A stretch of DNA of 64,000 nt from a virus: IMG/VR virus record IMGVR_UViG_3300020182_000007. The stretch is one strand, 5' to 3'. Positions 1 to 64,000 of the stretch are shown here, piece after piece. A program made the translations under genes and the position numbers. The stretch's first letter is position 1. The number at the start of each line of letters is the position of its first letter. The notes under the pieces are model-generated. The model was not told where the DNA came from. It was given only the letters and a program-made list of their open reading frames with translations, and ran no database searches.

Positions 1-192
1 ATATTATTAAGATAAGCCATGGTATTGTATCTTGCACAAATTTATTTTGTAAAAACCTAATTACCTTAACCTTCAGTGTTCTTTTTGATTTCCTATCTTT
101 AATTATGTTTCCGAACCTATCTATTGTTGGCATATTTTTAATCTCATAAATTATTCCAATCCACAATATTACAAATACTATTCCTATTATTG

Positions 193-834
193 TTAATCCC
201 ACCATCTAGAAATGTTTTCTGCCATTATTTTAAATAATAAAGCGTTTGCTCTTTCGTGGTTTATATGACCAATGTTCATTGCTACTCTTTGTTTAATTTC
301 TGAGTGGTCTTCCCCATCTAATGGAAATGGACCTTCACTATGTCCAACAACTCTATTGTATATTAATGGATATTTCTTAAAATACTCGTTAAAGTCTTCG
401 GTAAGTAATTTAGATTCCCATGAACTATAACCTTCTTTCTCGGTTGGTTTAAACCAATGTTTAGTCTTGTGGTAGTCAGAGTATTCTGAACTATAAGTCT
501 CATCTTGTACAAGTTTCATTAACCTAACACATGTCATCATAACTTCTACATCGCGTTTTGCTCTTGTATGAATATCTCTACTCCCAATGTATTTAGACTG
601 CGCTTTTAATTTGTGCATCATTATCTCAAAGATGTAATGAGAATCCCAATTACGATCTTTCCAAATGATAGGTAACCAATAAAAGATATTTTTAAATCCT
701 GTTTTGATATTCTTAAGAGTATATCTTCCTTCATTATCCCACCATAATGGAATCCATTGTATTTTTCTTATTATCCAAGACTTTTTAGATCTCTCTTTAG
801 ACCACTGATCAAATATGTCTAATTCTGGTTCCAT
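193..834 (-). CDS. hypothetical phage protein (likely start MEPELDIF at 834; ORF track extends to 882)
   Basis: Long ORF in the co-oriented cluster; the upstream extension overlaps a separate small ORF. Confidence 0.8.
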   Translation of the reverse strand: MEPELDIFDQWSKERSKKSWIIRKIQWIPLWWDNEGRYTLKNIKTGFKNIFYWLPIIWKDRNWDSHYIFEIMMHKLKAQSKYIGSRDIHTRAKRDVEVMMTCVRLMKLVQDETYSSEYSDYHKTKHWFKPTEKEGYSSWESKLLTEDFNEYFKKYPLIYNRVVGHSEGPFPLDGEDHSEIKQRVAMNIGHINHERANALLFKIMAENISRWWD

Positions 835-845
835 ATTAATTTGTT

Positions 846-971
846 TTAATCTATCCACTTTCCATGTGTTCGTAAATGCCAAAATCTGTGTTTGAGCACT
901 TCTAGCACTAATTGAAAGAAAGTATCGGTTTCATAAGTACCTGCTTTTGTAATAAGTTTAAATTGTTTCAT
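846..971 (-). CDS. small hypothetical protein, 41 aa (MKQFKLITKAGTYETDTFFQLVLEVLKHRFWHLRTHGKWID)
   Basis: Manual translation; fills the intergenic gap directly downstream of a middle-type promoter. Confidence 0.55.
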   Translation of the reverse strand: MKQFKLITKAGTYETDTFFQLVLEVLKHRFWHLRTHGKWID

Positions 972-989
972 TATCTATCCGCATATAGT

Positions 990-1016
990 TTATATAGAAT
1001 TATTATCGTAAGTTTC
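990..1016 (-). promoter_or_regulatory. putative middle promoter GAAAC-N16-ATATAA
   Basis: Exact bipartite motif with fixed spacing, repeated at 7 sites. Confidence 0.6.
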
Positions 1017-1280
1017 AATCACCATTTTCGAAACTTTCTGTCTAGATACTTCATTTATTAATACTTCTTTAATAAAGTTTTTAGCGTCAAGCATTGAATT
1101 GAAGCTAGTTCTCTCCGTATAAAAATCTTGGTAAACGCCTTGTTCGTGCTTAATATATAACCATCTCTTCCAGAAGAATAAGAATGGCCTAAGTTCTTGA
1201 ACATAAAAGCTAGGAGAGGTACCTTTACCAAATTCATTATAATATTCTTCTCTGGTTATTCTATAACTAATTGGCTTCAT
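990..1280 (-). CDS. hypothetical protein
   Basis: ORF tightly packed in the minus-strand operon. Confidence 0.75.
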   Translation of the reverse strand: MKPISYRITREEYYNEFGKGTSPSFYVQELRPFLFFWKRWLYIKHEQGVYQDFYTERTSFNSMLDAKNFIKEVLINEVSRQKVSKMVIETYDNNSI

Positions 1281-1504
1281 ATATCTAAATTAATATTATT
1301 TTCATTAAGGAAATTATGTAGCTGCTCTCTACATAATTCAAATGTTTCATAAGAATCATCACTTATATCTTCGGGTGCGTATTTAATCTTACCTCTTAAC
1401 CATTGATCCATACTACAAAGCGTGGAGTGCATATGCTCTCCTTCATTTGCTATTATAAACTCGCGTTTATCTTCGGGTAAACTAAATTCTAATATTGCTT
1501 TCAT
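1277..1504 (-). CDS. hypothetical protein
   Basis: 75-aa ORF with ATGA-type overlap to its neighbour. Confidence 0.8.
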   Translation of the reverse strand: MKAILEFSLPEDKREFIIANEGEHMHSTLCSMDQWLRGKIKYAPEDISDDSYETFELCREQLHNFLNENNINLDI

Positions 1505-1508
1505 TTCT

Positions 1509-1982
1509 TTATACTGGATTACCTTCTAGTTCAGGATATATCTTAGATAGTTCGTAAGTACTGTTTCCTGTTTTAAATTTAATGTAATCATCCCTCTGTT
1601 CCATAATTTCTGTTATCGTTGTGGTTTGCCATGTGAATGATTGATTGAACGGTGACATAAGTAAACTTCTACCAATTGCACCTTCTTCAAATTGTTCTTT
1701 AAAACTACCATTTTCATTCCACTCTAACCATTTAATACCATTAGATTGTTTTGTTAACCCATCACGTTCTCTAACAAGTTTCCAATTCATTTGAGTTTCT
1801 CCAAATAATAGCTTACTCATTTCGTCATCCATCTTTAAATTACCATTCTCTTCTTGAGTTAGTAATACCTTTGGTTGTACTCCTCCTATCATATTTTTAT
1901 CTTTTACTTCAACGAATACATCATAATTTGCCTTTCTTTCTTCAATATCTTTTTGCGATAGCTTTTTTAAATGAACTTTCAT
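1509..1982 (-). CDS. hypothetical protein
   Basis: 157-aa ORF in the packed operon. Confidence 0.8.
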   Translation of the reverse strand: MKVHLKKLSQKDIEERKANYDVFVEVKDKNMIGGVQPKVLLTQEENGNLKMDDEMSKLLFGETQMNWKLVRERDGLTKQSNGIKWLEWNENGSFKEQFEEGAIGRSLLMSPFNQSFTWQTTTITEIMEQRDDYIKFKTGNSTYELSKIYPELEGNPV

Positions 1983-2021
1983 ATCATTTTGGTTTTGTAT
2001 GCTTCCATCTACTAGTGGTTG

Positions 2022-2306
2022 CTAGTATCTTTCACTTCCCAATATATGATTTACTACCGCTTCAGGAGAACCTGACTCAACAAAAGGCTCTAATCTTTTC
2101 ATGGCATCTGTTATGTCACGTGCTATTATATACGTTTCACATAGTTTTTTAGCGTGAATATAAACACATTGATAAATTAAGTGATCCTGTATTTTAGAGC
2201 AACCAACTACTTTAACCTCTAAAACAGCAGCATGTCTACCTTCTTTTATAATAGAGTCTAATATATCTATGTCTTCTTTTTTGTATTTCTTTTTAATTTC
2301 GCTCAT
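2022..2306 (-). CDS. hypothetical protein
   Basis: 94-aa ORF in the packed operon. Confidence 0.75.
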   Translation of the reverse strand: MSEIKKKYKKEDIDILDSIIKEGRHAAVLEVKVVGCSKIQDHLIYQCVYIHAKKLCETYIIARDITDAMKRLEPFVESGSPEAVVNHILGSERY

Positions 2307-2315
2307 CTTCTTTGT

Positions 2316-2654
2316 TTATTTGTATATTTTATCCGCTATTTTATAAAGAATACCTTGGATTCCGGTTGGTTCAGTACCTCCCCATAAAACACGATCACTT
2401 TCATTATCAAACCATTTCCAAAGTGGAGTACTTAGAAATAAGAAATCCCAATTTGTAACATTAAAATATTTAATATCTGCTCCGTTTGGTAACCTAAATT
2501 CAAAAGACAATAATGAATATGGTCTGTAGTCTTTTACTATTTCAAAGAATGTAAATCCCCAACAGTGATCTCCGTCATGTAAGTAAATGTCTAATAGATT
2601 GAACTTAATGTTCCATCTACGAGTTTTCCATGATATTTTGCTTAATAATCCCAT
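2316..2654 (-). CDS. hypothetical protein
   Basis: 112-aa ORF with stop/start overlap. Confidence 0.75.
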   Translation of the reverse strand: MGLLSKISWKTRRWNIKFNLLDIYLHDGDHCWGFTFFEIVKDYRPYSLLSFEFRLPNGADIKYFNVTNWDFLFLSTPLWKWFDNESDRVLWGGTEPTGIQGILYKIADKIYK

Positions 2655-2863
2655 TATTTTTCTAATTTATGTAAGTCTCTTAATAATATAGAATACGCTT
2701 CTTCACATGATTCTTTATAAAACACATCAGTGAAATCTTTCATGTTGTCGTATTTAGCACATAAGTGTTGACCAAATCTTTGATCCTCTTTATTTCTACC
2801 ATCACCATGTTCAATGGACCATGTAATGTATTCTGTGTTTAATTTTGAGTAATCTAGTATCAT
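2654..2863 (-). CDS. hypothetical protein
   Basis: 69-aa ORF with stop/start overlap. Confidence 0.75.
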   Translation of the reverse strand: MILDYSKLNTEYITWSIEHGDGRNKEDQRFGQHLCAKYDNMKDFTDVFYKESCEEAYSILLRDLHKLEK

Positions 2864-2872
2864 GTTATTTAG

Positions 2873-3010
2873 TTACGATATGATGCTAATAACATATACT
2901 CCGATTAGTGTTACAATAACAAACGTTACTGCTAATCCAATTATCTTATAACTAGACTCTACTGATTCCCTTGACCTTCCTTGTTCTTTTTGTCTATTCC
3001 AATTTCCCAT
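2873..3010 (-). CDS. small single-TM membrane peptide, 45 aa
   Basis: Manual translation MGNWNRQKEQGRSRESVESSYKIIGLAVTFVIVTLIGVYVISIIS; fills the gap between ORFs. Confidence 0.55.
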   Translation of the reverse strand: MGNWNRQKEQGRSRESVESSYKIIGLAVTFVIVTLIGVYVISIIS

Positions 3011-3014
3011 ATTC

Positions 3015-3329
3015 TTAATTTATTTCAAATGCATTTTCCCATCCTGTTCTGACCATCATTTTAGTATCTAAAAGATCCTCTAGTGCCTCTCCTCCTGTAG
3101 TTATTTTTTTATAAGTTTCGCTGTATTTTCCTTGAAATATTAATTCATACTTTTTACCGGTGTTGCTGATTAAAAATTTAATTACTATTAGCGACGGAGT
3201 ATACATATTTACAGATGTTATATCAATTACGGTGTTTTCGTGAGCCTTAATTGAAGTTTGCGATTTTTCTAGAAGGTATTTCCATATTCTATGCCTAATA
3301 GGATTTCCTGTTATTTTAATAGTACTCAT
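3015..3329 (-). CDS. hypothetical protein
   Basis: 104-aa ORF in the operon. Confidence 0.7.
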   Translation of the reverse strand: MSTIKITGNPIRHRIWKYLLEKSQTSIKAHENTVIDITSVNMYTPSLIVIKFLISNTGKKYELIFQGKYSETYKKITTGGEALEDLLDTKMMVRTGWENAFEIN

Positions 3330-3330
3330 A

Positions 3331-3630
3331 TTATTTTTTATTTATTATTACAACTTCAGTTTCTTGTGCGGATTCTAGCTCTAACCCAAAATGTTCAAAT
3401 ACTACTTGGAAATATTTGTGGGTTAACCTAAGAGTTAAAAAAAACTCAGTCCAAGTAGGATCTGAAAAATCACAAGGGTCTATGTTTATAAAACCACAAT
3501 AATCTTCATGTTTTGGATTAAGTTGAAAATCGGTAGCTACCCATTCTAAACAATCAATTGCTACTTCTAAGTTACTCATCTTCTCTCCAAATCTTGTATA
3601 TTCTATGCGGCTTCTATCCGTTTGTTTCAT
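3331..3630 (-). CDS. hypothetical protein (likely start MKQTDRS)
   Basis: ORF track 3331..3657; the internal ATG reduces overlap. Confidence 0.7.
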   Translation of the reverse strand: MKQTDRSRIEYTRFGEKMSNLEVAIDCLEWVATDFQLNPKHEDYCGFINIDPCDFSDPTWTEFFLTLRLTHKYFQVVFEHFGLELESAQETEVVIINKK

Positions 3631-3832
3631 TTTTCCTGCTATTTTCCATATTTTCAAGTAGCTCTAGTAAACCTGATAGTTTCTCATCAGACATTTCATA
3701 AAGTAATGTTTTGTCCATGGGTAGCTTGTTATTCATTAGGCTTTCTTCAATTTGAATAATTAACATTGCTCGAATGTTAAGTCCCTTTAAAATTTTAGCT
3801 TCTGCTGATGTTAAGTTCTCTTTATTATTCAT
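3614..3832 (-). CDS. hypothetical protein
   Basis: 72-aa ORF. Confidence 0.7.
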   Translation of the reverse strand: MNNKENLTSAEAKILKGLNIRAMLIIQIEESLMNNKLPMDKTLLYEMSDEKLSGLLELLENMENSRKNETNG

Positions 3833-4016
3833 TATTGCCTACTTCTTTAATTAATAATTCAATGTCGTTAAACGCTAGTTCACATTCATTAGTTTCTGAT
3901 TCTCCTGATTCTACTTCTTGGATTGCTAAAAAATAAAAATCTCTAATATCATCTTCTAGATGAGCGTGTTTTACTGACATTCCTTCAGCATATGTTTTTA
4001 ATTCTGATAATTGCAT
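3825..4016 (-). CDS. small acidic hypothetical protein
   Basis: 63-aa ORF. Confidence 0.7.
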   Translation of the reverse strand: MQLSELKTYAEGMSVKHAHLEDDIRDFYFLAIQEVESGESETNECELAFNDIELLIKEVGNNE

Positions 4017-4020
4017 ATAT

Positions 4021-4353
4021 TTATTTGTTTAGGTGTTTACGATAATTAGATACAGACCTAGAAATAAGTTCTAGTCTATATTTTGGATTGTGTATTAATA
4101 TTCTTTCAGTAACTTCATATTCCGTTTCATTCCAGAATCTTCTTCCTTTTTTCTGAGGATTCAATTGATAAATAGTTCGGTGTAGTCCAGAATAATAGTA
4201 AGCAGGTTTAGTATAAGCTCTTCGAACATATCCACTTGCATAGCTTAAATAATCGCAATCAGCGATTGGATCATAATAGCATACAGTGCCGTTTTTCTTT
4301 TGAGTTTTTGAAGTTGTTTCTACCAGCCCTAGTGCTTTTAATTTTAATGACAT
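4021..4353 (-). CDS. hypothetical protein
   Basis: 110-aa ORF. Confidence 0.75.
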   Translation of the reverse strand: MSLKLKALGLVETTSKTQKKNGTVCYYDPIADCDYLSYASGYVRRAYTKPAYYYSGLHRTIYQLNPQKKGRRFWNETEYEVTERILIHNPKYRLELISRSVSNYRKHLNK

Positions 4354-4356
4354 AAT

Positions 4357-4581
4357 TTATCTTTCTAGTATTACAAAGTCTCCGAATGCTTCATCAAAAA
4401 CTTTAATTAAATTTTCATAATCTCCACTTTGCATTTGCTTGAGTAACTCTTCGTATGGTTTATCTAAATCCTGTGAGAATTTCTTAGCGTGTGCTAGTAA
4501 TGCGAATGCATTTCCATCTGGACCTGTAAGATCTATAATAATTGGACCCTCTTGGTGTTTGTGTAGTTTTTTTCTAATCAT
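4357..4581 (-). CDS. conserved-looking phage hypothetical protein (IDLTGPDGNAF motif)
   Basis: 74-aa ORF carrying a GxDGNAF motif seen in small phage proteins. Confidence 0.8.
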   Translation of the reverse strand: MIRKKLHKHQEGPIIIDLTGPDGNAFALLAHAKKFSQDLDKPYEELLKQMQSGDYENLIKVFDEAFGDFVILER

Positions 4582-4583
4582 TC

Positions 4584-4757
4584 TTAGTAATTGGTTTGGT
4601 TGTACGATTTAAAGCCTAAAATTGGCGTGTGTCCAGATATTTCGTCTTTACGCTTAGTTATCATATCTCTTGTGAGCAACAGTGTTTCAACGTCCTTCTC
4701 AGTTTTTACCCAATCTGTAAATAGGTATGTTAGTAATTTTGATTTAATTTTTTTCAT
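4584..4757 (-). CDS. small hypothetical protein, 57 aa
   Basis: Manual translation MKKIKSKLLTYLFTDWVKTE...; fills the gap exactly. Confidence 0.65.
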   Translation of the reverse strand: MKKIKSKLLTYLFTDWVKTEKDVETLLLTRDMITKRKDEISGHTPILGFKSYNQTNY

Positions 4758-4758
4758 A

Positions 4759-5082
4759 TTAATAGTTATTAGATTCTACTCTGTCGTGAACTGAAATTGG
4801 TGCATTGCCAGGAAATCTAGAATCCGAAGTGTAAATCCAATTACCACCGAACATTGAACGTTTGTTACTCTTGTATATTCCAGCAGGAACCGCGTACCAA
4901 GCTTCTTTTCCAAACAATTGTCTTTCTACTAAAACCAATTCATCATCTGGGATTAGTGTTAAATCTGCTAAATCAACGCCATCACCGTGGTGTAGAATAA
5001 TAGAGTCCTCTCTTGAAGTTAGACCATTGTTTGTTGAGTCTCCCATGGAGTTTCTGAGTACGAATGTTAAAATGTTTGACAT
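4759..5082 (-). CDS. hypothetical protein
   Basis: 107-aa ORF directly after an early-promoter repeat. Confidence 0.8.
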   Translation of the reverse strand: MSNILTFVLRNSMGDSTNNGLTSREDSIILHHGDGVDLADLTLIPDDELVLVERQLFGKEAWYAVPAGIYKSNKRSMFGGNWIYTSDSRFPGNAPISVHDRVESNNY

Positions 5083-5096
5083 ATTTTTGTTTTTTT

Positions 5097-5173
5097 AATT
5101 ATAGTTAAATATAATCATTTAAAATGAATCGGAAAAACTTTTAGTGAATTATTTTCAAAAAGTTATTAACAAT
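5097..5173 (-). repeat. early-promoter repeat element, copy 1
   Basis: ~78-bp near-identical intergenic element (minus strand ATTGTTAATAACTTTTTGAAAA...TCATTTTAAATGATTATATTTA...TATAATT). Confidence 0.9.
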
Positions 5174-5174
5174 A

Positions 5175-5360
5175 TTAAAGATATACGTCGCAGCCTCCAT
5201 TTTCATTGTATGTAATGTAATCAAGCAGCTCTTCTATCTGATGCGTCTTGTTACTAAATGTTTTACTTTCCAATTCGGCTCCTTCGAATACTATTGTAGG
5301 TGTGATTTCCATTCCATGTGCGAATTCGATTTTGATTTGTGTTTCAGCGTGTACGTTCAT
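5175..5360 (-). CDS. hypothetical protein (single-gene cassette between repeats)
   Basis: 61-aa ORF flanked by repeat copies 1 and 2. Confidence 0.75.
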   Translation of the reverse strand: MNVHAETQIKIEFAHGMEITPTIVFEGAELESKTFSNKTHQIEELLDYITYNENGGCDVYL

Positions 5361-5374
5361 AATTTTTGTTATTT

Positions 5375-5452
5375 AATTATAGTATAAATATAATCATTTA
5401 AAATGAATCGGGAAAACTTTTGGTGAATTATTTTTAAAAAGTTATTAACAAT
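5375..5452 (-). repeat. early-promoter repeat element, copy 2
   Basis: Near-identical to copy 1. Confidence 0.9.
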
Positions 5453-5453
5453 A

Positions 5454-5795
5454 TTATCTTTGTTTTGTTTTTATTAACTTAATGTGCTTACAGTCTCCTC
5501 GGTTAAACATCTTTGCTGGACAGCTACAGTCCCAAGACCCTCCAATATCGCTAACATTGTAGAAATTACCAGGCTTAGAAGCCTCAACTTTCCATTCCCG
5601 TAGAGGCACTTGCCTTACTTCTGGAACAGTCTCTTGTTTTAATGGTTGTTTACTCATATCAAACTCTATCTGTTCTCTAGTGGTTCCTACTGGCACCTCG
5701 TGCCAACCTGGACATACATATGACTTGCCTGTTAGATTTACTAGTGCAAATACAGTACCATAAAATCGATCTGGTTGTAAAACTATCTTATCCAT
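5454..5795 (-). CDS. SWIM zinc-finger protein
   Basis: C-terminal WDCSCPAKMFNRGDCKHI fits the CxC-x(n)-CxH SWIM pattern. Confidence 0.75.
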   Translation of the reverse strand: MDKIVLQPDRFYGTVFALVNLTGKSYVCPGWHEVPVGTTREQIEFDMSKQPLKQETVPEVRQVPLREWKVEASKPGNFYNVSDIGGSWDCSCPAKMFNRGDCKHIKLIKTKQR

Positions 5796-6189
5796 TGCTT
5801 ATACTAAATTGTTTGCGAAGTTCTAGTACTTCTTCTTTTGTTTCAAATCCAATAATGTTGTATGATTCTTGTACATCTCCAAAGATTGGTGTTGCGTAGC
5901 CATTTGTGATTAAATCGTTCCATATTTCAGAAAGCCAGTAGTTTTCGAAATATTCTGCGTTCTTTAACATGTCGGCTTTCATATCTTCTAAAACATATCC
6001 TTCTCCATATCCGTAAGGGTTAATTATCTTTGCCAATTTATTTGCTTCTTCTTTTGTTTCTAAAACTTGAATGGCAAGATTAATTTGATCTATCATTAAC
6101 TCTTTAAGGCCATCGTTAAATGAATACATCTCATTTGACCATGGTTTAGTAATTTCTATTCCGTACTTGTATATTTTAGGTATTGCCAT
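5788..6189 (-). CDS. hypothetical protein
   Basis: 133-aa ORF. Confidence 0.8.
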   Translation of the reverse strand: MAIPKIYKYGIEITKPWSNEMYSFNDGLKELMIDQINLAIQVLETKEEANKLAKIINPYGYGEGYVLEDMKADMLKNAEYFENYWLSEIWNDLITNGYATPIFGDVQESYNIIGFETKEEVLELRKQFSISNG

Positions 6190-6191
6190 AA

Positions 6192-6407
6192 TTATAGTGT
6201 ATATGATTGAATGTTAAGGTGAGAATTAAATTCTTTCATCTCCTGCTCTGCGTATCTATTAGACTGTTCGTCTGCTTTAATAGCTCTCTCCAACTTAGTA
6301 GTAAACCATTCTAGGTTTTTATAATCTGGACTGTCGCTCATTCCTTGAATATCCATCGATTTTAAATCGTACTTAAACTCTTTTAATAATTCTGTTACGC
6401 TTGTCAT
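6192..6407 (-). CDS. hypothetical protein
   Basis: 71-aa ORF after repeat copy 3. Confidence 0.75.
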   Translation of the reverse strand: MTSVTELLKEFKYDLKSMDIQGMSDSPDYKNLEWFTTKLERAIKADEQSNRYAEQEMKEFNSHLNIQSYTL

Positions 6408-6424
6408 TTAGTGTATTGTTTTTT

Positions 6425-6501
6425 AATTATAGTTAAATATAATCATTTAAAATGAATCGGAAAAACTTTTAGTGAATTATTTTCAAAAAGTTATTAACAA
6501 T
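6425..6501 (-). repeat. early-promoter repeat element, copy 3
   Basis: Essentially identical to copy 1. Confidence 0.9.
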
Positions 6502-6530
6502 TCTTATTAAAGAGAGTTTCTCTTTGTTTT

Positions 6531-6585
6531 AATTATAGTATAAATATAAACAAAATAAACGACATAAAAAAATCTGGAGTGATTT
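6531..6585 (-). promoter_or_regulatory. early-promoter variant (no ORF follows before copy 3)
   Basis: Shares the TATATTTATACTATAATT core; upstream half resembles the 39448-39499 variant. Confidence 0.7.
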
Positions 6586-7348
6586 ATTTTTGATATTTTT
6601 TATCCCAAGCGTTAATTCTTTTTAGAAGCTCTTCTATTGTTATTGAAGATTCAGCATTCTTTGATACATTATCATTATGCCTCATTAATCTGCAGTTAGC
6701 AGGGTGGCCTAAAATCTTAGGATCAATATTATTAATTAGACCCATTTTACAACTGTACATGTGATCTCTACTAATACCATTTAGATTGTTTCCTCTGTTT
6801 GAAGCTGAATAAAACCCATGTTCATTAATTAGATCTAAATTAAATTCTTCTGGATAATCAAATACGTTAAAATTAAAAGAAGCGTCTGCTCTATAATTCT
6901 GTAGCTCAGTTCTGTTTCTTCTTTTAAATTCTTTTATACATTCAGAACTACAATACATTTTATCTCTCGTGTGTTCAAATTCTTTAGAGCAGTTTTTACA
7001 GGTGCAATTGCGTGTGTTATTTCTAGATAGAGATTCTGCTATCTTTTTCTTAGTTTCTTCTGATCTTTTACCTCTATAATTAGCACAAGATCTTGAACAG
7101 AAATTCTTTTCTTTCTTTTTACCAGGTCTGTATTCTATGTCAACTGAATTTGAACATTTTTCACATGAACATTCTACTGTTTCTTTTATATGCTTACCGT
7201 GTTTATCATTATAAGATTTACTAATAGTATTAGACATCTTTTTCTTCCAATCTGACTGATCTCTGTGTTTCCACCTAACATGATTCGCTTTAATCTTCTT
7301 GTTCTCAAAGATTTCTCCGCACTCGTTACATTTTATTACTTCTTCCAT
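6584..7348 (-). CDS. free-standing HNH-type homing endonuclease with multiple Zn-binding/DNA-binding modules
   Basis: CxxC pairs, C2H2-like CNEC...HVRWKH, FCSRSCAN, NUMOD3-like KRSEETKKKIAESL, and C-terminal SRDH...HPANC...HNDNVSK. Confidence 0.7.
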   Translation of the reverse strand: MEEVIKCNECGEIFENKKIKANHVRWKHRDQSDWKKKMSNTISKSYNDKHGKHIKETVECSCEKCSNSVDIEYRPGKKKEKNFCSRSCANYRGKRSEETKKKIAESLSRNNTRNCTCKNCSKEFEHTRDKMYCSSECIKEFKRRNRTELQNYRADASFNFNVFDYPEEFNLDLINEHGFYSASNRGNNLNGISRDHMYSCKMGLINNIDPKILGHPANCRLMRHNDNVSKNAESSITIEELLKRINAWDKKYQK

Positions 7349-7352
7349 ATTA

Positions 7353-7360
7353 TATATATC
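7353..7360 (-). promoter_or_regulatory. putative late promoter GATATATA (endonuclease gene)
   Basis: Motif a few nt upstream of the ATG; recurs before structural genes. Confidence 0.55.
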
Positions 7361-7403
7361 TCATCTTTGTGGAGAATCTTCTAATCGAACCATATTTTTT
7401 AAA

Positions 7404-7436
7404 CAAAAAAAGACCTACAAATTAATGTAGATCTTT
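7404..7436 (-). terminator. intrinsic terminator after tRNA-Ala
   Basis: Stem AAAGATCTACA/TGTAGGTCTTT followed by a U tract. Confidence 0.75.
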
Positions 7437-7440
7437 TAAG

Positions 7441-7742
7441 TGGAGAATATCGGAGTCGACATCTGTAATCTCTGACTTTCGTTAGAGTGTCGGACTATAT
7501 CATCATCTCATAGAGATGTTGGACGCTAATGTGGTTATTAAGAGAACTTTATCTCTCCACTAGTCTCTGAACCTTCTTAAGATGTATCTTAAGCTTGGCT
7601 GCTGATTGTCATATCATTTCTGACTTAGATTTCCAGCAATTCATCCAATTATTCGATAAGTATCACTACTTAAAGCGGCGCGTAATCACCGATGACCTCT
7701 TGCGTGCAAGGCAAGCGCTCTAGCCAGCTGAGCTAATTCCCC
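7441..7742 (-). tRNA. trnA: tRNA-Ala(TGC), intron-split; exons 7742-7688 and 7459-7441; no encoded CCA
   Basis: Spliced GGGGAATTAGCTCAGCTGGCTAGAGCGCTTGCCTTGCACGCAAGAGGTCATCGGT^TCGACTCCGATATTCTCCA forms a full cloverleaf with G3:U70. Confidence 0.95.
7460..7687 (-). mobile_element. 228-nt ORF-less group I intron inserted between U54 and U55 of the tRNA T-loop
   Basis: P/Q/R/S elements (GAATTGCTGGAAA, AATCAGCAGCC, GTTCAGAGACTA, GATATAGTCC), P7 GACTA/TAGTC, P3 TTGGATG/CGTCCAA, U.G splice wobble in P1, terminal G. Confidence 0.92.
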
Positions 7743-7777
7743 CTGATTATCTTAAAGTCTTAATCTTGACTAGATGT

Positions 7778-7785
7778 TATATATC
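7778..7785 (-). promoter_or_regulatory. putative late promoter GATATATA (tRNA)
   Basis: Motif 35 nt upstream of the tRNA 5' end. Confidence 0.55.
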
Positions 7786-7891
7786 CAATTAAAACTAAAT
7801 GTGTTATGGGTAGAGTTCGACCTCCTTTTCATAGGTGTAGGGTTGGGAGGAATACTGAACTCGCCATTTCTATACTCTACGCATAACACAT

Positions 7892-8257
7892 TTAGTTTTC
7901 TTGTTTATATAAGCTTGCAATATATGCAGTCACTCCATAATCAAGTAGGATATATGTCTTACCATCTATTCCCCAGTTCTCAGGATTATGAAGATCGCAG
8001 TTATTAAAACCAAACTCGGGAATCAATTCCTTGATACGAATAACCACATTATTTGGTATTGATGAGACTGTATTATATCTTTTCTGACAAACGATACCCA
8101 TCCACGCCCATTTTAGCTCCGCCAAAGAGATAGTATCGCGGTACTTATCCCAAATCTTCTTTTCATTAAGTCCTTGTAAATATCCTTTTCTACTTACTGG
8201 AATCTTAATAACTACATTCCTTAGAATGAAAACGAGTCTTGTTGAATATTTAATCAA
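7892..8257 (-). CDS. miniature protein-kinase-like (APH/PKL fold) protein
   Basis: VVIKIP (catalytic-Lys strand), CDLHNPENWG (catalytic loop) and LLDYG (DFG-like). Confidence 0.55.
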   Translation of the reverse strand: MIKYSTRLVFILRNVVIKIPVSRKGYLQGLNEKKIWDKYRDTISLAELKWAWMGIVCQKRYNTVSSIPNNVVIRIKELIPEFGFNNCDLHNPENWGIDGKTYILLDYGVTAYIASLYKQEN

Positions 8258-8265
8258 ATAACTTT

Positions 8266-16578: not shown

Positions 16579-17094
16579 TTACAAATCTTGAAATATACCA
16601 ACCACTTTCTGTAGTTCCTGTGGCTTAAACTTCCATAAATCGGCAGAAACATTAATTCTTCTTTCTTTAGGATCTGACCTATGTTTAGGATCTGGGTTTC
16701 CAATAATAGACCAATACCCATTATTCTTTTCAGGCCAATCTAAAAGAGGCCAATAAGATATAGTAACTTCCATTTTATGAAGCGGCATAATTGGTGGGTT
16801 TAGTTTGCTATTATCCGTTAACATGTTTTTTGTCGCTAGCTCCAATATGGGCTTATCATGTTCTCCAGCAATAAACCAAATCGTACCATTAAGCTTGCTT
16901 ATGGCATCTTGTGCTGTTTTAGGATCCCATGCAAAATTACCAAGATGATATACAAGGTCATCTTTTCCGACAATACTATTCCATGTTTGAATAATCTTTT
17001 TATCCATTTCGTCAACATTCTTAAATGGACGGTTATACTTTTTAATAGCAGATGGCCTACCTATCTGTAGGTTAGAAATTACAAATCTTTTCAT
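16579..17094 (-). CDS. calcineurin-like phosphoesterase homologue lacking metal ligands (pseudoenzyme)
   Basis: Family scaffold (RPFKNVDEMD, WNSIV, RINVSAD) retained; catalytic motifs substituted (SNLQ, HLGNF, AGEHD, IGNPD). Confidence 0.75.
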   Translation of the reverse strand: MKRFVISNLQIGRPSAIKKYNRPFKNVDEMDKKIIQTWNSIVGKDDLVYHLGNFAWDPKTAQDAISKLNGTIWFIAGEHDKPILELATKNMLTDNSKLNPPIMPLHKMEVTISYWPLLDWPEKNNGYWSIIGNPDPKHRSDPKERRINVSADLWKFKPQELQKVVGIFQDL

Positions 17095-17121
17095 TATTTA
17101 ATTGCTGTCTTTATTATCGAC

Positions 17122-17149
17122 AAGGCAAGGTGATATATCACCTTGCCTT
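17122..17149. repeat. perfect 28-bp palindrome
   Basis: aaggcaaggtgatatatcaccttgcctt. Confidence 0.9.
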
Positions 17150-17188
17150 TAATTGTCAATACTGTTTTGAATATTAAAATCTATGCTA

Positions 17189-17713
17189 CTATAAATTTGT
17201 TGATGATTCTTCTAATTCTGCGTCAACGCTTTCGGTTTGATCAGCAGCTGCCTCAAGTTCTTTAATCTCTTCGTCTAATTGAGAAAGCTCCATATGAACA
17301 TTTTGAATTTCGGTGTTCATTTCGCCTAGAGATTTCATAGCATCAGTTACTGCTTCACCTACTAGTGTTAACATTCTGATAAAGCGTCTAGCGCTTTCTA
17401 CTCCAGTACCTTCTACTGCAAGAAGTGCTTGATAAAGACCATTTAATTCATATGCCTTTAAAGAAACAACAGCGTCTTCAGAATCTGAAAGATCTTTGTA
17501 TTGTTGTTTTAATCTGTCGTGGAGTGTTACAACTACTGCAGCATTTTGGGTTTTCCAAGTGTACCCTTTATCAAGGTGCTCAATAATTGTTTTAATAACT
17601 TTACGATCTTCTAGATCTAATTGAAATTGGTGTTCGGCATTGTGTAATTGTAATTCTTCTGCCTTCTTTTCTAGCTCAGTTCTTTTAGAGCTTAGTGTTT
17701 TGATGTTACTCAT
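17189..17713 (-). CDS. coiled-coil hypothetical protein
   Basis: 174-aa helical, E/K/L-rich ORF. Confidence 0.8.
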   Translation of the reverse strand: MSNIKTLSSKRTELEKKAEELQLHNAEHQFQLDLEDRKVIKTIIEHLDKGYTWKTQNAAVVVTLHDRLKQQYKDLSDSEDAVVSLKAYELNGLYQALLAVEGTGVESARRFIRMLTLVGEAVTDAMKSLGEMNTEIQNVHMELSQLDEEIKELEAAADQTESVDAELEESSTNL

Positions 17714-17748
17714 ATTTGTTAATTTAAATGTTACTGTTTATATATTTG

Positions 17749-18222
17749 TTAAAAATTATTGTTCGTTACTCTAAAATCAAAGTCTTCAAATTTTTCAAAT
17801 TGAAGATCATCAGCATCTAATCTCCTTAATAGCGTGTCATTTGTATCATTCCTGTTGTTTAATCTTTCTATTCTAGATTTTCGATCAATGTCTAAATAAA
17901 TTACCATAGCCTGGTCTCTGTATTCTTTTGGTAAAATATCTAAACCGTCCTTAGACATAATCATTACGTCTGCATTATCGAAATCTTCTTTAGTTTGTCC
18001 ATAAAATCCTCCATTAAAGTCCATGTGCTCGATAAATTTATCGTTTCCTACCATTTCAATGAATTCAAACTCAGATATAAAATGATAATCAACACCATCT
18101 ACTTCACCATTTCTTGGTTTCCTAGTCGTATGACTAATTCCTGCCTTAAATCCGCGTTCACGTAATCTATTTTTTAAATGGTCTTTACCAGATGCCGCTT
18201 TTCCTACTAGTATTATTTTCAT
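17749..18222 (-). CDS. gmk: guanylate kinase
   Basis: P-loop GKAASGKD and SHTTRKPRNGEVDGVDYHF signature. Confidence 0.9.
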   Translation of the reverse strand: MKIILVGKAASGKDHLKNRLRERGFKAGISHTTRKPRNGEVDGVDYHFISEFEFIEMVGNDKFIEHMDFNGGFYGQTKEDFDNADVMIMSKDGLDILPKEYRDQAMVIYLDIDRKSRIERLNNRNDTNDTLLRRLDADDLQFEKFEDFDFRVTNNNF

Positions 18223-18256
18223 TGATTAGTTATATGTTTAGTTTTTAAAAAGTTTA

Positions 18257-19117
18257 TTAATTAGTATATGCATTTGGATTCGGTAGTCCTGAGTAGTGGT
18301 CCCATTCAGATTCTACATCTAATATATCCCATTTTGGATCATACCAAAAACGTCTACCTGTTTTATCAACAACATTGGACATTGTTTCATTTCCATAGCA
18401 TAAAAAGAAATCTGATTTTGTTTTTATATAATCAGTATCGTTTTTAAATGGGTTAACCCAATCTTTTATTTGACCACCTCCTAATACATAAGCAAGGTCA
18501 GGTACTGCTTTACAAAGCATGAATAATTCTTCACCTGACTGTTCAATGACATCCCTTGCCTTTGTGAAAGGATTTAAAGTTTCCATTCTGTATAATATCT
18601 CAGCCCGTAAATAGTTGCCAATTCCGTTAAAGTATTTTTGGTTCATTAATACCTCATTAATAGGCTTATCAAACTCTTTCTTATTAATATTATCAAGTAT
18701 ATTCTTTTTAAATTCTTCAAATTCAAAAGTTGGATCTGGTCCTCTATTGTCAGACCATTCAAATCCTGGTTTCCATTTGCCAAACCTCCTGACGTCAACA
18801 AAAGACAGCGTGTGGTCGTCAGTTGACTTAAACATTAAATGTGCATGTTTATTTTCATTTCCAGATTGTGATAACCTGAAGTGTCCTGACATTCCCATCG
18901 TCATTCGAACCGGTATTACCTCATTAGTATCTGCTTCTCGTATATAAACAATAAGTTCTTTCCCTCTGCTTTTTGCCATCATCCAAAACTTTTTAAAGGG
19001 TACATCAAAGAGTGTTCCCTTATGCGCTGGATTCTTTTTAATACTTTCAAAGGTACGCCCAGAAGCTGCTTTGTTAATATAGTCGGCTGTTAATTTAAGT
19101 TCTGCTAATTCAGGCAT
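18257..19117 (-). CDS. Fpg/Nei family DNA glycosylase (NEIL1-like, no zinc finger)
   Basis: N-terminal MPELAE, SRGKEL, GMSG, DVRRFG, H2TH NQKYFNGIGNYLRAEIL. Confidence 0.9.
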   Translation of the reverse strand: MPELAELKLTADYINKAASGRTFESIKKNPAHKGTLFDVPFKKFWMMAKSRGKELIVYIREADTNEVIPVRMTMGMSGHFRLSQSGNENKHAHLMFKSTDDHTLSFVDVRRFGKWKPGFEWSDNRGPDPTFEFEEFKKNILDNINKKEFDKPINEVLMNQKYFNGIGNYLRAEILYRMETLNPFTKARDVIEQSGEELFMLCKAVPDLAYVLGGGQIKDWVNPFKNDTDYIKTKSDFFLCYGNETMSNVVDKTGRRFWYDPKWDILDVESEWDHYSGLPNPNAYTN

Positions 19118-19454
19118 CTTGTATTTTTTTAGATTTGATTCTTAATATTGATTCTACACAGTCAGAGAAATCTCCATAATATACTCTACTGCCAATACTC
19201 CATGATGTTAATTCATTCTTTGTATATTCTGCATCCCAAGTTTTCCAATCATAAATGGTAAATGTATCTCCATTAAAATCAAATACCCATTCAAAATTTA
19301 CTTTACCATCTCCAGATTCTTGATCAAATGTTGGTTGGCCGAACGCTTCGATTAAATCAACGTATTTTGTATTAAAAAGATTCCCTGATTTAGAAGTTCC
19401 ATGCATCATATCAAATGCTTGATTTTTATCTGTTATTTTTTCTAATTTTATCAT
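19110..19454 (-). CDS. hypothetical phage protein
   Basis: 114-aa ORF (EW...FTIYDWK motif). Confidence 0.8.
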   Translation of the reverse strand: MIKLEKITDKNQAFDMMHGTSKSGNLFNTKYVDLIEAFGQPTFDQESGDGKVNFEWVFDFNGDTFTIYDWKTWDAEYTKNELTSWSIGSRVYYGDFSDCVESILRIKSKKIQDA

Positions 19455-19455
19455 A

Positions 19456-19698
19456 TTATAGTTTGCGTAAAATATTATAAATCGATACAGGATATCTCAT
19501 TGTTCTTCTTTTTTTGTTTTTCCATTTTGATTCTACAGTAAACGTGAACCATGGTTCTCCATAATGCGCCTCTAGTTTTTCACATCTTTCTTCTATCTTA
19601 CCAGACATTGTAGAACCTGCAAATGAAAAAACATAATTCTGTCCTATTTTAGGTTTCTTAACTGATATTACCTTTAGCTCTTCTTTCTTCTTTGTCAT
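19456..19698 (-). CDS. hypothetical protein
   Basis: 80-aa ORF after a repeat copy. Confidence 0.75.
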   Translation of the reverse strand: MTKKKEELKVISVKKPKIGQNYVFSFAGSTMSGKIEERCEKLEAHYGEPWFTFTVESKWKNKKRRTMRYPVSIYNILRKL

Positions 19699-19710
19699 TG
19701 TTTGTTTTTT

Positions 19711-19788
19711 AATTATAGTATAAATATAATCATTTAAAATGAATCGGTAAAACTTTTAGTGATTTATTTTCAAAAAGTTATTAACAAT
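19711..19788 (-). repeat. early-promoter repeat element
   Basis: Near-identical copy. Confidence 0.9.
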
Positions 19789-20465
19789 TAAGGATTACAG
19801 TATTCTTTTCTTAGTAACATTATTACATCCTTCGCATCTTCTAGTGCATCATGTGCAACATCTCCTGGTAAATTAGCACGTTGCTTGCATGTTGAAAGGC
19901 TAGGTAAACTTTCATCATCTACCCAATTAGTATATAAAATGCTAGGATCTAAGATTCTTTGGCGTACTCTTACTAATTGCTTCCATCTTGGGAGTTGCTC
20001 TAAGAATTTGAGATCGAATGTTCCAAAGTTTTTACCAGCGGCTGTGATATTTACTGGCTTTGTCTTATTTGTAATCATTGGTGCTGGAAGTCCATCTCGA
20101 CTTGTTGTAGTATACTGAGATTTTCCAAGTTCTGTAAAACCATTAGCGGCTAGCCAATAATAAAATTCTTCTACAATCTCGTGATTATTGTAGAATTTCA
20201 TGCCAGTTGTTTTTTCCAGATTAGACCTATCTCCATAATTATTAATGCCTTGATATTCTACAATATTAGATATTAAGTCTCGATTCATATCAATTGCGTA
20301 TGCATCTCCACTAATATTTATTTGACTAATCACTCCATGGAATTTTGGCAAATCTTCAATATGTTCTATATTATTCGTATCTTCTATTACTGCTCCAATG
20401 CTAAGCACTTGGCATGTTTTAGGATCTAGACCTGTCGTCTCGATATCTATACTTAAATAACGCAT
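19788..20465 (-). CDS. DEDDh 3'-5' exonuclease (DnaQ/oligoribonuclease-like)
   Basis: ExoI SIDIETTGLD, ExoII NFGTFDLKFL, ExoIII HDALEDA. Confidence 0.85.
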   Translation of the reverse strand: MRYLSIDIETTGLDPKTCQVLSIGAVIEDTNNIEHIEDLPKFHGVISQINISGDAYAIDMNRDLISNIVEYQGINNYGDRSNLEKTTGMKFYNNHEIVEEFYYWLAANGFTELGKSQYTTTSRDGLPAPMITNKTKPVNITAAGKNFGTFDLKFLEQLPRWKQLVRVRQRILDPSILYTNWVDDESLPSLSTCKQRANLPGDVAHDALEDAKDVIMLLRKEYCNP

Positions 20466-20490
20466 ATTTATAATCTATCTTTATAATTAA

Positions 20491-20643
20491 TCATCTTTGT
20501 TTTGGTTTATATGATAATGAGACTCCTATATTAAACCATCCAACTATCAATTCATATTCTTCCGGAAGAAGTATATCATGAGTTATCTTAATGAATGGTA
20601 ATACATGGAATTGACCTACTATTATGTGTTTACTTATCTTCAT
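20491..20643 (-). CDS. small hypothetical protein, 50 aa
   Basis: Manual translation MKISKHIIVGQFHVLPFIKITHD...; fills the gap. Confidence 0.55.
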   Translation of the reverse strand: MKISKHIIVGQFHVLPFIKITHDILLPEEYELIVGWFNIGVSLSYKPKQR

Positions 20644-20656
20644 CTTCTAGTTTGTT

Positions 20657-21301
20657 TCAAATGTTATTAGTTGTTCTTTCATTTTCTAATTCCTCTAATT
20701 CTTTTTCCAATCTAGAAATACTACCAATACTACCCCACATTGGATTTGCTTTTGGATTTATTGCTTTAATTTGCTCAACTAATTCAGTTTGTCTACCTTT
20801 ACTATAAAATCTATTTTCAATAGCACTTGCCAATTCTTGTAAGTGTTCCGGTCCATAAATACTAATTCTTAAATCATAATCAGACCATTTTGTTTTCCAA
20901 TCAACAAACATAATACCATTAGTTAATTTCTTTTCTAGATTATGTAGTCTACGATTTCTAACTCTAACTATTGAATTATCTGAACCAAAAAGGTGTAAAA
21001 ATCTTAAGAACCATCTTGGACACCATTTTGGTTTGGCTTCATAATCTAATGCAAGAACTAATGGAAATAACGCCCTGTAGTGTATAGTGTTCTCGTTCCA
21101 AACTAAAGTTCCTAAATATCTGTATTTCTCAGCGAAATCCTTTGGAAAGAAAACAGCACGAATATCTTTGAATCCAATATTCATTGTGTGAATAATTCCT
21201 TTCTTTCGTCCCATCCAGAATAATATACTTTGCCCGAATGATTTAGCCTTCTCGCTAAACGTTCTCGTATCTTTTATTTCAAATCTACTTTTGACTATCA
21301 T
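20657..21301 (-). CDS. hypothetical protein
   Basis: 214-aa ORF. Confidence 0.8.
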   Translation of the reverse strand: MIVKSRFEIKDTRTFSEKAKSFGQSILFWMGRKKGIIHTMNIGFKDIRAVFFPKDFAEKYRYLGTLVWNENTIHYRALFPLVLALDYEAKPKWCPRWFLRFLHLFGSDNSIVRVRNRRLHNLEKKLTNGIMFVDWKTKWSDYDLRISIYGPEHLQELASAIENRFYSKGRQTELVEQIKAINPKANPMWGSIGSISRLEKELEELENERTTNNI

Positions 21302-21313
21302 AACTTTTATTTT

Positions 21314-21994
21314 TTAGAATAATATATTTGATTCAGGATCCCAATCTATAGTTATTGGCTTATTTACTTGGTCATATCTTTCGTTTAATACTGATGCATT
21401 AATGAAATGTGTACCATTGTGGAATTTATAACCGTAACTTCCGTGAATATGCCCAAATACATGAACCTTTGGTGGTTGATTATCTACCTTAACTCTTAAC
21501 AATTCACAACCAAGATTTCCTTCATTATATGGAGGACCACTAATATCTAAATGACCTTGTGGTGGTCCATGTGTAATAAGAATATCTGTATCTTTTGGGA
21601 TTGCATTCCACTTTTCTTCAAGTTCTTTACCATTTCTAGGAAGATTAAATGCCCAATTACAAAATTCAGGTTGCCAAGGAGTTCCATAAATAACTAATTG
21701 TTGGTCCTCCTCATCCCATAAATCTAATTGCTCATCTTGTAAATAAGTAACATCATAGTCGTTTACAATTGTATTTGCTTCTAATGGATGATTTTCAAAC
21801 ATTCGGTCATGATTACCTGCAATAAAGATTTTATGTTTGTAATCTTGTGCTCCAAACCATTCACAGAATGCATGGATATCTGATTTGCTATAACCACTAT
21901 TCATTATATCCCCAGCATGAATTAGTAAATCTCCACCAGGCAAATCTAATTGCTTATGCTTAGTGTGAGTATCTGATATACATGTTATCTTCAT
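21314..21994 (-). CDS. metallophosphoesterase (calcineurin-like, MPPED/239FB type)
   Basis: Intact ISDTH, HAGD, IAGNHD, THGPP and GHIH motifs. Confidence 0.9.
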   Translation of the reverse strand: MKITCISDTHTKHKQLDLPGGDLLIHAGDIMNSGYSKSDIHAFCEWFGAQDYKHKIFIAGNHDRMFENHPLEANTIVNDYDVTYLQDEQLDLWDEEDQQLVIYGTPWQPEFCNWAFNLPRNGKELEEKWNAIPKDTDILITHGPPQGHLDISGPPYNEGNLGCELLRVKVDNQPPKVHVFGHIHGSYGYKFHNGTHFINASVLNERYDQVNKPITIDWDPESNILF

Positions 21995-22028
21995 GTTTCT
22001 TTTTAATTAGATCTATTGTTTTAATTCT

Positions 22029-22352
22029 TTAATGTATTACAGTTATACTTCCACTTTTAATGATAGCTTCATTATATCCTCTACATTTCATATAAAATCT
22101 ATAAACATATATTGTATCAAAAGGTAAACCATCCCACCAAACATTTGGATTACTTGACTGAAATACTTGAATACCTGACCTATCATAGATTTCTAAATTG
22201 TAATCTTTAACATTAAGGGTATCTCCAAACTCTGGTTTCCATGTATCATTAATGCCATCACCATTAGGTGTAAATGCATTTGGAATGTAAACTTCTTGAG
22301 ACATTGCATTCATACTAAATACTAATGCTGCTATTGTAATTATCTTTTTCAT
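22029..22352 (-). CDS. secreted stand-alone T9SS type-B sorting domain (gliding-motility-associated CTD) protein
   Basis: Signal peptide MKKIITIAALVFSMNAMS/Q, then IPNAFTPNGDGINDTW...IYDRSG...WDG...YVY...SGSITVI. Confidence 0.85.
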   Translation of the reverse strand: MKKIITIAALVFSMNAMSQEVYIPNAFTPNGDGINDTWKPEFGDTLNVKDYNLEIYDRSGIQVFQSSNPNVWWDGLPFDTIYVYRFYMKCRGYNEAIIKSGSITVIH

Positions 22353-22359
22353 ATTTTTT

Positions 22360-22435
22360 AATTATAGTTAAATATAATCAATTTTATTGATATAAAAAAC
22401 TTTTGTTGAAATGATTTTAAAAAGTTATTAACAAT
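22360..22435 (-). repeat. early-promoter repeat element, diverged copy
   Basis: Both ends conserved, middle diverged. Confidence 0.8.
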
Positions 22436-22498
22436 TAGCAGCAGTTGGTTGGGAGTCAACATTCCATTGATCGTCCCAAAATATAATTTCATCTTCCA

Positions 22499-23083
22499 TT
22501 ATTTTTCAGTACTAAAAAAGAAAGTTTGAAAAAGACGGCCATCTTTTATGTCTTGTCCAAAGTAGTCAAGTGACATGTGAAATAAATCTCCTCTATATAA
22601 TATAAGACGATTGTATTTGTTTCCTATTCTATCAACTAATTCCCATTTCGTCATATCTTGAGAATCTTTATTAATTTCATCTAATAGCTTAGTATTAATG
22701 GATCCGTCAGGGTTAATAGGTGCCCTCTCATGTCCTGTTTCTTTATGTTTATATAAACCAGTTCCTGCAGATAATGGTGCATCTGGTGTAAGATATAAAA
22801 CACCTGCCCAAGTTGTACCAGAATCTGCATGAATCCAACTTCTATCTCGAGATGTCGTATATTGGAATGCTCCGGTATAAGTATCTGGCCAGTATGTAAT
22901 TTTTCCAGCTATTGGTCTAATAATATCCTGTATTAACTTTTTAGTAGATTCTGTCCATACAGGATCTGTTCTTCTACCTGGATAATTACCAGGTACTCCA
23001 AATTCTAATTTCATTGCCATCTCTCGAACAGCATCTATATCATCGTAGAAGTCATCTACTATTATGGCGCTTAAGTCTGCCAT
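22499..23083 (-). CDS. 2OG-Fe(II) oxygenase-like protein (DUF6445-type)
   Basis: WIHAD (HxD), LYL, NRLILYRGDLFH (distal His) and RLFQTFF. Confidence 0.75.
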   Translation of the reverse strand: MADLSAIIVDDFYDDIDAVREMAMKLEFGVPGNYPGRRTDPVWTESTKKLIQDIIRPIAGKITYWPDTYTGAFQYTTSRDRSWIHADSGTTWAGVLYLTPDAPLSAGTGLYKHKETGHERAPINPDGSINTKLLDEINKDSQDMTKWELVDRIGNKYNRLILYRGDLFHMSLDYFGQDIKDGRLFQTFFFSTEK

Positions 23084-23084
23084 A

Positions 23085-23339
23085 TTATTGGGTTTTTTCT
23101 TTAATTGCTATATCAGAATCTTCATTGATCTTTTTAAATTCATACTTACCTTTAATATATTGGTTAAGCGCAATGCCTTGAGAATCTGCAAGGTTAAATT
23201 TGTTCCAATCTTCTAAATTAACCCCACTGTATAAATAAGATGCTCCGTTAAATTGAACTAATAGAGTATGCTTATCATAATTATATGACGCAGATTTTAG
23301 AGTAGAGCTATTGTATTGTGAAATTGTTGATGTGATCAT
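23085..23339 (-). CDS. KTSC domain protein
   Basis: SSTLKSASY...L.VQF...YLYSGV...ADSQG.ALNQYIKGKY. Confidence 0.85.
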   Translation of the reverse strand: MITSTISQYNSSTLKSASYNYDKHTLLVQFNGASYLYSGVNLEDWNKFNLADSQGIALNQYIKGKYEFKKINEDSDIAIKEKTQ

Positions 23340-23356
23340 AATTCTTAGTTTAGAAT

Positions 23357-23383
23357 TTATATGACCAATCCTATCTTAGTTTC
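23357..23383 (-). promoter_or_regulatory. putative middle promoter GAAAC-N16-ATATAA
   Basis: Exact motif match. Confidence 0.6.
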
Positions 23384-24078
23384 ATTTTAGGAAAAGAAAT
23401 CTTTGGAGCGCGAACATTAGGCCTGTTAGGAGTAGGTCCCTTTGAAGGTCTTGGGCCTGTTTTAACGTTAATATTTCCAGGGCTAGGATAACTTGGCGTT
23501 GGTTTCTTTGAATCAATTGCTGGTATATTACCAACTCCATTGCCTTTTTTAGCTGGCTTATTTACAGATTTTTGGTCTTGTTGTTTTTCACCAGTTTCAG
23601 GCTGACCTACTTTAGAGAATGACTCCATTGTATAATTCATCATATCGCCTCTTGCCTCATCTTTCTTACTGTTTAGCTCAGTATGCTCGGCAGCTGGTGT
23701 CTTATTTATTACTTCTGATGTAATGTTTCCATTTCCATCGTCCTTTGATATAACGTCCTGATTTTTAATTTCTAGCTTTTGATTAGGAATTGGTTTTTTG
23801 GATTCACTTTCCATTTTATTCCTAGAAATATCTTTATTCTTGCCAGGATTCTCTCTTTCATTAACGCTTCTATCACCCTTGTCAATCTCAGTAGACATTG
23901 AAGAATTATTTTCAGTAACCTTTGAATTTGAATTAGATATTCCAGATTCTCCAGAATTCAGTTGCTTTCCAGATGGAACATTACTATTTGAACTAACAGA
24001 TTCACCATTACTAATACCATTGATTTTACTCAATACGCTAGACTCGAATGTAAATGATTGTTTAAGTTGTTCGCTCAT
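23371..24078 (-). CDS. low-complexity N/S/K/P-rich protein downstream of the tape measure (likely start MSEQLKQ)
   Basis: ATG follows the tape-measure stop by 1 nt. Confidence 0.7.
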   Translation of the reverse strand: MSEQLKQSFTFESSVLSKINGISNGESVSSNSNVPSGKQLNSGESGISNSNSKVTENNSSMSTEIDKGDRSVNERENPGKNKDISRNKMESESKKPIPNQKLEIKNQDVISKDDGNGNITSEVINKTPAAEHTELNSKKDEARGDMMNYTMESFSKVGQPETGEKQQDQKSVNKPAKKGNGVGNIPAIDSKKPTPSYPSPGNINVKTGPRPSKGPTPNRPNVRAPKISFPKMKLR

Positions 24079-24079
24079 A

Positions 24080-26635
24080 TTATTGTATCTTAACTCCCTT
24101 AACAGTAAGAGCTTTTTGTAATTTCTTAATTTCGCTAACGATTTCACTAGTATCGAAATTCTGTTGAGGTGCAGATCCTCCAGCTCCGGAAGATTGAGAT
24201 GAATTATTTGATCCTCCTGTGTCTGATCCTACTCCTAAGAATGATTTTCCGCTATCGACTGCTCTTTCAAGAGTACTTTTAGAGCCTCCATTATCAGAGG
24301 CTGTAGCGCTCTTAGTATTTTCATTAGCGTCAGATACTGTACCTTCAAAGTTTGCTATCATTTCAGCTAGTTTTTCAACAGCTCCTATTAACTTGTCTCC
24401 TAATTTTTCTAGAGCAGACTCGCTTCCATTTGCTGCTAGATAGGCAAGAGCATTAAATAGTTCAGTACTAGCCTTAATTGCGTCGACATTAAAATTATTA
24501 GAATGCTTTGCTATTTTACCGTATGAATCAGCAACGCTTCTCATAGTAGCTGCGTACTTATCGTAGTATGCATCAATATCACTTATTCCCAAAGCAGCAA
24601 TAGTTTCCAAGTCAAATGGCATAACTACAGCGTTTACTAATTTCGCGATCTTTTCTACTGCGCCTCCTGCAACAAGAACGCTGAATTTGCCAAAAGCTTC
24701 TGCAACCATATTTAATGGATCTGCTAGAGTTTGTATCTGTGGACCTAGCATTGCTAGTTTTTCTAAAATCTCCAATGGAGAAGGTGCGTCACTGCCAAAT
24801 AGACCAGCAATGCCATCAAGTAGTCCTCCTATTACATTTCCTACTCCTCCAACAACACTTGCACCTGCTGTTGCTCCAACGAATACCAACCATGCAATAC
24901 CAAGTGCTGCTATTCCGAGTGCCATTGGTAAAAGATTATCGACTCCGATTTCATCTTTAAGCCTAGCGAATGCGTCAATCATTGCGTTTATTGGTGTCAT
25001 TAATGCATTTGTAAAGTTTGTTGCAATTGAACCAAGATCTGGCATAAAGCTAAATATCCATGCGACTGCTAACATTCCAACCGCTAATACAATTAGACCT
25101 ACTACTCCAAGCAAGAATCCAACAGCACCAACCGCTGGTATTTTTATAATTGCGGCAATAAGTCCTACTGGGATTGCCATTATACCAAGAGCTATTGCAG
25201 CTCCTATTACCCAGTCTTGTGGTGGAAATAACCAAGATGATGGTAAATAAGCAAACAGATACGAAACTGCAAGAACTGAAATAGCTACTGCTGCGATTCC
25301 TAGCACTCCCATAAATAAATCCTTTACACCTACTCCCATTTTCTTAAATATTACAGTTATCAGTACGAATGGAACTGCGAATGCAAGCATTGCTAGTCCA
25401 GATAATAGTGACCACTCGACCGGAGGCGCTTTATATTCTTCTGCCAAATAGCTAAATATCCATCCAGCTGCTACTATACCTACTGCGATTGCTGCGATTG
25501 CTGCAGTTCCAAAAATTAATTGTTTTACTGAAGCTCCCTTGACAGCTTTCATTATAAAATAAAATGAAAGTGCAAATGCTAACATTGATATACCAGCAAG
25601 AAGTGACCATCCTAGTGGAGGTGCCTTGTAATCATCAGGTAATGTAGAATTCCATATCCATGCAACTCCTGCGATTCCAATTGCGATTAATGGTAAAGCC
25701 AAAGAAGCAAAAATAACCTCTTTGATAGAAGTTTTCTTAATACTCTTAAGAATTAATGAGAATGCGAAAGATACTGGTATTAATGCAAGTCCTATTAAAA
25801 ATGCAGCAGATAACTTTTCAAAAGGAACAGGCATTATTAATTGAAAAGCCCATGAAGCTACAACAATTGCCCCTATCATTACCCCAATTGCAATTGCTGC
25901 ATTTTTAAGATGCTTTGTCTTTATTTTTTTAATAGCTTTCATTATTTTAGTAAAAGCCATTCCCATTAGGTATAAAGCACCTGATATTACAATAGCAGTC
26001 ATTAATTTATCTCCTGTTACTGGCATTACTAATTGAAACAGCATAGAAGTTATTACAACTATTCCTGCCATTCCAATAAGAGAAAGTGCGGTAGCACCAA
26101 TCAATCCTAATATTCCTGCAGCGCTGCCGCCGCCTTTCCCAAGTTTACCCTTCCTATTAGCAATACCCTTTCCTGTTTTTGATAATGTTTTAAATATTTT
26201 TAAGAAAGTTGGAGTCATTAATGCAAGAGCTGCGGTAACTGCAAGTATCGTAATTACTTGCCTCATTTCTACATTAGGTGTCAGTCCTATAAGAGCAGCT
26301 GCCCCAACTATTGCTGCAGTCATTCCGACAACCATGAACGCTGTCATGCCTGTATCTTTCATTGACATTGGTTTAAAGGATGATCCACCACCTTTCTTAC
26401 CCTTCTTGTCTTTAGATTCAGTCTTAGATTTCTTAGACTCTGCCTTAATTAAGTCTCTTAATTCAGTAAGAAGCACCGTTTGCTTCTTTAATTCCTTTGC
26501 AGTTAACACAGCAGCGATAACTAATCGAAAATTAGTTTGTTTAATCGAACTTAGTAAAGGTACCGTTTCCTTCTCAGCTAATAAAGTTAGCTTTTGAATA
26601 GGACTTAATATATTTGAATACTGTTTATCAGTCAC
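24080..26635 (-). CDS. tape measure-like protein with many hydrophobic helices
   Basis: 851 aa, Ala/Ile/Gly-rich periodic helices, located after tube and chaperone-like genes. Confidence 0.7.
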   Translation of the reverse strand: MTDKQYSNILSPIQKLTLLAEKETVPLLSSIKQTNFRLVIAAVLTAKELKKQTVLLTELRDLIKAESKKSKTESKDKKGKKGGGSSFKPMSMKDTGMTAFMVVGMTAAIVGAAALIGLTPNVEMRQVITILAVTAALALMTPTFLKIFKTLSKTGKGIANRKGKLGKGGGSAAGILGLIGATALSLIGMAGIVVITSMLFQLVMPVTGDKLMTAIVISGALYLMGMAFTKIMKAIKKIKTKHLKNAAIAIGVMIGAIVVASWAFQLIMPVPFEKLSAAFLIGLALIPVSFAFSLILKSIKKTSIKEVIFASLALPLIAIGIAGVAWIWNSTLPDDYKAPPLGWSLLAGISMLAFALSFYFIMKAVKGASVKQLIFGTAAIAAIAVGIVAAGWIFSYLAEEYKAPPVEWSLLSGLAMLAFAVPFVLITVIFKKMGVGVKDLFMGVLGIAAVAISVLAVSYLFAYLPSSWLFPPQDWVIGAAIALGIMAIPVGLIAAIIKIPAVGAVGFLLGVVGLIVLAVGMLAVAWIFSFMPDLGSIATNFTNALMTPINAMIDAFARLKDEIGVDNLLPMALGIAALGIAWLVFVGATAGASVVGGVGNVIGGLLDGIAGLFGSDAPSPLEILEKLAMLGPQIQTLADPLNMVAEAFGKFSVLVAGGAVEKIAKLVNAVVMPFDLETIAALGISDIDAYYDKYAATMRSVADSYGKIAKHSNNFNVDAIKASTELFNALAYLAANGSESALEKLGDKLIGAVEKLAEMIANFEGTVSDANENTKSATASDNGGSKSTLERAVDSGKSFLGVGSDTGGSNNSSQSSGAGGSAPQQNFDTSEIVSEIKKLQKALTVKGVKIQ

Positions 26636-26688
26636 TTGTGTTATCTATTATTTTAACGGCACGAGAACATGCTCTTATGTTATATATC

Positions 26689-26720
26689 AAAAAAATAGGG
26701 AGGTATATATACCTCCCCAT
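26689..26720 (-). terminator. intrinsic terminator
   Basis: GGGAGGTA/TACCTCCC plus U tract; late promoter at 26681-26688 follows. Confidence 0.75.
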
Positions 26721-26728
26721 TAGTCACA

Positions 26729-26980
26729 TTAAGACATTTTAGGCATTTTCATACTTGGTATACTCATGTTAGGCATTTTCATACCTCCCATCATATTACC
26801 CATACCTTCTTGCTGTCCTTTATTTGCTTCGTTTTCTTTCTTAACGTCCTCTACTAAATCTTTGACAATATAATGAAATTCATAATATTCTAACTTGTCT
26901 AATTCAGAAGGCTGTATCGATAGGTTTTTATATATGTAAAACCGTACCTTAAAGAAGTTCTCCAGAGAGATCTTGAACAA
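26729..26980 (-). CDS. gp51-like hub assembly / tail chaperone C-terminal unit (TTG start or frameshift product)
   Basis: IQPSELDKLEYYEFHYIV resembles gp51/GT-type chaperones; overlaps the upstream gene in the +1 frame. Confidence 0.6.
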   Translation of the reverse strand: MFKISLENFFKVRFYIYKNLSIQPSELDKLEYYEFHYIVKDLVEDVKKENEANKGQQEGMGNMMGGMKMPNMSIPSMKMPKMS

Positions 26981-27938
26981 TGAAAAGAGATTTGATCCCG
27001 TCGCGAAAGTTTATAGGGATCGAGGCCTCCTCTTCCTCGATCATAACTTTCATTTCTGGTTGAATACCTATTTTTAATTTTTCAGCTAGCTTATATAGTA
27101 ACAAATATTTTTTATTGTCCCATCCATTCATTTCAACTTCAAGTTCCCATAATCTTTTTTGACTAAATGTTCTCCAATCAGAAGCAACAAACGGCGCTAT
27201 TTGAAGAAGAGACTGATCTATTTCTTGACCTTTATCTCTACGTTCTTTAATATATGTTGTAATTTCGCGCATTACTCCAATTGATGGTGGCTTCATTATG
27301 ATATCACCATATGTCTTTGTTTTAACTAAGTACGCTCTATGCTCTTCGTCATAGTATTTTTCAATATCCGCAGGAACGTCAAAATACTGAAAATGCTCTC
27401 TCTTTATTTCAACTTCGTGGTTTTTACCTTTACTATTAGACCAATCAACTTTTAGCTTATTTTCAGGTTCAGGAAATGTAAGATCTCTGATTGCTAAAAT
27501 AAGTATAAATCTATCTTCTTCACATAAATCTTTGTAAGAAACTCTAGATGTTTTAGCAGTAACTCTAGTGCAAGACTCTACAATTGCATTTAGCTTATCA
27601 TCTATGTCGAGCAAGTTGTTCTCATCCATTGTTGAAAAGTGTCTAATTTCAGCAACTTTAGCAGATCTAATTTTGATAATGGTATCTGTTGGATAAAACC
27701 TACCATATGATGGTAAACTATCTAGTGGTACATCGTGCCATCCGAGTGCAAGGTCTGGTGCAACTGCAGTGTCTGGCTTGAACCTATCCATGTTGATAGA
27801 ACCTAACCCTTCTTTATCAAGTGCCTCTTCCATTTTACTAGTTTGATCTTCCGTAGCTTCTGTAGTCTGATTAGACATTTCTCTAGATTCTAGATCTCTT
27901 GCCAACTCTTCGCTATTTTTGTTTAAATCTTTATTCAT
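26949..27938 (-). CDS. gp26-like baseplate hub subunit / tail assembly chaperone
   Basis: LPSYGRFYP, DRFILILAIRDLTF, and position between tube and tape measure. Confidence 0.6.
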   Translation of the reverse strand: MNKDLNKNSEELARDLESREMSNQTTEATEDQTSKMEEALDKEGLGSINMDRFKPDTAVAPDLALGWHDVPLDSLPSYGRFYPTDTIIKIRSAKVAEIRHFSTMDENNLLDIDDKLNAIVESCTRVTAKTSRVSYKDLCEEDRFILILAIRDLTFPEPENKLKVDWSNSKGKNHEVEIKREHFQYFDVPADIEKYYDEEHRAYLVKTKTYGDIIMKPPSIGVMREITTYIKERRDKGQEIDQSLLQIAPFVASDWRTFSQKRLWELEVEMNGWDNKKYLLLYKLAEKLKIGIQPEMKVMIEEEEASIPINFRDGIKSLFIVQDLSGELL

Positions 27939-28162
27939 TTTTTGTATATTTTTGTAATTTGATCTTTAGTTATTTTTTTAGTTTCTGGTATCTGGGTTTT
28001 TAATTCTGTTTGAATCAGGCCTCTAATAAATGCACTAATAGAAATGGGTCGGGCCTGATGTTCAACTGCTTCTATTAGTATTAGTCTATTTACCATGTCA
28101 ACCTCATCTTCAGTCAATAAAACTTGAAGCTTTTTGGTTAATTTGTGGTTGTGTATTGACAT
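27935..28162 (-). CDS. small putative DNA-binding (RHH-like) protein
   Basis: KKLQVLLT...ISISAFIRGLI pattern. Confidence 0.5.
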   Translation of the reverse strand: MSIHNHKLTKKLQVLLTEDEVDMVNRLILIEAVEHQARPISISAFIRGLIQTELKTQIPETKKITKDQITKIYKK

Positions 28163-28209
28163 AAATATAGTATTTTAATATGTTTATATTTTAATATGTT
28201 TTCGGTGGT

Positions 28210-28242
28210 AAAAAAAAGGGAAGGATGAAAGTCCTTCCCCTA
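28210..28242 (-). terminator. intrinsic terminator after the tail tube gene
   Basis: GGGAAGGA/TCCTTCCC plus U tract. Confidence 0.8.
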
Positions 28243-28252
28243 TTTAAGTTAT

Positions 28253-28813
28253 TTAGTTAATTTCTTCTGAAAACGTATCACATCTCCAAACTATTTCTAA
28301 AGCAGCAGGTTCAGCTCCTGATTCGTAGTTTAGCTCTCCAGTAAATCCTATAGCTGAAGTAATGAAACAATCTTCTAAAGTAATCTTTCTATAAATGTCT
28401 CCAGCTCTATTAAACTGTACGACAACTAATGTACCAACATAATCCTTCTTTAGTCCCATTTCACCGGTTTCAGGATTGTATTGTTTTCTATACCATTCTC
28501 TCATCGTTTTGTAAACGTAAGCTTGGTTAGAATCGTTTAAGTTTAAAGAAAAGTTAATAGTAATGTTATGCGCAGAACCGTCTGGCATTCCAGCATAAGA
28601 ACGCGTTGCGAACTTATATTTTTGTTCTACTGCAGCAACTTCTCTGCTAAGAGTGTCTAATCCTGCAATTGAATTAATATGCTGTAGTAATAGGTCGGCT
28701 CCTGCAACTCCATCTGGAGGCAAAATACTAACTTCGAACAGGTTAGTCTGTACTGGTTCGAAGTGTTTACCTTTCTTACTTGTTTGATCTTCTCTATAAT
28801 GTGGTAAGGCCAT
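28253..28813 (-). CDS. gp19: tail tube protein (T4 gp19-like)
   Basis: Follows the sheath; NLFEV, MREWY, QFNRAG motifs; 186 aa. Confidence 0.85.
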   Translation of the reverse strand: MALPHYREDQTSKKGKHFEPVQTNLFEVSILPPDGVAGADLLLQHINSIAGLDTLSREVAAVEQKYKFATRSYAGMPDGSAHNITINFSLNLNDSNQAYVYKTMREWYRKQYNPETGEMGLKKDYVGTLVVVQFNRAGDIYRKITLEDCFITSAIGFTGELNYESGAEPAALEIVWRCDTFSEEIN

Positions 28814-28846
28814 ATCTTTATGTTTCTTTTATTTTATATATCTTTA

Positions 28847-31747
28847 TTATGCAAAGTTTCCTGTTGCTATTTCTCCAGTGTTTAGTACTGTTACTCTAGA
28901 AACTAGAATTTCTAATCCTTTAACTGGTTCAACATAAGTGTCTATGACTCCCATATTGTTATCTATAACTTCAGAAGTATTATTAGTTCCATCCATTATG
29001 TTTCTGTAATCGTAAACACCTTGATCTTTTTTAACAGATTCCATAAAGCTGTCCGCAAGAGTTTTAATTTCAAGTCTTGTTTGAGCAGTGTTGAATTCAA
29101 ATAAATAGTTTTTCAAGATTTCAGCTAGACCATCTTCAATGTAGATTAATACTTCTCTTACGTGAGCAGTAGAAAGCGCCGATTGAATTGATTGTTGTGC
29201 TGTTTTATTACCTTTGATTACAATACCAGCTCCTCTTTCGAAGATAATTGGGTTAATTCCAAATGGCTCTAAGTAATCTCTATCGTCTTTATCATATGCG
29301 TATTCTATTCCTTGTACTCCAGTACCTCCAACAACTCCTCTTCTAGGACCTGCTACAATTGACCATGGTAATGAATCAGTATACTTATCAACAAAGTTGT
29401 TTGATACAAACGCCGCTGGTGGAACAACTTTAACTCTTCCGTTTTCTATAACGTTTAATCCAGGTGAAAAGAAGAATCCATAACTTGCTCCTTCATTAAT
29501 TGAAGGTAAAGTATATAGAGCCTGAGGATTTAAGTTTAAGTTACCTCCAGTTGGAATGTATCTTGTTTGGAAAGATCCTGTGTTTTCATCAATGAAAGAA
29601 GGATTAGTCGAAGCCTTAAATTCTTTTACCATAGGTGCGTTAAGAATTGCAGAAACGTTTTGTCTTGCTTTTGCCAACTGTGTGTATTGTTCTTTATTAA
29701 GAAGTCCACTAGCACCCTCAAATGATCCAAAGGTATCTACTAAGTATCTATAAGTAATAGCGTCCTTATCAATTAGAGTGTTAGAAACACCATTTCCAGG
29801 GATTAGAACATCAATTAATTCTTTGATTGTCTTTTCGCTATTTTGCGCAGCTTCTAATACAAATGGCTTATATGCATCTGATGCAGAATCAAAAGATCCT
29901 AATGCGTATGCCGGAGCGGTTGGTACATCTCTGTGGCAGATAAAAGTATAAGTATATCTGTCATCCTTTCCACCGTTAACGCCAGCTTCGAATTTTCTTC
30001 TAATTTCAAGAATTCTTGCTAGTTTATCGCTTCCTTGTATTGGAAGATACATACCAACTTTAATGTTATCTGTTAACGAAGTATCTTCGTCAGTTGCAGC
30101 AGGCACTGTGTAAACGTACTTAAACTCTCCTGCTGTTGCAGCATTTGCAAAAGTCCATCCAGCTCCAGTTGGGAAGAAGAATGTTCTTTCGTTAACTCCA
30201 ATTTCAAATAGATCAAACACTGTATTGTTTGATTGAGCGTATGTTGTTAGGTTACCAGCAGTTCCGCTAGCTAATCCAGAACTAAATCCAGCATTTCCAG
30301 CAGGAACGATAGTTACAATACCACCACTTCCACTTGTACCAGCTCCTCCTAGATCATCTGTTACTGAAAGAATTTTTGTATATTCTCCGCTATTTGAGCT
30401 TGGAAGATATTTTCCAGCAGTAAGATCTCCAGGTGAAAAAGTACCAGCATATGATATTACTAAGTTTTGTCCAACAAAACCAGCCTGTGCAAATGATGCT
30501 GCATTTAAATCAGCTGCAAATTTTTCATAGTATGCCTTATTGATTGCCTCTTCAGCAACAACAGTAACATCTCCAGTTATTGCGTTTCTTGAAGTTGTAA
30601 GAATCTTAGTATATTCTCCAGTAACATTAGCTACTAGGAAGTTATCAGATAAAAGACCAGTAGATACCATTGTATTGTAATCTGATACTGATACATTTTT
30701 TATTAACATTTCAGTTCCAGTAACTTCGCATATTTTATCAAACGCTGAGTTTCTTGGGTCATTTAATTGACTAGGTTGTTGTTGAACAACAACATGCGAT
30801 AATAATTCATAGTCTTGAAAGATTTCAAAAGCTTCACCAACAAAATCAATTTTGTCTAGAGCATCTTCATTAACTGCTGCAAATAAACCAGTTCTTCTAG
30901 CTTCTGCGTTAATTAATGTTTCAATATAGTATTGTTTTCCTTCATTATCTTGAAAATCTGGAATTAATGAACCGGTATATTTTGCAAGAAGAGAAACTTC
31001 TCTTAAGTTTGCAAAATTTCCAAACTGTGCTGGAATTATACCGTTTGAATTAAAGTAGTTTCCATAAGTTGGATCGTTGTTTAAATCAGCAGTTACAAAT
31101 CTTCCTTTAAATACATAAACGTCAACCATATAATCTGAAATATAATCTAGATCATCTACTCCTTCTGGTGTATTTCCTTCGCCATACCATTCTCTAGCAG
31201 TAACATCAAATCCTCTAGTATCTCCAGATTGAGTAACTATTATAGTTATTGGATCTTGTTTAATGTTAGTAAATGTTAGTGCGTTGTTTGAAGTTTCTGC
31301 AGTATTTCCAGCTACTGTTAATAACTTTTGATCTTCCGGTGTCCAGAACTTATCTCTATTAAAGATGTTCTTATATAGGGTAGATCCGCTAGCTGCAGGG
31401 TTTCCTTGAATTGAACCATTAGTAGTTGGAGAATTCCACCATACTTTATCAACGTCATTTGAAGAAGTAAGGTTTAATGCTATAATTGGACCTCTAGATA
31501 GAGTCTCAAGAGCAGATCTGTGGAAATACATTCCTTTTCTTTCTAGGTTCTTATCGATAGAACCAAAGATTTGTACAAAAGTTTCAGTATCTTCGACAAA
31601 AACTGGAGTGTTGTATGGTCCTTTTTTAGAGTGACCTACAACTAATCTAATAGTTTCTGCAGGGATATTGACAGTTTGTGATTTATCGAATTCTAATCGA
31701 TAAACACCTGAACTCTTGAATTGTTGTAATTGAGGACTTAGTGCCAT
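28847..31747 (-). CDS. gp18: contractile tail sheath protein (T4 gp18-like) with large central insertion
   Basis: GPYNTPVFV N-terminus; PWSIVAGPRRG, RDYLEPFGINPI, HVREVLIYIE, FEFNTAQTR C-terminus. Confidence 0.92.
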   Translation of the reverse strand: MALSPQLQQFKSSGVYRLEFDKSQTVNIPAETIRLVVGHSKKGPYNTPVFVEDTETFVQIFGSIDKNLERKGMYFHRSALETLSRGPIIALNLTSSNDVDKVWWNSPTTNGSIQGNPAASGSTLYKNIFNRDKFWTPEDQKLLTVAGNTAETSNNALTFTNIKQDPITIIVTQSGDTRGFDVTAREWYGEGNTPEGVDDLDYISDYMVDVYVFKGRFVTADLNNDPTYGNYFNSNGIIPAQFGNFANLREVSLLAKYTGSLIPDFQDNEGKQYYIETLINAEARRTGLFAAVNEDALDKIDFVGEAFEIFQDYELLSHVVVQQQPSQLNDPRNSAFDKICEVTGTEMLIKNVSVSDYNTMVSTGLLSDNFLVANVTGEYTKILTTSRNAITGDVTVVAEEAINKAYYEKFAADLNAASFAQAGFVGQNLVISYAGTFSPGDLTAGKYLPSSNSGEYTKILSVTDDLGGAGTSGSGGIVTIVPAGNAGFSSGLASGTAGNLTTYAQSNNTVFDLFEIGVNERTFFFPTGAGWTFANAATAGEFKYVYTVPAATDEDTSLTDNIKVGMYLPIQGSDKLARILEIRRKFEAGVNGGKDDRYTYTFICHRDVPTAPAYALGSFDSASDAYKPFVLEAAQNSEKTIKELIDVLIPGNGVSNTLIDKDAITYRYLVDTFGSFEGASGLLNKEQYTQLAKARQNVSAILNAPMVKEFKASTNPSFIDENTGSFQTRYIPTGGNLNLNPQALYTLPSINEGASYGFFFSPGLNVIENGRVKVVPPAAFVSNNFVDKYTDSLPWSIVAGPRRGVVGGTGVQGIEYAYDKDDRDYLEPFGINPIIFERGAGIVIKGNKTAQQSIQSALSTAHVREVLIYIEDGLAEILKNYLFEFNTAQTRLEIKTLADSFMESVKKDQGVYDYRNIMDGTNNTSEVIDNNMGVIDTYVEPVKGLEILVSRVTVLNTGEIATGNFA

Positions 31748-31821
31748 AGTTTTATATTTTTATTTTTTTATATGTTATATATCTAATTAATCTTGCTTGT
31801 TTTAACAAGGTTGCCTAATAA

Positions 31822-33639
31822 TTAATCTAATAGCGAATAAATGTCAAATTGAAGATCGCCTTGATCTTCAGAATCCTTATATAATGTCTGTTCCATCTTA
31901 ATATGTATTTCAGGATCTACAAAGTCTAAAAGTTCTTCGACGTAATCTGCGTAGTCGGTTGTGTTAAAAAATTCAGTAGCAGTTATACATGACATTATAA
32001 CATCATCATGTCCCATCTGAGCTCCATAACTACCATTAGGTAATGTTCCAAACAGGCTAGCCTCAGTAACCGTAACTTCATCAGTTACTGTAATCCTATT
32101 ATTCTTATAAAGTTTTGAAAAGTTTTGACAAAATATTGATTTGTTATCAGATTTTAGTTTGATTCCAGGCTTTAGGGTTCTACTATCATGTCTATGTTTA
32201 AATCGTACAACCATCTCGTCGTCGAAATCATTTCGTTGGGGAAATACTGATCTTAGGTATTGAAACAACACAGATCCATATGTGTTATATTCTACTATTA
32301 GCTTTACGTTTTCATTGTAAAATACATCTACAGCAAGTGTATACAGCACCTTGGCGAAATCTTCTATTACCAAAGTATTAGATCTAAACCTAGCAATTTG
32401 CTTAAATTTAAAGAAGTCGTACATTGCTCCTGGGTTTTGAACATTTTCTATTTCTTTAGCGTCCATTGCACATACTTTAAAAATGTTAATTACTGAATAG
32501 TCTCCTCCATTTCCTTCAGCAATATCTACTGTAAATACCCAATAACTTTCGCTATGCCTAACATCTTCAACATCAAAATCAGGATTCCATTCTAGTAGGC
32601 CTTCGGTATCAATACTAATATCTTCAAATTCCTGTAATTCATGGTGTACATATTTTTTCATGTTCTTTCTCATCTTCTTCATGTCTACTGGATCTAAAAG
32701 AAGATTTGAAGAACTTACAAATTCGTTTCCATATTGTTTGTTAAACGCCTCAATAGAACCAAGATTTCCAAGCTCTCTTTGATACCATGCGTCATCTCTG
32801 TCAGGGTGTTCCCACCAATCGACCCGCATCGAAGTGTAATCATTATCTCCTCTTTCAGCGGCTGCATATATTTGATAAAACTTATTAAACCCGTTTGGTG
32901 TAGAGGTAATCGTTAACCTAGAAATATTAGATGCTGAAAGTGTAGGATAAACGTTTTCATAAAAAGAATCAGCAATACTTGGATGTACGTGAGCAAACTC
33001 ATCAATATACAGGTTGTGTATTGTAAAACCTATACCTGCCTTTGCTGTTGTTGACTGTCCAATTAACCGACATCCGTTGTCAGCACGAACATTCATAACA
33101 TCGTATTTAATAATACCAGGCTTCATAAAGAATGGTAAGTTTTCAATTACTACCTTTGCCTTATCAATAATTTCCTTAGTAGTATCTGATTTGTTTGCAA
33201 GAAGTAGAGTGTTTTTATCGGTATTAAAGGTTACGTACCATGCATTAAAAATAGATGCGGTAATTGTTTTCCCCATTTGCCTGCTTGCTAGGACAATATT
33301 AAATCTGTCAGATTGAAAACTACGCAACATTCTTTTTTGATACTCTCGTAATTTAACTTTACGAATACCGTCATCAGTCATTACAACTGCATAATTTTCT
33401 GCAAAGTATACTATATCAGCTGCACATCTAGCAAGCTCACTAATCTCTTCGTCAGTATATTCAAATACGATACTACCTTTTCGTAAATATTGCTTACCCT
33501 CATAGAACGGCATCTTTACCTTTGGTCGGTATCCCTGATCAAGCGCTATCATTAAATCATCAATTTGCTTTGATGACCAAACGATACGATCTGCAGCAAC
33601 GTCTCCTTCTTCTTTAGGAATCCATTTATTATCGTCCAT
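31822..33639 (-). CDS. gp17: terminase large subunit
   Basis: LREYQ, ASRQMGKT, YIDEFAH, ITSTPNG, TVDIAEG and HDDVIMS. Confidence 0.95.
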   Translation of the reverse strand: MDDNKWIPKEEGDVAADRIVWSSKQIDDLMIALDQGYRPKVKMPFYEGKQYLRKGSIVFEYTDEEISELARCAADIVYFAENYAVVMTDDGIRKVKLREYQKRMLRSFQSDRFNIVLASRQMGKTITASIFNAWYVTFNTDKNTLLLANKSDTTKEIIDKAKVVIENLPFFMKPGIIKYDVMNVRADNGCRLIGQSTTAKAGIGFTIHNLYIDEFAHVHPSIADSFYENVYPTLSASNISRLTITSTPNGFNKFYQIYAAAERGDNDYTSMRVDWWEHPDRDDAWYQRELGNLGSIEAFNKQYGNEFVSSSNLLLDPVDMKKMRKNMKKYVHHELQEFEDISIDTEGLLEWNPDFDVEDVRHSESYWVFTVDIAEGNGGDYSVINIFKVCAMDAKEIENVQNPGAMYDFFKFKQIARFRSNTLVIEDFAKVLYTLAVDVFYNENVKLIVEYNTYGSVLFQYLRSVFPQRNDFDDEMVVRFKHRHDSRTLKPGIKLKSDNKSIFCQNFSKLYKNNRITVTDEVTVTEASLFGTLPNGSYGAQMGHDDVIMSCITATEFFNTTDYADYVEELLDFVDPEIHIKMEQTLYKDSEDQGDLQFDIYSLLD

Positions 33640-34304
33640 TATTCAGTTTTACTTTCGTCTATTTCAACATCAATAATTTCCTCTTCATTTCCATTTTTTA
33701 TCCCTGCTTGAATTGCAGCCATTAGGTCTTTAGTACCTCTTTGTATATTTTTAGAAGATGTATCTCCTCCTGAATTTTCTATTTCTTTAACATCGTCTCT
33801 CTTTTTATAGATTTCGATATCTCTTGCTATTCTCTTTGTTGATTCTTCAGCAGCCATTAGATACATAGTCTGTGACTTAATTATATCTAACATTGATTTC
33901 TGTAAAGTAGCAAGTACCTCAAACATCCTAGGTGCAAGTTCTCCACTTTCAATAGTTTCTAATAGAGTGGTAAGTGCGCGTTCTCCAGCCTGTAGTTGAT
34001 AGATTAGAGAAGACATTGTCATCTCATCCATTTTTTTCTTGGCAGCAATATACTCGTCCTTTTCTATAATATCAGAATCGAGATAGAACTTCATCAGGCT
34101 AGTGATTGTTTTTTTAGCCTTTTTTGTTGCGCTATGTTTTAACTCAGCATAATTTACTTTCGGTAATGAAGACTCTTGCTTGATTACTGGTAAATTAGTT
34201 GGATCAGTCTCAACGTCTAAGCTTTCTGTATCGCCAATAAGATTGTCTAATTCCCTGCGAATTTCATCCGCTTGGTCTTTTATTCGGTGTGTGTTATCAC
34301 TCAT
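33639..34304 (-). CDS. putative terminase small subunit
   Basis: Helical protein immediately upstream of TerL; PRMFEVLATL resembles gp16. Confidence 0.55.
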   Translation of the reverse strand: MSDNTHRIKDQADEIRRELDNLIGDTESLDVETDPTNLPVIKQESSLPKVNYAELKHSATKKAKKTITSLMKFYLDSDIIEKDEYIAAKKKMDEMTMSSLIYQLQAGERALTTLLETIESGELAPRMFEVLATLQKSMLDIIKSQTMYLMAAEESTKRIARDIEIYKKRDDVKEIENSGGDTSSKNIQRGTKDLMAAIQAGIKNGNEEEIIDVEIDESKTE

Positions 34305-34335
34305 AGATTCCTAAATTATAAGATATGTATCTAAT

Positions 34336-36354
34336 TTACCTAGGGTTGCTATATTGTCTTAGTCTAATCGATGGTATTGCATTATCTACTAATATTGCTA
34401 GTTCCGCATCTCTGACAACATATTGCTGAAGAACATTCATATGTTGTTCTTGCTCAATTACCTTTGTAAATACTCTTATGTTTGTCATATTAGTCGGAGA
34501 AGAAGAAAGGCTCCATCCCTTCCCAGCGTCCCATGTTGCCTTTTCAGAAAGAGTATCTACATGTTCCGCAAATTTTGCAAATGTTCCAGTTTTTTGATGA
34601 GGCAGTGTTTTATTTGAATCTGGATCCAATCTATAAATATGTGCTCCTATTTCAGAGTTCCATGATGTTCCGCTAGTTCCGCTAGTTCCGCTAGTTCCAT
34701 AAATATCTGATCCTTCGATTGAATTATTAACATTAACAACAATACCGTACCATACGTTATTTTCTAGACTACTTGGAAGATTCTTTACAGAATCATTTCC
34801 ATTTATTGTTATTTTTAATTGAGTTTTACTGATTGAAACAGATAATCCTACATTAAGATCACTTTCTGATCTTCCATCAATTATAACATGATCTTCGTTA
34901 TCATTAGCCTTAAATTGAGGCCTTACCCAAGCAGTAATCGCTAAATTACCAACCGATGTTAATATTGATCTCCTGTTATATGTTAACGCGAATCTCTCTC
35001 CAGGAGGAACATTATTTAGTAGATAGTTATTTTTAGAAATTAGAGTCCATCTATTTTTAATCTCAATATCTTGTATTACTAAAGCAGAATGCTTACTATA
35101 CCTAACATCATCTTCGAGCTCTTGGTATACTGTTTTATATTGTTGAGGTTTTGTAACTTTTTCGAACTCTTGTTGTATTTCTTCTCCGAATACTTCATCG
35201 ATTCCAGTTATTAAAGAATCAACTTCTTGTTCTATTAACGTATCATTATGAATTGAACTTGTCCTGTTTTCGAATTTTCTAAGCTGTACTCTCCAATATG
35301 TCGTTGATAAATTAAATTCATCGGCTAAAGAAACACTGCTTATCTCATACATTCTATTGATTAAGGGGAAGTACAGATAATCTCTAGTTCTAGGTTCTTT
35401 CTTTAATCCAAATAGATTAGTAAATGCTTCGCCTGATACGTGAATTTCAAACTCCTCAAAATCCATTCCAAAAATGTCAAAGTTAAACTCTCTAGTTGGA
35501 AATTCATTGTCAGGTACTAGTACCTTTAATGTTCCTTCTTCTACAACGTTGTATAGAGAATATTCCATTAAAATAACATCTTTTGTTCTTTGATCTGGTT
35601 CTACTCTAAAATATTTTACATCATGGCCCCACATTTCATTACTAAGGCTACTTAATTGTCTATATATTGCAGAAGGCTTCTTAAGAGCATATGGGTTATA
35701 CATTCCGTCACCACAGTCAATTATTATGTTTGAGCATCCGTCCATCGCAAACGGATCGGTACAATCATCACACCATATTGGGCAGCTTTCAATAATACCG
35801 TCTGCTGTTTCTAATTCAAATGTAATACTTAGTAATGATATACTATGCTCTGCTGAAATTCTCTCAGACTCTAGTCTAATGTCTATCCAAAGAGGAAGCG
35901 TATTATCAAATGTTCTTGCTAGTAAATCCGTAGAATTTGTTGATTTATTTAATTCTCTAAATTCGCTAAACTGTCCTCCATCTATAGATTTGCTCTGTGA
36001 CCATCTATATTGATGTGTAAAGTAGTTGTTAGAATCAGTATCTAAATAAAAATTAAATGTTCCAGTAACTGGTGAAGGTTCTGTTATTGTAAATTCTGTT
36101 TTTGTGATTATTTGATCTACTGTAAATTTTATATTTCCAATAATAAATATACTACCGCTAGATAGGTTTAGATTAGTCCCAATTCCAACTACTGTTTTAC
36201 TATCAGAAGTTAAACTCAACTTACCAATGGTATTTGAATTACTCACTCCAGAAACAATAGTCCAATCGTTAATTGAAATTACATTTGAATAGGAATCCTT
36301 TAGCTTTGCTATAAAAGATTCTCCAATGTTTGATACTTTATAGTTATTTGCCAT
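34336..36354 (-). CDS. neck/head-completion protein (gp14-like) with added N-terminal and LamG-like C-terminal domains
   Basis: FDIFGMDFEEFEIHV and PRTRDYLYFPLINRMYEI core; C-terminal AITAWVRP...WYGIVVN...NIRVF. Confidence 0.6.
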   Translation of the reverse strand: MANNYKVSNIGESFIAKLKDSYSNVISINDWTIVSGVSNSNTIGKLSLTSDSKTVVGIGTNLNLSSGSIFIIGNIKFTVDQIITKTEFTITEPSPVTGTFNFYLDTDSNNYFTHQYRWSQSKSIDGGQFSEFRELNKSTNSTDLLARTFDNTLPLWIDIRLESERISAEHSISLLSITFELETADGIIESCPIWCDDCTDPFAMDGCSNIIIDCGDGMYNPYALKKPSAIYRQLSSLSNEMWGHDVKYFRVEPDQRTKDVILMEYSLYNVVEEGTLKVLVPDNEFPTREFNFDIFGMDFEEFEIHVSGEAFTNLFGLKKEPRTRDYLYFPLINRMYEISSVSLADEFNLSTTYWRVQLRKFENRTSSIHNDTLIEQEVDSLITGIDEVFGEEIQQEFEKVTKPQQYKTVYQELEDDVRYSKHSALVIQDIEIKNRWTLISKNNYLLNNVPPGERFALTYNRRSILTSVGNLAITAWVRPQFKANDNEDHVIIDGRSESDLNVGLSVSISKTQLKITINGNDSVKNLPSSLENNVWYGIVVNVNNSIEGSDIYGTSGTSGTSGTSWNSEIGAHIYRLDPDSNKTLPHQKTGTFAKFAEHVDTLSEKATWDAGKGWSLSSSPTNMTNIRVFTKVIEQEQHMNVLQQYVVRDAELAILVDNAIPSIRLRQYSNPR
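34667..34698. repeat. 9-bp tandem repeat encoding GTSGTSGTS
   Basis: (gttccgcta)x3 plus gttcc. Confidence 0.9.
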
Positions 36355-36743
36355 TATTCTTTTCCAATCCTATCTTGTGGTGTAAATACTTCTCCAGCGA
36401 TCCAACTAGCTACGAAACCAGTAAGAGATACAAAGTATACTGCTAGATCATTTAAATTAGAGTTAAACCAAATCGCGAATCCACCTGCAATTGCCCATAT
36501 ACAAACAATAGAATATATCATTGCTTCTCTACGAGAATTTGGACCCCTTTTAAGGATTCCACTTTTAATTGAAGGTCTTTTTGATTCAGCCCAAACATAT
36601 GTCGCAACGTACGCAGTTAAAGATCCGAAATACACAGCTAAATCTTTTAAGTCAGCCTGCTTAAGTGCACCTAGAATACCCATAATTATCCATAGAACAA
36701 CTGTTAAATATACTAGTCCCTCTCTTTTTCCAATTTCTAACAT
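36354..36743 (-). CDS. 4-TM membrane protein with internal duplication (holin candidate)
   Basis: Two similar halves (DLAVYFGSLT / DLAVYFVSLT); late promoter at 36765-36772. Confidence 0.6.
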   Translation of the reverse strand: MLEIGKREGLVYLTVVLWIIMGILGALKQADLKDLAVYFGSLTAYVATYVWAESKRPSIKSGILKRGPNSRREAMIYSIVCIWAIAGGFAIWFNSNLNDLAVYFVSLTGFVASWIAGEVFTPQDRIGKE

Positions 36744-36763
36744 GCTAATAAAGATATTTTTCT

Positions 36764-37411
36764 TTATATATCTTCAAAATCTGTAATTACTAAAACTTCT
36801 GGGTTATCTGATTCGTAATCTTCTAATTGATTGATAATTGTTGATATCGCAAATGATACCTCGCTCGTGTTATTAAAGCTCAAATAGTGGTCTAATCTAT
36901 TTAGCATTTCTGCTAATTTAATAGTATCATAATTATCTCCTGTATTTAAAATTCTAGATTTATATAGTATTTCATTTACAAGTGGTAGTTCATGTCTATT
37001 GAAATGATCAAACGTTCTAAAAGTTCCTCTGATTGGTCTAAGAGAAAACTTAATAGTCTTTACTTCATCTGTAGTTACAATTCTAGTATAGCTTGCATTT
37101 TTATTTAGATTACATTTAATCCACATTAAAGATTCCATTTCTTCTAACATTTTCCAGATAAAGTATACTGAAGTTGCTTCTTTATAAACTACAGATCCTT
37201 CTAGTGAATTAAATTTATTAATTTCAGATCTAAAGTTATTTAGTATTATATGTTTTAATCCTTCGGCGCCGACAAGCACTGAATCTTTGTCTATTTTTCG
37301 ATGTCCGTTGTCTTTTTTAATTAAACTCCACAATTTAGAATCTACCATATTATACTTGTACAATATAATATCGACAATCTCTATAAATTTATTTCTATTT
37401 TGAGTAAACAT
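36764..37411 (-). CDS. hypothetical protein
   Basis: 215-aa ORF. Confidence 0.8.
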   Translation of the reverse strand: MFTQNRNKFIEIVDIILYKYNMVDSKLWSLIKKDNGHRKIDKDSVLVGAEGLKHIILNNFRSEINKFNSLEGSVVYKEATSVYFIWKMLEEMESLMWIKCNLNKNASYTRIVTTDEVKTIKFSLRPIRGTFRTFDHFNRHELPLVNEILYKSRILNTGDNYDTIKLAEMLNRLDHYLSFNNTSEVSFAISTIINQLEDYESDNPEVLVITDFEDI

Positions 37412-37823
37412 CCATCTGTTTTTCTATTTTTTGTAATTCCGAATATAATTGATCTTTTGCAAATATTTTTACCTCTTCAAATTCTCTGATTCCTATTTCA
37501 TTCTTTTCCATGTATAGTTGAACTACTGCTGGATCTGGTATGTACTTATCTTTAATATTTTTTTCGCTCTTTTTAGTTCTAGTGTAAATCCAAGGCGGAA
37601 CGCTTTTAAATCTAGAAGCAACCATTGACCAACTCTCTACTACATTTGCTCCATCAATTCCATTAACATTAAACATTTGAGCATTTGCTGGATATTTAAT
37701 CGAAAAAAATCGATTAATCATAAAGTGATGTCTTTTTTTATTAACTTGTTTTATTTTTGAATACTCATTCTTCTTAGTAAACATTATTTTTATAAAGTCA
37801 AAAAGCTTTGTTTCGTCTAGCAT
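37395..37823 (-). CDS. gp62: clamp loader small subunit (gp62-like)
   Basis: LFDFIK...FMINRFFS...AQMFN and WI...K.K pattern; near gp44. Confidence 0.6.
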   Translation of the reverse strand: MLDETKLFDFIKIMFTKKNEYSKIKQVNKKRHHFMINRFFSIKYPANAQMFNVNGIDGANVVESWSMVASRFKSVPPWIYTRTKKSEKNIKDKYIPDPAVVQLYMEKNEIGIREFEEVKIFAKDQLYSELQKIEKQMDVYSK

Positions 37824-37827
37824 ATAA

Positions 37828-37989
37828 TTAGTTTGTCAATTTGTTAAAGGCTTTTTCATATACAGATACTCTGTCGGCGTATTTATTAGATTCTATGTAA
37901 TTCTTTGCTAGTGAAATTACTTCAGATCTAATTCCGAGTTTACTTGCTTTATATAGAATTTCTTCTATTTGTTTTTCTGAAGTTGACAT
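37828..37989 (-). CDS. small helical protein, 53 aa, paralogue of the next ORF
   Basis: Manual translation MSTSEKQIEEILYKASKLGIRSEVISLAKNYIESNKYADRVSVYEKAFNKLTN. Confidence 0.65.
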   Translation of the reverse strand: MSTSEKQIEEILYKASKLGIRSEVISLAKNYIESNKYADRVSVYEKAFNKLTN

Positions 37990-37990
37990 G

Positions 37991-38173
37991 TTAGTTTATA
38001 AGTTGGTGAAACGCTTTGTGATATGCATTAAGCAACGTAAATTCTTTATCGTCCTTTCTGGATTCCCATATTTCTTCAGCTAATATTACAAGTTCCTGCG
38101 ATATACCATATGCTCTCGCCTCTTCTCTAATCTCTTCTATAATTATCTGTTCCGAAAGAGTTGGTAGTTTCAT
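37991..38173 (-). CDS. small helical protein, 60 aa
   Basis: ORF; shares the IEEI...A..GI...LA...Y.KAF..L.N pattern with its neighbour. Confidence 0.7.
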   Translation of the reverse strand: MKLPTLSEQIIIEEIREEARAYGISQELVILAEEIWESRKDDKEFTLLNAYHKAFHQLIN

Positions 38174-39435
38174 TAAAATAGGTTATTTAAGTTTTTAGTT
38201 AAAGTTTTGTCTTTTGTTTCATTCTTTTTGCCAACTAATTTCATTGGCTTTTTAGTTTCGGGAATATCCATACCAGAGAATGGATCCATTCCTGCAGGGT
38301 TATTAGATCCTTCTAACCATCCGGTTCCTTCTAAAATAGTGTCTTTATTAAATAAGATGCTTATGTTTTCAACAGCTCCTTCCCATTCAGAATCAATCTC
38401 TTTGTAGATGGCCTTCTGTATTGAATCCGGTATAATCTCGTTATGCAAAACCATTAATGATATATTATTATTAAGAGCCGCTTTGATTATATTAGGTGTA
38501 CTCTTACCAATAACCCTGTGAATGATATCAGATACAATTTGCTTTTGAGAATCTTTAAATAAGTATTCAATTGAAAAGGTGTCAAATTCTTTAACATATT
38601 GATCCCATATTTTGTGAGCCATTTTGTCAGTAATAGAATAGTTTCTTAATTTACCGTCTTTCATTTCTTTTTGCCAAGTAACTACTGATGGTATATTATC
38701 GCTACTGTCTCCAACTAGAACTTTTTTAAAGATGAACTCATCACAATCAACTTCTGTAATTTCAATTTTATTTTTTTGAATCCATTCTAGAACCTGATGT
38801 TGATAGTCATCTCGTTTTAAATGAGATCCTCCCATGTTAAATAACATATCATCGTCTGTTAGTTTAGAAGATTCAGTGTTTTCCATATCCTGCTTAAATC
38901 CTTGATATGTATATAAAGACTTTCTAGAATTATAGAACCAAAGAGTATGAGCATCGTTTGCTTTAGAATGATTTACTAATTGAATTAAATCTCTATCACC
39001 TGACCAAACAATACATGATTTACCTCTGTCATTTAGTGCAACTGACCAACCAAAAATAACATCATCTGCTTCTGCGCCCTGTGTTTGCTGTACTGTAACT
39101 CCACGCGACTTAAGTATTTTTTGCCATTTTTCATAAACATCATATACATTAGACCATTCTACTTCTGTGCTTTGCTTTCTAGTGCCTTTATAATCTGCTG
39201 CTGGAAAAAGATCCTTTCGCCATGATTTTGAATCAACTGTCAGTACGACGTCATCTACAAATCCTTGTAGTTTTCGCATTTCAGATGCAAAGTCAAGCGA
39301 TAGTTTACGCATAAATTGCGCCTTTTGAGTATCATCTCCTAGAAGTTTGCCAGTGTTAGGCCTAGGCATAACAAATAATCTACTAAAAATAAAGTAATTG
39401 CCGTCTATTAATAATGTATGTCTTCCCACTTTCAT
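38173..39435 (-). CDS. rnh: 5'-3' exonuclease / RNase H (T4 rnh, FEN-like)
   Basis: LLIDGN, SWRKDL, YKGTR, EADDVI, SGDRDLIQL and GDSSDNIP. Confidence 0.9.
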   Translation of the reverse strand: MKVGRHTLLIDGNYFIFSRLFVMPRPNTGKLLGDDTQKAQFMRKLSLDFASEMRKLQGFVDDVVLTVDSKSWRKDLFPAADYKGTRKQSTEVEWSNVYDVYEKWQKILKSRGVTVQQTQGAEADDVIFGWSVALNDRGKSCIVWSGDRDLIQLVNHSKANDAHTLWFYNSRKSLYTYQGFKQDMENTESSKLTDDDMLFNMGGSHLKRDDYQHQVLEWIQKNKIEITEVDCDEFIFKKVLVGDSSDNIPSVVTWQKEMKDGKLRNYSITDKMAHKIWDQYVKEFDTFSIEYLFKDSQKQIVSDIIHRVIGKSTPNIIKAALNNNISLMVLHNEIIPDSIQKAIYKEIDSEWEGAVENISILFNKDTILEGTGWLEGSNNPAGMDPFSGMDIPETKKPMKLVGKKNETKDKTLTKNLNNLF

Positions 39436-39447
39436 GTTTTTTATTTT

Positions 39448-39499
39448 ACTATTTAAATATAATCATTTTTGTTGACATAAAAAAATCTGGTGTGATTTA
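39448..39499 (-). promoter_or_regulatory. early-promoter variant
   Basis: GATTATATTTAAATAG core plus upstream CCAGATTTTTTTATGTC shared with 6531-6585. Confidence 0.65.
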
Positions 39500-39501
39500 T
39501 T

Positions 39502-40461
39502 TTATGAATTAACTATTGTTTGTAATGAATATACACAACTTAACATTGTTATGACAGGATCGATCACATGTATTCTTTGTGATTGATGATGTGCAACTGC
39601 TACTATAATTTGAGGTATGTGCTTAACACTTTGTTGTTTTTCTTGTTGTATGTATTCAATAAATTCAGATCCTAATGCTGCAAGAACCTCATCTACTCTA
39701 TTAGAATAGCCGCTTACTAGTGTTTTATAGTTTACTGCAGGATCTGTTTGATTGAATACTAGTGCAAAGACATCTTTAAATACTGAGTTAAATCGCTTTA
39801 CGTCGTTTATTGTAATATTGTGAGTTCCTTGTGTTTTGAATCCCTGTAACTTATTAAGAGTATTTCTAAGATCTGGAAAGTTACGACGAACAAATTCGAC
39901 AAGTGCGTCCTTTTCAATACTTAGCTCTTCATTTTTACAAATCTGATAAACTCTCTTTATGTATTTTTTAGTTAATTCAGATTCTTCTTCCTTATCAAAA
40001 TCAAAGTTAATTACTTCAAATCTAGAAAGTATTGGGTCTGGTAATTTATTAATGTAATTACACGTTGCAATAAATCTACTATTCGATGCAAAGGTTTCCA
40101 TAGTTGCACGAAGCGCCTTAAAGAATTGATCAGATACACCATCTAGCTCGTCGAGGATTACAACTTTAAACATTCCAGGCTTATCCATAATAGATACAGT
40201 AGAGCAAAAATCAGTAATTCTTGTTCTAATAACATCTACAGAAGTATCGGTAGATGCGTTAATATACAGGTATGGTAATTCAAATTGATTAACTATTGCC
40301 TTTGCCGTTGAAGTTTTACCAGTACCTGGACTTCCTGAAAAAAGCATGTTCTGTACAAGACCATCCTTAAATTTACCCATGACTCTGTCAGGTAAGATTA
40401 ACTCTTCTAAATTCTTAGGACGATACTTCTCAGTGAACAGCTGGTGTATTGAATTCATCAT
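39502..40461 (-). CDS. gp44: clamp loader large subunit (gp44/RFC AAA+)
   Basis: EKYRP, GSPGTGKT, ILDELD, FIATCN, ILSRF and FPDLR. Confidence 0.95.
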   Translation of the reverse strand: MMNSIHQLFTEKYRPKNLEELILPDRVMGKFKDGLVQNMLFSGSPGTGKTSTAKAIVNQFELPYLYINASTDTSVDVIRTRITDFCSTVSIMDKPGMFKVVILDELDGVSDQFFKALRATMETFASNSRFIATCNYINKLPDPILSRFEVINFDFDKEEESELTKKYIKRVYQICKNEELSIEKDALVEFVRRNFPDLRNTLNKLQGFKTQGTHNITINDVKRFNSVFKDVFALVFNQTDPAVNYKTLVSGYSNRVDEVLAALGSEFIEYIQQEKQQSVKHIPQIIVAVAHHQSQRIHVIDPVITMLSCVYSLQTIVNS

Positions 40462-40479
40462 ATATTTTTCGTTTAGTAA

Positions 40480-40507
40480 TTATATTCGCAAATGCTCACT
40501 TTGTTTC
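40480..40507 (-). promoter_or_regulatory. putative middle promoter GAAAC-N17-ATATAA (gp44)
   Basis: Motif match with a 17-nt spacer. Confidence 0.55.
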
Positions 40508-40523
40508 TTAAATAAATAATAAT

Positions 40524-41033
40524 ATGGCAATAAGTTACTCTAAAATAATTATTAAGAGATCGGACAGTACTAGGTCTGCGACTAGATTTGGAATAATCCT
40601 AGAATACTTGCCAAAATCATTTAGACAGTTTTTAATTAAGAATAGACATATTGGCAGATGGGCAAAAAGCGATCAATTTATTAAATGTGCTCTTAAATTA
40701 CAAAAACCACCCGTAAAGAATTCAAGTTCATTAAAACTGTACTGGGATTGGGAAAGTGAGGTAGTAGTTAATAAGCAAACTCTACATGATAACTATAATA
40801 ATATTGATTGGATATGCGCGCTATCTAAAAAACCAATTAGGGCTAAGTTCATGAACTTTGATCTAGAAAACTTTATTCATGAAGAGTATTATGACGTTTT
40901 AAAGGCTCCAATGGTAGATAGTAGAATTCTTAAAAGTTCAATTGAGTTTCGCAAGAAATGTAAAAAACTCCTACTCGATGGACGAGAGGAGTTTCTTAAG
41001 CTTGCTAAAAAGAACGCTAAACGCTCTCTTTAA
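40524..41033 (+). CDS. hypothetical protein (only credible plus-strand gene)
   Basis: 169-aa ORF fills a gap with no minus-strand ORF; AT-rich leader before the ATG. Confidence 0.75.
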   Translation: MAISYSKIIIKRSDSTRSATRFGIILEYLPKSFRQFLIKNRHIGRWAKSDQFIKCALKLQKPPVKNSSSLKLYWDWESEVVVNKQTLHDNYNNIDWICALSKKPIRAKFMNFDLENFIHEEYYDVLKAPMVDSRILKSSIEFRKKCKKLLLDGREEFLKLAKKNAKRSL

Positions 41034-41035
41034 TA

Positions 41036-42784
41036 TTATTTCATTAGTCTTTTAAATTTTTGTGCTACTGATTCGTTAACATATACTGAATCATTTATAC
41101 CTGAGGTTCCTTTGTCTTTACCTGAAGTTCCTTTGTCTTTACCTGAAGTTCCTTTGTCTTTACCTGAAGTTCCTTTGTCCTTGCCGCTAGTTCCTTTGTC
41201 TTTACCTGAAGTTCCTTCGTCCTTGCCGCTAGTTCCTTTGTCCTTGCCGCTAGTTCCTTTGTCTTTACCTGAAGTTCCTTCGTCCTTGCCGCTAGTTCCT
41301 TTGTCTTTACCTGAAGTTCCTTCGTCCTTGCCGCTAGTTCCTTTGTCTTTACCTGAAGTTCCTTTGTCCTTGCCGCTAGTTCCTTTGTCTTTACCTGAAG
41401 TTCCTTCGTCCTTGCCGCTAGTTCCTTTGTCTTTACCGCTAGTTCCTTTGTCCTTTGCCGCTTCTTTTTCCTTAGCTTCTTTTTCCTTAGCTTCTTTTTC
41501 TTTCTTTAATTGATCAACAGCATCTGCTTGTTCTTCTTTATTAGGTTCCATATCCTTTAACGCACTTTCTTCATCGCGAAGTCTTGCCTTTAAGTTAGCC
41601 GCTGTTTTTTTAAGTTCGCCCTTATCTGAACCTTCTTCACCCATTGCAGTTTTAAGAACGGATAGCTCTCCTTTAATCTTTTCAGATTGTTTTGCTTTTT
41701 TAACAATATTGCCCTTATCATCCCATCTGTCATTTACAGAAGATTGTAAGTCTTTAGATTGCGCCTTCATCATGTCTACCTTCGCCTTAAGCTTATCTTT
41801 TACAGGCTTCTCAGCATCAGATGCTGCTATTGATGCTTCCATACCTGCAATTTTTAATTTTAGCTTATTAACTTTATCTTGGGCCTTTCTAGCCTTAGGT
41901 GCTCTAATCATAAAATCAATTGCACTTTTCATTGCGCCATCAGCTTCAGTAACTACTGATTCCTTTACGAAATTCTTAAGATCATCTGGATCTATAGAGT
42001 ATTCCACTTCATCCGCATCACTCCAAAGAATAACTTCATCTTTACCAATTTCGTAAATTTCGAACGATGAGTTTTTTAAGATTTCAGATCCATCAACGTC
42101 GTTAGTTTTATCATAAACATCTCCATCAAAATTATCGCTATCTTTTTTGGCTTTAATATACTGTCCTTTTTTAAATTTAGCTTCGTTAACTACTGATTCG
42201 TCTAGAGGATCTAATCCCCAGTAATTAGCCATATCATATCTTACTGGATAAATGTAATAATCTCCAACATTACCTTCAGGTGATTCAATATTTTTAGTAA
42301 GATAATAATCTGTATTTACCATTAATTCTTCAATCCCATAATCTTCAGCATCTTCTTTTGTTTCTTTCTTAAACATTTTAGCAATTTTAGCAAATCTACC
42401 AATAGCAATTATTTCTACAACGTTGTCATTATAATCGACACCAGTATCTCCAACTTTTAAATCTCCTGAAGCTTCAGTAACTACTGATTCACTAAATAAT
42501 CTATTACCAGTATTATCTTCTAAGAGAGATGAAGAAATATAAAATATAGAATTGGCAAAATCTTCAATTACTGAATCTTCTTCTGACATTTCTATATCCT
42601 CAACAATACTTGCTGATAGCTTTTTAAGGTTTAATAAAATATTGTCGACGTCTCTGATTGCTTCTTTTTTAGAATCTCCTACTTTAACCTCAGAGCTCGA
42701 TGTGTTAGAATCAGCAGAAGGTCTAGTTTGAGTTGCTTCTTGGTTTTGAAGTTCTTCGAATAGTAAAACTTTTTTAAATTTCAT
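41036..42784 (-). CDS. putative capsid-packaged polyprotein with ESVV(T/N)EA linkers and C-terminal heptapeptide repeat
   Basis: Leader KKVLLFEEL; three ESVV(T/N)EA linkers; 17x KD(K/E)GTSG; late promoter at 42820-42827. Confidence 0.75.
   Translation of the reverse strand: MKFKKVLLFEELQNQEATQTRPSADSNTSSSEVKVGDSKKEAIRDVDNILLNLKKLSASIVEDIEMSEEDSVIEDFANSIFYISSSLLEDNTGNRLFSESVVTEASGDLKVGDTGVDYNDNVVEIIAIGRFAKIAKMFKKETKEDAEDYGIEELMVNTDYYLTKNIESPEGNVGDYYIYPVRYDMANYWGLDPLDESVVNEAKFKKGQYIKAKKDSDNFDGDVYDKTNDVDGSEILKNSSFEIYEIGKDEVILWSDADEVEYSIDPDDLKNFVKESVVTEADGAMKSAIDFMIRAPKARKAQDKVNKLKLKIAGMEASIAASDAEKPVKDKLKAKVDMMKAQSKDLQSSVNDRWDDKGNIVKKAKQSEKIKGELSVLKTAMGEEGSDKGELKKTAANLKARLRDEESALKDMEPNKEEQADAVDQLKKEKEAKEKEAKEKEAAKDKGTSGKDKGTSGKDEGTSGKDKGTSGKDKGTSGKDKGTSGKDEGTSGKDKGTSGKDEGTSGKDKGTSGKDKGTSGKDEGTSGKDKGTSGKDKGTSGKDKGTSGKDKGTSGKDKGTSGINDSVYVNESVAQKFKRLMK
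41099..41455. repeat. 21-bp tandem repeat x17 encoding KD(K/E)GTSG
   Basis: Direct reading of sequence and translation. Confidence 0.95.
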
Positions 42785-42828
42785 AATCTTTTTTTTTTGT
42801 ATTTAATAATATAATAGTTTATATATCT

Positions 42829-43515
42829 TTATATATCGAACCCATATTTAGGGTGATGACAGACAACATATCCTCCTACTTCTTCACCTATTTTATTTGG
42901 ATTTATTTTGTGCTTTCTGTATAAAGCATCTGCGAATATGAAATCCTCTCCTCTTGGGCCATCTTTCCAATAAACGCCTGTTTTTTTAATATGTATCATT
43001 TGAAAGGTACTAGATATCCAATCTACTTTTACTTTTATAAAGGGTTCATTTTTTATTGTAATTTCATATAGAAACTTACCGAATTTAATATTACCGTACG
43101 AATCTCTAACGTCTGGTATAATGTACATGTTATCAAGTACTATTACCCTGTCTGATTCTTTAATTTTATTATATGCTTTTTCTAATCTATCTTCCATTAA
43201 AAAATCGTCGGTGTCTAAATATGTTATGTAATCAAACTTAGCATGATTTATTCCAATTTGTCTATATGATCCTGGGAATATACCTGATCTTATCTTAGGT
43301 TTTTTTATTAGTAATATATTTGATTGATTACTATAATGTTGATTATATAATGAATTCGTGACCTCGCATCCATCACTCACAATCACTAGCTCACTATTCT
43401 CTAACCCTATTGTCTGGTTAATGAATGAATCAACAGCTCGAAGAAACTTTTGATCAGGGTTTGTCCTAGATCCTGGATATTCTCCCAGGTATGAGATCAT
43501 TATAACACTTATCAT
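42829..43515 (-). CDS. glycosyltransferase family 2 (GT-A fold)
   Basis: ISVIM, ELVIVSDG, RQIGI, ITYLDTDD (DxD) and GEDFIF. Confidence 0.85.
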   Translation of the reverse strand: MISVIMISYLGEYPGSRTNPDQKFLRAVDSFINQTIGLENSELVIVSDGCEVTNSLYNQHYSNQSNILLIKKPKIRSGIFPGSYRQIGINHAKFDYITYLDTDDFLMEDRLEKAYNKIKESDRVIVLDNMYIIPDVRDSYGNIKFGKFLYEITIKNEPFIKVKVDWISSTFQMIHIKKTGVYWKDGPRGEDFIFADALYRKHKINPNKIGEEVGGYVVCHHPKYGFDI

Positions 43516-43529
43516 ACTGTATTTATCGC

Positions 43530-43560
43530 AAAAAGAAAGGGATCCGCTAGGATCCCTTTC
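43530..43560 (-). terminator. intrinsic terminator after MCP
   Basis: GAAAGGGATCC/GGATCCCTTTC plus U tract. Confidence 0.85.
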
Positions 43561-43585
43561 AAATATAATTACTCTAATTTTAAAA

Positions 43586-44971
43586 TTATAGAGCGATGTT
43601 CAATACGTTGAACTTTTGGTATTGAGTTTCTGGGTGGAAACCAGCTTTTACTAGAGCGAATCTAGATTTAACAGCTACTTTAGGAGCCATAGTTCCTTCA
43701 GCAATTGTTTGAACTGATTCAGCCATTAAGTAAGGCATGAATACTAATCCAGCACCGTTACCATCGCCTTTTCTACCAACTAAGATTTCATGTACCTCAT
43801 CAGATCCAACAGTTGCACCGTCGAACGGTAATCTTGGGTCAGTATAGATGTTAATACCAGCTACAGAACCTACTGGGTAGATTGCTCCTGCAACTTGTGA
43901 AATTGTGTTAGAGAATGGGTTTGGAACGAATCCAGCAACACCTTGTAATGCAGATGCAACTTTAGCATCAACAACAGCAAAGTTACCAGCTCCTCTTCTT
44001 CCTCTGTTAGCGATCAAGTTAGCAGCAGCCAATACGTGAGTAAGGATTCTTCTGTTAACATCACCATAAGTGTTACCACCTAAAGTGTAATCTAAAGAAA
44101 GTGCAGAGATACCTGACTCAGCCATAGTTCTCATTGTTCCTAAAATGTAAGAGTTAATTGACTGAGTTAATTCGTTAGTCAATACAGCTTCAACTTGAGC
44201 AACAGCATCAACGCCGAATTGCTTAAGATCTTGAACCTGCTCTCTTGTAACTGCAGCTGCAACTTGGAAAGTTTCAGCTTCAACCGCTTTAGAGAATAAA
44301 GAAAGACCCATTACTTTGTCTGGAGTTCTTTCGCCTTCTTCTCTTGAGAATGGTTGAGCATCTAATAGATCGCCATCAGCGTCCTCAGTACCTGAGAATC
44401 CTGGAATATGATCGTTAAGAGCAGCAACTAATTCAGCGTTAGCATATCTACCAACGATAGTTCCTTCTCCTGCAGTAATAGCGTCAACTATTTTGATGAT
44501 ACTTTTACCGTCTAGACGTGAAGTACCAACAACTAAGTCAGCTCCTGCAACTGCATCATCAGTTTTGATGTATGTTGGAGAAACAGTGTTTCTAAGAGTA
44601 CCGCCTTCGTAAACGAAATCTAGGTAAGATAGAAGACCCATTGGACCAGCCATAGGAATTACCGGTACTAAATCAAGTCCGATAGTTTGTGCAGCAACTT
44701 GCATTGCCAAAGGAAGTAAAGTTGGAGCTTTGTCTCCAGAACCTCTTTGTGCGTCAAATCCAGTTGCCATGTTTGGAAGAGTTACAGCACCCATACCACC
44801 AATATTCATATTAGGGTTAAGAGCCATGATGTTTGCATCTTCGTAAAGTTTGTGATTGTGACAGTAAGTAGACATCCAAGCCAACTTAGTTGAATCATTA
44901 ATACCAGTAGCTTCCTCGATTACGGGTGCCCAAGTACTTCTGATCTCTGCCTCATTTATTAATGTAGCCAT
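43586..44971 (-). CDS. gp23: major capsid protein (T4 gp23-like)
   Basis: LDLVPVIPMAGPMGL, LANELTQSIN-like segment, GRRGAGNF, VFMPY and PKVAVKSRFAL. Confidence 0.95.
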   Translation of the reverse strand: MATLINEAEIRSTWAPVIEEATGINDSTKLAWMSTYCHNHKLYEDANIMALNPNMNIGGMGAVTLPNMATGFDAQRGSGDKAPTLLPLAMQVAAQTIGLDLVPVIPMAGPMGLLSYLDFVYEGGTLRNTVSPTYIKTDDAVAGADLVVGTSRLDGKSIIKIVDAITAGEGTIVGRYANAELVAALNDHIPGFSGTEDADGDLLDAQPFSREEGERTPDKVMGLSLFSKAVEAETFQVAAAVTREQVQDLKQFGVDAVAQVEAVLTNELTQSINSYILGTMRTMAESGISALSLDYTLGGNTYGDVNRRILTHVLAAANLIANRGRRGAGNFAVVDAKVASALQGVAGFVPNPFSNTISQVAGAIYPVGSVAGINIYTDPRLPFDGATVGSDEVHEILVGRKGDGNGAGLVFMPYLMAESVQTIAEGTMAPKVAVKSRFALVKAGFHPETQYQKFNVLNIAL

Positions 44972-45004
44972 TTTTTAAGTATTTATTTTTTGTTATGGTT
45001 ATTT

Positions 45005-45046
45005 TCGACTTTAGTGGGCTTTCTGCTTCTGTCGCCCTATCGTCGA
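45005..45046 (-). promoter_or_regulatory. structured 5' UTR of MCP mRNA
   Basis: Nested stems TCGAC/GTCGA and GGGC/GCCC just after the late promoter at 45055-45062. Confidence 0.45.
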
Positions 45047-45068
45047 TATCTTTTTATATATCTTTATT

Positions 45069-45647
45069 TTATAGAATAATATCTCCTAAACCTAATACGC
45101 TTAAAGCCTTTTCAATCTTTTTGTTATTTGATGGTGTTTCTAATTCAAGAAAATTGTACATTGTGTCTGAAGTAGACTTATATACTTTACTTCCATCTTG
45201 TGGTCTAAGAGGTCTTATGTAAGGATAGCTTGATTTCCTTTGCATATCTACAACCCATTCTGCTTCAGGCGTTTTATACCATTCTGGATCTGTTGAAAGT
45301 AATGGATTATCTTCGTTTGAACCCTTAACAAAATTATTATTTAAGTCATATTTAGTCTCATATATTAAATAAAACTTTATAGCTTTATTATTATTGTAAA
45401 CTAAAGCATGCACATCAATAAATTTTAAAGAAGTTTTCTTTAAATTTTTACCTGGATTAGGACCAAAAAAGTTAACACCTTCAATTTTTTTAAGATCTGT
45501 ACCTGTAATTGTTTTGCCAATTGCGCCATTTAGAATAGACAAGGCATTTGCTGCCTTGTCTTCTATATTCTTATCAGTAAATCTACCAAATTTAACTTGT
45601 GATTTGGCTTCATTTATGAATTGCTCAAACAATTTTACATACTGCAT
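45069..45647 (-). CDS. putative internal head protein (leader MQYVKLFEQFINEA)
   Basis: Shared leader; inserted between scaffold and MCP genes. Confidence 0.8.
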   Translation of the reverse strand: MQYVKLFEQFINEAKSQVKFGRFTDKNIEDKAANALSILNGAIGKTITGTDLKKIEGVNFFGPNPGKNLKKTSLKFIDVHALVYNNNKAIKFYLIYETKYDLNNNFVKGSNEDNPLLSTDPEWYKTPEAEWVVDMQRKSSYPYIRPLRPQDGSKVYKSTSDTMYNFLELETPSNNKKIEKALSVLGLGDIIL

Positions 45648-45665
45648 AACTTAGTCGTATTATCC

Positions 45666-47513
45666 TTATTTATTAAATCTTTTCTTAAATGAATCAGTGT
45701 ACGCTGTTGCATCATATCCGAGACCTTTTTTCTCTTCAACTTTAGATTCAGTTATCATATTTAGTTTCTCCATTACCTTTGCACTTTCTCTAAGATCTCT
45801 AGTTTCCCAGAAGTTTCTTACCTGATACTCAGTATTTAAAGAGTGATATTTAGATTGTGCTGTAATTTGGTTCTTCTTAGCTTCAGAAAGATTTTTCCAT
45901 GTTTCGCCATATTCCTTTGGCATTGCATCAATAAAATATGGTGTAGCATTTTTATTTTCAACAATTAGATTAGAAGATTCGATGATAGATTCAATTTGAC
46001 CCTCAGTCATAAATCCTCTTTTTGATACTGATCTTCTAACTTCTATTTTAGCATCTTCATTCAGAGCGTTGTATTTCTCTTGAACTTTATTTGATACAAT
46101 TTTAAAGAATGTTGGATTTTCATTTTCTTTCTTGGTAGCAGCTTCTACTAGGTTTGAAAGTTTTGAAGCTATTTCGTTTTTGTAAGATTCTTTAGCTACT
46201 TCTTTAGCTCCATCTTCGCCATCAACCAACTCATCTTCAACTTCTTCAGTCTCTTCAGATCTGTCTTTAGCCTTAACGTATTTTTTACCATCAGCATCTT
46301 TAATTTCTGGAGTTTTATCATCTAATTCGCTTTCTAGCTCTTCAGCTGGAAGGTTAAGATCACCTTCATCTTCTAATAATAGATTAGAATTAACAGTTTC
46401 AGCAACATATTCAGCATATTCAGTAACTGATTGCAAACTGTTTTTTAAGTAATCAACATACTCTACTAGTTTTTCTCCAGTTGTTGTACTTTCATTGTGA
46501 GATTCTGCTAAATAGTTAGCGTACTCCTTAATTTTAGAAATACCTTCTGAAAGGTGCTCAGAATACTGAATTCCTTCATCTAGTTTTTCAGCAACATGTT
46601 CTGTATACTGTATAGATTGATCTAGTTTTCCAGATAATTCTTCAGAATACTGAATTCCACTGTCGGCCTTTTCAGCAACATGTTCTGTATACTGTATAGA
46701 TTGGTCTAGTTTTTCTGAAACATATTCCATATATTCCTTAATTCCATTAACGCTTTCTACGATATGATCGTTATGAGCTTTAACTTCATTTAATTCGGTT
46801 TCAGTTACTGCGTCTGCAGTTGGAGTTGAAACGTCCATTGATTCTTTGATTGTCTTAATTTCTTTTGCAAGATACTCAGTGTACTTGTTAAAGTCATCAG
46901 CGTTTACATATTCTGCCATGTCTTCGTTTTCTATGATTTGTGTTTTGTTATTGTTTTCTGTATTATTTATCTCATAAATATAGAGACCGCTTTCGCTTGA
47001 AAATCCAAAAGATTCATTAACTCTTTTAAGCTCTGCATTTTCAAAACCTGGATCGGCTACTAGGTCATAAGTAAATAGTTGTTTAATTTTTACAGTACCA
47101 TTAGATTCAACAGCTCCTGCTGCTCTGCTCGATATTTGAAGAGGTACTCCAGCATCGACTAGAGCCTTTGCTTGTTTACCAGCATCTGTATCTAATAATC
47201 TAATCTTACCTTTAACTTGCTTTGCGTCTTTATCATAATATAACTCTTCTATTACGTGAGACACATTTTTTAAAGAAACATCAAATTGAGAGGGATGATC
47301 TAATTCTCCTAATAGTTTACCAGACTTAATTTTTTGCTGCAATGATTCGATTTGCGGTACGTATTCAGATTCGGTGTAGATTCTTTGGTTTTTATTCTTT
47401 ACATCTATTTCACCAAATATACCTTCTAAAACGTAATCTTTCTTTCCTTCATTTGCTACCGAAAGTGGATTCGATGACATTTCGAGAATCAAAAGGTTAT
47501 TATTATTTTTCAT
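45666..47513 (-). CDS. gp21: prohead protease (gp21-like) fused to scaffold/core (gp22-like)
   Basis: GELDHP, VSH, ISSRAAG and TYDLVADPG, followed by 14-aa coiled repeats (LDQSIQYTEHVAEK) and an acidic tail. Confidence 0.9.
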   Translation of the reverse strand: MKNNNNLLILEMSSNPLSVANEGKKDYVLEGIFGEIDVKNKNQRIYTESEYVPQIESLQQKIKSGKLLGELDHPSQFDVSLKNVSHVIEELYYDKDAKQVKGKIRLLDTDAGKQAKALVDAGVPLQISSRAAGAVESNGTVKIKQLFTYDLVADPGFENAELKRVNESFGFSSESGLYIYEINNTENNNKTQIIENEDMAEYVNADDFNKYTEYLAKEIKTIKESMDVSTPTADAVTETELNEVKAHNDHIVESVNGIKEYMEYVSEKLDQSIQYTEHVAEKADSGIQYSEELSGKLDQSIQYTEHVAEKLDEGIQYSEHLSEGISKIKEYANYLAESHNESTTTGEKLVEYVDYLKNSLQSVTEYAEYVAETVNSNLLLEDEGDLNLPAEELESELDDKTPEIKDADGKKYVKAKDRSEETEEVEDELVDGEDGAKEVAKESYKNEIASKLSNLVEAATKKENENPTFFKIVSNKVQEKYNALNEDAKIEVRRSVSKRGFMTEGQIESIIESSNLIVENKNATPYFIDAMPKEYGETWKNLSEAKKNQITAQSKYHSLNTEYQVRNFWETRDLRESAKVMEKLNMITESKVEEKKGLGYDATAYTDSFKKRFNK

Positions 47514-47560
47514 ATTTTGAATTTATTGTTTCTTTATATATCTATTTAAGAATACTTTTA

Positions 47561-47902
47561 TTATAGATCTGCTAGCGGATCATCTTCTCCACCTTCATCT
47601 TCTCCCTCGGCTTCTGTTTCTTCTTCAGCCTCGGCTTCTTTTTCTTCAGCCTGAAATTCATTCCAATACTTTTTAATGGTTTCCATTTCTCCAGCTTTAA
47701 ACGCGTTTTGACCATACTTATCATATAATAGGTCTTCGATCGCTTTTTCAGTTTCGGAGTTTATAATAGTTCCTACAATTTCAGCGGATGATATTATTTT
47801 ACCATTCTCTAATTTAATGTCGTCTATTAAGACTTCAGATTCTTTGCTAGGAGACATTGTATTCTCACTAACAAATTCTTCAAATAGTTTAATGTGTTTC
47901 AT
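47561..47902 (-). CDS. prohead core / internal protein (leader MKHIKLFEEFVSEN; gp67/68 position)
   Basis: Between portal and protease; very acidic tail; late promoter at 47908-47915. Confidence 0.75.
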   Translation of the reverse strand: MKHIKLFEEFVSENTMSPSKESEVLIDDIKLENGKIISSAEIVGTIINSETEKAIEDLLYDKYGQNAFKAGEMETIKKYWNEFQAEEKEAEAEEETEAEGEDEGGEDDPLADL

Positions 47903-47921
47903 AGTATTATATATCGTATTT

Positions 47922-49517
47922 TTAGAAGCCCATTTCATCATCTCCTGAATCTTCTCCGGCCTCGTCTGCAGTGTCTTTTGCTTTTGCTGAATCGTTTGCT
48001 GTAATGTCATCGTCGGTCAACTTAAGATACCTCTTAACAAGATAATCTAATGAGAAGTAATATTCTTCTTCCATTGTTTCTTGATTTGTTGTCATTAAAC
48101 TATCTCGCATGCTACCTATAAATTCAAGTCTTTTTTCCATGATCTCCATATCCTTTAACTCAGAGAATACGTTTTCTTCATTAAACCTTAAAGCAACTTG
48201 TGTTTTAAATTGAGGATCGTTTTCGAACTCTGGATATTTAAGACACATTTGAATATAAAGCGGCTTTACTAATATTTCTTGAAATACAGATCTAAGTCTC
48301 TTAATAAACTTAGAGAATTTAATTTCGTCTCTTATCATACCATCAGCTGCCATGTTGAAATCTCCTCCACCGTCTTCGTATAAAAACCTAGAGTATGGAA
48401 TTTTAGAAACATGTTTTAATTTATCAGAAAAGTATTTTAGAGCTTCTGTGTCTGAAAGATCTGGACCATCTCCACCTAGTGTTTCAATTTCAGGAGTTTC
48501 TCCCTCCTTGCTTGGTAACCAATATTCTTTATTGAATTGAAGCATCGGCTTACCATCTGTTTGTAGAGATGCACTATCCCAATCAAAATCAACGTTCTCT
48601 TTATATGAATGCATTAACTGCGCTAGAGATTGCTTTGCTCTAGTTTTAGATTTACCACCAACTGGTATAATAAACTTCATTCTAAAACTAGAGTTTGTGG
48701 TTGCCCAAATAACTCTAGTATGTTCCATTATTCTTAGTAGGTTAAATGCCCTTACAAGTCTTTCAATGTATGATGCTCTAGAAGCTGTTGTTATTGAAGA
48801 ATATGAAAGATATATTATTTGAGAATCATATAATTTTCTCTGCTTTATTGGATCATCTTTATATTGTACCCATATCTTCTTACCATCATCATGATTATAA
48901 CCTGGTACTAATGTAATTGGATCGATCTCTTTAAATCCTATTACATCTTTTTGGTCAGGTGAATAAACAATCTCAAATGCTAAGTAACCATCAATTAAAA
49001 ATTTACGATAGTAATACCAAGCTGATTGATCTGTTGTAAATCCAAAATATTGATAGATTTGCTTAAAGTATTTCTGAAGATCCTTTTGAACCTCATCGGA
49101 AACATCCATTCCAAGAATTTCAGGCTGCGCAAAAAAGTTCTTTTCATCATATACTACGGTCTCATCACATAGAATATCGAGAATGTCTTCTATCTCATCA
49201 TTTAGCGCAAATCTTCTTAAATCATCTCTTTTACCTGCATAATCTTTGTCAAAAAACGGGATGTTTTTCTTTAAATTAGTATCGGTCATAGACATTGCGG
49301 CAAATGCACCGTAAATGTCATCGTTATCCCATCCCATTGGGTTCATTTGACCATACCCAATTTGATCCTCCATTGGACCGATCGCTTGAGACTGTCTAAG
49401 TACTAGATCGTCATATCTCATACCGAACGAAGATAATGCCTTCAGAGAGTCTGAAAGACTAAAATTAATCTTGTTGGTACTTAATGGACCATTTCTTTTT
49501 TCTGTAAATCCTGCCAT
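47922..49517 (-). CDS. gp20: portal protein (T4 gp20-like)
   Basis: FLIDGYLAFE, SYIERLVRAFNLLRIME, EYWLP and TEIETLGG-like motifs. Confidence 0.95.
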   Translation of the reverse strand: MAGFTEKRNGPLSTNKINFSLSDSLKALSSFGMRYDDLVLRQSQAIGPMEDQIGYGQMNPMGWDNDDIYGAFAAMSMTDTNLKKNIPFFDKDYAGKRDDLRRFALNDEIEDILDILCDETVVYDEKNFFAQPEILGMDVSDEVQKDLQKYFKQIYQYFGFTTDQSAWYYYRKFLIDGYLAFEIVYSPDQKDVIGFKEIDPITLVPGYNHDDGKKIWVQYKDDPIKQRKLYDSQIIYLSYSSITTASRASYIERLVRAFNLLRIMEHTRVIWATTNSSFRMKFIIPVGGKSKTRAKQSLAQLMHSYKENVDFDWDSASLQTDGKPMLQFNKEYWLPSKEGETPEIETLGGDGPDLSDTEALKYFSDKLKHVSKIPYSRFLYEDGGGDFNMAADGMIRDEIKFSKFIKRLRSVFQEILVKPLYIQMCLKYPEFENDPQFKTQVALRFNEENVFSELKDMEIMEKRLEFIGSMRDSLMTTNQETMEEEYYFSLDYLVKRYLKLTDDDITANDSAKAKDTADEAGEDSGDDEMGF

Positions 49518-49551
49518 AGTAGCTTAATATTGTATTCTGATTATATATTCT

Positions 49552-50157
49552 TTATTTTTTGAGGTGTTTTCTAAATTGTTCTTTAAGTGTATTTGGATTT
49601 ATTCCTTTAAGATTTGCAAAGTCACATAAAACAATCTTTGCCCAGTTTTCATAAGATACAACTGCTTGTCTTGACTTAAGTTTTGTGATATATTGCCTTA
49701 TTGCGAAATCGTATCCATATTGTTTTAGAAATAAAGATGCACCCTTATATGTAAGTTTAAGAAGTCCTTGTCTTTTAGCATTCATTGCTCTTTTTCCAGC
49801 TGAATTGCTTTTAATTTGACCTTGCATTTTTTCATAAACAAAGTCTAGTAGCTCTTCTTTAACAAGTACTGGTAGTATGTTTAAGTTAATACCACAGTCG
49901 TTTCCTGTGGGTGATTGATCTAGTGCTAAAACAACAGGAGCGCTATCCCACCATTCAAGAGTTTCAATTCCTTTAGGCATTCTATATTCAAAAACATATA
50001 TTTTACCAGGCATAAACTTATCACTAGTCGCTGATACTTCTTTATTTTTACTGTCGCTTTTAGATTTTAAAAACCAAGACTCAGCATTAGCGACAGCTTT
50101 TTGTTTACTGCCAGCATCTTTACTTAAATCTCTTATATCTTTTTTAATTTTCCCCAT
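49552..50157 (-). CDS. gp2: DNA end protector protein (gp2-like)
   Basis: PGKIYVFEY...WWDSAPVVL...GINLNILP; adjacent to gp4. Confidence 0.75.
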   Translation of the reverse strand: MGKIKKDIRDLSKDAGSKQKAVANAESWFLKSKSDSKNKEVSATSDKFMPGKIYVFEYRMPKGIETLEWWDSAPVVLALDQSPTGNDCGINLNILPVLVKEELLDFVYEKMQGQIKSNSAGKRAMNAKRQGLLKLTYKGASLFLKQYGYDFAIRQYITKLKSRQAVVSYENWAKIVLCDFANLKGINPNTLKEQFRKHLKK

Positions 50158-50633
50158 TATTTAAGCGACTTTTCTGTGAGAACTATAAACCTCCATCCTC
50201 TTTCTTCAGCCCATCGTTTAGCATATGAATATTTATCACGATTAATAACAAATTGCTCTGCTAAGAATTTATAAGATTTTAATGCTTTTTTTGAGTTTGT
50301 CGTAGGTTGCTTAGGTTTTTTGATTTGATCTGAAGGTTTTATCTCGATTAAAAGCTCTTCAAGCGTGCCATCTTGTTTTTTAACTTTCATATAAAAGTCT
50401 GGATAATACTTCCTCTCTTTAGAATCTAAGGTAGACCAATATTTAATCTCTACAGGTTCGCTAGACCACCCTGTTACATCTTCTCTAGTATCGCATAATA
50501 TCATAAACTTCCTTTCCCAAGATGACCTATATATTATCGGTGGCTTCCCTAGATACTTTATTGGATTAGTTGGATTAAAATATCCTTGACTAAATCCAGA
50601 GTTCTTGGTAGGCTTAACGTTTTTTATTGACAT
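50157..50633 (-). CDS. gp4: head completion nuclease (gp4-like, TnsA-type)
   Basis: YRSSWERKF, WSSEP, YYPDF and IEIKP. Confidence 0.9.
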   Translation of the reverse strand: MSIKNVKPTKNSGFSQGYFNPTNPIKYLGKPPIIYRSSWERKFMILCDTREDVTGWSSEPVEIKYWSTLDSKERKYYPDFYMKVKKQDGTLEELLIEIKPSDQIKKPKQPTTNSKKALKSYKFLAEQFVINRDKYSYAKRWAEERGWRFIVLTEKSLK

Positions 50634-51013
50634 TAGATGTTAAAGAGTCCTCCTCCATTATATTCAGAACCTCCGGAGTTACCCTTGTCCAAACTTAATG
50701 TCGACTTATATTTTTTAGGGTGTATCTTATTCCATCCCTTTGCGTATCCTCTTTTAGCTATCTCTGTAAAGTAAGCGAATGCGTTAGTATACTTTGGATT
50801 AAAATTACGCCAGTACTTTAGTAAGTCCAACAGTGCAAATTGAAGACAATCTTGTCTATCATCATCACTAACATATGTTAATTTTCTAATGGCCCTTTCA
50901 GCAAGCATCACTAGCATTTTTTCAGCGGTTTTTGTGAGCTTATCCTGTTCTTTTGATAATACGATTTCAGCGTAAAGATCTTTATTGTTTAAGTAATTCT
51001 TTTTTCTAGCCAC
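50633..51013 (-). CDS. gp55: late-transcription sigma factor (gp55-like)
   Basis: NYLNNKDL...KYWRNFNP...NAFAYFTEI. Confidence 0.85.
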   Translation of the reverse strand: MARKKNYLNNKDLYAEIVLSKEQDKLTKTAEKMLVMLAERAIRKLTYVSDDDRQDCLQFALLDLLKYWRNFNPKYTNAFAYFTEIAKRGYAKGWNKIHPKKYKSTLSLDKGNSGGSEYNGGGLFNI

Positions 51014-51037
51014 TTTGTTAATTTAATTGTTTAGATG

Positions 51038-51064
51038 TTATATTAAAAAAAACGCATTTGTTTC
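51038..51064 (-). promoter_or_regulatory. putative middle promoter GAAAC-N16-ATATAA (gp55)
   Basis: Exact motif match. Confidence 0.6.
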
Positions 51065-51078
51065 TAATATTTTTTATT

Positions 51079-51106
51079 AAAAAAGGCTCAGATTTCTCTG
51101 AGCCTT
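51079..51106 (-). terminator. intrinsic terminator
   Basis: AAGGCTCAGA/TCTGAGCCTT plus U tract. Confidence 0.8.
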
Positions 51107-51132
51107 CAACTACTAGTGTTCTATATTATGTG

Positions 51133-52341
51133 TTATATTGTTTCTTTTGGGGATATCTCTATAGATCTTTTATTAATCTTAAGGATATCTTCTCCATAAA
51201 CAATATTTACCATATCGTCGCTAGATGCTGTAGTATAGTCTAGTGCATCTACTTTTATTTCTGTTCCTTTTGTAATTCCTTCTGAATCTACTAGTAGGAC
51301 TCCATTAATAAATCCATCGTTTCTAGTAAGTTCATCGTTCTCTAGGATAGTAATATTTTCTTGTATTCTTTTTATTTCAGAATTAATTAAAGAATCTGCT
51401 TCTTTAATTTCTGGAATGTTTTTATTAGATTCTGCTAAAACATTTCGCTGATCTTTTAAGAATGAAATTAATTCATAACTCTCTAGAATTCTTTCAGCAA
51501 TTCTTTCTTTTATAGAAATTTGAGATTCTAAAACATCTTTAAACATAAAAGAAACATCTTCTCCAGTATTTTCTGCAACATAATCAATGGTTGCTACTGC
51601 TGAGAGCTCATTTAATGATGTAACTTTAGCTGATGTATTGTTTCTAAATACGAAAGCTTTTTCATTAACTCTAATTGTTGATATTTTAATATCGTTATCA
51701 TTAACTTCAACTAAATTTTCAGCTATTCCGAATGCATTAAACTGCTTAGCAGCAAAAGCAAATGTTTCTAAAATTGCCTTATCAGAATATTCAATTAATC
51801 CAGAAGCAAATGCGTCTTCAGTTAAACTATCTAAAAAAACTTCTCTATTGTTCATATAAACCTTGTTTTCTTCAGCAACATATTTATAAAGTACGAAGTT
51901 TGCTTCTTTTTTAAGGTTAGCGATTTGTGACATCGCACTGCTGATCATCATTCCAGCTTCATTTACTGCTACTGTGTTTCCAGCAAGCGTATGCTCATTT
52001 CTTAATGATTCTAGATCATTAATCTTTTCATTAATCTTTTCAATCTTTTCAAATGCTAATACAGATGCCTTATTTTTATCTTCTTGTAATTCTAAAGAAG
52101 AGCCTTCTACAACTCTCATAATTGATTTTGAGGATAAATTGTAGTAGAAATGTAATCCTTCATTAGTTACTTTAAAATTACGCATCGCGTATTCTAATGC
52201 TTTTAGTGAATTATCAGGTCTATTAATAGTTCTAACATTACCTTCAGTGATATTAAAAAAAGTATCTGATGAATACAATACCTTTGAAGATTCGTTAGCA
52301 TCAAAACAGATTGTGAAAATGTTTTTTCTTATTTTTTCCAT
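51133..52341 (-). CDS. hypothetical late (possibly virion) protein
   Basis: 402-aa ORF with late promoter at 52365-52372. Confidence 0.75.
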   Translation of the reverse strand: MEKIRKNIFTICFDANESSKVLYSSDTFFNITEGNVRTINRPDNSLKALEYAMRNFKVTNEGLHFYYNLSSKSIMRVVEGSSLELQEDKNKASVLAFEKIEKINEKINDLESLRNEHTLAGNTVAVNEAGMMISSAMSQIANLKKEANFVLYKYVAEENKVYMNNREVFLDSLTEDAFASGLIEYSDKAILETFAFAAKQFNAFGIAENLVEVNDNDIKISTIRVNEKAFVFRNNTSAKVTSLNELSAVATIDYVAENTGEDVSFMFKDVLESQISIKERIAERILESYELISFLKDQRNVLAESNKNIPEIKEADSLINSEIKRIQENITILENDELTRNDGFINGVLLVDSEGITKGTEIKVDALDYTTASSDDMVNIVYGEDILKINKRSIEISPKETI

Positions 52342-52378
52342 TTTATTTGGTTCTTAATTTTGTTTATATATCATCTTT

Positions 52379-53185
52379 TTATTCTTTAAATGGAAGATCT
52401 CTTCCTACTACTTTATAGTTGTCTCCTAATAATGAAGAATTAGATCCTCCTCCTTCGTTATTATCAAAACTTCCTATTTCAACCATTCTATTTCCAGCGT
52501 GTCTTGCTGTATCAAAATCAAATACTGGAATAAACGAATTAATGTCTAGGTTAAATGTGACTTTAAAGTCTTCTTTTTCTCCAAATCCAAATTCAATAGG
52601 TCTTTCAGTAGAATAATCATCAGGTACTGCGTACTCTGAAGATACTCGATATACGCCTTCTTCTAAATGGCCAACCTCTACATTATAGTAATTAGCCCTA
52701 TACATTTTTTTAATGATCGCTTCGGTAACTTTAAATATATCTAGTTGGCTTGATAACACGATAGATACTTCTATTCCTATTACTATTGGAATCATATTAA
52801 ACTCTGCAACGTAACTTTGCATCGTTCCATCAGAATCAAGTATTGCGTATTGGCCTAAATTCCTCTTGTTTACTATTTTTGTTGGATCTACATTAAGAGA
52901 TGTCATGTTTACAACTCCTCTTGGTACTTGATCGTAATTTCCATCAGCTTTTTCAGCGCCCGGTACGCAATTTGTACCTCCTACTGTTGTAAATAAAAAG
53001 TTATCTCTTAAAAAGTTATCGTCTCCAGTTATAGAATAATAGAATGGGACGTCGACTTCAACCCTGTTATCATTTGATAACTGCCTGCTGAAGCTTAATT
53101 TTTTATTTAGATCTGCAAGAAGGCCGATGATTAAATGCCTTACAACACTATCGTCCTTATTCCATTTTATATTGTAGGAAGCCAT
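52379..53185 (-). CDS. gp15: tail sheath stabilizer / tail terminator (gp15-like)
   Basis: RHLIIGLLADLN...VPFYY...QVPRGVV; late promoter at 53208-53215. Confidence 0.7.
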   Translation of the reverse strand: MASYNIKWNKDDSVVRHLIIGLLADLNKKLSFSRQLSNDNRVEVDVPFYYSITGDDNFLRDNFLFTTVGGTNCVPGAEKADGNYDQVPRGVVNMTSLNVDPTKIVNKRNLGQYAILDSDGTMQSYVAEFNMIPIVIGIEVSIVLSSQLDIFKVTEAIIKKMYRANYYNVEVGHLEEGVYRVSSEYAVPDDYSTERPIEFGFGEKEDFKVTFNLDINSFIPVFDFDTARHAGNRMVEIGSFDNNEGGGSNSSLLGDNYKVVGRDLPFKE

Positions 53186-53221
53186 TTAATTTAACTTTTG
53201 ATTTATTTATATATCTAGAAA

Positions 53222-54892
53222 TTATTCTATCCTTTCGATATCGAACTTAGAAAATCCATTGTCTCGATATATCAGCAATCTTTTATCAAAGATCTCATGT
53301 GGTAGTTGAGAATGATTTATTACAAACGTATTTATCTTATTTTCTTTAATAACTTGGCTTAATATCTTTAATATGTTATGTACTCCGTCTGGATCAACAG
53401 AACTTAATAACTCATCCAAGAACAATAAGTTTAATTGAGGAAACCTTAATTTAAGGATCTTAATGATTGCGATAATAATAATGAAATCTGCTTTTTTGCG
53501 TTCTCCAGTAGAAAGAGTCATTGGATTAATTTCTTCACCTAAATGATTAATAATACAATTGAACTTTTCATCAAATCTAATATGAAACTGCAAGTGCATT
53601 GTTGCAGCCATAGCTGCAATATTAGTATTTAATCCTGGTAAGATAGTTTTAACAGCTAGATTTTTAACACCGTCCTCGCCTAATATAGTTTCTACCATTT
53701 CCATGAATTGATAGTCATTTGATAGCTTACTAGATTCTTTAGACTTTTCAGACTCTTTTTCTTCAAATTCTTTAACTAATGTCTTAAGGTGTTCAAATTG
53801 ATCTCCACTTGATGTATCTTTTATTTTAATTAATTCATTCTTTAAAGAATGCATTAGGTATTTTATTTCAGAAACTGAATTATCAATTTTCTTTTTATCT
53901 TTTAATAAATGATCTATTTTAACTTTGGTATTATCCATTAATATTTTTTGCGTCTTAATTTGTTCAGCACTATTCTCTAGTTGGCTAGTAAACTCATCTA
54001 ATTTTTGAGTATGCCAATCGCTGTCTAATTTAGTTTCACAAGTTGGACAATTACCACTCTCATATAAATTCACTTTCTTTTTAAGATATTCAATCTCGTG
54101 TTTTAATGTACTTGCATTGTTTCTAGCCTCGTCATAGTTTGTATTAAGATCTCCAATAGTTAATGCAAGTTCTCCTTTACTTATTTTTAGATCTTTTGCT
54201 GAATCATTAAGTTCTATTAGTTGATTTTTTAGATCTTGTATCTTTTCTTTATTTTTTAGTGAAGATTCTTCTAATAGAGTATTTAATTTTTGGCGTACTG
54301 AACCTATTGATTCCATTATTTGACTCAGCTCATGATCGTACGTTGTAATATCGTTCTTTATTAGTTTTCTCTCTTCTTTAATTTGATTTTGCATATCATT
54401 CAACACCGAGAACCCAAACATTTTATCAATAATTTGTTTCTTGTCACTGTTGCTCATTGTTAAGAATGATTTAAAATCGTTAATTGATAGAATAATAATG
54501 TTCTTAAAAACATGATAAGGTATTCCAAAAACTTCTTCCTCTAGATAATCTTGGACGCTTTTTTTACCAGCTTTATCAAATTCTACCCCATTTAACTTAA
54601 CACTAAATAGTCCAGGAGAAAGGCCACGTTCTATTTCAACGCTGATGTTTCCGCATTGTAGATTTATTTTAACCCAAAGTTCTCCGTTAATTCTATTAGG
54701 CAAGTCTCCAAGTTTTACTCCTTCAACCTTGCCATATAACGCATATATAATTGCATTTGCAATAGTTGTCTTTCCGTCACCGTTTTTACCTAGTGTTAGA
54801 AACAACTCTGAAAATTCTTCATCAAACTCTAGCTTTTGAATCTGATTACCGTAGCTTGCAAAATTCTTAAATTGTATTGAATCTATTCTCAT
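53222..54892 (-). CDS. gp46: Rad50/SbcC-like recombination ATPase
   Basis: Walker A GKNGDGKT, Zn hook CPTC, signature LSTGE and Walker B LFLDE. Confidence 0.95.
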   Translation of the reverse strand: MRIDSIQFKNFASYGNQIQKLEFDEEFSELFLTLGKNGDGKTTIANAIIYALYGKVEGVKLGDLPNRINGELWVKINLQCGNISVEIERGLSPGLFSVKLNGVEFDKAGKKSVQDYLEEEVFGIPYHVFKNIIILSINDFKSFLTMSNSDKKQIIDKMFGFSVLNDMQNQIKEERKLIKNDITTYDHELSQIMESIGSVRQKLNTLLEESSLKNKEKIQDLKNQLIELNDSAKDLKISKGELALTIGDLNTNYDEARNNASTLKHEIEYLKKKVNLYESGNCPTCETKLDSDWHTQKLDEFTSQLENSAEQIKTQKILMDNTKVKIDHLLKDKKKIDNSVSEIKYLMHSLKNELIKIKDTSSGDQFEHLKTLVKEFEEKESEKSKESSKLSNDYQFMEMVETILGEDGVKNLAVKTILPGLNTNIAAMAATMHLQFHIRFDEKFNCIINHLGEEINPMTLSTGERKKADFIIIIAIIKILKLRFPQLNLLFLDELLSSVDPDGVHNILKILSQVIKENKINTFVINHSQLPHEIFDKRLLIYRDNGFSKFDIERIE

Positions 54893-55998
54893 CTGTCTAT
54901 ATCGTGGTTATATGCACAAAGATCATGCAACTGCTTTAGCTTGTTTTTTAACTTTTGTTTAGTATCTTCATCGTGATTTAAATTATCAACGTATGAGCTG
55001 CATAAGTTTAAGATGTTATAATTCTTATAAATTTCATCATCTAAGTCATGAAAATCCTTGTCAATTATATCGTCTTCTTGGTAGATATTAGGATCTAATT
55101 TTCTGCCTACATTTTGAATCTTATTAATAAATAAACTCAATGAGTTAGATGTTGCAATTTTACTTGGAACGTATAGATCAACAAAATTATTTCTAATTTC
55201 ATCTTTAAAATCACCAAGAGTTACATCGAACAACTTTGTGATATTATACTTTAAAAACTTTGGTGATACGTTATTTGGAAAGAATGTCTCATCCATTGTC
55301 TCTAGATCAACTAGGTCAAATCCTTTTTGATTGCCGCTGTCAGATCTTGTAAGCTCGTATGGTGTACCAACCATTAATAATCTTCCTTTTTCTTGCCTAT
55401 AGTGGATATGTCCAGAAAAAACTCTATCATATTTATTAAATATGTTTGGCCTGTTTCCATGCTGATTTTTAACCTTAGCATTTAAATATATTCCACTGAC
55501 CTCAGAGTGACAAAACACTATATTAGCTTCTGGAAATTCAGATAAAGTATCGGTTTCATGAGAAGCGTCTCTTCTCCATGGCATCATTAATATATTCTTA
55601 TTATGCCATTTCATTAACTTTGGTTCTTTATAGATCTGAACATTTGGAATCCATTTTAATGAATCTATTGAAGTGATATCATTACTCTTCTTTGCCCATA
55701 TATCATGGTTTCCGCATATAATATGAACTGGTAATATTTCACCTAGCCTTTCAAACAGATCTACAACGTAACTTAAAACTTTAAGATTAATTGATTGTCT
55801 ATTATCGAAAGTATCTCCAACTTGTACCAGAACATCTCCTGGTTTTACATTTTTTTTTAGAGTTGGTATAAATACCTTCTCAAAGAATTCTTTTTGTATC
55901 TCTAGCCATTCTATTGAGTTTGCCCTGACTCCAAAATGGAGATCACCGAGTACCCATACTCGGTTTGCTCCTTGATTAAAAGTTTTAGCATCAATCAT
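54889..55998 (-). CDS. gp47: Mre11/SbcD-like recombination nuclease
   Basis: GDLHFG, GDTFD, GNHD and SGHIH. Confidence 0.95.
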   Translation of the reverse strand: MIDAKTFNQGANRVWVLGDLHFGVRANSIEWLEIQKEFFEKVFIPTLKKNVKPGDVLVQVGDTFDNRQSINLKVLSYVVDLFERLGEILPVHIICGNHDIWAKKSNDITSIDSLKWIPNVQIYKEPKLMKWHNKNILMMPWRRDASHETDTLSEFPEANIVFCHSEVSGIYLNAKVKNQHGNRPNIFNKYDRVFSGHIHYRQEKGRLLMVGTPYELTRSDSGNQKGFDLVDLETMDETFFPNNVSPKFLKYNITKLFDVTLGDFKDEIRNNFVDLYVPSKIATSNSLSLFINKIQNVGRKLDPNIYQEDDIIDKDFHDLDDEIYKNYNILNLCSSYVDNLNHDEDTKQKLKNKLKQLHDLCAYNHDIDR

Positions 55999-55999
55999 A

Positions 56000-56437
56000 T
56001 TAAAATAATTTTGATATGTTTTTTCTTCCTAATACTCCTGTTTTACTATCTAGTTCTTGTATTAGATCTTCTTTGTAATTATTAGATAGTGAGCTGTAAA
56101 ATTTAGTTGGATTAATATCGAAATAAACACACAACTCGCTGAATAAATCTATTCTAGTGTTAGTATCTATCATTTCTCCTACAATATATCCATACACATT
56201 GTTGATGTCTAACTTTTTTAATTTTACGTTTCTTCCATGTTCATCAATCACATTAAATTCTTTAAATCTAGATGATGTTATTAGTTCATGAATTTCTTTA
56301 GCTATTAATGCATATTGAATCTTATCTTCTTCTGGAGTATTGTCCTTATAGTTAGGATCTACTTCAAAAGAGAAGTTTGGTATCATTTCAAAATCCGGAG
56401 ATTCGAAATTATTATCAAATATTTTATCTGTTTTCAT
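56000..56437 (-). CDS. hypothetical protein
   Basis: 145-aa ORF between helicase and gp47. Confidence 0.8.
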   Translation of the reverse strand: MKTDKIFDNNFESPDFEMIPNFSFEVDPNYKDNTPEEDKIQYALIAKEIHELITSSRFKEFNVIDEHGRNVKLKKLDINNVYGYIVGEMIDTNTRIDLFSELCVYFDINPTKFYSSLSNNYKEDLIQELDSKTGVLGRKNISKLF

Positions 56438-57753
56438 TATATTCCGTGTAAATTACTGTTTGTTATATTATCAGTCTCTATTAATCGCATATAGTTCCAA
56501 TTAATGTTTAACTGACATTTAGTTCCTTTTCCTTCTCCATCTCTCATCTTTAATATTTTAAGCCAATATTCATTACTTGCTCTCATTAAATCATCTTGAA
56601 TAATTCCAAACATAACATCTGCAGTATGTGAAAGTCCTGCAGATTCGGCAATATCAGTCATCGTAATATCGCTTGAATTATATCCGCTTCTTGTTATCTG
56701 AGTTGCTGTAACTATTAACCAATCATGTCTTTGACCCATTGCTCTTAAATCTTCAGCTATTTGCTTTATTTTTAAGTATGTGTTTTCGCTATTAGGATTT
56801 CTATAGTTTGCTAAAATGTTAATATAGTCAATAACTACTGCTCCTATCTTAACCTGATGCTCTTCTTCAACTTGTGTTAAATAAGCATCAATATCTAAAA
56901 CAGTAGCCTGTGATGTTGGCATTTGTTTAATAAATAGCTGACCGGGTGGAGTTAGTCCATCTCCTACTGTCTCAAGCCTTCTTTTAATACTGTCTTTGTT
57001 TTTTGCTTTTTCAGCGTATTCATTAATATCAATTGACAATAAATTAGAACCTATCCTCTTTACGAATTTATGAGCGGCCATCTCTGCCGTAATAACAACA
57101 GTGTTTACTCCCATTTTAACAAAATTAGCAGCATCGTTTGCAAGATATATTGACTTACCAATATTTTGCTCTCCAGCATATACCACTAAGTTACCTCCTT
57201 TATCATAACCTCCACTAAGAACTCGATCAACAAAATTATATCCAGAACTTACTTTTTCAGATTCTTTTTGATCGTGATCATCTGGATTAAAAAAGTTTAA
57301 TCCAAGATCAGAGTTAAACGTAATGTTGTTTCTCTCGTTAATTAAACCCTTAACCTTTTGAATAATACTGTCTGAATTTTCAGGAGTTACTTTCGTCGTT
57401 TTAATAAATTCAATAGTATCTGTAAGAGAAGTGTCAAACGTTCTCCACTTGATCCAAGATTCGGCAGTACTAGTTAGCCATTCATCGTCATATTGATCTA
57501 AGTCAACTCCAAAAATAACATCAAGAATACCGTCTGTTATCTTTTCTTTTGATTTTTTACTATTTTGAGCTAAGAGTTTAAGTTGCTCCTTTCCAGGAGC
57601 TTCATGAAACTTAATGTAAAATTTATTAGCAAGGTAGCTTAAAATATCAATTTCTTCTGAAGTATAATACCCAGATTTAATACTTTGAAGATACTTTGGT
57701 TTTACTAATGATAGTCTAAAAAATATTTTTTCAAAGTCTTGTCCGAATTGCAT
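56437..57753 (-). CDS. gp41: DnaB-like replicative helicase
   Basis: GEQNIGKS, ITAEM, VIDYI, TATQITR and ESAGLSHTAD. Confidence 0.93.
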   Translation of the reverse strand: MQFGQDFEKIFFRLSLVKPKYLQSIKSGYYTSEEIDILSYLANKFYIKFHEAPGKEQLKLLAQNSKKSKEKITDGILDVIFGVDLDQYDDEWLTSTAESWIKWRTFDTSLTDTIEFIKTTKVTPENSDSIIQKVKGLINERNNITFNSDLGLNFFNPDDHDQKESEKVSSGYNFVDRVLSGGYDKGGNLVVYAGEQNIGKSIYLANDAANFVKMGVNTVVITAEMAAHKFVKRIGSNLLSIDINEYAEKAKNKDSIKRRLETVGDGLTPPGQLFIKQMPTSQATVLDIDAYLTQVEEEHQVKIGAVVIDYINILANYRNPNSENTYLKIKQIAEDLRAMGQRHDWLIVTATQITRSGYNSSDITMTDIAESAGLSHTADVMFGIIQDDLMRASNEYWLKILKMRDGEGKGTKCQLNINWNYMRLIETDNITNSNLHGI

Positions 57754-57770
57754 ATATAGTTATTTAAAGG

Positions 57771-57797
57771 TTATATACAATTTTAGTCTTCTGTTTC
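57771..57797 (-). promoter_or_regulatory. putative middle promoter GAAAC-N16-ATATAA (helicase)
   Basis: Exact motif match. Confidence 0.6.
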
Positions 57798-58895
57798 TTC
57801 TAACATTTCTTCAATGTCTAAAGTACTTGATTCTGAATTGTAATTAAAAAGAGGCTGTATGTGTTCGTCTATTTTTTCTAGAACCTCGCGAGTAAACACC
57901 GTTTCTGTAAAGAATTCCGAGTTTGGTACTACTGTATCCAGATGATCACAGATCCAACCTCTTGCGGTAGACTTAGGAACTTTAACACCCTTTTCGATAG
58001 TTCCTCTAGTGATGCCACAAATATCCCAGGTTGCGTACTGTTCGAGACCGACATAAGGATTCATACCTTCACTAAAATTCAAATGGAATTTAATATTAGT
58101 TGGTTTTGCAAAACGATTCTTAGAAGGCTTTGCTGTTACAATAATACCGACTTTATCTGCGCCATCTTTTAATTGTGCCTTGTTCAGCATCAATACAATA
58201 GAGGCCGCATACTCTGGTCCAGTTCCACCGCCTGCTATTTGCATTGGAATAAAGGATTGAGATTGGTATGTATGATTTGTAAAAATAAATGGAATCTTTA
58301 AATCGGCCAATGGGGTCATTATAATTCTAAAAATTGATTTAAGAATCTTTGAACGAGTCATATCACTCTTTTCGCTTCCACTTGCAGCATCTGCTATTTC
58401 CTTTGCAGTTGCTAAGTTACCTGCAGAATCTAAGATAATCATTAGCTTTGGTATATTTCCACCCGATCTTTTAATCTCCTGCATCTTCTTAGTAATCGTA
58501 GTTACTGATGTTCTAAACTCTTGAACGGTATTAATCGGCTGATAGTTTACCTTGGTAATATCAATGCCAAACTTAATCATTTGTTCTTTATCTACAGCCG
58601 CTTCAGAATCATAATAGATTATATTATAACCCATGTTTATTGCTTCTCGTACTGAATTTAGAGTCAAGAAAGTTTTACCTGTTCCTGAAGGACCTGCAAC
58701 AGAACAAGATCTGTTATTTGGCCATCCTTTAAAAAGAGAACCACCAACACACGCATTCAAGTGATAGTTTCCCGTGTTAATCCATTCAGTAACTTCAGAA
58801 AAAGTGGACTGGTCCATAACAGATCCAAGGGGATTTAATTCTGCTAACTCTGCATTTAAATCTGCAAAGCTAAATGTTTTATTATTTTTTGCCAT
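57783..58895 (-). CDS. uvsX: RecA-like recombinase
   Basis: GPSGTGKT, YYDSE, ILDSAGNL, FTNHTY and GGGTGPEYAAS. Confidence 0.95.
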   Translation of the reverse strand: MAKNNKTFSFADLNAELAELNPLGSVMDQSTFSEVTEWINTGNYHLNACVGGSLFKGWPNNRSCSVAGPSGTGKTFLTLNSVREAINMGYNIIYYDSEAAVDKEQMIKFGIDITKVNYQPINTVQEFRTSVTTITKKMQEIKRSGGNIPKLMIILDSAGNLATAKEIADAASGSEKSDMTRSKILKSIFRIIMTPLADLKIPFIFTNHTYQSQSFIPMQIAGGGTGPEYAASIVLMLNKAQLKDGADKVGIIVTAKPSKNRFAKPTNIKFHLNFSEGMNPYVGLEQYATWDICGITRGTIEKGVKVPKSTARGWICDHLDTVVPNSEFFTETVFTREVLEKIDEHIQPLFNYNSESSTLDIEEMLEETED

Positions 58896-59073
58896 CGTTT
58901 TTTAATATATTTTTATCTAGTTCTCGAAGAGCCGTAAGCTCTTCTATTAATTTGTCAGCCTCTGCGCTTAAGTTTGACATTTTGTCTTCAAGAAATAATA
59001 GTCTAGTATGTACCTTTTTATACTGTTCTACGATCTCATTTTGCTCGTCGCTAAGTTTAGTTGAATCTATCAT
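58882..59073 (-). CDS. small coiled-coil hypothetical protein
   Basis: 63-aa ORF with overlaps at both ends. Confidence 0.7.
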   Translation of the reverse strand: MIDSTKLSDEQNEIVEQYKKVHTRLLFLEDKMSNLSAEADKLIEELTALRELDKNILKNDGKK

Positions 59074-59249
59074 TTTTTAACTTTTTTAACCTCACCAAAT
59101 ATATTTATTTGACCCGGAAGCTGTTCATCATTAACTTTTTGGCTTTGAGCATCTTTCATACTCCGTATAAGCTCTCTTATACATGCTCCAAATGCCATGT
59201 TATTTGGATTTTCTCCTTCTAGTTTGTATAGTATTTCTTTTAATTCCAT
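59070..59249 (-). CDS. small hypothetical protein, 59 aa
   Basis: Manual translation MELKEILYKLEGENPNNMAFGACIREL...; fills the gap with ATGA overlap. Confidence 0.65.
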   Translation of the reverse strand: MELKEILYKLEGENPNNMAFGACIRELIRSMKDAQSQKVNDEQLPGQINIFGEVKKVKK

Positions 59250-59254
59250 TTTTT

Positions 59255-60457
59255 TTAAAATAATGCAGATGCGTAAATTAAATTAGTATCTAGTGTTTGT
59301 AAACCGATTGCCTTTAATACTCTATTTAAAGGATCAATCATACATTTTTCAAATTGTGTATCGTAGTCAATTGGTGGAGCAAACTCATAAGGATGTTCGC
59401 TTGGCATGTATGCAAACACATCGCTAATGTTATCCTTAACGCTATAGAGTTTTAACTTTTCACCGTTACCAATTAACTTGTACTTATTCTTATATTTTTG
59501 ATTATTATTTAGTAAGTAATTATAGAAACCAGCAGCCTTTACATTAGGTGGACATTTAAGGCCAACTTCTAATGAAATCTGATCATCAACGATATATTTT
59601 TCAATATTATTAGTTCTTTTATTAAAGGCTATATCGTCAATATCAGCGAGCACAAACTCTTTTTTAGTTTGCTTCATAAAGATAACTAGTTCTTCTAATT
59701 CTACAGCTGTTGGTTTTTTATTCTTTGTAAAAAGTAACTTAAGAGCATCTACTAATTTCTTTCTTGCGAAAGGAGGAGTAGATGATTGAATTGTATCGTA
59801 TCCTATTGTTTTTACTTTCTTTAAAGAAGCATGCCTGTCAGTTACCTCTAGCTTATCATCCCATGCTATGTTTTGTATATACTTCTTTTTTGCTAACCAT
59901 ATACCAGAGTATGCTACTGTTTCAAGTTCAAATTGTAAGAAATTGTCAGTGTTTCTGATTACAGCATACCTCTCCATTGTCTTAGCAATATATTCCCTTA
60001 GTCTAAAGTTATAGATTTGAATAATAAAGGTATCGATTGTAAGCTCTTCTCCTAGCCACTCTATTGAGTTGTACATTTCTTCAAACTGTACATAGCAAGA
60101 ATCCGTGTCTATGTAAATTACAGATGGTCTTTCAAGCTGATGCCTTACCTTAATATTAAAATGCTCATGAACAATTGCGTCCTTGTGGAAAAAATCATGA
60201 AAATACTTATTTAATATATTTTCTGAGTAAAGAATAGCGTCCTGTCCCTGTAATGTAATAGATTCTGCTATATCTATATTGAAGAAGTGAAACCACTTAT
60301 TACCAAACGCACCATAAATAGAGTTCAAAGTAACTTTTACCGCTTGTTCATACGCTGTATATTTAGCAGAGAGTGCCTCATATTGTTTAATGAGGCTCTC
60401 TGCTTCTTCTTTAGTCAATTGATCAATTGGTTTGCTCTGTAACCCAGTCACGTCCAT
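59255..60457 (-). CDS. gp43: family B DNA polymerase, C-terminal subunit of a split enzyme
   Basis: Motif B KVTLNSIYG, motif C YIDTDS and KKKY present; no exonuclease domain or motif A. Confidence 0.9.
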   Translation of the reverse strand: MDVTGLQSKPIDQLTKEEAESLIKQYEALSAKYTAYEQAVKVTLNSIYGAFGNKWFHFFNIDIAESITLQGQDAILYSENILNKYFHDFFHKDAIVHEHFNIKVRHQLERPSVIYIDTDSCYVQFEEMYNSIEWLGEELTIDTFIIQIYNFRLREYIAKTMERYAVIRNTDNFLQFELETVAYSGIWLAKKKYIQNIAWDDKLEVTDRHASLKKVKTIGYDTIQSSTPPFARKKLVDALKLLFTKNKKPTAVELEELVIFMKQTKKEFVLADIDDIAFNKRTNNIEKYIVDDQISLEVGLKCPPNVKAAGFYNYLLNNNQKYKNKYKLIGNGEKLKLYSVKDNISDVFAYMPSEHPYEFAPPIDYDTQFEKCMIDPLNRVLKAIGLQTLDTNLIYASALF

Positions 60458-60458
60458 A

Positions 60459-61202
60459 TTATGCAGTTTGGCAGGTTGAAACTGTTAAAAGAGTTTCACT
60501 GTCTTTAGATGCAAATACTACCTTAGATGAAGAAATATAAACATTTTGTTCTTCTTTATCAAGAAGGTTTAAATACTTTTTGTATACTGTAACATTTCCA
60601 TCTCCGTTGCTTTCTGGATTAATCACCACGTTAAATGATTTACCTTTAACGTTAACTCCATTAGCACCAGATTTAATAGCAAACGTTTCGTCTTTATCAA
60701 GTGAAAATAAGTTTTTAACCTTTCCAATTGAATATGTGTCTAATTCAAAGTTAAACGAAGTATCATCTTTTGCAAAGATTACGTTAATTTGTTCTTGGGT
60801 AAGATCTTTAAATCCAAGAGATGGTTCTGAACATGAAAGAGTAATCTCTAGTTCGTCATTAAAAAGACGAAGTGTAGAAGCTACTAGATCTTCATCATTC
60901 TCAATAAATTCGATTTCACCTTTAATTGAATCATTGTCAAAATGCTTGATCGCATCAATAACTTTAGCTCCGTCAAAAAATGCTATTTTCATTTCTTTAC
61001 TAGTTTCCGGTGAGTTAGCAAGTTTAAAAATAGTGTCAGTGTTTACCGCATGATATTTTACAGCGTCTCTTTGTGGAAGATACACTGCCGAAGTTATACG
61101 GTTTTCATCCATTTTCATGTAGATGAAAGAATCAATTAACTTTACACGGTTAATAAAGTCTGTTAGTGAGTTTTGGTCAACTCGATCAATTACTAATTTC
61201 AT
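60459..61202 (-). CDS. gp45: sliding clamp (gp45/PCNA-like)
   Basis: 247 aa, two-domain alpha/beta size and position next to the polymerase; weak motif evidence. Confidence 0.6.
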   Translation of the reverse strand: MKLVIDRVDQNSLTDFINRVKLIDSFIYMKMDENRITSAVYLPQRDAVKYHAVNTDTIFKLANSPETSKEMKIAFFDGAKVIDAIKHFDNDSIKGEIEFIENDEDLVASTLRLFNDELEITLSCSEPSLGFKDLTQEQINVIFAKDDTSFNFELDTYSIGKVKNLFSLDKDETFAIKSGANGVNVKGKSFNVVINPESNGDGNVTVYKKYLNLLDKEEQNVYISSSKVVFASKDSETLLTVSTCQTA

Positions 61203-61228
61203 ATTTTTTTATTTGTTTAAATTTAAAG

Positions 61229-61255
61229 TTATATGGGGATATATCGGTTTGTTTC
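61229..61255 (-). promoter_or_regulatory. putative middle promoter GAAAC-N16-ATATAA (clamp/polymerase)
   Basis: Exact motif match. Confidence 0.6.
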
Positions 61256-61271
61256 ACTGGGAAGTAGACAT

Positions 61272-61302
61272 AAAAAAACCTGAACTAAAAGTCCAGGTTT
61301 TT
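61272..61302 (-). terminator. intrinsic terminator
   Basis: AAAAACCTGGA/TTCAGGTTTTT plus U tract. Confidence 0.75.
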
Positions 61303-61328
61303 AATAGTTTTTGTTATATTATAAATCT

Positions 61329-61775
61329 TTATGCTTGTTTCCAACCGTTTTTACCTACCTCTAAGTTTGACATTGCTTTTATAACATCATCAATTGTAGC
61401 AACATTACCTTTTGTTACATACCAATTGCGTTTGGTACGACCTCCGCTGCCGTCTGTTGGTTGTGCGACTATCTGCATTTCTTTTGGTGCCAATGGTTCA
61501 TAATCGTCAGAGTTAAGAATTCTCCAAGTAAAACTATAATCCAAATCTTTTATTCCAAATATTTCAGTTCCGGTATTTCCTTTAGTCTTTGTATTCATGG
61601 TAAAAAAACCATGGCTATAGTCTACTTCCCATGTTGTAATCCCGGTTGCCTTAATTAATTTTTTTGTTAGTTCTGTACGTTCTTTTAGCCTTAACTTAGC
61701 ATCTTGATTAGAAGTACTATCATCAGCGAATTGAGATTCATTGATAAACTGTTCAAATAATTTAATGTGTTTCAT
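61329..61775 (-). CDS. putative internal head protein (leader MKHIKLFEQFINES)
   Basis: Shared leader. Confidence 0.8.
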   Translation of the reverse strand: MKHIKLFEQFINESQFADDSTSNQDAKLRLKERTELTKKLIKATGITTWEVDYSHGFFTMNTKTKGNTGTEIFGIKDLDYSFTWRILNSDDYEPLAPKEMQIVAQPTDGSGGRTKRNWYVTKGNVATIDDVIKAMSNLEVGKNGWKQA

Positions 61776-61791
61776 TTTATATTTTGTTTTA

Positions 61792-62052
61792 TTAAACTGA
61801 ATAACCGGCGTCTGATAAGTACGATTGTACTACGTCAAGTGCATCATCAAATCCTTTGTTTTTTTCTACACCCGCATTTGGTCCCCATTCTTCTTGCATC
61901 CAGTATTCTAATGACTCAAATCCTTCGTCTTCCCAATCTCTGTTTTTTGGAAATTGAGACTTAAATTCATCTCCAATATTATAAGGATCTATATCATCCC
62001 ATGATTTTCTACCTTCTGTGATAAACTGTTCGAATAATTTAATGTGTTTCAT
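61792..62052 (-). CDS. putative internal head protein (leader MKHIKLFEQFITEG), acidic
   Basis: Shared leader; late promoter at 62079-62086. Confidence 0.8.
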   Translation of the reverse strand: MKHIKLFEQFITEGRKSWDDIDPYNIGDEFKSQFPKNRDWEDEGFESLEYWMQEEWGPNAGVEKNKGFDDALDVVQSYLSDAGYSV

Positions 62053-62102
62053 AATGTTTATTTTCATTTTTTATAATCTATATATCTTTTATTTTTACAA
62101 AT

Positions 62103-62139
62103 AAAAAGGGCAGAGATAGTAGCGAACTTTTCTCTGCCC
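62103..62139 (-). terminator. intrinsic terminator after nrdA (UUCG-capped)
   Basis: GGGCAGAGA/TCTCTGCCC plus U tract. Confidence 0.8.
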
Positions 62140-62193
62140 AAGCCGTAACTATTACGGTCCTAAAATCCGATCGTATTTCAGATCGGCGTTTCT

Positions 62194-63819
62194 TTAAGCT
62201 CCGCAGCTATCACAATCAAGAATGTCTCTTGCAAATGACTGTGCTGAACTTTGACTAAATTGATAATATAGCGTCTTTACTCCCTCTTCGTGTGCATATA
62301 AATACAATTGATTAATATCCTTTGCTGCTACACTTGGGTGAATCATTAAATTTAAAGACTGTGATTGGTCAATAAATTTTTGTCTCTGTGCTGCCTGTAG
62401 AATTAATTCCTTTGGGCTAATTTCAATAAATGATTTAAATACTGCCTTTGTTGGAAAGTCTAAGTGTTGTACACTTCCATCTTTCTTTAAGATGTCCTCC
62501 CATACCTGTGGAGTGTTTAATCCGTATTTCTCTAATTCAGTTATTAAGTGATTATTTTTGTATATTGTCTTGGATTTTGCTAAATCTTTTACGAAATAAT
62601 TAGATTTAATTGGTTCTATTCCCATGCTTACTTGACCTAGAATAAATGAACTACTTTTTGTCGGTGCGATTGCAAGCAAAGTTGAGTTTGCATATCCTGG
62701 TCTAATTGATTTAATATCTTTCTCATCATGTAGCCATCTTGAAGCCTTATCGCTTCTCTCTTTTAGCGTTGAAAATATATCATGGTTAATTGCCTTTGCT
62801 GCTAATGAATTAAATTCAATAAGTTTTGATTGAAATAGTGAATGATATCCAAGTACTCCTAATCCGATAGCTCTGTGCTCTTTTGCAAATCTATGAGCTC
62901 TTGCCATTCCTGGTAAGTTATATGATTTCTTAACAAATTCATCCATTACTGCGTTTAAGAACAGTACGTATGTCTCAATTGCATCAGTTTCTTTAATTTC
63001 ATCCCAGTGTAAAAGATTTAATGAACCTAAACAACAAACAAAAGAATTAAATGAATCTGTTGGTAATTGAATTTCAGAACATAAATTTGAAGCTGTAATT
63101 TCAAGTCCTAATTCTTTATAGGGAGAATTATTATTAGAGTTGTCTTTAAACATGATATATGGAAAACCAAACTCATTGCGCTTTTGAATAACTTTAGCCC
63201 ATACTTTACGTTTATCTGCATCACCATCTTTCATTTCTTGAATCCATTTGTCAGTTACCGTAACTCCATATTGTAGATTTTGAATAGGGTTTCCTTCAGT
63301 TCCAATATCTAAAAATTCTAAAATGTCATTATGTTCTATTGGCAGCCAAGCTGCGCATGCACCTCTTCTTGCTTCGGATTGTTTACATACATCGACAGTA
63401 GTATCATACATTCTAGCATAGTGTACTGGTCCGTCTGCTGTCCCTCCTGTAGAAATACTTGCACCTCGCTCTCTAATGTTTCCTAAATAAACTGAAGTTC
63501 CGCCTCCATATTTTGACATCATTCCAATCTCTCTTGAACCGTTTAAGATACTATCTAATGTGTCATCTACGTTTGATCCATAACAACTGATTGGAAGTCC
63601 TTTATCTTTTCCAAAGTTAATCCAAACTGGAGTTGATAAACTATAAAAACCCCTGGTCATATAATCCTCAAACTTATGCGCAAATCCTTCTATCTTTAAA
63701 TATCTTTCTGCCGTGTTTGCAATGTCCTTAATCCTCTGTTCCGGTGTTTCCGAAATGTAACCTCTAGATAGAAACGTCCTGCTATCCTCGTTTAACCAGT
63801 AATTTTTTTCGTATTTCAT
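62194..63819 (-). CDS. nrdA: class I ribonucleotide reductase alpha subunit, no ATP cone
   Basis: PISCY, SNLCSEI, CCLGSLNL, IAPTKSSS, KTLYY and C-terminal CDSC. Confidence 0.95.
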   Translation of the reverse strand: MKYEKNYWLNEDSRTFLSRGYISETPEQRIKDIANTAERYLKIEGFAHKFEDYMTRGFYSLSTPVWINFGKDKGLPISCYGSNVDDTLDSILNGSREIGMMSKYGGGTSVYLGNIRERGASISTGGTADGPVHYARMYDTTVDVCKQSEARRGACAAWLPIEHNDILEFLDIGTEGNPIQNLQYGVTVTDKWIQEMKDGDADKRKVWAKVIQKRNEFGFPYIMFKDNSNNNSPYKELGLEITASNLCSEIQLPTDSFNSFVCCLGSLNLLHWDEIKETDAIETYVLFLNAVMDEFVKKSYNLPGMARAHRFAKEHRAIGLGVLGYHSLFQSKLIEFNSLAAKAINHDIFSTLKERSDKASRWLHDEKDIKSIRPGYANSTLLAIAPTKSSSFILGQVSMGIEPIKSNYFVKDLAKSKTIYKNNHLITELEKYGLNTPQVWEDILKKDGSVQHLDFPTKAVFKSFIEISPKELILQAAQRQKFIDQSQSLNLMIHPSVAAKDINQLYLYAHEEGVKTLYYQFSQSSAQSFARDILDCDSCGA

Positions 63820-63831
63820 GTGTAATTTTAT

Positions 63832-63999
63832 TTAATTATTGTTATTTCCCCCTTCTGTTTCAATCCATACATGTGCTCCACAACTTAGGGGTTTATCAGG
63901 GCTATACACTACTTTGCTAGGACCTAATATTTTTACTTCATGTGCATATGTATTATCCTTGTATGTTTTACAAGTTAATACAGGATCTTTAACATTGTT
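63832..63999 (-). CDS. partial conserved phage protein (5' end outside the window)
   Basis: ...PVLTCKTYKDNTYAHEVKILGPSKVVYSPDKPLSCGAHVWIET. Confidence 0.7.
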   Translation of the reverse strand, partial: NNVKDPVLTCKTYKDNTYAHEVKILGPSKVVYSPDKPLSCGAHVWIETEGGNNNN

Positions 64000-64000
64000 C

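Follow-up and report, generated by a model that had tools for sequence, protein, structure and literature searches.

A passenger-less type-B sorting domain in marine phages and its possible role as a decoy of the host T9SS

Results

The locus described here lies in a window of 64,000 nucleotides, the whole stretch of DNA that was analysed, which belongs to an IMG/VR virus record of 148,784 nt that is ~49% complete according to CheckV. With genes for a contractile tail sheath and a T4-type large terminase, the record is evidently a tailed phage; its GC content is ~32% and nearly all of its genes are on one strand. At the locus is a gene for a 107-aa protein (Table 1), with DUF6445 and KTSC proteins encoded upstream, a metallophosphoesterase and an exonuclease downstream, and tail-module genes ~2 kb away. 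The nearest relatives of the terminase are found in uncultured 460-640-kb phages, Sphingomonas phage PAU, Tenacibaculum phages PTm1/PTm5 and Flavobacterium phage MaF61. These relatives, together with a leader that follows the Q-rule (see below) and a domain confined to Bacteroidota, point to a marine Bacteroidota host. Elsewhere in the window, 17 in-register copies of a 21-nt period were observed inside a 582-aa ORF, where they would encode a heptad-like 7-residue protein repeat.

Table 1. Positions of the features discussed in the text. Positions without a prefix refer to the window; prefixes name other loci.
Feature	Position	Strand	Basis or remark
CDS, 107-aa cargo-less type-B CTD protein	22029..22352	-	Stop codon 22029-22031; ORF and profile matches
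Sec/SPase I signal peptide, predicted, residues 1-19	22296..22352	-	Sequence features, invariant Q19, pLDDT <50 over residues 1-17
Mature 88-aa domain, complete CHU_C / TIGR04131 beta-sandwich	22032..22295	-	Profiles, model, alignment, fold matches
Diverged copy of ~83-nt intergenic repeat, GTTAATAAC ... TGATTATATTTA-ACTATAAT-TAAAAAA	about 22354..22436	-	Ends 1 nt before ATG
ATP-dependent DNA ligase	10487-11776		Preceded by the same repeat
Sigma-70-family gene (regions 2 and 4)	15558-16166		Preceded by the same repeat
5'-3' exonuclease (flap nuclease)	38173-39435		Preceded by the same repeat
582-aa ORF	41036-42784		21-nt period at 41043-41539
Tandem 107-aa and 110-aa CTD genes	L170:8001-8690		Same layout in L171
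Bare CTD gene in L182	L182:795-1127		
976-aa type-B cargo in L182	L182:1674-4604		
Small Cys-rich lipoprotein beside bare CTD	L177:3792-4043, L182:562-798, L170:8687-8941, L169:1524-1736		
Leader + type-B CTD ORF in LR756502.1	L162:2971-3336		
'Mini-cargo' IMG/VR loci	L009, L011, L012, L019, L021, L026, L030, L032, L066, L071, L074, L079		
93-aa CHU_C open frame in a Flavobacteriales genome	G016:C15:81892-82158		

The original prediction described the protein as a Sec leader, cleaved before a Gln, joined to a gliding-type CTD without a passenger, and this is borne out by the ORF, by both domain profiles and by Gln19. PF13585 (CHU_C, Pfam) matched residues 22-88 with 52.6 bits (cut-off 27, E 5.1e-14) and TIGR04131 ('T9SS type B sorting domain', NCBIfam) matched with 43 bits (cut-off 35); no PHROGs family matched the protein. 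An in-frame TAA is located four codons 5' of the ATG, so an N-terminal extension of the protein is impossible. The leader opens with an MKK n-region, continues with a hydrophobic core of 11 residues and ends at an A-x-S/Q site (..NAMS/QE), with the cleavage site predicted by reading the n/h/c regions together with sequence rules. All 24 aligned homologues have Gln19, and the predicted Gln at the mature N-terminus fits the Bacteroidota 'Q-rule', by which a Gln is exposed after cleavage of the signal peptide (PMC5837995). The opening motif of the CTD, Y-I-P-N-A-F-T-P-N-G-D-G, begins 3 residues past the predicted cleavage site, which leaves no passenger, and the last strand runs to the stop codon, the domain being the extreme C-terminus. 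The mature product is predicted to be an intact type-B sorting domain of 88 residues and nothing more, and the signal peptide supports its putative targeting to the envelope.

The residues that are invariant in the phage family (P24, F27, P29-G33, N35, W73, G75, Y84 and G101) fall in columns conserved in 74 bacterial type-B CTDs, which suggests that the recognition motifs are what selection keeps. Every column conserved across these 74 CTDs is retained in the 107-aa protein, as compared in the alignment of this study, and the elements kept include PNAFTPNGDGxND, WDG, Y-x-Y and the G-x-hydrophobic C-terminal strand. Motifs A-E of type-B CTDs, as defined by Paillat et al. 2025, are reported to be needed for secretion. 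Two subtypes were found among the phage proteins. In the 107-aa subtype the loop between WDG and the Y-x-Y strand has 5 residues fewer than its counterpart in bacterial CTDs, the R-W-G motif reads R-S-G (the common Trp being replaced) and the terminal residue is His, not Arg, whereas the 110-aa subtype has a full-length loop after W-D-G and the usual terminal Arg. Both are encoded in tandem in L170 and L171, where the 110-aa gene begins 33 nt after the 107-aa gene. This suggests two different targets; subtypes side by side are expected if each addresses a different partner.

An AlphaFold2 model built from a 24-sequence alignment had a mean pLDDT of 79.7. Residues 20-107 form a beta-sandwich, with 10-residue blocks from residue 21 onward averaging pLDDT 74-94, and residues 1-17 are disordered (pLDDT <50). 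A Foldseek search of the PDB with this model returned no match below E 0.001. Compared via the model, the domain matched the translocon-bound NucA CTD (8glk_D) with a Z of 8.0 and an rmsd of 2.2 over 72 residues. Further matches were 8glj_D, 8gl8_D and 8gl6_D, and all four are type-A CTDs trapped in the F. johnsoniae SprA-PorV translocon; other T9SS CTDs scored Z 6.4-7.2, and the CTDs of PorZ, mirolase, RgpB and PorU were among the fold matches. One caveat is that this comparison is with type-A CTDs, there being no type-B CTD structure to compare with, and that generic Ig-like, FN3 and PKD domains scored about as high (middling Z), so it supports the fold class only. Of solved structures, only the C-terminus of the Aureispira grappling-hook protein GhpA is related in sequence. 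It was also observed that the N-terminal half of CHU_C (query residues 24-75) has matches at 24 distinct places in one protein of 4065 aa (P0053) and at 6 in each of two further proteins, so this half-domain also exists as an internal repeat.

The original prediction placed the gene directly behind an early-promoter repeat, and the repeat itself stands. The ~83-nt element is present in at least 10 copies within the window, with more elsewhere in the record, and 3 exact copies of its 26-nt core occur where 0 are expected by chance. Support for the word 'early' is indirect. The same repeat precedes the sigma-70-family, DNA ligase and exonuclease genes listed in Table 1 and several small ORFs, which would suit a pre-late promoter class because the phage sigma factor must be made before what it transcribes, and T4-type late promoters (TATAAATA) have only 4 copies on the gene strand, too few to separate the repeat by timing. 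A similar element lies upstream of the CTD gene in the nearest relative (L163, protein 94% identical). Most other orthologues have no such repeat, and there the gene comes straight after another small ORF; with the repeat missing upstream in these relatives, the promoter appears to belong to the source phage and not to the CTD gene family.

Orthologues of the gene were recovered at both the protein and the DNA level. A word-indexed search gave 24 clusters of 94-116 aa with 55-99% identity, mostly from marine metagenomes including Tara, and DNA-level searches gave 4 IMG/VR loci and ~21 metagenome loci. A megablast search of the phage collection with the region had no match, and a protein search of the same collection found no cultured carrier of the gene, only three uncultured records. 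Across more than 25 orthologous loci on phage-like contigs the length is 107-116 aa, and every complete orthologue has the leader, Gln, then Glu, Asp or Asn, then the CTD. The IMG/VR orthologue contigs have other genes in common with the source phage in shuffled order, which indicates that they are related phages with plastic accessory regions. Over 201 pairs with dS <1.5, pairwise Nei-Gojobori estimates of dN/dS had a median of 0.34, and most of the informative pairs fell within 0.08-0.35. Purifying selection thus keeps the bare CTD in a lineage of myoviruses of marine Bacteroidota.

The surroundings of the gene are less constant. No conserved partner gene was found in the source phage, and there was no recurrent ~300-aa neighbour across 25 loci; one recurrent neighbour of 322-350 aa is, by its N-terminal motif, a candidate thymidylate synthase. 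In several relatives a small Cys-rich lipoprotein gene (70-84 aa, lipobox ..L-x-G-C or S-S-C) directly adjoins the bare CTD gene, and near this pair is a gene for a protein of 105-109 aa that combines a signal peptide with hydrophobic segments. Neither protein had a Pfam match or a homologue in the 148.8-kb record. In L182, a gene for a 976-aa type-B cargo lies three genes downstream of the bare CTD gene, and this protein has a signal peptide, sub-threshold SprB-repeat and PKD-like matches and a type-B CTD. In the source record itself, ~49% complete, a profile scan found no second CHU_C domain, no type-A CTD (PF18962) and no PorP/SprF match (PF11751). The absence of PF18962 and PF11751 is weak evidence given the completeness of the record and the fact that the PF11751 profile was silent in PorP control genomes too.

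The frequency of bare type-B CTDs was compared between viral and bacterial DNA. The IMG/VR scan for bare forms used a motif inside the domain and was therefore not biased by the leader. The first scan returned 87 stretches, of which 80 were kept, and 6 of these 80 were bare (the four orthologues, L010 and L025). The second scan, for a third bare subfamily, added L192, L193, L195/L196 (185 and 294 kb), L198 and L199 (165 kb), and taken together the two scans gave 112 complete distinct CHU_C ORFs, 11 of them <=125 aa. A leader + type-B CTD ORF of ~116 aa from its Met was also found in LR756502.1, a 642-kb uncultured huge phage; this phage and LR745206 have three CHU_C-like places each, and their terminases are among those closest to that of the source phage. 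An exhaustive HMMER search gave 29,048 representatives at E <0.001, and the top 150 of these included several more leader + CTD clusters of 108-118 aa (P0054, P0137, P0147, P0118 and P0194), some on contigs up to ~44 kb and ~125-167 kb. A survey of stand-alone TIGR04131/CHU_C domains in phages, which the original prediction had proposed, has thus located bare families in L010, L025, L192, L193, L195/L196, L199 and LR756502 as well. Many other viral contigs encode type-B proteins of ~180-200 aa or 300-1600 aa. Frequent on phage contigs is a 'mini-cargo' form of ~176-196 aa, made up of a signal peptide, a ~80-aa Cys-containing module and a type-B CTD.

On the bacterial side, no direct fusion of signal peptide and CTD was found among the 80 bacterial genome loci most similar to the bare query; 3 of these 80 were 130-145 aa with short acidic or low-complexity linkers. 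In 41 Flavobacteriales genomes there were 20-89 CHU_C matches each, and only 2 of the 150 best matches were in open frames <130 aa, of which the first is located at a contig edge and the second has 93 aa. The latter was observed in G016, where a CHU_C match of 100.9 bits fills a 93-aa open frame without room for a signal peptide; this may represent either a damaged gene or a bacterial bare CTD that has no leader. These comparisons, which are semi-quantitative, point to an enrichment of bare type-B CTDs on phage DNA.

Discussion

Across the Bacteroidota, gliding, adhesin display, polymer degradation and virulence depend on the T9SS, and we know of no natural protein inhibitor of this system. 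Type-B CTDs take Sec-exported proteins through the SprA/Sov translocon with cognate PorP/SprF barrels (PMC9143113, PMC12618676); they are uncleaved and stay bound to these barrels, which either serve as their anchors or pass them on to the gliding track (PMC9143113). At native level the shuttles can hardly be detected, they seem to work stoichiometrically with their substrates, and over-produced type-B substrates or reporters remain unsecreted unless extra shuttle is supplied (PMC12618676). This literature on scarce, stoichiometric shuttles would make titration by a competing CTD feasible.

The bare CTD probably acts through the T9SS. More specifically, the gene product may be an inhibitory substrate mimic, or decoy, of the host T9SS, as the original prediction also proposed, a reading to which a probability of roughly 45% is given. 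The 88-aa domain would be recognised in the periplasm like the tail of a SprB-type adhesin and would engage the SprA translocon together with a PorP/SprF-family shuttle. If strongly expressed, it would fill or cap shuttles or anchors of one class, and possibly the translocon, and such blocking would be expected because an uncleaved CTD stays on a shuttle that is itself in short supply. In that case, host type-B cargo that depends on this shuttle would fail to be exported, anchored or put onto the gliding track. The phage would probably profit from a changed surface of the infected cell, with T9SS-dependent receptors lost or masked and/or gliding arrested, and receptor loss would in turn exclude other phages and reduce the loss of progeny on infected cells or debris. 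Where the 107- and 110-aa subtypes are co-resident, they would address different shuttles. The premise of the original prediction that gliding and T9SS mutants of Flavobacterium are often phage resistant agrees with the literature, as mutations of this kind lead to phage resistance in F. columnare and F. psychrophilum (bioRxiv 10.1101/2020.10.02.323337, PMC9804748).

Several observations complicate the decoy reading. The pairing of CTD and shuttle is highly specific in published work, which is an objection to the idea. The minimal type-B secretion signal is 150-235 aa (PMC12618676), and the shorter 88-aa domain may bind poorly or may not enter the translocon. The shortened loop, the R-S-G motif and the terminal His of the 107-aa subtype would also count against a decoy. 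With 20-89 CHU_C matches per host genome, and 14 PorP/SprF matches in one MAG of the likely host type, one decoy cannot blanket all of them. The 976-aa cargo encoded in L182 indicates that the lineage uses the T9SS too and does not only block it, and the near-bare forms with short linkers in bacterial MAGs make a native cellular role for such mini-proteins possible.

One alternative, considered unlikely, is that the bare CTD is secreted and plugged on the outer face of a PorP/SprF-type FadL-like barrel. The barrel or its rider would be the phage receptor, and the gain would be direct masking of it (superinfection exclusion), not depletion of shuttles. Type-B CTDs do stay on PorP-like surface barrels, and PG1035 has been proposed as a 'cap for PorP' (PMC9143113). 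In the relatives, the adjoining Cys-rich lipoprotein and the nearby leader-bearing membrane protein form a layout typical of envelope-modifying exclusion modules, although the lipoprotein neighbours are absent from the source phage record. A mature domain of 88 aa is also smaller than the minimal secreted type-B signals.

It is improbable that the protein has nothing to do with the T9SS and is a small exported or virion-associated Ig-like calcium-binding domain for glycan or cell wall, its likeness to a CTD being a matter of ancestry. The beta-sandwich is generic, with middling Z against many Ig-like, FN3 and PKD domains, and in the source phage the tail-module genes are close by. However, selection preserves the canonical set of CTD motifs, the conserved Sec leader argues against virion assembly, and in relatives the gene is located among small accessory ORFs and not among structural genes.

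There is even less to be said for an accessory factor that primes, opens or recruits a shuttle or translocon for type-B cargo of the phage itself. The bare CTD and the 976-aa cargo of L182 are three genes apart and numerous viral contigs carry genes for type-B cargo of 180-1600 aa, but the source record (~49% complete) has the bare CTD only, most orthologue loci have no cargo nearby, and a competing CTD more likely hinders than helps. A poor prospect, too, is a periplasmic signalling ligand, in which the free CTD would bind a T9SS or envelope sensor and reprogramme host expression. The model for this is the CTD of PorA, which alone activates PorXY-SigP from the periplasm via PorY (PMC12152298) and so indicates that a CTD can act without cargo and without secretion. 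That CTD is of type A, though, no PorA/PorY-type link is known for type B, and the residues conserved in the phage family are general sorting motifs. The last reading, a decaying and functionless fragment of a captured host adhesin gene, had been named in the original prediction as a possible refuter and is rejected here as barely credible: phage accessory regions do collect host fragments and the neighbourhood of the CTD gene is highly variable, but the leader is fused exactly at the domain start in more than 25 loci with the length fixed at 107-116 aa, dN/dS is well below 1 and paralogues are retained in tandem.

The decoy reading may extend beyond this lineage. It is possible, if rather doubtful, that Bacteroidota phages of several unrelated lineages use passenger-less T9SS sorting domains as secretion-signal mimics that jam or re-address the T9SS and the gliding apparatus. 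If true, this would be an undescribed class of phage host-takeover or superinfection-exclusion factor, in which subtype diversity tracks the specificity of PorP/SprF shuttles, and secretion-signal mimicry would join the known ways in which phages remodel the host surface. There would be a connection, too, with the phage resistance of gliding and T9SS mutants in fish-pathogenic Flavobacterium. A minimal 88-aa CTD kept by selection would serve to probe which portion of the domain is enough for recognition and, if inhibitory, would be a genetic tool that switches off one branch of the T9SS.

The CTD studied here is a member of a known family; its cargo-less, phage-borne form and the proposed use are new. 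Above curated thresholds, the 107-aa protein belongs to the same family as the known type-B CTDs of F. johnsoniae SprB and Fjoh_3952 and of P. gingivalis PG1035, with which it has the C-terminal position, the Sec leader and the conserved motifs in common. It differs from them in being phage-encoded and without a passenger, in the loop that is 5 residues shorter and in its terminal His, and its mature 88 aa compare with the 150-235 aa required by known type-B reporters (PMC12618676). In contrast to canonical type-B cargo, it has no porP/sprF-like gene next to it, although such adjacency is common but not universal and 'orphans' exist.

The PG1035-PorP-PorE system of P. gingivalis provides a physical basis for a CTD that, whether or not it has been secreted, is held on a shuttle or anchor (PMC9143113). 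However, PG1035, a protein of ~50 kDa, is encoded by the host bacterium itself, carries a passenger and is not an inhibitor, whereas the phage CTD has no passenger. The PorA CTD and PorY are the precedent for a T9SS CTD that by itself functions beyond cargo carriage (PMC12152298), but the PorA CTD is type A, host-encoded and an activator of T9SS genes, and the phage CTD is type B. No report of a bare CTD as a competitor, of a cargo-less CTD or of a phage-encoded type-B CTD was found in the literature searched, in which a single report deals with T9SS cargo encoded by a phage. The cryoconite 'Cryophage' (Bellas et al. 2020, PMC7468147), described as carrying T9SS cargo with type-A CTDs and called 'a unique occurrence', is likewise a phage of a Bacteroidota host whose proteins include some with T9SS sorting domains, and these are presumed to exploit the secretion system of the host. 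Its CTDs are type A and sit on real enzymes (endoglucanase, GH39 and a PA14 protein), whereas the CTD of the source phage is type B and has no cargo. Among superinfection-exclusion proteins, T5 Llp and phi80 Cor block FhuA, and D3112 Tip and DMS3 Aqs1 block type IV pilus assembly. The logic proposed here would be alike, a small protein made during infection that acts against an envelope structure used for phage entry and surface motility, but these proteins have no sequence or fold relation to the phage CTD, and the mechanism proposed for the CTD is mimicry of a secretion signal and not a dedicated inhibitor.
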